Both the position numbers and the translations under genes were made by a program. From the NCBI RefSeq assembly GCF_003334785.1, contig NZ_QOWV01000057.1: a DNA stretch of 2,355 nucleotides; one strand, given 5' to 3'. Below the pieces are notes generated by a model. That model made no database searches. It saw only the letters and a program-made list of their open reading frames with translations, and had not been told where the DNA came from. How positions within the stretch are numbered: position 1 is the stretch's first letter; every line of letters starts with the position of its first letter. Source of the DNA: Escherichia coli (GTDB taxonomy: Bacteria > Pseudomonadota > Gammaproteobacteria > Enterobacterales > Enterobacteriaceae). Below, piece by piece: positions 1 through 2,355 of this stretch.

Positions 1-19
1 CGTTATATCCGAAGCCCCC

Positions 20-412
20 GTGGTAAAAAAACGTCCCCGGCGGCCCAACTTCCCTTATGAGTTTAAAATCGCCTTAGTGGAGCAGTCACTGCAGCCCGGA
101 GCCTGTGTGGCGCAGATCGCCCGGGAAAACGGAATCAACGATAACCTGCTCTTCAACTGGCGCCATCAATACCGGAAAGGTGGCCTGCTGCCTTCCGGAA
201 AAAATATGCCGGCACTGCTTCCCGTGACGTTAACGCCGGAGCCGGATAATAAAATCCCGGCCCCCGCACAGGAACCAGAGCAGATAAATACACCGTCCGA
301 CAGTCTGTGTTGTGAGCTGGTTCTGCCGGCCGGAACTCTCAGGCTTAAAGGTAAACTGACGCCGGCGTTATTACAGACACTTATCCGCGAAATAAAAGGG
401 AGCAGCCACTGA
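20..412 (+). CDS. tnpA: IS66-family accessory protein TnpA (orf1), predicted helix-turn-helix DNA-binding protein
   Basis: 130-aa ORF from GTG at 20 to TGA at 410-412. The N-terminus (EFKIALVEQSLQPGACVAQIARENGINDNLLFNWRHQYRKG) fits the HTH pattern of IS66 orf1 and related transposase N-terminal domains. A Pro/Glu-rich linker follows, then a C-terminal segment (ELVLPAGTLRLKGKLTPALLQTLIREI) resembling the conserved orf1 C-terminus. The reading frame is open all the way to position 2, so the true start could lie upstream of the window, and no clear Shine-Dalgarno precedes the GTG. Confidence 0.85.
   Translation: MVKKRPRRPNFPYEFKIALVEQSLQPGACVAQIARENGINDNLLFNWRHQYRKGGLLPSGKNMPALLPVTLTPEPDNKIPAPAQEPEQINTPSDSLCCELVLPAGTLRLKGKLTPALLQTLIREIKGSSH
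396..401 (+). promoter_or_regulatory. Shine-Dalgarno-like AGGGAG for tnpB, embedded in the 3' end of tnpA
   Basis: AGGGAG at 396-401, 10 nt upstream of the tnpB ATG at 412-414. Confidence 0.5.
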
Positions 413-759
413 TGATATCTCTCCCTGCAGGTTCGCGTATCTGGCTGGTTGCAGGTATCACCGATATGCGAAATGGCTTTAACGGCCTGGCATCAAAAGT
501 TCAGAACGTCCTGAAGGATGACCCGTTCTCCGGACACCTGTTCATCTTCCGCGGACGCCGGGGTGACCAGATAAAAGTGTTGTGGGCTGACAGTGACGGA
601 CTGTGCCTCTTCACCAAACGCCTGGAGCGGGGCCGCTTCGTCTGGCCAGTCACCCGTGACGGCAAGGTGCACCTTACTCCGGCTCAGTTATCCATGCTTC
701 TTGAAGGTATCAACTGGAAGCACCCGAAACGAACGGAACGCGCTGGAATCCGCATATAA
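412..759 (+). CDS. tnpB: IS66-family accessory protein TnpB (orf2); unrelated to the IS200/IS605 TnpB nuclease
   Basis: 115-aa ORF, ATG 412-414 to TAA 757-759. The sequence (RIWLVAGITDMRNGFNGLASKVQNVL...PFSGHLFIFRGRRGDQIKVLWADSDGLCLFTKRLERGRFVWP) is characteristic of IS66 orf2 as I recall it from enterobacterial IS66 elements. The start overlaps the tnpA stop (ATGA), as is typical for the family. Confidence 0.92.
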   Translation: MISLPAGSRIWLVAGITDMRNGFNGLASKVQNVLKDDPFSGHLFIFRGRRGDQIKVLWADSDGLCLFTKRLERGRFVWPVTRDGKVHLTPAQLSMLLEGINWKHPKRTERAGIRI

Positions 760-771
760 CCCGTTGTAAAG

Positions 772-777
772 TGAGGA
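772..777 (+). promoter_or_regulatory. Shine-Dalgarno-like GAGGA for tnpC
   Basis: tGAGGAt at 772-778, immediately before the ATG at 779-781. The spacing is short (1-2 nt after the core), so this is only a moderate-confidence RBS. Confidence 0.45.
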
Positions 778-778
778 T

Positions 779-2350
779 ATGGACACCTCACTTGCTCATG
801 AGAACGCCCGCCTGCGGGCACTGTTGCAGACGCAACAGGACACCATCCGCCAGATGGCTGAATACAACCGCCTGCTCTCACAGCGGGTGGCGGCTTATGC
901 TTCCGAAATCAACCGGCTGAAGGCGCTGGTTGCGAAACTGCAACGTATGCAGTTCGGTAAAAGCTCAGAAAAACTTCGTGCAAAAACCGAACGGCAGATA
1001 CAGGAAGCACAGGAGCGAATCAGCGCACTTCAGGAAGAAATGGCGGAAACGCTGGGTGAGCAATATGACCCGGTACTGCCATCCGCCCTGCGCCAGTCTT
1101 CAGCCCGTAAACCGTTACCGGCCTCACTTCCCCGTGAAACCCGGGTTATCCGGCCGGAAGAGGAATGCTGTCCTGCCTGTGGTGGTGAACTCAGTTCTCT
1201 GGGATGTGATGTGTCAGAGCAACTGGAGCTTATCAGCAGCGCCTTTAAGGTTATCGAAACACAACGTCCGAAACAGGCCTGTTGCCGGTGCGACCATATC
1301 GTGCAGGCACCAGTACCTTCAAAACCCATTGCACGCAGTTATGCCGGAGCGGGGCTTCTGGCCCATGTTGTCACCGGGAAATATGCAGACCATCTGCCGT
1401 TATACCGCCAGTCAGAAATATACCGTCGTCAGGGAGTGGAGCTGAGCCGTGCCACACTGGGGCGCTGGACAGGTGCTGTTGCTGAACTGCTGGAGCCGCT
1501 GTATGACGTCCTGCGCCAGTATGTGCTGATGCCCGGTAAAGTCCATGCTGATGATATCCCCGTCCCGGTCCAGGAGCCGGGCAGCGGTAAAACCCGGACA
1601 GCCCGGCTGTGGGTCTACGTCCGTGATGACCGTAACGCCGGTTCACAGATGCCCCCGGCGGTCTGGTTCGCGTACAGTCCGGACCGGAAAGGTATCCATC
1701 CACAAAATCACCTGGCCGGTTACAGCGGTGTGCTTCAGGCCGATGCTTACGGTGGTTACCGGGCGTTATACGAATCCGGCAGAATAACGGAAGCCGCGTG
1801 TATGGCTCATGCCCGGAGAAAAATCCACGATGTGCATGCAAGAGCGCCCACCTACATCACCACGGAAGCCCTGCAGCGTATCGGTGAACTGTATGCCATC
1901 GAGGCAGAGGTCCGGGGCTGTTCAGCAGAACAGCGTCTGGCGGCAAGAAAAGCCAGAGCCGCGCCACTGATGCAGTCACTGTATGACTGGATACAGCAAC
2001 AGATGAAAACACTGTCGCGTCACTCAGATACGGCAAAAGCGTTCGCATACCTGCTGAAACAGTGGGATGCACTGAACGTGTACTGCAGTAATGGCTGGGT
2101 GGAAATCGACAACAACATCGCAGAGAACGCCTTACGGGGAGTGGCCGTAGGCCGGAAAAACTGGATGTTCGCGGGTTCCGACAGCGGTGGTGAACATGCG
2201 GCGGTGTTGTACTCGCTGATCGGCACATGCCGTCTGAACAATGTGGAGCCAGAAAAGTGGCTGCGTTACGTCATTGAACATATCCAGGACTGGCCGGCAA
2301 ACCGGGTACGCGATCTGTTGCCCTGGAAAGTTGATCTGAGCTCTCAGTAA
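779..2350 (+). CDS. tnpC: IS66-family DDE transposase TnpC (orf3)
   Basis: 523-aa ORF, ATG 779 to TAA 2348-2350. It has an N-terminal heptad-rich coiled-coil region with the IS66-typical FGKSSEKL motif (nt 953-976). A CxxC...CxxC zinc-finger-like pair follows (CPAC at 1169-1180, CRC at 1283-1291). Candidate catalytic residues are HADD (D at 1550-1555), QADAYGGY (D at 1742-1744) and NNIAEN (E at 2123-2125). Length and domain order match IS66 transposases. Confidence 0.95.
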
Positions 2351-2355
2351 ATATC

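Follow-up and report, generated by a model that had tools for sequence, protein, structure and literature searches.

The stretch of Escherichia coli DNA studied here (2,355 nucleotides in all; "the window" below) very probably represents bases 320 to 2674 of a 2,699-bp copy of ISCro1, an insertion sequence of the IS66 family; alignment to full copies showed 100% identity to these bases of the element. The window lacks both inverted repeats and the 5' portion of tnpA and so holds no complete element: tnpA is truncated at its 5' end by the window edge, and only tnpB and tnpC are complete here. The first-pass annotation of this DNA had placed it in the IS66 family, and this assignment proved correct, with TnpA, TnpB, and TnpC all scoring above the cutoffs of curated models and with Pfam IS66 domains recovered in addition. 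It had also regarded the DNA as a known class of mobile element and not a new system, in agreement with the 100% identity to annotated ISCro1-family copies. ISCro1 is an already known, catalogued element, and the content of the window is ordinary. It is common in pathogenic E. coli and Shigella and on the plasmids of both. The significance of the result lies mainly in correct annotation: the ISCro1-type subgroup of IS66 elements has a TnpA of about 225 aa, so that a tnpA of 130 aa that appears complete is a truncated gene.

ISCro1 was first named in Citrobacter rodentium ICC168, and by the ISfinder convention, isoforms are elements with >95% DNA identity. We apply the name here provisionally, on the basis of PGAP labels and of a comparison with the C. 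rodentium copy. The PGAP label on DNA 100% identical to the window is "IS66-like element ISCro1 family transposase." The PGAP-labeled copy on pCROD1 of C. rodentium ICC168 (positions 50082 to 52697) matches the E. coli copy in its length of 2,699 bp and in the arrangement of its three genes, the first of which encodes a TnpA of 225 aa; its ends are nearly identical, and its DNA identity to the E. coli copy is 98.1% over 2,699/2,700 aligned bases. The two differ by 49 substitutions and two small indels; for instance, the E. coli copy reads GTAACCGGCTC at its left end, where the C. rodentium ISCro1 reads GTAAGCGTCTC. Protein identity is 98 to 99%: 221 of 225 residues are identical in TnpA, 114 of 115 in TnpB, and 514 of 523 in TnpC. 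ISCro1 was not found in bases 1 to 50000 of pCROD1 or in pCROD2, the other C. rodentium plasmid searched. With near identity over the full length and all three open reading frames (ORFs) of the same size as in the pCROD1 copy, the element of the window is either an E. coli isoform of ISCro1 or not distinguishable from ISCro1 itself. ISCro1 is the most expanded insertion sequence of C. rodentium, with 24 copies (PMC3072379), and E. coli ST131 carries it too, described as a member of the IS66 family (PMC8764528). The latter study quotes a length of 2,824 bp for it, at odds with the seven copies measured here, all of 2,699 bp.

The ends of the element were located in full copies. Three identical E. 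coli copies, two chromosomal and one on an espP virulence plasmid, were taken with their flanks; the full element is 2,699 bp in each, and in an alignment of the flanks the copies cease to resemble one another at precisely the same base on each side. An imperfect 22-bp terminal inverted repeat, in which 16 of the 22 positions match, sits at these exact termini. The left terminus is GTAACCGGCTCATTTAAACCGT, starting GTAACCGGCTC in the E. coli copy (opening letters GTAACCGG), and the right terminus is ACGGTTCTGACGAGTCGCTTAC, closing in GAGTCGCTTAC / GACGAGTCGCTTAC with the last letters CGCTTAC. On the complementary strand, the right terminus is GTAAGCGACTCGTCAGAACCGT, which reads GTAAGCG... and bears out the end motif that the first-pass annotation had given from recall. 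Ends of the IS66 type, i.e., imperfect repeats of about 20 to 30 bp beginning GTAA(G/C)CG, are accordingly a feature of the full copies and lie beyond both edges of the window, where that annotation had expected them. On the left, the window misses 319 bp, comprising the inverted repeat, a 31-nt leader, and 265 nt of tnpA; on the right, it misses 25 bp. The right inverted repeat starts 8 nt past the tnpC stop, at the window-equivalent positions 2359 to 2380 just beyond the window as judged from the full copies, and the first 5 of the 8 spacer nucleotides between the stop and the repeat are at positions 2351 to 2355 (plus strand). The earlier expectation of noncoding margins of tens of base pairs on each side did not hold, as tnpC stops only 30 bp short of the right end and 319 bp separate the left end from window base 1. 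For the same reason, the proposed extension by 150 bp per side would reach the right end and miss the left one; to cover both ends takes about 330 bp of left flank and about 35 bp of right flank.

The two checks suggested along with that extension, for terminal inverted repeats and for an 8-bp target duplication, both gave positive results in full copies. An 8-bp duplication has been reported for IS66 (PMC6778807), and perfect 8-bp duplications, each different, were found at five of the six copies examined: TTTTGAGG, ACAGGGAG, and GGTTGAAT at the three E. coli copies and GATTTCGT and CGTTGATC at two further copies. The sixth copy (L007) has no target duplication. It is the coincidence of the terminal repeat with both the limits of conservation and the target duplications that makes it convincing. 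When the inverted-repeat search is taken alone, many internal pairs score equal to the terminal pair.

The window carries three ORFs on one strand, without internal stops, at positions 20 to 412, 412 to 759, and 779 to 2350. The first of these had been read as a tnpA that starts at the GTG at base 20 and is preceded by only 19 nt, and all three genes had been called intact. This description stands for tnpB and tnpC but not for tnpA, which lacks its 5' part. The further suggestion that the element is probably transposition-competent goes beyond what the window can show, since the two inverted repeats and 95 codons of tnpA lie outside it. From window base 2 onward the tnpA frame is already open, reading VISEAPVVKK, and we delimit the gene in the window as positions 2 to 412 (plus strand), i.e., codons 90 to 225 of 225, from this open frame, the annotation of full copies, and the coverage of the curated long-TnpA model NF038385. 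In the six full copies, tnpA is annotated as a gene of 678 nt encoding 225 aa, with its start 265 bases before window base 1, and the pCROD1 copy in C. rodentium also has a 225-aa TnpA ORF. Profile comparisons agree with the long form: the 130-aa version matches NF038385 only from position 80 to position 189 of 190 (186.9 bits, above the curated cutoff), the 225-aa version matches it from position 1 to position 189 (295.8 bits), and the N-terminal 95 aa upstream of the GTG, searched alone, match it with an E value of 1.5e-27. From the upstream open frame, the 225-aa ORF of the full copies, and the match of the N-terminal region, we infer that the GTG (positions 20 to 22, plus strand) is internal and encodes Val at codon 96 of the long TnpA; in some copies this codon is ATG.

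Were tnpA instead complete at 130 aa from the GTG, all genes would be intact, and only a leader of about 19 nt and the repeat would be missing on the left. Such a length is usual in other IS66 elements (an ISEc8-like element that neighbors ISCro1 in locus L004 has a TnpA of 133 aa), GTG is a legal start codon that is replaced by ATG in some copies, and the short-TnpA model NF047595 (113 positions) is matched above its cutoff, with the match beginning at residue 102 of the long form. Nevertheless, the frame stays open past the window start; the 225-aa ORF is found in all six full copies and in the C. rodentium copy; the upstream 95 aa are recognized by NF038385 on their own; the distance from the left inverted repeat to window base 1 is 319 bp rather than about 50 bp; and no Shine-Dalgarno-like sequence precedes the GTG (CCGAAGCCCCC followed by GTG). 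The short gene is thus extremely improbable, the long ORF of the full copies, the N-terminal model match, and the distant left repeat together essentially excluding it.

Returning to the long TnpA, a Pfam helix-turn-helix domain of the IS3 type (HTH_Tnp_1) spans residues 102 to 159, and the N-terminal extension gave a second, very weak hit of this kind (HTH_23) at a nonsignificant E value of 0.55. Two ATG codons are candidate starts of the gene, one at element base 54 (225 aa) and one at element base 84 (215 aa). A clear Shine-Dalgarno sequence is present at neither, and the match to the NCBIfam model starts only from residue 13. We also considered that tnpA gives two products, the 225-aa form and a putative 130-aa form initiated at codon 96, which would correspond in extent to the short TnpA of canonical IS66 elements and could modulate transposition. 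In copies L007 and L009, the sole difference from the E. coli copy is a G-to-A change at the first base of this codon, both alleles being start codons, and the NF047595 match begins about six residues downstream of it. Against this, the codon has no Shine-Dalgarno sequence ahead of it, Val to Met is an ordinary conservative substitution, and the A allele was seen in just two of the copies examined, so we regard a second product as very unlikely.

The two remaining genes are typical of the family. The junction of tnpA and tnpB is a TGATG (positions 410 to 414, plus strand; read directly from the sequence) in which the TGA of tnpA overlaps the ATG of tnpB by one base, the arrangement that would be expected for translational coupling. 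tnpB lies in the -1 frame relative to tnpA (the frames of the three genes being 2, 1, and 2) and is complete (positions 412 to 759, plus strand). It encodes a 115-aa IS66 accessory protein, which scores 128.9 bits against NF033819 (cutoff, 50) and matches Pfam TnpB_IS66 over positions 2 to 100 of 101; it is annotated in identical DNA as TnpB (accession no. WP_000624622.1), and not as a pseudogene. A 19-nt spacer (positions 760 to 778, plus strand), containing a Shine-Dalgarno-like GAGG at positions 773 to 776, separates it from tnpC. The order tnpA-tnpB-tnpC on one strand, the TnpB of the Orf2 type, the DDE transposase of the IS66 type, the TGATG overlap with a -1-frame tnpB, and the 19-nt spacer before tnpC all conform to the layout of IS66 elements. 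For the IS66 family, Han et al. in 2001 reportedly described a -1-frame tnpB whose ATG overlaps the TGA of tnpA, together with a tnpC that follows about 20 bp downstream.

tnpC is likewise complete (positions 779 to 2350, plus strand) and encodes a 523-aa DDE transposase that scores 477.9 bits against NF033517 (cutoff, 180) and is annotated as WP_000381395.1, "IS66-like element ISCro1 family transposase." Four Pfam domains were recovered in this protein. DDE_Tnp_IS66 is matched over positions 1 to 283 of 284 (E = 5e-103), so that the catalytic core (aa 186 to 472) is complete, and zf-IS66, LZ_Tnp_IS66, and DDE_Tnp_IS66_C accompany it. By region, a leucine zipper occupies aa 46 to 121, a zinc finger with CCPACGG and CCRCDH occupies aa 128 to 172, and a C-terminal element occupies aa 479 to 516. 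Going by the family motif, candidate catalytic residues may lie in HADD (aa 256 to 259), LQADAYGGY (aa 319 to 327), and NIAENALR (aa 446 to 453), and the sequence at aa 341 to 348 presumably corresponds to the CxAHxRR-like motif of the family. Sequence searches of the PDB with TnpA, TnpB, and TnpC returned no relatives.

In the full element, the 22-bp left repeat is followed by tnpA (annotated from element base 54), tnpB, tnpC, and the right repeat. By what is known of the family, a working scheme can be proposed for these components. The three genes would be carried on one transcript and be translationally coupled. As the DDE transposase, TnpC would bind the GTAA... ends, cleave them, and insert them into a target that it cuts with an 8-bp stagger, and TnpA would serve as a DNA-binding accessory protein. 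All three genes are probably required for transposition, by extension from IS679, for which transposition, the 8-bp duplication, and the need for all three ORFs are said to have been shown experimentally by Han et al. in 2001. Other scans of the DNA were uninformative: a promoter scan gave no promoter-like sites, a terminator scan gave three terminator-like sites against 3.0 expected by chance, an Rfam scan of the whole element at relaxed thresholds gave no match, and no tandem repeats or tRNAs were found in the window.

ISEc8 and the canonical IS66 share with ISCro1 the DDE_Tnp_IS66 transposase, TnpB_IS66, the order tnpA-tnpB-tnpC, and the 8-bp duplication, but their TnpA proteins, of about 113 to 133 aa, are without the 95-residue N-terminal extension, and the DNA identity of about 71% is confined to part of tnpC. 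A 2,704-bp element found on E. coli plasmids (e.g., L005, positions 1083 to 3786) is much closer: it shares the gene order and the TGATG junction, its GTAA... ends are similar, its TnpA is long (216 aa), and its identity is 92 to 98% between about base 600 of the element and the right end. It differs in showing only about 47% identity over element bases 101 to 400 and about 75% over bases 401 to 600, which indicates that its left end and the N-terminal third of its TnpA are different from those of ISCro1. The relative possibly is IS679 of pB171, going solely by the 2,704-bp length of IS679; if it is, then the element of the window is not IS679.

Although the first 95 codons of tnpA are only 45% identical in DNA between the two elements, the relative keeps an open 216-aa frame. 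A Nei-Gojobori comparison of the TnpA N termini gave a pN of 0.49, lower than the pS of 0.72; as pS is saturated, this is weak evidence alone, but its direction would fit coding sequence and so lends supporting weight to the long TnpA. Within tnpA, identity to the relative changes abruptly, rising from about 47% to about 95%. A broader proposal would have codon 96, which varies only between the start codons GTG and ATG among copies otherwise identical, provide an internal start for a short TnpA made beside the long form, as a built-in regulator of transposition; separately, it would read the abrupt change as a sign that IS66-family elements swap left-end modules (the repeat together with the TnpA N terminus) by recombination. 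We attach very little probability to this proposal.

The element is widespread. Among 5,426 complete E. coli genomes, 2,906 have a match to the window, at 13,545 places in total (10,318 chromosomal and 3,227 on plasmids) and with up to 34 places per genome. The first-pass annotation was therefore right that neither the insertion site nor the replicon can be read from the window, because all of it belongs to a repeat that matches at more than 13,000 places, thousands of them identical copies, and such a stretch cannot tell which site was interrupted or which replicon carries it.

As the window contains neither end, the copy behind it may be incomplete, and one might suppose that the window derives from a truncated or decayed ISCro1 copy rather than from an arbitrary cut through an intact one. 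Copies of this kind do exist: some are truncated, retaining element bases 282 to 2699 (H42) or 799 to 2699 (H49), others are interrupted by IS600, IS3, or IS4, and in about half of the genomes with any match, no place reaches a query coverage of 80%. Yet the window is IS sequence throughout, identical to that of intact copies, and neither edge adjoins foreign DNA; truncation would have had to occur independently at both edges, of which the right one is just 25 bp from the true end. We consider such an origin unlikely.

Intact copies identical to that of the window or different from it by one base were sampled from four genera (Escherichia, Shigella, Salmonella, and Klebsiella), some of them chromosomal and others carried by conjugative plasmids. 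Three of these, beyond the identical E. coli copies, come from Salmonella, Klebsiella, and Shigella plasmids, and each is one base off the E. coli copy. The occurrence of nearly identical copies at many sites in four genera, with target duplications of their own, suggests that elements of this type have moved recently.

Comparison of the ISCro1 element with a 2,704-bp relative (locus L005, positions 1083 to 3786) uncovered a stepwise change in identity within tnpA. Rightward of approximately element base 600, all the way to the right terminus, the two are 92 to 98% identical, whereas identity falls to about 75% over element bases 401 to 600 and to about 47% over bases 101 to 400; despite this last divergent stretch, the terminal repeat is conserved between them. 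The region of change falls in window bases 1 to 280 (element bases 320 to 600), and this sequence pattern suggests a mosaic origin, in which a left-end module might have been exchanged among IS66-family elements. A length of 2,824 bp has been given for an ISCro1 copy (PMC8764528); we measured 2,699 bp, i.e., 125 bp less, in six enterobacterial copies and in the Citrobacter rodentium copy. Plasmid copies from Salmonella (L007) and Shigella (L009) each differ from the Escherichia coli copy at one base, window base 20 (element base 339; base 639 in both loci). This is the first base of the GTG that the first-pass annotation took as the start of tnpA, and its change to ATG amounts to a Val96Met substitution in the long TnpA.

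On the espP virulence plasmid pE2865-2 (L002), the ISCro1 element splits an IS3-family transposase gene into two parts (L002 positions 1700 to 2679 and 5372 to 5620), with a duplication of ACAGGGAG at the insertion, and an IS600 remnant adjoins it. Several other copies are themselves broken by IS600, IS3, or IS4 (database matches H1 to H5, H26, and H43); thus, the element is a target for other insertion sequences. No matching 8-bp duplication was found in the flanks of the copies on the Salmonella IncC plasmid (L007 positions 292 to 300 and 3000 to 3007; GAACAATC versus TAAACAAG) and on the C. rodentium plasmid pCROD1 (L012; CAGACAAT versus TTTTCACT) or in those of the 2,704-bp relative (GTTCAGGA versus CAAAAAAC). 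Recombination of one copy with another after insertion, or deletions next to the element, would be consistent with this lack. Locus L004, from the same chromosome as L003, holds a second, different IS66-family element (L004 positions 1687 to 3877), located left of the ISCro1 copy at a distance of about 2.1 kb. Its TnpA is short (133 aa), and its tnpC carries a frameshift. As zinc-ribbon and inovirus Gp2-family genes are found between these two IS66-family elements, the region has the appearance of a genomic island with abundant mobile DNA.

Within tnpC, two long alternative-frame ORFs, one of 171 aa on the plus strand (window bases 930 to 1445) and the other of 156 aa on the minus strand (window bases 1371 to 1841), are taken to be by-products of the 56% G+C coding sequence.

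Follow-up and report, generated by a model that had tools for sequence, protein, structure and literature searches.

The window, by which is meant the whole 2,355-nucleotide stretch of DNA analysed here, carries three consecutive open reading frames on one strand, corresponding to the 3′ part of tnpA followed by tnpB and tnpC (Table 1). The order tnpA-tnpB-tnpC and the presence of TnpB_IS66 and DDE_Tnp_IS66 domains place them in the IS66 family of insertion sequences, and homologous loci carry PF05717 and PF03050. A megablast search of complete Escherichia coli genomes matched 80% or more of the window in 1,503 of them, at many places with 100% identity, and these places are annotated as tnpA, tnpB and 'IS66-like element ISCro1 family transposase'. 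The 5′ letters of the window are cgttatatccgaagcccccGTGgtAAAAAAAcg…, and it is 100% identical to positions 1501-3855 of the locus used as reference (L001).

Table 1. Features of the window and of the part of the element immediately 5′ to it. Positions are those of the window unless stated otherwise.
Feature	Position	Strand	Details
Inverted repeat, 11 bp	L001 1232-1261; IS nt 51-80; 240-269 nt upstream of window position 1		ATA(A/G)TGTCCAT-N8-10-ATGGACA(C/T)TAT
RefSeq tnpA start, ATG	266 nt before window position 1	+	MSIIF…, 225 aa, WP_001339397.1; PGAP
Probable tnpA start, ATG	L001 1265; IS nt 84; 236 nt before window position 1	+	MKHRTW…, 215 aa
tnpA, 3′ part	2-412	+	IS66-family accessory protein; open reading frame 20(2)-412; 136 sense codons and stop; cut by the 5′ edge of the window
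GTG codon (GTG-20)	20-22	+	Internal Val96 of the 225-aa TnpA (Val86 of the 215-aa form); linker, pLDDT <50
A7 run	25-31	+	Lys98-Lys99, start of basic KKRPRRP stretch; register A_AAA_AAA
HTH_Tnp_1 (PF01527) DNA-binding domain of TnpA	32-196	+	Pfam residues 102-159, E = 3.7e-14; NF047595 residues 102-219
tnpB	412-759	+	IS66 accessory protein, 115 aa; ATG overlaps tnpA TGA; strong Shine-Dalgarno sequence
tnpC	779-2350	+	IS66/ISCro1-family DDE transposase, 523 aa

Limits and organization of the element

To define the ends, three independent insertions, one of them in a plasmid and the others in chromosomes, were aligned. All three share a span that runs from GTAACCGGCTC… through …GAGTCGCTTAC, and each is flanked by a different 8-bp target duplication (TTTTGAGG at L001, GGTTGAAT at L002 and ACAGGGAG at L003). 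The combination of common ends with individual duplications fixes the boundaries of the element at L001 1182-3880, a length of 2,699 bp. The terminal inverted repeats are imperfect and of the GTAA type, with ends GTAACCGGCTC… and GTAAGCGACTC…, and both lie outside the window. A generic inverted-repeat finder did not detect these imperfect repeats, and the ends were taken from the alignment of the three insertions. The window corresponds to nt 320-2674 of this ISCro1-like element, contains neither of its ends and starts inside tnpA. The element and its long TnpA are already known and are annotated in RefSeq (WP_001339397.1).

The stop codon of tnpA overlaps the start codon of tnpB in the sequence TGATG at window 410-414, and the strong Shine-Dalgarno sequence of tnpB, AAGGGAG, is located within the 3′ end of tnpA, an arrangement that fits translational coupling of the two genes. 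Anti-Shine-Dalgarno duplex energies were -7.6 kcal/mol for tnpB and -7.8 kcal/mol for tnpC. A scan of the 5′ region of the element for promoters and terminators found none. In several O-serogroup STEC genomes, an otherwise identical copy of the element is split in two by an IS3/IS600-family insertion.

The N-terminal part of TnpA and its start codon

The original prediction placed a putative tnpA start at GTG-20, in a frame open from position 2 and with no convincing Shine-Dalgarno sequence before it, and allowed for a true start further upstream, outside the window. These features are all present. Frame 2 is free of stops from position 2 and reads VISEAP, then the GTG codon, then VKK, and pairing of the 20 nt upstream of the GTG with the 16S anti-Shine-Dalgarno sequence gave a duplex of -0.2 kcal/mol. 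Six stop-free codons before the GTG are at chance level, (61/64)^6 ~0.75. In intact copies, which are identical to the window and flanked by target duplications, there is no in-frame stop directly 5′ of position 2, and the open frame extends back to L001 1199, 107 codons 5′ of GTG-20. Two candidate start codons, both ATG, lie in this upstream part, and GTG-20 is 255 nt (85 codons) downstream of the one that begins MKHRTW and 285 nt (95 codons) downstream of the one chosen in RefSeq. Homologues of TnpA with 57-70% identity, from Pantoea, Erwinia, Klebsiella, Serratia, Edwardsiella, Yersinia, Kosakonia and Symbiopectobacterium, are 204-229 aa long and cover 93-100% of the query. All of them carry the 85-residue region that precedes GTG-20, none begins at the equivalent of GTG-20, and the expectation of an upstream start is borne out.

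The protein translated from the upstream start scored 295.8 bits against the 190-position profile NF038385 'IS66_access_TnpA' (curated cut-off 150 bits), with residues 13-206 aligned to profile positions 1-189, and it matches this long type of IS66 TnpA over the full length. The product of GTG-20, in contrast, aligned to profile positions 80-189 only, with 186.9 bits. Conservation was followed across eight elements from several enterobacterial genera and, at the codon level, in an alignment of nine elements. Many residues of the 85-residue extension are invariant or nearly so, and a conserved motif, RTWLLEALRLHFEE…GRRLGIPKTTVCDLFVRFRKAGLSWPLP, is evident. The dN/dS ratios (Nei-Gojobori, nine pairs) were 0.09-0.39 for the 85 extension codons, compared to 0.09-0.35 for the remainder of the gene. 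The extension is translated, conserved and under purifying selection.

An AlphaFold2 model computed from the TnpA alignment has helices at residues 13-77 (pLDDT 84-91) and a second helix-turn-helix (HTH) at residues 108-147 (pLDDT 84-90 by 10-residue blocks), followed by a C-terminal β-hairpin and helix. The pLDDT values fall below 50 for residues 1-12 and for the linker, residues 78-99. The HTH_Tnp_1 region is the part held in common with the canonical short IS66 TnpA. In the N-terminal extension, sub-threshold Pfam matches (E ≤ 0.1) to HTH_23 were obtained for 11 of 16 members and to Sigma70_r4 for 13 of 16, and a PDB profile search with the N-terminal domain returned insignificant matches only. 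The model and the matches to Pfam support, though they do not prove, an HTH-like fold for this domain, and by inference the extra domain may bind DNA.

It had also been predicted that products of IS66 orf1 typically have about 10 residues before an EFK motif. This holds for the canonical short family, where position 1 of the 113-position profile NF047595 aligns to residue 102, seven residues before E109-F110-K111. As the TnpAs of the short family begin at about this place, GTG-20 looks plausible as a start. The TnpA of this element belongs to the long subfamily, NF038385, having acquired an extra N-terminal domain.

If GTG-20 were nevertheless the true start, or a second, internal one, a 130-aa TnpA similar to the canonical short protein would result. 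This product scores above both cut-offs (186.9 bits against 150 for NF038385 and 91.5 against 74 for NF047595), its N terminus lies near the start of the short-family proteins, and gene callers annotate it in complete genomes where the upstream reading frame is intact; in the CP006048 copies, a G-to-A change even turns the codon into ATG. However, the codon is situated in the variable linker and lacks a Shine-Dalgarno sequence, and its equivalents in the nine-element alignment are GTG in three elements, GCA in two and ATC, GTT, GTC and GTA in one each. With a codon other than a start codon in six of the nine elements and no Shine-Dalgarno sequence, GTG-20 is ruled out as a conserved initiation site and is an internal valine codon. 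The purifying selection on the 85 codons upstream likewise argues against initiation here, which is regarded as highly improbable. A different explanation would be that the copy at the source locus is itself truncated at or near window position 1, its tnpA being a remnant. Only 19 nt separate the edge of the window from the GTG, and 5′-truncated copies do occur: on the Shigella flexneri plasmid pT32S1 (L009 801-1176), an ISCro1-like copy is cut by IS4 at ~IS nt 355 (~window 36) and adjoins an IS4 transposase gene. Against such a truncation, the six codons 5′ of the GTG are the same as in intact copies, all eight inspected places at which the 130-aa protein is called have the complete 5′ end of the element, and the edges of the window, at -19 and +5 of the called genes, resemble trimming based on gene calls. 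A remnant at the source locus is accordingly considered improbable, and the preferred reading remains that of a window cut from within an intact tnpA.

The eight inspected places also have an open upstream frame, and the 130-aa database entries are mis-starts, that is, annotation choices rather than truncations. The G-to-A change at window 20 (IS nt 339), which gives V96M, was observed in five copies in one E. coli genome (loci L019-L023, CP006048.1) and in the database proteins P0044 and P0115. Gene callers take the resulting ATG as the start despite the intact upstream reading frame.

Between the two upstream ATG codons, the comparison of elements favors the downstream one. The codon directly before KHRTW is ATG or GTG in all eight elements, whereas the ATG or GTG of MSIIF fails in four of them: in one, it is followed by an in-frame TAG, and in three, it is out of frame, with a T-run of 6 or 7 instead of 5. 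The NF038385 profile begins at residue 13 of the 225-aa TnpA. The anti-Shine-Dalgarno duplex is -1.7 kcal/mol for the RefSeq start; that for the MKHRTW start is weak (-3.0 kcal/mol), a point against this choice. From the presence of a start codon before KHRTW in every element, the failure of the MSIIF start in half of them, the beginning of the profile at residue 13 and the low pLDDT of residues 1-12, we infer that translation most likely starts at the MKHRTW ATG, to give a protein of 215 aa. Initiation at the RefSeq ATG (MSIIFNGHYRM…, 225 aa) is the choice of PGAP and yields the longest reading frame, and MSIIFNGHYR is kept as amino acids in several distant homologues. This apparent conservation, however, coincides with a near-invariant palindrome in the DNA, and in view of the elements in which the frame is broken, the RefSeq start appears unlikely. 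The comparison suggests that the RefSeq call is 10 codons too long. In the searchable literature on IS66 tnpA/tnpB/tnpC, ISCro1, IS679 and the HTH of the IS66 family, no experimental mapping of the TnpA N terminus was found; IS679 itself was reportedly characterised by Han et al. in 2001.

The palindrome is the inverted repeat listed in Table 1. It stops 3 nt short of the probable tnpA start, and the RefSeq ATG lies within its 5′ arm. It is near-invariant in the eight elements, although their TnpAs are only ~60% identical. One position of the stem covaries, being A-T in two elements and G-C in four, with an A·C mismatch in the E. coli element, and the loop is a T-run of 5-7 that varies in length. 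As RNA, the repeat is predicted to form a hairpin of -8.6 to -14.8 kcal/mol. The repeat may act either as a TnpA operator or, in hairpin form, in the control of translation.

Related copies also differ in the organization of tnpA. In other E. coli IS66 elements (L008, NZ_AP022327.1), tnpA is 84-97% identical at the nucleotide level only from ~window 95 on (window 95-412), and the divergent 5′ halves still encode a long TnpA, of 216 aa. This pattern in the sequences suggests that tnpA genes of mosaic or recombinant origin exist among the IS66 elements of enterobacteria. In the database proteins P0024, P0033, P0048, P0068 and P0080, the N-terminal domain is duplicated in tandem or short repeats flank internal in-frame deletions, and these rearrangements may be assembly artefacts or real.

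The A7 run and its length variants

A run of seven A was noted originally in codons 3-4, counted from GTG-20, with no evidence that it promotes slippage. The run is indeed present at 25-31, but it begins one base earlier than those codons, at the third base of codon 2 (GTA), before it continues as AAA AAA. The absence of a demonstrated role still stands: there is no downstream structure, the heptamer is not conserved and the -1 frame is short. One such run is observed in the window, against 0.63 expected per 2,355 nt, and 71 of 200 shuffled sequences contain at least one. Among the nine aligned elements, A7 is found in the reference (L001) and in L007 (92% nucleotide identity) only, and the other seven have AGA AAG, CGC AAA, TCC AGA, CAT AAG, ACA GAG and so on at the same site. 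The 79 nt downstream of the run fold worse than shuffled sequences (z = +1.88), and after the slippery AAA AAA, the -1 frame has nine sense codons before its stop at window 58-60.

These observations bear on whether A7 could be a site of programmed slippage, by -1 frameshifting or at transcription, that produces a truncated regulator consisting of the N-terminal domain only, as in IS1 or IS3. In favor of this, the run matches the X_XXY_YYZ register exactly, falls in the linker that separates two DNA-binding domains, and is kept in the relative with 92% nucleotide identity. Of the hallmarks of a -1 frameshift site, however, only the in-register heptamer is found, and a stimulatory structure, conservation and a meaningful -1 reading frame are lacking. 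For transcriptional slippage to be efficient in E. coli, a run of ~9 or more is needed, a length that A7 does not reach. Because the run is absent from the seven more distant elements, the downstream sequence folds poorly and the -1 frame stops early, programmed slippage at A7 is very unlikely, and the occurrence of one run in the window is what chance would give. A narrower version, confined to the E. coli ISCro1/IS679 lineage, would have low-level slippage at A7 produce a ~100-aa protein with the HTH-like domain that acts as a repressor at the upstream palindrome. IS1 InsA and IS3 OrfA are the analogues proposed for such a protein, and this idea is given an almost negligible chance. In the preferred reading, A7 is an ordinary part of the coding sequence.

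Variation in the length of the run was surveyed with 86-88-nt probes containing A7, A6 or A8 against E. coli genomes, which covered 1,857 records and 4,385 places. An exact A7 copy was present in 1,623 records, A6 in 10 and A8 in 4. A check for indels at the run had been proposed; length variants occur but are rare (14 of 1,857 records), and the two A6 copies that were inspected resemble assembly errors. All three variant copies inspected, two A6 and one A8, are labelled 'frameshifted' by PGAP. Within 1.1 kb, the A6 copy of strain B-2207 (L004, NZ_CP117959.1) has further indels, which affect three CCTGG (Dcm) sites, a C5 run and a CC, and in the A6 copy of MFDS1016424, a second run is also shortened, from A6 to A5. 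In two assemblies, the A6 copy is found on both chromosome and plasmid. Indels at homopolymers and Dcm sites are a pattern typical of long-read consensus error, which suggests that both inspected A6 copies are uncorrected long-read assembly errors rather than biology. The A8 copy of 2013C-3277 shows otherwise no difference, and it could be real or an error. In the assemblies of L004 and L006 (NZ_CP106924.1), the 'frameshifted' pseudogenes of tnpA and tnpB result from several indels of a single base, located at homopolymers and CCTGG within 1.1 kb of the element.

Interpretation and comparison with known elements

Taken together, the window is read as a slice that begins inside tnpA, with the start of the gene upstream, a two-domain TnpA of ~215 aa, and a GTG-20 codon and an A7 run that are both ordinary; we put the probability of this joint reading at about 0.9. 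The ATG at which translation most likely begins lies 255 nt 5′ of GTG-20, and on the predicted architecture, the TnpA of ~215 aa consists of a subfamily-specific helical, HTH-like domain, a disordered basic linker, HTH_Tnp_1 and a C-terminal β-hairpin and helix. GTG-20 is Val96 in the linker and A7 codes for Lys98-Lys99, with no special function for either.

The main value of the analysis lies in annotation hygiene, as a 130-aa call from the GTG, or from ATG in some copies, loses a conserved N-terminal domain. No new mechanism is implied; an effect of the window edge, combined with a plausible-looking internal GTG, is involved. The additions are small, namely a probable start 10 codons downstream of that in RefSeq, the recognition of the 130-aa entries as mis-starts and the rarity of A6 and A8 in complete genomes.

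The A7 run resembles the -1 frameshift sites of the IS3 and IS1 type (A_AAA_AAG or A_AAA_AAA) in being an in-register A_AAA_AAA inside an IS gene and between domains, but it differs from them in the absence of a downstream stimulatory structure, of an extended -1 reading frame and of conservation of the heptamer. The canonical short IS66 TnpA (NF047595, ISRel24 type, ~113 aa) is matched over its whole profile by TnpA residues 102-219 (89.5 bits). It begins near GTG-20 and is without the N-terminal domain of ~65 residues and the linker of ~20 residues found here. In contrast, with the long TnpA of NF038385 and WP_001339397.1, the full 190-position profile is matched once the upstream part is included. 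Compared to the RefSeq protein WP_001339397.1, there is no difference in sequence, and the start is placed 10 codons downstream (215 aa versus 225 aa). The element as a whole corresponds to IS66 elements of the ISCro1/IS679 type, with DNA that is 100% identical throughout the window, the same tnpA-tnpB-tnpC operon, GTAA-type ends and 8-bp duplications.

Follow-up and report, generated by a model that had tools for sequence, protein, structure and literature searches.

An ISCro1-type IS66 element joins tnpA and tnpB by a one-nucleotide variant of the family's conserved stop/start overlap, an arrangement that probably couples TnpB synthesis to TnpA translation

Results

The window, as we call the whole 2355-nt stretch of Escherichia coli DNA that was analysed, contains the tnpA/tnpB junction of an ISCro1-type insertion sequence of the IS66 family, at which the stop codon of tnpA and the start codon of tnpB have a single base in common. 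Sequence comparison suggests that TnpB synthesis probably depends on TnpA translation through termination-reinitiation at the standard IS66 joint, which is present here in the variant typical of the ISCro1 clade. A ribosome that ends tnpA at the UGA at 410-412, or that reads through this codon and ends at the back-up UGA at 413-415, would sit on the AUG at 412-414; the AGGGAG located 9 nt upstream would keep the small subunit on the mRNA, and translation would restart on tnpB. With reinitiation at the overlap, TnpB output would follow TnpA translation and the two accessory proteins would be made in a fixed ratio; a fused TnpA-TnpB protein would not be made. The overlap as such is an already known and routinely annotated hallmark of the IS66 family, as judged from RefSeq annotation and from descriptions of the family, and it appears here as a -1 variant with tandem stops. 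We infer the coupling and its strength from three observations described below, namely how the junction is arranged, that annotated copies are identical to it, and that the family has conserved it.

Identity and extent of the element

The window is the interior of an ISCro1-type IS66-family insertion sequence with a three-gene layout (cf. Table 1). Many E. coli strains carry IS66-family copies, chromosomal or plasmid-borne, that are 100% identical to its 2355 bases, and the element has matches in 2906 of the 5426 complete E. coli genomes. In RefSeq the three products bear the names "IS66-like element accessory protein TnpA", "IS66 family ... accessory protein TnpB" and "IS66-like element ISCro1 family transposase". 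The TnpA part matched the NCBIfam profile NF038385 at 2.7e-55 (186.9 bits, cut-off 150) over profile positions 80-189 of 190, while TnpB matched both Pfam PF05717 (IS66 Orf2-like; 5.4e-40) and NF033819 (5.2e-38; 128.9 bits, cut-off 50), and TnpC matched NF033517 (2.4e-143; 477.9 bits, cut-off 180). The first methionine of TnpB was nearly invariant in the alignment of its homologues (A1).

In an identical chromosomal copy (L001), the window corresponds to positions 1501-3855, and the RefSeq CDS for the full tnpA occupies positions 1235-1912 (678 nt, 225 aa). The window therefore starts 266 nt inside tnpA, so that the GTG at position 20, taken from the list of open reading frames, is not the real start of this gene. 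Membership in the IS66 family is recognized by terminal inverted repeats beginning GTAAGCG and by 8-bp target duplications. The window does not reach the ends of the present element; the copy L001 has a right end that reads ...GAGTCGCTTAC and a GTAACCGGCTC upstream of tnpA, and the ends of relatives read GTAAGCGTC....

Table 1 Features of the window (all coordinates refer to its first base as position 1)
Feature	Position	Strand	Description	Basis
tnpA, 3' part	2..412	+	IS66-like accessory protein TnpA; frame open from the first bases of the window	NF038385, RefSeq CDS
Predicted two-tier RNA hairpin	386..437	+	Outer stem 386-391/432-437; inner stem 397-402/421-426 plus 404-405/419-420	Folding
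Shine-Dalgarno-like AGGGAG	397..402	+	Inside tnpA codons Lys-Gly-Ser, 9 nt before the tnpB ATG	Sequence; anti-SD duplex -7.6 kcal/mol
First tnpA stop, TGA	410..412	+	A412 common to the tnpB start (1-nt overlap, TGATG)	Sequence, RefSeq; 1-nt overlap also annotated in 93-97% identical copies
tnpB	412..759	+	IS66 accessory protein TnpB, 115 aa; reading frame -1 with respect to tnpA	Pfam PF05717, NCBIfam NF033819
Second in-frame tnpA TGA (tandem stop)	413..415	+	Forms, with the ATG 412-414, the family-typical ATGA	Sequence
Candidate sigma-70-type tnpC promoter	744..772	+	-35-like TGGAAT 744-749, 17-nt spacer, -10-like TAAAGT 767-772, 6 nt to A779	Comparative geometry
tnpB-tnpC spacer	760..778	+	19 nt, with GAGG 773-776	tnpB stop TAA 757-759, tnpC ATG 779
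tnpC	779..2350	+	IS66-family transposase, ISCro1 type, 523 aa	NCBIfam NF033517, RefSeq annotation

Structure of the tnpA/tnpB junction

The junction reads ...AGC AGC CAC TGA TGA TAT CTC..., its central bases being T410, G411, A412, T413, G414 and A415. The initial annotation had described a tnpA TGA and a tnpB ATG that share one base, and this 1-nt overlap can be read directly from the sequence. The same annotation had presented the site under the heading "ATGA", which holds only in part: the string does occur, at 412-415, with a TGA that is in frame with tnpA, but the actual overlap is the 1-nt TGATG, and the stop contained in ATGA is the second of two tandem stops, lying where most relatives have their tnpA stop. 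In identical copies, RefSeq/PGAP places the end of tnpA and the start of tnpB at the same base. Furthermore, the ATG at 412 is the first ATG, GTG or TTG in the tnpB frame past the upstream stop TAA at 352-354. The AGGGAG previously pointed out upstream of this ATG was located as well, with nine bases (403-411) between it and A412. A consensus scan of the + strand between tnpA and tnpB found no promoter-like or terminator-like sites.

Conservation of the overlap among relatives

For comparison, we collected 78 loci with TnpB relatives (one genome per species), 80 loci from viral or prophage contigs, and ten E. coli copies at 73-97% identity. Distinct junction sequences numbered 75 and came from Alpha-, Beta- and Gammaproteobacteria and from a small number of further groups. 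A stop/start overlap was retained in 71 of the 75, a count to be read with the reservation that the loci are inter-related and do not represent independent events. The 4-nt NTGA form accounted for 66 junctions (58 ATGA, 5 GTGA and 3 TTGA), the 1-nt TGATG form for two (the window and a Paraburkholderia element) and a 7-nt overlap for three, and four further junctions belonged to damaged-looking copies with frameshifts, nonsense codons or a lost stop. Among the relatives, tnpB was always in the -1 frame relative to tnpA, despite C-terminal tails of TnpA that differ widely in both sequence and length. In the RefSeq annotation the overlap is 1 nt long in ISCro1-clade copies (93-100% identical) and 4 nt long in E. 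coli ISEc23-, ISEc43- and other IS66-type elements.

The 1-nt overlap of the window is derived from the 4-nt ATGA of the family through a stop that now stands one codon ahead of the ancestral stop. Tandem stops were present in two further lineages, represented by the loci L121 (TAA TGA) and L122 (TGA TGA), and among intact-looking copies an earlier stop was found solely in the codon immediately 5' of the old one (the clade of the window, L058, L121 and L122), with the -1 overlap kept in each case. Earlier stops thus occur only where a -1 overlap results and never further upstream, which is what selection for the overlap predicts.

The Shine-Dalgarno (SD) sequence of tnpB behaved differently from the overlap. 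A purine-rich motif was kept at its site in enterobacterial relatives, although the C-terminal residues of TnpA encoded there differ. Across the junctions, a strong SD (≤ -6 kcal/mol) was found in 20% only, and the median was -4.3 kcal/mol, compared with a background of -2.7 kcal/mol; most relatives therefore have little else than the overlap with which to start tnpB. Since the overlap is constant while a strong SD is rare, we regard the former as the conserved feature of the joint and the latter as a lineage-specific addition, a pattern that fits coupling by termination-reinitiation. The earlier statement that such an overlap, with an SD ahead of it, is characteristic of translationally coupled genes agrees with this comparative evidence, in which overlap and frame are conserved even without an SD; coupling itself is what we infer. 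ATGA and TGATG are the two classical overlap types of genes coupled through termination-reinitiation. In published experiments, ATGA/TGATG gene pairs were coupled in 13 of the 14 cases tested, including four of the five from E. coli, one of which was coupled to only about 60% (PMC6728339).

Alternative explanations of the junction

RNA folding suggests another way in which tnpB could be made dependent on tnpA, one that is compatible with the explanation given above but that we consider rather unlikely to operate here: the hairpin at 386-437 would hide the tnpB SD, and ribosomes ending tnpA would melt it, upon which new ribosomes would load (facilitated de novo initiation). The predicted two-tier structure has a minimum free energy of -18.1 kcal/mol; it holds the stop and start codons in its loop and pairs the AGGGAG with CUCCCU, that is, with tnpB codons 4-5 (Leu-Pro). 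In three sequence contexts the SD was paired in 99% of the predicted ensemble. In an alignment of 18 clade members, in-register pairing was found in 74.6% of cells, as compared with 35-53% when the partners were slid, and the lone clean compensatory change, C388:G435 to G:C in the loci L002 and L113, consisted of two substitutions that are both synonymous. A similar sequestration has been proposed for IS91 (PMC13181058). However, several results argue against such a role: (i) the z-score of the hairpin was only -1.2; (ii) opening of the region 394-426 would cost 10.8 kcal/mol, which is below the average for 33-nt segments taken at random from the element (15.2 ± 3.5 kcal/mol); (iii) an RNAalifold consensus for the 18 clade members recovered no junction hairpin; (iv) covariation among them was marginally above shuffles (19 of 500), the structure having been derived from one of the aligned sequences; (v) family-wide, cognate upstream and downstream segments paired barely better than non-cognate ones (p = 0.05); and (vi) the complementarity comes in part from an SD (GGAG) meeting the conserved Leu-Pro codons (CUNCCN). 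In view of the RNAalifold result and the marginal pairing test we do not claim an evolved structure, and we regard the junction hairpin as a possible helper rather than an established element.

It is also conceivable, though unlikely, that the overlap is mere compaction, with tnpB translated independently from its own SD and the common base devoid of regulatory meaning. The SD is good and ideally spaced, the AUG is predicted to be 77% unpaired, and opening of the start region should be cheaper than the element average; the strength of the SD at its 9-nt distance, taken together with a mostly unpaired AUG, makes some independent initiation on tnpB possible. Overlap without coupling is known from bioBF, where independent initiation is full; for menDH such initiation amounts to about 40% (PMC6728339). 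Furthermore, a single overlap means little by itself, because overlaps of -4 and -1 are the commonest spacings of co-directional E. coli gene pairs (PMC10666635). The conserved Met-Ile N terminus of TnpB (ATG ATN) also yields ATGA automatically, so that part of the conservation of this motif comes free and the motif alone is no proof of selection for coupling. For this reason our argument for selection rests on the constant frame and on the absence of earlier stops, and not on the tetranucleotide alone. Evidence against compaction is the retention of overlap and frame in nearly all of the junctions (71 of 75, as above) when about 80% of them have a weak SD or none, the restriction of earlier stops to the neighbouring codon in intact-looking copies, and an SD that is predicted to be almost always paired. 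Termination-reinitiation, possibly accompanied by some independent initiation, remains the explanation that we prefer.

Programmed -1 frameshifting close to the tnpA stop that would give a TnpA-TnpB fusion, like OrfAB of IS3/IS1, is highly improbable: tnpB does lie in the -1 frame relative to tnpA, and a single-slip tetramer, A_AAA(G) at 394-397, falls inside the 19-codon zone of the window in which the tnpB frame is open upstream of its ATG, but this tetramer varies even among ISCro1-clade copies (ATA/ATG codon) and is missing from relatives, no X_XXY_YYZ heptamer occurs in the tnpA frame within 355-411 (the sole zone with the tnpB frame open), the hairpin abuts the tetramer instead of lying 5-8 nt downstream of it, the open stretch ranges from 0 to 153 codons in relatives (0-1 in several), and TnpB starts with a conserved Met. 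The initial annotation was thus right to state that the junction has no slippery heptamer of the IS3 type and that a fused product is not to be expected. The only two tnpA-frame heptamers, A_AAA_AAA at 25-31 and A_AAA_AAT at 199-205, lie where the tnpB frame is closed, and a shift at either of them meets stops. The A7 run at 25-31 was considered as a programmed slip site and rejected, since it is conserved only in ISCro1 and in the locus L120 and a shift there ends after 9 codons.

Comparison with known systems

Overlapping stop and start codons were reportedly described for IS66 in 2001, together with the suggestion of translational coupling, and a study from 2010 is said to have read the IS66 overlap in the same way. 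The ISfinder description of the IS66 family likewise includes the overlap and the suggestion of coupling. In a full-text search of the open literature, no paper was found that asserts coupling in IS66 or puts it to a test. A conserved overlap with an optional SD refines the usual remark that "ATGA suggests coupling". For annotation, -1 variants with tandem stops are to be expected in the ISCro1 clade, and a poor yield is to be expected when TnpB is expressed alone, that is, without translation of tnpA.

The window shares the three-ORF layout of IS66, IS679, ISEc8, ISEc23 and ISCro1, namely the gene order, a tnpB in the -1 frame with an overlapping start, and a tnpC about 20 nt further on. The ISCro1 clade differs from the usual IS66 arrangement in having the 1-nt TGATG with tandem TGA TGA instead of the 4-nt ATGA, one extra codon in the TnpA tail, and a long TnpA (225 aa).

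Of the pairs tested in mobile elements, orf121/tnpA of IS91 comes closest to the window, which it resembles in its SD-preceded 1-nt TGATG and in a predicted RNA structure at the start. This overlap is conserved in 80.6% of IS91 isoforms, and its removal lowers expression 2.9-fold (PMC13181058). IS91 is, however, an unrelated element with an HUH transposase, in which the downstream gene of the pair encodes the transposase and the upstream product is an inhibitor, whereas both overlapping genes of the window are accessory and the transposase gene tnpC is separate. IS3 and IS1 (OrfA/OrfAB) also have consecutive ORFs of which the second is in the -1 frame; in contrast to them, the window has no slippery heptamer, has a 1-nt overlap and has a second ORF with a conserved ATG, so that two proteins and no fusion are expected. 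Coupled chromosomal gene pairs are similar to the tnpA/tnpB pair in being co-directional, in their -4 or -1 overlap and in an SD placed inside the upstream gene, and their coupling ranges from strict to partial and disappears as the distance grows; they differ in that they are operon genes, which often encode subunits of one complex.

Start of tnpC and a candidate leaderless promoter

The start of tnpC is a side observation that, if true, would matter more than the tnpA/tnpB junction. According to the initial annotation, tnpC has its own start after a 19-nt gap; the gap at 760-778 is correct and the contrast in distance to the tnpA/tnpB pair is reasonable, but there is no SD at a usable spacing, the GAGG ending 2 nt before the ATG. 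In E. coli, reinitiation is reduced by 80-90% or more at a distance of 38 nt. Published distance series (PMC10666635) show that little reinitiation is left once the gap is about 20 nt, so that a 19-nt gap would leave tnpC uncoupled by distance. The lack of an SD is not peculiar to the window, as none was found at a usable spacing upstream of tnpC across 52 representatives (median -0.9 kcal/mol, compared with -2.4 kcal/mol for controls).

We tentatively propose, on comparative sequence grounds and as a reading that may well not hold, that IS66 elements consist of two expression modules: TnpA and TnpB would be linked by the overlap, and for tnpC a conserved sigma-70 promoter inside the element would give a leaderless mRNA beginning at the AUG of this gene. 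The 19-nt gap would then serve as the promoter discriminator and not for ribosome binding, GAGG at 773-776 would be no functional SD, and a hairpin formed by 769-776 and 786-793 would silence tnpC on read-through transcripts. No description of such a leaderless tnpC, or of two modules, was found in the searchable literature. Such an arrangement, if it exists, would account for the way in which the transposase of an abundant IS family is held at a low level and shielded from transcription coming in from outside.

The match in the window itself is weak (TGGAAT-N17-TAAAGT, 7 of 12), and a consensus promoter scan of the window at a threshold of 9 of 12 gave no match; the idea of a tnpC promoter therefore rests on comparative geometry and not on the match of the window. 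When the sequences were aligned on the tnpC ATG, information peaks appeared at -35 to -33, at -13 to -10 and at -7, corresponding to TTGnnn-N17-TAnnnT-N6/7-ATG. Such a geometry would make the A of the tnpC AUG the first transcribed base and so yield a leaderless mRNA. The promoter-like geometry was present in three sequence-distinct clades, while the distance from the tnpB stop varied from 19 to 92 nt. A simple promoter score of at least 7 was reached by 87% of the 52 representatives but by 7% of control ATGs, and in an unanchored scan the best site lay 5-8 nt before the ATG in 32 of 52, compared with 3.4% expected. The conserved GTAAAC-like motif before tnpC was also considered as an internal copy of the terminal repeat, and hence as a transposase-binding site; the ends (GTAAGCGTC...) have only GTAA in common with it, and this was rejected as the main reading. 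At five further loci, an in-frame ATG downstream of the assigned tnpC ATG was found 6-7 nt after a promoter-like site. Position -1 of tnpC was a pyrimidine in 43 of the 52 representatives.

Candidate promoter in front of tnpC

Across the IS66-family relatives compared, no Shine-Dalgarno (SD) sequence was present at a usable spacing before tnpC. The sole SD-like motif upstream of this gene in the window, GAGG, cannot serve as its SD because only 2 nt lie between its end and the ATG, which is too short a spacing. The same GAGG is located in the stem of a predicted hairpin, formed by pairing of AAGUGAGG (769-776) with CCUCACUU (786-793), while the tnpC AUG is placed in the loop. Alignment of the relatives (L004-L142) on the tnpC ATG revealed a sigma-70-like -35/N17/-10 pair that is conserved in three sequence-distinct clades and ends 6-7 nt 5' of the ATG, and its place before the ATG was independent of the distance from the tnpB stop, which ranged from 19 to 92 nt. 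Furthermore, a pyrimidine occupies position -1 of the ATG in most of these relatives. These features suggest that an internal promoter may give rise to a leaderless tnpC mRNA. The window's own promoter-like match, TGGAAT-N17-TAAAGT, is weak.

In betaproteobacterial loci (e.g. L024, L034, and L058), the tnpB-tnpC spacer contains two copies of GTAAAC about 20 nt apart. The first overlies the tnpB stop as TTGTAAAC and coincides with a -35-like hexamer, TTGTAA, while the second, GCGTAAACT, is found 5' of tnpC.

Features of the tnpA and tnpC regions, in window coordinates
Feature	Position	Basis
A7 run (A_AAA_AAA, tnpA frame)	25-31	
A_AAA_AAT, second heptamer	199-205	sequence
Tandem in-frame stops of tnpA (TGA TGA)	410-415	
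Sigma-70-like -35/-10 candidate and tnpC start	744-781	alignment of relatives on tnpC ATG
Hairpin at tnpC start	769-793	predicted
GAGG	773-776	

Structure of tnpA

The ISCro1-type TnpA consists of 225 aa and carries an added N-terminal part relative to the TnpA of many relatives, which has 126-157 aa. GTG 20 was rejected as the tnpA start, being a window-edge artefact: 266 nt of the gene, corresponding to L001 1235-1500 in an identical chromosomal copy with full tnpA, precede the first base of the window. The A7 run is located where the N-terminal extension meets the conserved core, and a -1 shift at this site would lead to a stop 9 codons later. The run was found only in ISCro1 and one relative, L120, and therefore probably represents mere Lys-Lys codons.

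The tandem stops closing tnpA arose in at least two further lineages (TAA TGA in L121 and TGA TGA in L122), and the TnpA tail is one codon longer in the ISCro1 clade than in relatives.

Two E. coli copies (L081 and L082) share 93-95% identity with the window's element around the tnpA/tnpB junction, and their TnpA has 216 aa versus 225 aa. Their sequence differs 5' of the conserved core, making the N-terminal half of TnpA strongly unlike that of the window's element. As the junction and tnpB are almost the same despite this divergence, the comparison suggests that these tnpA genes may be mosaic or recombinant.

Interrupted copies and unusual database entries

Several E. coli O-group strains represented among matches H1-H5 carry an ISCro1 copy that insertion of IS600, an IS3-family element, has cut in two; one annotation also lists an "AL1L pseudoknot" at the split copy. 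Certain TnpB database entries (P0001, P0050, and P0105) are 136-180 aa in length, and foreign Pfam domains, thioredoxin (PF00085) and ParE (PF05016), occur in P0050 and P0105. These entries probably reflect gene calls that are chimeric or extend too far at the borders of IS insertions.

Follow-up and report, generated by a model that had tools for sequence, protein, structure and literature searches.

The DNA analysed here (hereafter, the window) is a stretch of 2,355 nucleotides from Escherichia coli (assembly GCF_003334785.1, contig NZ_QOWV01000057.1), in which three open reading frames follow one another on the plus strand, at positions 20 to 412, 412 to 759 (115 amino acids) and 779 to 2350 (523 amino acids). 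The first corresponds to the 3′ part of tnpA (positions 1 to 412, plus strand), coding for an IS66-like accessory protein TnpA of the HTH type, which is truncated at the left end of the window and ends in a TGA at 410 to 412. Its product matched the NCBIfam model NF038385 (IS66_access_TnpA) with 186.9 bits over profile positions 80 to 189 of 190, so the 5′ part of the gene lies beyond the window; the GTG at position 20 is not the true start, the RefSeq TnpA having 225 amino acids (positions 2735 to 3412 of the locus L001 described below) and beginning 266 nt upstream of the first position of the window. The second frame, tnpB (412 to 759, plus strand), starts with ATG, stops with TAA (757 to 759) and encodes a 115-amino-acid IS66-family accessory protein TnpB (Pfam PF05717) with a pI of 10.9. 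The third, tnpC (779 to 2350, plus strand), encodes a 523-amino-acid DDE transposase of the IS66 family (NF033517, transpos_IS66, 477.9 bits, cut-off 180), whose product is labelled by PGAP/RefSeq as “IS66-like element ISCro1 family transposase”.

The window is the interior of a copy of ISCro1 and is 100% identical to sequences in many complete E. coli genomes. It was matched in 2906 out of 5426 E. coli genomes, with at least 80% of its length covered in 1503, and the copies sit on both chromosomes and plasmids, reaching 34 places in a single genome and at least 5000 plasmid records. The ends of ISCro1 lie outside the window and were located in the identical copy of E. coli 2/0 (locus L001), by means of the IS66 terminal motif GTAAGCG at the right end and of the target duplication. 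In this locus, the window occupies positions 3001 to 5355 and the element, of 2699 bp, positions 2682 to 5380; the window begins 319 bp inside the insertion sequence and finishes 25 bp short of its right end. The IS66-type terminal inverted repeats (GTAAGCG...) of this copy, GTAACCGG... and GTAAGCGA..., match at 22 of 40 positions, and the 8-bp target duplication TTTTGAGG was found on both sides of the element, which marks a genuine event of transposition. Automatic detection of inverted repeats missed these ends because the repeats share only 55% identity over 40 bp. As a separate observation, the GATC sites of ISCro1 (n = 5) are confined to the first 435 bp and the last 165 bp of the element, leaving an interior of 2.1 kb devoid of GATC (nominal p ~0.002 for this post hoc observation).

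Profile searches with the product of tnpB retrieved PF05717 (TnpB_IS66) with E = 5.4e-40, covering residues 9 to 106 and model positions 2 to 100 of 101, and no other Pfam family at E ≤ 10. The NCBIfam model NF033819 (IS66_TnpB) was matched over its entire length (positions 1 to 90 of 90) with 128.9 bits, the curated cut-off being 50, and the RefSeq protein WP_000624622.1, labelled [quoted passage not shown], is identical in sequence. All the 40 homologues of TnpB (40/40) matched PF05717 only, and most of the members found of this family have 115 to 121 amino acids, in line with the single-domain protein of 115 found here. An exhaustive HMMER scan yielded 15,419 cluster representatives at E ≤ 1e-3 (clusters at 50% identity), and a hunt for divergent homologues by word-indexed search, viral-contig scan and plasmid tblastn returned close relatives only. 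No difference was found with respect to the TnpB/Orf2 proteins of IS66-family elements such as IS679, ISEc8 and ISCro1: the full-length match above curated cut-offs, the length of 115 amino acids, the position within tnpA-tnpB-tnpC, the overlap of stop and start codons, the GTAAGCG-type ends and the 8-bp target duplication are all shared, and the protein is a member of this group that does not differ from one already annotated. The reading frame at 412 to 759 is confirmed as real, far beyond chance, and is the tnpB of an ISCro1-type insertion sequence of the IS66 family, a correctly identified and already known gene. The initial annotation, which had proposed an IS66 TnpB (orf2) at this place, is borne out by Pfam, by NCBIfam and by the flanking tnpA and IS66 DDE transposase genes.

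Regarding the expression of tnpB, base 412 is common to the TGA of tnpA (410 to 412) and the ATG of tnpB (412 to 414), giving rise to the sequence TGATG (410 to 414, plus strand), a putative translational coupling signal with tnpB in the −1 frame with respect to tnpA. Two Shine-Dalgarno-like motifs can be read from the sequence: GGGAG (398 to 402, plus strand), 9 nt upstream of the tnpB ATG, and GAGGA (773 to 777, plus strand), which would serve tnpC and is located in the tnpB-tnpC spacer, of 19 nt here and of 19 to 49 nt among related loci. A purine-rich tract (GGGAG, GGGGG or GAGAGG) occupies the equivalent site before tnpB in the closer copies (L002 to L051) but cannot be made out in L054, L058 and L069, which diverge most. 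The stop/start overlap itself, in the form of TGATG, TAATG or ATGA and with tnpB always in the −1 frame, was found in the 10 diverged loci with upstream sequence (10/10), and also in metagenomic members at about 50% identity, with an HTH_Tnp_1 gene 5′ of tnpB. In these metagenomic members, an IS66 transposase was encoded 3′ of tnpB wherever the downstream product has Pfam matches, as exemplified by L083 (LZ_Tnp_IS66, zf-IS66 and DDE_Tnp_IS66). The presence of the tnpA stop over the tnpB ATG in all the diverged copies examined indicates that tnpB is expressed by translational coupling to tnpA. Within the window, no promoter-like or plus-strand terminator-like sites were detected, and Rfam returned no RNA family, its sole match being a chance miRNA-like one (E = 0.19). 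IS66 elements produce their three proteins by translational coupling and with no frameshifting, a conclusion of Han et al. 2001 that is restated in PMC3469429.

A programmed −1 frameshift leading to a TnpA-TnpB fusion was considered as well, as the frames of tnpA and tnpB are both open over positions 355 to 409 and a run of four A is found at 394 to 397. This candidate was rejected: there is no canonical heptamer, the A run reads ATGAAAG in copies 95 to 97% identical, and the coupling reported in PMC3469429 also speaks against frameshifting as a conserved feature. Fused TnpA-TnpB ORFs do exist, and account for 5 of the 10 long representatives carrying a TnpB domain. In some of them (e.g., P0071), the TnpA match ends early and is followed by a linker rich in R, G and C, consistent with out-of-frame translation, and some of these fusions may be frameshift or sequencing artefacts instead of true domain fusions. 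Due to these junctions, the fused ORFs are weak Rosetta-stone evidence for a physical partnership between TnpA and TnpB. Of the other long ORFs with a TnpB domain, P0006 joins TnpB to TnpC through a deletion, and P0080 is chimeric, with an N-terminus resembling intimin.

Comparison of tnpB with 21 other distinct homologous copies from related loci (70 to 100% amino acid identity) gave dN/dS values between 0.00 and 0.16, and copies at 3 to 5% nucleotide divergence showed 0 or 1 amino acid change; the gene is under strong purifying selection. Among 29 distinct three-gene loci, TnpB was more conserved than TnpA in all of them and no less conserved than TnpC in all except the near-identical L019 (TnpB 99%, TnpC 100%), with values such as 32, 71 and 59% identity for TnpA, TnpB and TnpC in L054, and 56, 85 and 78% in L033. 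This comparison supports the earlier proposal that TnpB is among the most conserved components of IS66 elements. At the residue level, D18, R20, R47, G48, F76 and W78 were invariant and T17, K55, K69, R70, Q92 and W102 near-invariant. With 19 K+R against 10 D+E and a pI of 10.9, the protein is strongly basic, and its basic, conserved residues are candidate surface positions.

Two AlphaFold2 models built from different alignments gave the same predicted topology, b(10–16) a(23–36) b(43–47) b(53–60) b(63–70) b(85–87) a(90–97), followed by a predicted disordered tail from about residue 108. The first model had a pLDDT of 74.4 and the second, based on a 53-sequence alignment, brought no improvement (70.8), so confidence in the models is moderate (pLDDT 71 to 74). 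On these models, TnpB is predicted to be a single-domain alpha/beta protein. A Foldseek search of the PDB with the model, a fold search already suggested by the initial annotation, produced nothing significant (best E = 0.089, TM ≤ 0.38, with SH2 domains as top matches); no PDB sequence was related to TnpB, and the search with the family profile likewise gave no significant match. In addition, none of the nuclease, recombinase and ATPase models of Pfam and NCBIfam matched the protein, and a PADLOC search for defence systems gave no match.

With respect to its role, the literature search retrieved no work on the structure or biochemistry of IS66 TnpB, nor any report of what it binds, in agreement with its description as a protein of poorly defined function. 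Mutants of IS679 in tnpB reportedly fail to transpose, and the ISBst12 subgroup of IS66 is said to transpose in spite of lacking both tnpA and tnpB, so TnpB cannot belong to the core chemistry. The explanation that best accounts for the data, to which we would assign a probability of roughly 85%, is that positions 412 to 759 correspond to the tnpB of an ISCro1-type IS66 element, translationally coupled, under constraint, not a nuclease and unrelated to the RuvC-type TnpB. The genes tnpA, tnpB and tnpC form a single co-oriented unit with tnpB coupled through the TGATG overlap, and TnpB would most likely assist the DDE transposase TnpC as an accessory subunit that is coupled in translation and has no catalytic role. 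That it could work with TnpA as a small module for nucleic-acid binding or bridging is a plausible extension, to which we give slightly less than even chances. A certain parallel exists with IstB of IS21, MuB of Mu and TnsC of Tn7, also separate small proteins encoded next to a DDE transposase and co-expressed with it, and needed for transposition or modulating it. However, these three proteins are AAA+ ATPases, whereas TnpB has no ATPase match and at most one third of their size.

Among the alternatives for this role, the one that survives best proposes that TnpB is a tether to the beta sliding clamp, in which the segment Q92-L-S-M-L96 (codons at 685 to 699, plus strand) would bind the hydrophobic pocket of DnaN and link IS66 transposition to the replication fork. 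This segment, revealed by a motif scan and by its conservation (consensus QLSLF/L), fits the clamp motif Q-L-[SD]-L-[FL] except for an M at position 4, and its residues Q92 (52/53), L93 (48/53) and L96 (49/53) are conserved at 91 to 98%; TnpC, for its part, carries QLELI at residue 148. In Gomez et al. 2014 (PMC3971601), strong beta-binding motifs are stated for the TnpB of IS66a, motifs for clamp binding are reported for the TnpB and/or TnpC of IS66, and clamp binding is demonstrated for peptides derived from TnpC; however, the peptides assayed there came all from TnpC and none from TnpB. Moreover, the TnpB proteins have M or Y instead of L at position 4, which is among the two most conserved of the consensus, and the motif is located within the predicted helix 90–97 in both models and not in a flexible, exposed peptide or tail. 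This helix offers its own reasons for conservation, as T or S occupies position 89 in all 53 sequences (53/53) and forms with Q92 (52/53) a [ST]-x-x-Q capping box, and the spacing of L93, L96, L97 and I100 (i, i+3, i+4, i+7) gives an amphipathic pattern, which together explain the conservation of the motif with no need for clamp binding. On balance, we consider a clamp-tethering role unlikely, though it is the least unlikely of the alternatives.

A second alternative, a little less probable still, is that TnpB could represent a minimal version, so far unrecognised, of the PUA-like EVE/YTH/ASCH fold of base readers, or an analogue of it, acting as a functional reader of the EVE/YTH type that would bind a flipped or modified base (e.g., N6-methyladenine) at the ends of the insertion sequence or at the target, and would couple transposition to the modification or replication state of the DNA. 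The PUA-like fold predicted for TnpB is a reproducible lead of moderate score from a single method, and should be taken as tentative and not as an assignment to a family. The family profile gave hhalign probabilities of 0.25% against YqfB of E. coli (ASCH) and 0.17% against the YTH domain of YTHDC1, both used as single-sequence references of limited sensitivity, and the Pfam models for ASCH, EVE and YTH were not matched, the TruB_C match of one family member (E = 0.08) being noise. The known PUA-like base readers (EVE/UPF0310/THYN1, YTH, ASCH and the YTH-like N-terminal domain of McrB) show no profile similarity to TnpB (hhalign probability below 1%); they were not recovered by Foldseek from the TnpB model either, and they differ in that their solved chains have 129 to 183 amino acids, compared to 115 in TnpB. 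In the literature searched, no link between IS66 TnpB and a PUA-like fold was found. The clustering of GATC sites near the ends of ISCro1 was also considered in favour of a reader of methyl-adenine and discarded: the pattern is specific to the ISCro1 lineage and absent from diverged relatives, so it provides no family-level support for such a reader.

The possibility that TnpB acts mainly as a negative regulator or inhibitor of TnpC, by analogy with OrfA of IS3 or with the unrelated TnpB of ISDra2, appears improbable, and more so than the two previous ones. In its favour, small accessory proteins of insertion sequences are frequently repressors, the IS66 subgroup devoid of tnpA and tnpB is said to transpose, as mentioned above, and the TnpB of ISDra2 is cited as a repressor of transposition in PMC8944449. 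Against it, the very strong purifying selection on tnpB and a conservation equal to or higher than that of the transposase would be unusual for a dispensable repressor. The failure to transpose reported for the tnpB mutants of IS679 likewise argues for a positive requirement.

Far below these stands the idea that the gene could be a mislabelled TnpB of the IS200/IS605 type, that is, an RNA-guided RuvC nuclease, or a fragment of one, with only the shared gene name in its favour. Indeed, “TnpB” designates three unrelated proteins: that of IS66, that of IS200/IS605 elements (e.g., ISDra2) and the tyrosine recombinase of Tn554. The proteins of the IS605 type have roughly 350 to 550 amino acids, compared to about 115 for IS66 TnpB, and the 115 amino acids found here represent the full length of the family. 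In contrast to the clear match to PF05717, the Pfam models for OrfB_IS605, the Zn-ribbon and RuvC were not matched by TnpB at E ≤ 10 nor by any of its 40 homologues at E ≤ 0.1, and the NCBIfam models for guided TnpB gave no match at E ≤ 0.01. The genetic context differs too, as the TnpB of IS200/IS605/IS607, ancestor of Cas12, is accompanied by a Y1 HUH or serine TnpA and by a 3′ guide RNA (omega RNA), whereas here the neighbours are an HTH TnpA and the DDE transposase TnpC, with no Y1 HUH TnpA, and no associated RNA family was found at tnpB; the likeness is limited to the name and to residence in an insertion sequence. An IS605-type or RuvC identity is therefore ruled out by the profile searches, in agreement with the absence of relationship claimed from the beginning, which a significant match to those models would have contradicted. 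Similarly, the TnpB of Tn554 has its name in common with that of IS66 and also forms part of a tnpA-tnpB-tnpC trio, but it bears the catalytic motifs of tyrosine recombinases, a domain that Pfam does not find in IS66 TnpB. Just as negligible is the reading of 412 to 759 as an ORF arisen by chance, or decayed, and functionless in this copy, since, in spite of the several short ORFs that overlap it in other frames of this G+C-rich sequence, it is refuted by the dN/dS values given above (with the 3 to 5% nucleotide divergence being wholly or almost wholly synonymous in some copies), by the full-length family match, by the intact coupling signals and by an intact 2699-bp element with its target duplication.

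The tnpB of this window is therefore a known gene in a known and very common insertion sequence, ordinary apart from its poorly defined biochemical role. The risk of mis-annotation pointed out in the initial annotation was found to be real in the form of generic labels: many homologues of TnpB are labelled merely as “transposase” in JGI, PHROG 623 (“transposase”) is a profile of 259 positions that combines TnpA and TnpB, and some plasmid records describe the product of tnpB as “hypothetical protein” or “transposase”. No case of an RNA-guided-nuclease label on IS66 TnpB was seen among these JGI, PHROG and plasmid records. The practical value of the analysis thus lies in a clean annotation of a gene whose name is also borne by two unrelated proteins, namely the RNA-guided nuclease of IS605 and the recombinase of Tn554, and which is frequently labelled as a transposase.

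Beyond annotation, TnpB is conserved at least as much as the transposase throughout a very large family of insertion sequences (more than 15,000 clusters at 50% identity), with no biochemical function assigned to it in the literature searched. The window itself is not novel, and the only forward-looking element is the EVE/YTH-like fold tentatively proposed for the protein, which, along with the structural reading of the clamp-like motif, makes this gap in function approachable by experiments. If the PUA-like reading were true, the widespread IS66 family would gain a nucleic-acid “reader” subunit gating its DDE transposase.

Comparison of the three genes of the element with related loci revealed an uneven degree of conservation. 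In loci L019, L020, and L023, TnpA showed only 60–63% identity to that of the window's element, next to a TnpB (positions 412–759) with 99% identity and a TnpC (779–2350) with 97–100%, and tnpA is therefore mosaic, a pattern that suggests recombination or module exchange limited to this gene. The tnpA gene itself is truncated by the left edge of the window (window 1–412; 2735–3412 in L001, the locus of E. coli 2/0), and it encodes a protein of 225 aa in the RefSeq annotation. A GTG codon at position 20 was rejected as its start, as the RefSeq start lies 266 nt upstream of the window. The TnpA ORFs fell into two length classes, with 220–250 codons in ISCro1-type elements versus 133–142 codons in the more distant relatives L051, L054, and L058, the former proteins being around 90 residues longer.

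The ISCro1 copy of E. coli 2/0 (L001 1–8355) adjoins a gene for a RepB-family replication regulator, whose annotated end overlaps the final bases of the element. On its upstream side there is a GTPase-family gene, on its downstream side a gene of the inovirus Gp2 family, and the copy looks to be located within an island. In several E. coli genomes (matches H1 to H5, e.g., NZ_CP074717.1, 3,018,068–3,021,689), ISCro1 is interrupted by the IS3-family element IS600, which splits it into two pieces and thus represents an insertion sequence nested within another one. An "AL1L pseudoknot" annotation is also present there.

The complete ISCro1 (L001 2682–5380) contains five GATC (Dam) sites, found only close to its ends, with a 2.1 kb interior devoid of them (nominal p of about 0.002); those inside the window are at positions 115–118, 2218–2221, 2312–2315, and 2333–2336. 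This end-clustered pattern was absent in diverged IS66 relatives, being specific to the ISCro1 lineage. In addition, an imperfect inverted repeat of 44 nt (70% complementary) was detected between tnpA (322–365) and tnpC (1118–1161), with its arms 752 nt apart, which is most likely due to chance in G+C-rich coding sequence.

Within TnpC, a clamp-like motif, QLELI (window 1220–1234, residues 148–152), is flanked by two cysteine pairs (CCPACGG ... CCRCDH) of a predicted zinc-finger region, a location class named by Gomez et al. 2014 (PMC3971601).

Regarding TnpB, two of the long proteins carrying this domain were chimeras, P0080 with an intimin/invasin-like N-terminus joined to TnpB residues 17–108, and P0003 with an unrelated N-terminal region of 288 aa followed by residues 16–115 of a 100% identical TnpB; both probably arose when an IS inserted or a gene was truncated. 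Finally, TnpB aligned to positions 127–240 of the 259 in the PHROG 623 profile, so TnpA and TnpB are merged there. This profile is labelled "transposase", a label that can carry misleading annotation into phage genomes.

Follow-up and report, generated by a model that had tools for sequence, protein, structure and literature searches.

The segment at nt 209-412 of the 2,355-nt stretch of Escherichia coli DNA analyzed here (the window) is the tail, i.e., the C-terminal third, of TnpA, an accessory protein of the IS66-family insertion sequence ISCro1. In the window, TnpA is built from a helix-turn-helix (HTH) domain, a variable stretch, a short motif with conserved Pro and Val residues (the PV motif), a spacer and a conserved C-terminal mini-domain (the C block), and this conservation pattern recurred across the IS66 family, with the tail being exclusive to IS66 TnpA among the best 120 of 749 profile matches. 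The explanation that we consider the best one, and to which we give a probability of about one in two, combines this anatomy with a role of the tail as an assembly device. The HTH_Tnp_1 domain would bind the DNA of the element, while the mini-domain and the PV motif would be the sites contacting another protein and would be held by a flexible tether (the spacer), the exact length of which would be unimportant. As the partner, a second TnpA molecule (dimerization) or the TnpC transposase would be favored ahead of TnpB.

The window was 100% identical to copies of ISCro1 annotated by RefSeq in E. coli, and matches to it were detected in 2,906 of 5,426 complete E. coli genomes, at a total of 13,545 places on both chromosomes and plasmids. 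Three ORFs are present on one strand (20..412, 412..759 and 779..2350) in the order tnpA-tnpB-tnpC, with the gene for the DDE IS66 transposase at the 3' end. The RefSeq annotation was concordant with this order and names the tnpC product ‘IS66-like element ISCro1 family transposase’. Further, the NCBIfam models NF038385, NF033819 and NF033517 each scored above their curated cutoffs in the window. In an annotated copy of the element, L001 (NZ_CP023853.1), imperfect terminal inverted repeats of 22 nt, which start with GTAA, were located at positions 1182-1203 and 3859-3880; both repeats thus lie just beyond the ends of the window. Since an annotated RefSeq protein of a curated family is reproduced here exactly, we counted the object as already known.

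Some ISCro1 copies in E. coli (hits H1-H5) were matched in two separate parts, with an element of the IS3/IS600 family annotated beneath, and nested insertion is the apparent cause of these splits. The sites also bear the annotation ‘AL1L pseudoknot’, a feature that is presumably part of the inserted IS3-family element.

The 5' end of the window falls within tnpA. The gene of the annotated copy comprises 678 nt (L001:1235-1912), with the first nucleotide of the window corresponding to position 1501 of L001, and the RefSeq protein (WP_001339397.1) consists of 225 aa vs. 130 aa for ORF 20..412. The tnpA frame remains open as far as the 5' border of the window, and Val96, an internal residue, is encoded by the GTG at nt 20. 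Because annotated tnpA begins 266 nt upstream of the window, where its ATG is located, the ORF start at nt 20 is an artefact that the ORF tool generated at the border of the window. The window, which displays the C-terminal 136 of the 225 residues, showed no difference from WP_001339397.1; the known IS66 TnpA/orf1 (NF038385 / NF047595; WP_001339397.1) has the same sequence, HTH_Tnp_1 domain, tail and position overlapping tnpB. The 130 aa encoded in the window reached 186.9 bits with NF038385 (cutoff 150), covering profile positions 80-189 of 190. This model of 190 positions stops at Gly111 of the ORF (profile position 189), and therefore the conserved C-terminal helix (nt 362-400) lies outside the curated model.

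Conservation was analyzed in two independent samples of IS66 TnpA proteins. Sample 1 was an alignment of 54 proteins, made up of representatives of clusters at 50% identity, which came from an exhaustive phmmer search with 2,458 hits at E<=0.001, together with members of the ISCro1 subgroup. Sample 2 comprised 82 non-redundant TnpA proteins out of 459 loci obtained by scanning viral and genome collections, where the search included a TnpB-motif anchor independent of TnpA. The conservation profiles of both samples agreed, with the HTH, the PV motif and the C block alternating with two variable stretches in the entropy profile of each. In addition, the complete TnpA protein of 225 aa was modeled by AlphaFold2 using 86 aligned homologs. 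The features of the window are as follows (entropies in bits for sample 1 / sample 2; aa numbers refer to ORF 20..412 unless full-length residues are stated):

2..412, + strand: 3' part of tnpA (residues 90-225 of 225 of the full-length protein); the window equals ISCro1, CDS L001:1235-1912, NF038385
38..211, + strand: HTH_Tnp_1 (PF01527) DNA-binding domain, ORF aa 7-64; Pfam E=1e-14
nt 41-175: HTH segment used for conservation, ORF aa 8-52; mean column entropy 1.47 / 1.90
176..214, + strand: first variable segment KGGLLPSGKNMPA, from the HTH to the PV motif, ORF aa 53-65; entropy 3.06 / 3.18
215..232, + strand: conserved motif LLPVTL, ORF aa 66-71; entropy 1.32 / 1.52
233..310, + strand: Pro/Ala/Ser/Thr/Glu-rich spacer TPEPDNKIPAPAQEPEQINTPSDSLC, ORF aa 72-97; entropy 3.12 / 3.06
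311..397, + strand: C-terminal block, predicted beta-hairpin plus alpha-helix, ORF aa 98-126; entropy 2.02 / 2.34
396..414, + strand: tnpA/tnpB junction, with AAGGGAG at nt 396-402, the TGA at 410-412 and the tnpB ATG at 412-414
412..759, + strand: tnpB, IS66 accessory protein, 115 aa; NCBIfam NF033819, 128.9 bits (cutoff 50), RefSeq tnpB
779..2350, + strand: tnpC, IS66-family DDE transposase, 523 aa; NCBIfam NF033517, 477.9 bits (cutoff 180)

The HTH domain had been placed at about nt 62-181 by the original prediction, which was approximately right. The Pfam match is somewhat wider than this, and the helices predicted by AlphaFold occupy nt 56-88, 107-127 and 140-175 (full-length residues 108-118, 125-131 and 136-147) with pLDDT values of 82-96. 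The length of the HTH core varied by no more than 1 aa across the IS66 TnpA samples. As a separate observation, the HTH region of TnpA matched two large proteins in 6 and 8 separate stretches (P0182, 679 aa, and P0206, 547 aa, respectively), which appear to carry tandem HTH_Tnp_1-like repeats.

The view of TnpA as a two-module protein could not be maintained, as the window edge removes a 95-aa N-terminal region with another HTH and the full-length protein has at least three modules. Residues 1-95 (L001:1235-1519, outside the window) contain a helical HTH-like domain at residues 16-75, modeled with pLDDT values of 83-96. With regard to Pfam, this part gave only weak HTH matches (HTH_23, E=0.11); by tblastn, residues 11-82 matched annotated istA genes of the IS21 family with 36-46% identity over 55-66 residues (E 2e-6 to 5e-4). 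The N-terminal 95 residues hold a second helix-turn-helix, related to the N-termini of IS21 IstA. The matching residues 11-82 lie outside the window and outside nt 209-412, and the IS21-like HTH is fused to an IS66 TnpA in this protein, in contrast to IstA, where it is fused to a DDE domain. The extension distinguishes ISCro1-type TnpA from most IS66 TnpA proteins; in an unbiased genome sample, it was present in 2 of 78 distinct TnpA proteins, both from Pantoea stewartii. The AlphaFold2 model of the full-length protein showed three confident modules and low confidence at residues 79-92 and about 150-190. Its overall pTM was 0.39, and therefore no fixed arrangement between the TnpA modules is suggested.

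Within the tail, the peptide previously described as the linker, PALLPVTLTPEPDNKIPAPAQEPEQINTPS, is indeed encoded at nt 209-298 in the frame of ORF 20..412. Its characterization as Pro/Glu-rich was justified for Pro (8 of 30 residues, or 27% vs. 7% in the rest of the protein) but hardly for Glu, which accounts for 3 of 30. Taken by itself, this sequence has a Pro cluster within chance expectation, since 11% of shuffles of TnpA yielded a window of 30 aa with at least 8 Pro (p about 0.11). Across the family, the spacer contained 17-18% P (vs. 8.5% overall), 16-19% A and 10-13% S, and P+A+S added up to 46-47% vs. about 25% overall in both family samples, a composition that points to a real bias at the family level.

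Alignment with the IS66 orf1 proteins divided the proposed linker into two parts. Its variable spacer part (nt 233-310) behaved as expected of a linker, whereas the first eight residues (nt 209-232) did not, as they hold the conserved PV motif at nt 215-232. The family pattern of this motif is [FL]-[LVI]-P-V-x-[VLI], with P found in 94% / 91% and V in 94% / 85% of the sequences of samples 1 and 2, respectively. Residues L66, L67, P68, V69 and L71 make up the stretch of TnpA that is most conserved after the HTH, and LLPVTL is invariant within the ISCro1 subgroup. The first variable segment upstream of the motif had a pLDDT block mean of about 60, and the distance from the conserved W-R to the PV motif ranged from 9 to 27 aa in the samples.

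The length of the spacer was 14-36 aa in the family (median 23, and 26 here), with many indels, vs. changes of at most 1 aa in the C block or the core of the HTH; the claim that it is the linker whose length varies between IS66 relatives was thereby borne out. This was also evident among ISCro1-type proteins sharing 57-90% identity, in which LLPV and the C block hardly varied, in contrast to a spacer with indels of 1-9 residues. With respect to the flexibility attributed to this region, and taking pLDDT as a proxy for disorder, values in the spacer were 48-51, falling below 50 at full-length residues 178-185, and block means over residues 151-190 were 48-62 (55-66 in the fusion model described below). 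We conclude that nt 233-310 encode the genuine linker, which is probably disordered according to the models. At one locus, L430 (minus strand, 5' of the tnpB at 889), a divergent TnpA without an HMM match has kept the architecture. Its motif is degenerate (RFAELVI) and its spacer comprises only about 10 residues; the range of tolerated spacer lengths is therefore wider than in the samples.

The C-terminal peptide LCCELVLPAGTLRLKGKLTPALLQTLIREIKG was likewise present where it had been reported, being encoded in frame with ORF 20..412 at nt 305-400. Two strands were predicted at nt 305-325 and 332-352 (full-length residues 191-197 and 200-206), followed by a helix at nt 362-400 (210-222), with pLDDT values of 86-90 for the C block in the full-length model. 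Conserved hydrophobic residues alternate in the strands and follow an i/i+3-4 spacing in the helix, a pattern that fits a small beta-beta-alpha core. On its own, a beta-beta-alpha unit of 29 residues might be only marginally stable. The length of the C block was fixed across the family (24-26 aa). In sample 1, G111 was found in 96%, L118 in 91% and the I125 column (mostly L) in 80% of the sequences, compared with 60%, 83% and 85%, respectively, in the more divergent sample 2. The predicted conservation of this block among IS66 orf1 proteins was therefore confirmed, as it is kept across proteins of only 20-50% identity, and the distant NCBIfam model NF047595 matched it as well.

The tail alone matched the C-terminal parts of both NCBIfam models of IS66 TnpA, i.e., NF038385 and the distant, ISRel24-type NF047595. 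A search of 5.8 billion proteins with a tail profile retrieved 749 proteins, and the best 120 of these were all short fragments or PF01527 proteins (100-132 aa); neither a different architecture nor a TnpA-TnpB fusion carrying the tail was among them. Because both family models match and other architectures are absent from these best 120 matches, the tail appears to be a signature of IS66 TnpA and of nothing else. At E<=0.001, Pfam gave no match for the query tail or for any of 63 diverse tails. The best result of a profile search of PDB sequences with the tail had E=0.33, and Foldseek comparison of both models with the PDB gave generic HTH matches or noise, with a best E=0.3 otherwise. Searching the PDB with the tail sequence itself likewise gave nothing significant, and neither sequence nor structure comparison linked the tail to a known interaction domain. 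A likeness to the beta2-beta3-alpha2 part of an HMA copper chaperone (E about 1) was dismissed, as it gave no evidence of homology. No functional study of the IS66 TnpA tail was found in the literature searched.

Many proteins of 55-113 aa consisting of the tail only and lacking a Pfam domain were also observed (within P0263-P0382). Those with a named source came mostly from Bradyrhizobium, and many others stemmed from metagenomes. Decayed copies or genes called from an internal start are the probable origin, although an independently expressed tail is conceivable.

The HTH_Tnp_1 fold is common to TnpA and the OrfA proteins of the IS3 family (IS911 OrfA, IS2 InsA), and NF006928 (IS2 repressor TnpA) as well as NF033516 (IS3 transposase) matched ORF aa 13-66. 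In IS3-family OrfA (IS911), a leucine zipper C-terminal to HTH_Tnp_1 mediates protein-protein contacts. By analogy only, TnpA and IS3 OrfA may have a common logic, in which a small protein binds DNA and makes protein contacts through a C-terminal module. The modules themselves differ, being a coiled coil in IS3 OrfA vs. a PV motif, disordered spacer and beta-hairpin-helix in TnpA. A leucine-zipper module of the IS3 OrfA type was rejected for the tail, where a beta-hairpin and a helix of 13 residues are predicted and a long helix is absent. Also unlike IS3, ISCro1 has tnpB and tnpC as separate genes, without a programmed frameshift fusion to the transposase.

We also considered the PV motif as a peptide of the QL[SD]LF type binding the beta-sliding clamp, and discarded this option because [FL][LVI]PVx[VLI] has no conserved Gln. 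Published clamp motifs of IS66 elements are located in TnpB and TnpC, not in TnpA (PMC3971601), and those in IS66 TnpB have been described as strong (Gomez et al. 2014, PMC3971601). In the window, TnpB residues 92-97 (nt 685-702) read QLSMLL, which resembles the clamp-binding consensus; QLSMLL or QLAMLL occurred in 88 of 128 TnpA/TnpB pairs and some variant of the pattern in 120 of them. In the fusion model, QLSMLL was predicted as a helix (fusion residues 197-204) and not as a free peptide.

At the 3' end of tnpA, the Shine-Dalgarno-like AAGGGAG lies within the last codons of the gene, and its TGA stop has one A in common with the tnpB ATG. The last five or so tnpA codons probably double as the ribosome-binding site of a translationally coupled tnpB. 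Of 128 distinct tnpA-tnpB pairs taken from other loci, 125 displayed a stop/start overlap, which was of the ATGA type in 112 and of the 1-nt type seen here in 13. Among tnpB loci without a tnpA HMM match, the few interior ones inspected had frameshifted or divergent tnpA remnants and the remaining ones were mostly at contig ends. This arrangement raises the question of whether conservation of the C block reflects a nucleotide constraint for tnpB expression (a ribosome-binding site or a coupling hairpin) rather than protein function. The position of AAGGGAG would agree with such a constraint, as would an inverted repeat (nt 383-402 / 421-440, 20 nt, 70% complementary) that can pair with it in a fold of -18.1 kcal/mol. 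However, the ribosome-binding site concerns only the last five or so codons vs. a block of 29 residues, the hairpin was no better than shuffles (z = -1.14), and 81 diverse tnpA/tnpB junctions displayed no excess structure (mean z +0.24). Further, the block is kept as an amino-acid pattern in proteins that are 20-30% identical and come from hosts of very different G+C. A junction RNA hairpin was thus rejected as the cause of C-terminal conservation, and since neither the window nor the family as a whole gave a signal, an RNA constraint would apply to the last few residues at most; we judge the nucleotide reading to be very improbable.

Since the stop of tnpA overlaps the start of tnpB in nearly all pairs, TnpB was the first candidate partner of the tail. 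A specific docking of the C block on TnpB, with tnpA-tnpB coupling serving co-translational 1:1 assembly, would be in keeping with this overlap, and the C-terminus of TnpA would leave the ribosome just ahead of TnpB synthesis. In a docking test, TnpA residues 144-225 were joined to TnpB by a (G4S)5 linker and modeled by AlphaFold with 71 naturally paired rows (the query and 70 natural pairs drawn from the 128 distinct TnpA/TnpB pairs of the 459 loci). Although TnpB folded with pLDDT values of 83-92, the confidence of the PV motif and the C block was not raised: the hairpin-helix, at 80-90, was as confident as before, and the PV motif, at 63-66, did not form a strand. The model, with a pTM of 0.46, thus gave no sign of docking of the tail on TnpB, a result that counts as a weak negative given the shallow alignment and output without PAE or coordinates. 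In addition, natural TnpA-TnpB fusions were absent from the best 120 of the 749 tail-profile matches, and we consider specific docking on TnpB to be rather unlikely.

Somewhat less unlikely, but still doubtful, is a tail that forms one domain, in which the PV motif would provide a strand pairing intrachain with the C-terminal hairpin and helix, and the spacer would be a surface loop. In its favor, the hydrophobic pattern of the motif is beta-like and its conservation equals that of the C block, and every family member, including the divergent L430 variant, has a conserved hydrophobic element on either side of the spacer. Against it, two AlphaFold runs (86 and 71 diverse rows) left the motif unpaired and without a strand, alone or beside TnpB (pLDDT 62-66), but modeled the hairpin and helix confidently.

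With regard to the preferred reading, that of the tail as an assembly device, a second TnpA or TnpC is favored as the partner because the in silico test gave TnpB no support. The C block had originally been called a possible interaction module; this role is still putative, and TnpB, the one partner modeled in silico, gave no indication of docking. In a more specific form, which we put forward tentatively and regard as possible at well below even odds, the PV motif and the beta-hairpin-helix would be a two-point docking device by which DNA-bound TnpA recruits TnpC or bridges the ends of the element by dimerizing. Overall, the observation from which this analysis started was partly confirmed, and its interpretation was partly supported.

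IS66-family elements are very abundant, and the roles of TnpA and TnpB are undefined in the literature searched. The architecture of the TnpA tail is already implicit in the curated family models, and the refined map presented here is a small descriptive addition, which brings no new biology otherwise and will not surprise a specialist. By distinguishing the HTH, the PV motif, a dispensable-looking spacer and a conserved mini-domain, it provides a guide to deletion and mutagenesis of TnpA. For the transposition of IS679, tnpA, tnpB and tnpC are all reportedly necessary. If two-point docking by the TnpA tail were true, it would account for the requirement of IS66 elements for three proteins and would represent a mode of recruitment undescribed in other IS families.

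Follow-up and report, generated by a model that had tools for sequence, protein, structure and literature searches.

The window, meaning the whole 2,355-bp stretch of DNA that was analysed, carried three co-oriented genes in the order tnpA-tnpB-tnpC, the arrangement of an IS66-type operon:

2..412, + strand: tnpA, 3' part only (NCBIfam IS66_access_TnpA)
412..759, + strand: tnpB, IS66 accessory protein of 115 aa (NCBIfam IS66_TnpB; ORF list)
779..2350, + strand: tnpC, IS66-family DDE transposase of 523 aa (NCBIfam, four Pfam domains, RefSeq)

The partial tnpA product scored 187 bits against IS66_access_TnpA (NCBIfam cut-off 150) and matched profile positions 80-189 of 190; the full RefSeq TnpA is 225 aa long, and its start lies 266 bp upstream of the window. 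Because the window begins within tnpA, a 130-aa ORF with a GTG start at 20-412 was regarded as an artefact of the cut and not as a true gene start. The start of tnpB shares one base with the tnpA stop (TGATG), and the tnpB product reached 129 bits against IS66_TnpB (NCBIfam cut-off 50). TnpC scored 477.9 bits against the NCBIfam model transpos_IS66 (NF033517; cut-off 180), and the RefSeq product name of tnpC is 'IS66-like element ISCro1 family transposase'. By its family model, catalytic motif, operon and end structure, TnpC is an IS66-family transposase.

Comparison of three identical copies at unrelated sites delimited a 2,699-bp insertion sequence, of which the window represented positions 320-2674. 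The element opens with GTAACCGGCTCATTTAAACCG... on the left and closes with ...CGGTTCTGACGAGTCGCTTAC on the right, its end sequences being GTAACCGGCTCATTTAAACCG and GTAAGCGACTCGTCAGAACCG. The terminal inverted repeats (GTAACCGG... / GTAAGCGA...) are imperfect and start with GTAA; the ends GTAACCGG.../...CGCTTAC were found in all three copies, and both lie outside the window. Each copy had its own perfect 8-bp target duplication (ttttgagg, ttttatgt and gaaagatc), and in one copy the element split a prophage S49 peptidase gene. By megablast, the window had matches in 2,906 of 5,426 complete E. coli genomes, 1,503 of the 5,426 had a place covering at least 80% of it, and the element was present in up to 34 places per genome. 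Full-length copies among the matches listed were 100% identical and annotated by RefSeq as ISCro1-family IS66. The element is a known, recently mobile IS66-family insertion sequence, sharing with the ISCro1-like elements of Enterobacteriaceae all four TnpC domain models, the tnpA-tnpB-tnpC operon, the GTAA termini and the 8-bp duplications.

An earlier reading of this DNA (the first-pass annotation) had taken the intactness of the TnpC N-terminus as support for a functional transposase. That view gained support from the sequence, as TnpC retained nearly full-length versions of all four Pfam domains together with its DDE triad and CxxH motif, and the identical copies carried clean duplications. 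Judged on these features, the TnpC copy is intact and probably active; the finding that three identical copies carry perfect 8-bp target duplications supports an active element. Frameshifted N-terminal fragments of TnpC accounted for many proteins of 221 or 234/235 aa in the databases. A programmed frameshift was considered for these proteins and rejected, as the breakpoints were scattered over residues 118 to 200, and the fixed lengths are set by the points at which the two alternative frames end. An Rfam scan of the window returned no matches, and a promoter and terminator scan returned background level only. Weak PADLOC matches to LmuB (1.3e-4, coiled-coil-type) and, for the TnpA fragment, to DrmC (2.4e-3) were dismissed as composition or HTH bias.

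A family scan of 1.84 billion representative proteins yielded 47,568 TnpC relatives at E up to 0.001, and 91 full-length representatives sharing 33-51% identity with TnpC were aligned with it to give 92 sequences. Little diversity was gained from a protein search with residues 1-185, whose matches were mostly near-identical fragments. AlphaFold2 (AF2) was run on TnpC with the 92-sequence alignment and gave a model with a mean pLDDT of 94 and a pTM of 0.80. The resulting domain map was as follows, with the four Pfam matches first:

Residues 46-121: LZ_Tnp_IS66 (PF13007), E 2.6e-12, model 1-70 of 71
Residues 128-172: zf-IS66 (PF13005), E 1.3e-12, model 1-46 of 46
1334..2194, + strand: DDE_Tnp_IS66 (PF03050), residues 186-472, E 5e-103, model 1-283 of 284
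2213..2326, + strand: DDE_Tnp_IS66_C (PF13817), C-terminal element, residues 479-516, E 1.2e-15, model 1-39 of 39
803..952, + strand: heptad-repeat coiled-coil segment, residues 9-58, within predicted helix 3-59
953..973, + strand: FGKSSEK motif, residues 59-65 (column conservation; AF2 break at residue 60)
959..1054, + strand: second helix, polar/charged, residues 61-92 (AF2; covered by Pfam LZ_Tnp_IS66)
1055..1132, + strand: Pro-rich linker ending in conserved LPxxLPR, residues 93-118 (AF2, consensus)
1133..1306, + strand: Cys4 zinc-ribbon-like β domain containing zf-IS66, residues 119-176 (Pfam, AF2 strands)
1169..1180, + strand: first putative zinc knuckle, C131-P-A-C134, CPxCG type (Cys conservation)
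1280..1291, + strand: second putative zinc knuckle, C168-C-R-C171 (Cys conservation)
1349..1528, + strand: helical HTH-like region, residues 191-250 (AF2 helices; HTH by analogy with ISCth4)
1550-1552, 1742-1744 and 2123-2125, + strand: catalytic triad D258, D322 and E449 (conserved columns)
1799-1810, + strand: CxxH motif, C341-H344 (conserved columns)

Within the catalytic region, D258, C341 and H344 were invariant across the 92 aligned sequences, and D322, E449, R346 and R347 were at least 90% conserved. The C-x-A-H-x-R-R motif after the second D reads CMAHARR in TnpC, with C341-x-x-H344 beginning 19 residues past D322.

With tnpC starting at 779, the interval 800-1291 given by the first-pass annotation was rightly placed over residues 8-171, and its description of residues 8-95 as rich in Leu, Ala, Gln and Arg agreed with our counts: together with Glu, these residues made up 64% of the segment vs 44% of whole TnpC. 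Pro is absent from the segment, and Gly occurs in it just twice, as G60 and G93. The heptad-like spacing that had been assigned to all of residues 8-95 stood for residues 9-58, where an a/d hydrophobic contrast of 0.59 (vs 0.21±0.09 shuffled) was reached by 2 of 5,000 shuffles, and did not stand for residues 59-95, where 2,430 of 5,000 shuffles reached the contrast and the heptad was not significant. The a positions of residues 9-58 are N9, L16, I23, N30, V37, I44 and V51, and the d positions are L12, Q19, M26, L33, Y40, L47 and L54. Averaged over the 92 sequences, the hydrophobic fraction was 0.69 at both a and d, at most 0.18 at b, c, e and f, and 0.32 at g. AF2 predicted residues 3-59 as one continuous helix (pLDDT 93-95). 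Residues 9-58 are thus best described, from their predicted heptads, as a coiled coil and not as a strict leucine zipper, because just four of the seven d positions are Leu. The coiled coil is confined to these residues and lies mostly N-terminal to the Pfam 'LZ' model.

In 71 of 88 homologues, the anchors L12 and L54 were separated by a whole number of heptads (21, 28, 35, 42, 49, 56, 70 or 77 residues), for which the chance expectation is one in seven (binomial p about 5e-44), and helix 1 therefore grows and shrinks by whole heptads. Extended coiled coils behave in this way. In the IS3 family, IS911 OrfAB uses an N-terminal heptad repeat for transposase multimerisation; it differs from TnpC in belonging to another family, in placing an HTH before the zipper and in having no zinc domain. 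The IS911-type zipper is cited as the example of a true zipper in the report on ISCth4 (PMC7780238).

The FGKSSEK motif at residues 59-65, which had been called typical of IS66 transposases, was indeed conserved in the 92-sequence alignment: F/Y59 in 89, G60 in 88, S63 in 83, E64 in 89 and K/R65 in 76 sequences. On this conservation, FGxxSEK is a genuine family motif. In the AF2 model, G60 forms the break between helix 1 and a second helix at residues 61-92, which was predicted at low confidence (pLDDT 59-83) and was followed by a linker without regular structure at residues 93-118 (pLDDT 57-85).

Two consecutive helices split at a conserved G60 in the AF2 model invite another reading of helix 1, in which it folds back against helix 2 of its own molecule, making an antiparallel hairpin, or docks TnpA/TnpB, instead of forming a TnpC homodimer. 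The strictly conserved FGxxSEK at the helix junction resembles an interaction site, and IS679 is said to require all three of its ORFs (a finding attributed to Han et al., 2001), which was counted in favour of this reading. The ISCth4 dimerisation domain also consists of two N-terminal helices, which PMC7780238 describes as not a classical zipper and without heptads. Against it, helix 1 has 57 residues vs 32 in helix 2, which has no conserved a/d pattern; helix 2 is therefore too short, and too lacking in pattern, to bury the entire hydrophobic seam of helix 1. Whole-heptad length changes are moreover typical of extended coiled coils. Asn at a positions is common in parallel dimers, and N9 and N30 occupy such positions here, a further point against the hairpin or docking arrangement. 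We therefore considered that arrangement unlikely and favoured pairing of helix 1 with the same helix of a second TnpC.

Downstream of FGxxSEK, most homologues carried Q-L-x-L-F directly after the motif, with Q in 79 of 92 and the fourth position hydrophobic in 93%, and Q-L-x-L-F is the β-sliding-clamp consensus. At the corresponding alignment columns (residues 76-80), TnpC of the window and its close relatives read EAQER, part of IQEAQER, and this lineage is thus without the QLxLF that IS66 homologues mostly carry. The TnpB of the window has QLSMLL at residues 92-97. Clamp-binding peptides from IS66 TnpC were tested by Gómez et al. 2014 (PMC3971601), who reported a motif location that varies between TnpB and TnpC. 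QLELI at residues 148-152 of TnpC was considered as a clamp-binding motif and rejected, as it aligns with a conserved β-strand of the Cys4 domain.

The N-terminal part of TnpC contains Cys at positions 130, 131, 134, 143, 168, 169 and 171. CPAC occupies residues 131-134 and CCRC residues 168-171, with exactly 33 residues separating C134 from C168. The conserved Cys among the 92 homologues were C131 (91), C134 (86), C168 (88) and C171 (81), and C130, C143 and C169 were not conserved, so TnpC of the window has three extra, non-conserved Cys relative to the IS66 family. The first-pass annotation had paired C131/C134 with C168/C171, and these proved to be exactly the conserved Cys (81-91 of 92); its choice of C168/C171 as the second ligand pair was sound, and its wording on C169, which stands between the two, was slightly confused. 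The IS66 leucine-zipper and zinc-finger domains that it had named were likewise both recovered at significant scores (LZ_Tnp_IS66 2.6e-12, zf-IS66 1.3e-12).

A strict CxxC-N-CxxC pattern was present in 66 of the 92 sequences, and the commonest spacing, N = 33, occurred in 55 of those 66. Two CxxC motifs 10-60 residues apart arose in 50 of 20,000 shuffles of TnpC, and because so few shuffles produced it, the paired pattern is beyond chance. At least two Cys were present in each knuckle in 84 of 92 homologues. Three variants with one Cys in knuckle 2 carried three in knuckle 1 (CxCxC), Cys was replaced by His in two variant homologues, and all four Cys were absent in one. The keeping of four ligands across variants is what a single tetrahedral metal site would predict.

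In the AF2 model, the Cys4 region forms a β domain with strands at residues 119-123, 137-152, 155-168 and 174-175 (pLDDT 97-98), and a separate model of residues 112-192 gave the same strands (pLDDT 90). Strands 137-152 and 155-168 form a long antiparallel hairpin with a two-residue turn. Because residue i pairs with approximately residue 307-i, C168 and C171 are predicted to adjoin C134 and C131 at the hairpin base. The proximity of the four Cys that the earlier reading had anticipated is in keeping with the prediction, whose strand register would bring both CxxC pairs together at the foot of a single antiparallel β-hairpin. Searches of the PDB with the isolated domain model and a profile gave weak matches, all to zinc-binding proteins, none of them significant. 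Classical zinc ribbons (the NrdR N-terminus, Rpb9/TFIIS and ribosomal L37a) resemble the TnpC domain in having two CxxC knuckles flanking β-strands and a CPxCG-type first knuckle, a likeness seen in weak matches only.

The insignificant fold searches with the isolated domain would be compatible with a Cys pattern that stems from disulfides, from an Fe-S or iron centre, or from conserved residues without a ligand role. This explanation appeared very improbable, as a tetrahedral Zn site is marked by just these features: the CPxCG-type knuckle, the modal spacing of 33 residues and the upkeep of four ligands (3+1, Cys-to-His). Reliance on disulfides is also unlikely in a bacterial protein of the cytoplasm. 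A zinc-binding Cys4 domain is accordingly the reading that we carried forward.

A PDB sequence search found no homologue for TnpC, and a profile of the 92 TnpC sequences found no PDB chain at E up to 1. By fold, the best PDB match of the whole model was the ISCth4 transposase (6xg8_A; Foldseek E 3e-8, probability 1.0, 377 columns), a member of the IS256 family (PDB 6xg8/6xgx). There is no detectable sequence similarity between ISCth4 and TnpC, and the likeness is structural only; the 92-sequence profile did not place TnpC in the IS256 family by sequence. From its N-terminus, TnpC runs through two helices, a small β domain and a helical region (helices 191-202, 208-217, 224-237 and 239-250 in the AF2 model) to the DDE catalytic core. 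The report on ISCth4 (PMC7780238) gives the same order of domain types: two N-terminal helices for dimerisation come first, then a small DNA-binding domain, also N-terminal, which follows the subterminal repeat, then an HTH, and last an RNase-H-like core split by an α-helical insertion in which a C/DxxH motif lies. In contrast to TnpC with its putative Cys4 zinc site, the N-terminal DNA-binding domain of ISCth4 is not described there as having a zinc site (PMC7780238).

These findings led us to propose a working model of the TnpC N-terminus, to which we assign a probability of roughly 0.8. Under this model, TnpC molecules would join through their heptad helices, one pairing with its counterpart in another, and so build the transposase multimer. 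The four conserved Cys would bind one Zn2+ and, in the manner of a zinc ribbon, clamp the hairpin at its base and thereby stiffen it. The rigid hairpin and the HTH-like helical region that follows would recognise the subterminal part of the terminal inverted repeats, and this recognition would position the DDE catalytic domain at the element ends.

The role given here to the hairpin has its own competitor, in which the Cys4 domain binds zinc but serves as a protein-protein or target-capture module and not as the inverted-repeat recogniser. Zinc ribbons serve both DNA-recognition and protein-protein or target-capture type roles in other proteins, which speaks for such a module. The hairpin also carries QLELI, which resembles a β-clamp motif, and clamp-binding peptides were found in IS66 TnpC by Gómez et al. 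(PMC3971601). However, QLELI aligns with the conserved structural strand ExLxYxPA and not with a flexible tail, and the domain occupies the place of the subterminal DNA-binding domain of ISCth4 (PMC7780238). A module of this kind seemed to us quite unlikely, and recognition of the terminal repeats by the hairpin and the following helices is retained as the preferred role.

The coiled-coil and Cys4 domains are already known and catalogued as N-terminal domains of the IS66 transposase, and nothing essential in TnpC of the window differs from the IS66 TnpC family. The feature is ordinary, because both domains have their own Pfam families and the gene is annotated by RefSeq in many E. coli genomes. 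A literature search found no published structure or biochemistry of any IS66 TnpC, zinc-finger work included; dimerisation, zinc binding and end recognition are the functions usually assumed for these domains, and that assumption rests on sequence inference. Our study narrowed the coiled coil to residues 9-58.

A broader interpretation, possible but doubtful in our judgement, is that TnpC is a structural cousin of ISCth4, with the coiled coil and the Zn-clamped hairpin as counterparts of its dimerisation and subterminal DNA-binding domains. IS66 elements need TnpA and TnpB for transposition, in addition to what ISCth4 requires. If this interpretation were true, IS66 elements would transpose by copy-out/paste-in, with an ISCth4-like dimer, possibly asymmetric, built on one of their ends. 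How far the DNA-binding modules reach from the dimer interface would then be set by the length of the coiled coil, which among family members ranges from 3 to 11 whole heptads.

The element lies in three identical copies at the loci L001 (1181-3879), L002 (881-3579) and L003 (881-3579), measuring 2,699 bp in full; its termini are of the GTAA type, and target duplications of 8 bp flank it. Both ends of the window fall inside it; the first 319 bp, which hold the left inverted repeat together with the beginning of tnpA, are missing on the left, and the last 25 bp, comprising the right inverted repeat, are missing on the right. The GTG-initiated ORF at 20-412 (130 aa) was accordingly no more than the C-terminal part of TnpA, a protein of 225 aa (window 1-412). 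Among the matches listed, the element was interrupted in several E. coli genomes, lying in two pieces with an IS3-family (IS600-like) insertion between them (e.g., NZ_CP074717.1, 3018068-3021689).

Translational coupling of tnpA and tnpB was suggested by the reading frames: in TGATG (410-414), the stop codon of tnpA shares one base with the start codon of tnpB. Upstream of tnpC (window 771-781), the sole Shine-Dalgarno-like sequence was GAGGA at 773-777, separated from the ATG at 779 by an unusually short gap of one base. Further features of tnpC are as follows.

Features of tnpC (window coordinates)
1030-1329, minus strand: antisense ORF, 99 aa
1371-1841, minus strand: antisense ORF, 156 aa
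930-1445, +1 frame: alternative-frame ORF
1282-1485, +2 frame: alternative-frame ORF
1334-2194: catalytic domain of TnpC

The two antisense ORFs, both long, are probably by-products of a G+C-rich coding sequence. Many database proteins of 221 aa and 234/235 aa named "zinc-finger domain-containing" were frameshifted TnpC fragments. Programmed frameshifting was rejected as their source, as the breakpoints were dispersed from residue 118 to residue 200; the fragment lengths are uniform because they are set by the stops of the two alternative-frame ORFs.

In the alignment of TnpC with 91 full-length representatives, the knuckle columns (TnpC 127-137 and 165-177), which hold the putative zinc ligands, showed redistribution of those ligands in some homologues, either as CxCxC plus one Cys or by Cys-to-His replacement. 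One homologue, P0222, had lost all four cysteines while retaining the remainder of the protein. The solved structure closest to the whole TnpC model was the IS256-family ISCth4 transposase (PDB 6xg8; Foldseek E 3e-8), with which TnpC shares no detectable sequence similarity; CMAH of TnpC (residues 341-344) matches in position the C/DxxH insertion-domain motif of ISCth4.

In the same alignment, the span between two conserved Leu anchors of helix 1 (TnpC residues 9-58, window 803-952) was divisible by seven in 71 of the 88 homologues compared, ranging among those 71 from 21 to 77 residues, and thus the coiled coil varies by whole heptads. In most TnpC homologues of the IS66 family, FGxxSEK is closely followed by a β-clamp-like motif, QLxLF; the aligned positions in the window TnpC and in its close relatives read EAQER (residues 76-80, within IQEAQER, residues 74-80, window 998-1018). 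TnpB of the same element contains QLSMLL (residues 92-97, window 685-702). Gómez et al. 2014 (PMC3971601) reported that the location of the clamp motif is variable, and the sequences read here, EAQER in TnpC and QLSMLL in TnpB, fit such variability.

Follow-up and report, generated by a model that had tools for sequence, protein, structure and literature searches.

The tnpC gene of an Escherichia coli insertion sequence encodes, with a probability that we put at roughly 0.88, the DDE transposase of an intact IS66 element, in which Asp258, Asp322 and Glu449 would form the catalytic triad on an RNase H-like fold that carries a helical insertion past its fifth strand (b5). The gene lies in a stretch of 2,355 nucleotides (hereafter the window; contig NZ_QOWV01000057.1 of RefSeq assembly GCF_003334785.1), for which a first-pass annotation made from the sequence alone had proposed a candidate triad by motif resemblance: Asp258 or Asp259 in VHADDIP, Asp322 in LQADAYGGY, and Glu449. 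Translation of positions 779–2350 shows that the coordinates given for these residues were exact, with VHADDIP at residues 255–261 (1541–1561), LQADAYGGY at residues 319–327 and the Glu449 motif at residues 442–453, and the spacings that it gave, 64 aa from 258 to 322 and 127 aa from 322 to 449, are likewise exact. Alignment to the family and prediction of the fold were the two checks then suggested; both have been run, and the Pfam DDE_Tnp_IS66 match (E 5e-103), the conservation among 103 sequences and the order of elements and placement of residues in an AlphaFold2 model all agree with the triad. The DDE call for TnpC is most likely correct, already known and that of an ordinary family member common in E. 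coli. The features on which the argument turns are collected in Table 1.

Table 1. Genes, domains and residues of the IS66-family element in the window (all coordinates are window positions).
Feature	Position	Strand	Evidence
tnpA, 3' part only	2..412	+	NCBIfam NF038385, 187 bits vs cut-off 150, profile positions 80-189/190; RefSeq
tnpB, IS66 accessory protein, 115 aa	412..759	+	NCBIfam NF033819, 128.9 bits vs cut-off 50; RefSeq
tnpC, IS66-family (ISCro1-like) DDE transposase, 523 aa	779..2350 incl. stop	+	ORF list, NCBIfam, Pfam, RefSeq
Catalytic domain DDE_Tnp_IS66, residues 186-472	1334..2194	+	Pfam PF03050, E 5e-103, model positions 1-283/284
RNase H-like core, first part, residues 254-339	1538..1795	+	AlphaFold2 model
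Asp258 codon GAT, proposed first catalytic carboxylate, strand b1	1550..1552	+	D 103/103; pairs with ISCth4 Asp175
Asp259 codon GAT, acidic neighbour, probably not a metal ligand	1553..1555	+	D 77, E 25, A 1 of 103; pairs with ISCth4 Ala176
Asp322 codon GAT, proposed second catalytic carboxylate	1742..1744	+	D 102/103; pairs with ISCth4 Asp241
All-alpha insertion domain, ~residues 340-437, between b5 and the Glu-bearing helix	1796..2089	+	AlphaFold2 model
CxxH motif Cys341-Met-Ala-His344, start of insertion domain	1799..1810	+	103/103; pairs with ISCth4 Cys262/His265
Glu375 codon, judged non-catalytic, in insertion domain	1901..1903	+	E 101, D 2 of 103; helix 359-378
Asp444 codon, judged a helix N-cap	2108..2110	+	D 94, S 4, T 3, H 2 of 103; two positions before helix 446-462
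Helix 446-462 with Glu449, then conserved GRKNW motif	2114..2164	+	DSSP on model; column conservation
Glu449 codon GAG, proposed third catalytic carboxylate	2123..2125	+	E 101/103; pairs with ISCth4 Glu348 (extended alignment)

Family assignment and conservation of TnpC

TnpC scores 477.9 bits against the NCBIfam equivalog NF033517 (transpos_IS66; cut-off 180) and matches four Pfam families (PF03050, PF13817, PF13005 and PF13007), laid out as a leucine zipper (LZ_Tnp_IS66, residues 46–121), a zinc finger (zf-IS66, 128–172), the catalytic domain DDE_Tnp_IS66 and a terminal DDE_Tnp_IS66_C domain (479–516). The three genes tnpA, tnpB and tnpC follow one another in that order on one strand, each above its NCBIfam cut-off, which is the arrangement expected of an IS66 element, and RefSeq names the tnpC of identical copies 'IS66-like element ISCro1 family transposase'. 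A tblastn search of plasmids with the catalytic domain matched at least 5,000 records at 55% identity or more.

A homologue search of 1.84 billion cluster representatives returned 47,568 relatives, and 102 full-length representatives (34–51% identity) were aligned with the query to give 103 sequences; the conservation counts given here rest on homologues of at least 34% identity. Six of the 35 Asp and Glu residues between positions 180 and 523 occupy columns that are acidic in at least 90% of the sequences, namely 258, 259, 322, 375, 444 and 449. All four residues flagged by the first-pass annotation are among these six, an overlap that, judged from the alignment, is more than chance would give (hypergeometric probability approximately 3e-4). 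Loss of Asp322, Glu449 or both is confined to two homologues, P0029 (D322S with E449H) and P0022 (E449A), which deviate at 11 and 6, respectively, of 31 near-invariant columns where the median is 1; this pattern fits decaying copies and a functional link between positions 322 and 449.

Two further motifs are conserved. Cys341 and His344 are invariant and Arg346 and Arg347 are present in 102 of 103 sequences, within a consensus of CWAHARR, in which TnpC of the window has Met342 in place of Trp. Around Glu449 the conserved columns are N445, N446, E449, R453, G458, R459, K460 and N461, so that the basic residues said to lie shortly after the Glu are indeed family features: Arg453 at E+4 (Arg in 91/103), Arg459 at E+10 (96/103) and Lys460 at E+11 (88/103).

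The N-terminal part of the protein has conserved features of its own. The zinc-finger module consists of CPAC (1169–1180; Cys131 and Cys134) followed by CCRCDH (1277–1294; Cys167 to His172); Cys131, Cys134 and Cys168 are near-invariant, and the structural model places a long beta hairpin (137–168) between the two motifs. Where the first long helix ends there is a conserved FGxxSEK patch (residues 54–65, 938–973), in which Gly60, Ser63 and Glu64 are each conserved in at least 90% of sequences. A published survey reports beta-sliding-clamp-binding motifs near the leucine zipper of IS66 TnpC (PMC3971601).

Predicted structure

Searches of PDB sequences with TnpC and with the 103-sequence profile recovered no transposase and no IS66 structure. 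AlphaFold2, run on the 103-sequence alignment, returned a model of TnpC with a pLDDT of 93.6 and a pTM of 0.80. The first part of its core comprises b1 (254–266), b2 (271–282), b3 (294–300), a1 (306–311), b4 (317–320), a2 (325–332) and b5 (336–339), and this order of elements, b1-b2-b3-a1-b4-a2-b5, is in the model that of an RNase H-like fold with its five-stranded mixed sheet, the fold of the DDE superfamily. Asp258 and Asp259 lie on b1, Asp322 is two residues past b4, and Glu449 is near the start of helix 446–462; the predicted positions of Asp258, Asp322 and Glu449 are the canonical positions of a DDE triad.

The long interval between the second Asp and the Glu had been read as a sign of a DDE fold carrying an insertion domain, and the model bears this out with an all-alpha insertion ahead of the Glu449 helix, made up of helices 342–355, 359–378, 383–409, 417–427, 429–432 and 434–437. 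An all-alpha insertion with a CxxH motif at its start is what distinguishes the helical-insertion clade of transposases (IS256-MULE, hAT, P and Transib-RAG1), and TnpC has both. Within the insertion domain, Glu375 (acidic in 103/103) and the invariant Arg390 (1946–1948) sit on neighbouring helices, and it is possible that the pair forms a buried salt bridge or contacts DNA.

Comparison with ISCth4 and other DDE transposases

On the predicted structure, the closest structural relative of TnpC is the TnpA transposase of ISCth4, an IS256/Mutator element (PDB 6xg8, 6xgw and 6xgx). Its active site consists of D175, D241 and E348 together with a CxxH motif (C262 and H265) that opens a four-helix insertion domain, residues 261–325, between b7 and a12 (PMC7780238). 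In both proteins an all-alpha insertion follows the fifth strand of an RNase H-like core, and a CxxH motif marks where it begins; the interval between the two Asp residues is 66 aa in ISCth4 and 64 in TnpC, that from the second Asp to the Cys is 21 aa and 19 (PMC7780238), and the TN.IE and NN.AE motifs align at the Glu. In contrast, sequence identity is approximately 13%, the second Asp and the Glu are 127 aa apart in TnpC compared to 107 in ISCth4, reflecting a longer insertion in IS66, and the N-terminal DNA-binding and dimerisation modules of ISCth4 are unlike the coiled coil and zinc finger of TnpC. ISCth4 transposes by copy-out/paste-in, and IS256 elements have a single ORF, whereas IS66 elements would need the accessory proteins TnpA and TnpB.

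The correspondence was also sought by comparison of sequence profiles. The ISCth4 chain was retrieved from the PDB with an approximate IS256 probe, the actual IS256 being taken from pSK1 (L014), and an IS256-family profile of 25 sequences was built from 17 annotated plasmid transposase loci and eight sequences of the ISCth4 cluster; D175, D241, C262, H265 and E348 are invariant in all 25. Alignment of the IS66 catalytic profile to this profile with hhalign gave a weak match (P 0.0056, probability 6.5%, 151 columns), which pairs D258 with D175, D259 with A176, D322 with D241, C341 with C262 and H344 with H265; the extended alignment adds E449 with E348, N446 with N345 and D444 with T343. When the C-terminal piece was aligned alone, the pairing of E449 with E348 was the top local alignment, at a non-significant P of 0.12. 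A shallow, less diverse ISCth4 profile gave the same pairing (E 0.28), and the IS66 profile set against the single ISCth4 sequence aligned the wrong region at a probability of 0.5%. What gives this weak sequence signal its weight is its collinearity with a structural match that is strong.

Other members of the helical-insertion clade are more distant. The transposases of hAT Hermes, the P element and Transib/RAG1 also have an alpha-helical insertion and a C/DxxH motif, although their structural match to TnpC is much weaker than that of ISCth4, they have no detectable sequence similarity to it, and they follow other pathways (hairpin formation; a GTP cofactor). We rejected TnpC as a member of IS256/Mutator itself, there being no match to Pfam PF00872 (Transposase_mut); the resemblance to IS256 is one of fold.

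Assignment of the proposed catalytic residues

The first-pass annotation had left the first carboxylate as a choice between two neighbours, and the comparisons above refine it: Asp258 is the likely residue. The reverse assignment, in which Asp259 is the first carboxylate or the two share metal binding, can point to an acidic residue at position 259 in 102 of 103 sequences (D 77, E 25) and to the modelled location of Asp259 on the same strand b1, yet this column tolerates Glu and once Ala where Asp258 is strictly invariant, and in the ISCth4 alignment Asp258 stands opposite the catalytic Asp175 and Asp259 opposite Ala176. Adjacent residues on a beta strand point to opposite faces, hence just one of the pair would face the active site. 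Taken from alignment columns, the choice of Asp258 is strongly favoured, and we consider a role for Asp259 as the first ligand or a shared one improbable.

For the third carboxylate the alternatives are the other two conserved acidic residues, Glu375 or Asp444, which would leave Glu449 with a structural role only. Glu375 follows Asp322 by 53 aa, a spacing for which no insertion domain would be needed, and both candidates are conserved like many active-site residues (acidic in 103/103 and Asp in 94/103, respectively). However, the model has Glu375 off the core, on helix two of the inserted bundle, and the alignment sets it opposite a non-acidic position of ISCth4. The Asp444 column has Ser, Thr or His in nine homologues, and Glu449 is retained in all but one of them; the equivalent IS256-family column holds T 17, S 7 and A 1. 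A residue that sits ahead of a helix and is exchanged for Ser or Thr, as Asp444 is, fits a helix N-cap. Glu449, by comparison, stands at the helix position that is canonical for the DDE Glu and is aligned with Glu348 of ISCth4, and it is very unlikely that either of the other two residues takes its place. From the topology of the model and the superposition on ISCth4, we infer that Asp258, Asp322 and Glu449 would converge on a metal-binding pocket.

The insertion sequence and its mobility

The window is the interior of a complete, already catalogued IS66-family (ISCro1-like) insertion sequence that has transposed. Copies that are 100% identical to the window DNA occur in many complete E. coli genomes, 1,791 records contain the sequence with an identity of 99% or higher, at up to 34 places per genome, and the element was matched in 2,906 of 5,426 complete E. 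coli genomes, that is, over half. ISCro1 (with its relatives ISEc8, ISEc22, ISKpn24 and IS679) has the same protein, gene order, domain layout and 8-bp duplication, and nothing of substance separates the ISCro1 group from TnpC of the window, in which positions 342 and 260 are Met and Ile where the consensus has Trp and Thr.

The ends of the element are outside the window and were checked in an identical copy from E. coli strain 2/0 (L001), where the element runs from GTAACCGG... to ...CGCTTAC over 2,699 bp. Its imperfect terminal inverted repeats, which were located by motif search and by eye after an inverted-repeat finder had missed them, have a GTAA... start, reading GTAACCGGCTC... at 1182 and ...GAGTCGCTTAC at 3880, and match at approximately 15 of 21 positions. 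A perfect 8-bp duplication, TTTTGAGG, is present on both sides of the element, and an identical copy with such a duplication shows that the element has transposed. Positions 1174–1203 and 3860–3888 of L001 correspond to window positions -326..-297 and 2360..2388, so both inverted repeats are just beyond the window. ISCro1 in strain EC958 has been given as 2,824 bp (PMC8764528), 125 bp more than the L001 copy. In several human E. coli isolates the IS66 element is in two pieces, with IS600 (IS3 family) inserted into it.

The window edge cuts tnpA, for which the RefSeq gene is 678 nt long, ends at window position 412 and starts approximately 266 nt upstream of the window; the GTG start at position 20 in the ORF list (20–412) is an artefact. 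The stop codon of tnpA (TGA, 410–412) overlaps the start of tnpB (ATG, 412–414) in a TGATG, an overlap that suggests translational coupling of the two genes. The tnpC start is 19 nt past the end of tnpB, with GAGG 2 nt upstream of its ATG.

It is extremely unlikely that the acidic motifs are relics without a current catalytic role in an inactive or domesticated TnpC copy: many of the IS66 copies in E. coli are incomplete or have other IS elements inserted in them, and the near-invariant Thr260 (Thr in 96/103 homologues), directly past the Asp-Asp pair, is Ile in TnpC of the window (1556–1558), but the tnpC ORF has its full length and encodes each of the four Pfam domains, its product deviates at only one of the 31 near-invariant columns, the numbers of near-identical copies and the target duplication given above argue for a mobile element, and Ile260 is probably harmless, since the equivalent residue of ISCth4 is also Ile (Ile177).

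Proposed mechanism and implications

In all characterised DDE enzymes, three carboxylates hold two Mg2+ ions. By analogy, Asp258 on b1, Asp322 past b4 and Glu449 on the helix that follows the insertion would hold two Mg2+ ions in TnpC, and these ions would first activate water, so that each 3' end of the element is cut by hydrolysis, and afterwards the 3'-OH groups thus released, which would attack target DNA at positions 8 bp apart. Strand transfer with this stagger would yield the 8-bp target duplication that was observed. The histidine of the invariant Cys341-x-x-His344 would probably contact or position the scissile phosphate, as the CxxH-motif His does in Hermes, a role for this His being described also for RAG1 and Transib (PMC7780238); on that analogy His344 is a likely fourth active-site residue.

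The DDE assignment accords with earlier descriptions of the family. ISfinder describes DDE and CwAH-rR motifs for IS66, and Gourbeyre, Siguier and Chandler (2010, Res Microbiol 161:136) reportedly recognised both a DDE motif and the conserved CwAH-rR motif in its transposases. Published work already assigns IS66 transposases to the RNase H-like superfamily (PMC3985635) and counts them among the DDE enzymes (PMC8024623). The searchable literature yielded no active-site experiment or mutagenesis of IS66 TnpC, and no explicit description of the IS66 DDE residues, the CwAH motif or an insertion domain. What is mildly new is limited to the explicit residue-by-residue correspondence with the active site of ISCth4, the His of the CxxH motif included.

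A broader reading, to which we give even odds, is that IS66 TnpC is a close structural cousin of the IS256/Mutator transposases, with the same helical insertion and with the invariant CxxH histidine as a fourth active-site residue. Parts of it were probably predicted earlier from secondary structure, so that this reading, even if true, would be a refinement rather than a discovery. ISDge4, a single-ORF member of IS66, has been described as showing 'copy-and-paste' behaviour in a 2026 report (PMC12898284).

The value of these results beyond annotation is small, the element being a catalogued insertion sequence and its transposase already filed as a DDE enzyme. The residue map can nonetheless be used in designing catalytic-dead mutants, for which D258, D322 and E449, and likely H344, are the targets and D259, E375 and D444 are candidate negative controls, and it would serve experiments on the transposition pathway of the family and on its putative dependence on TnpA and TnpB. 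If the kinship with IS256/Mutator is true, the IS66 family most likely moves by copy-out/paste-in via a circular intermediate, like ISCth4, and TnpA and TnpB would be regulators or assembly factors rather than catalysts.
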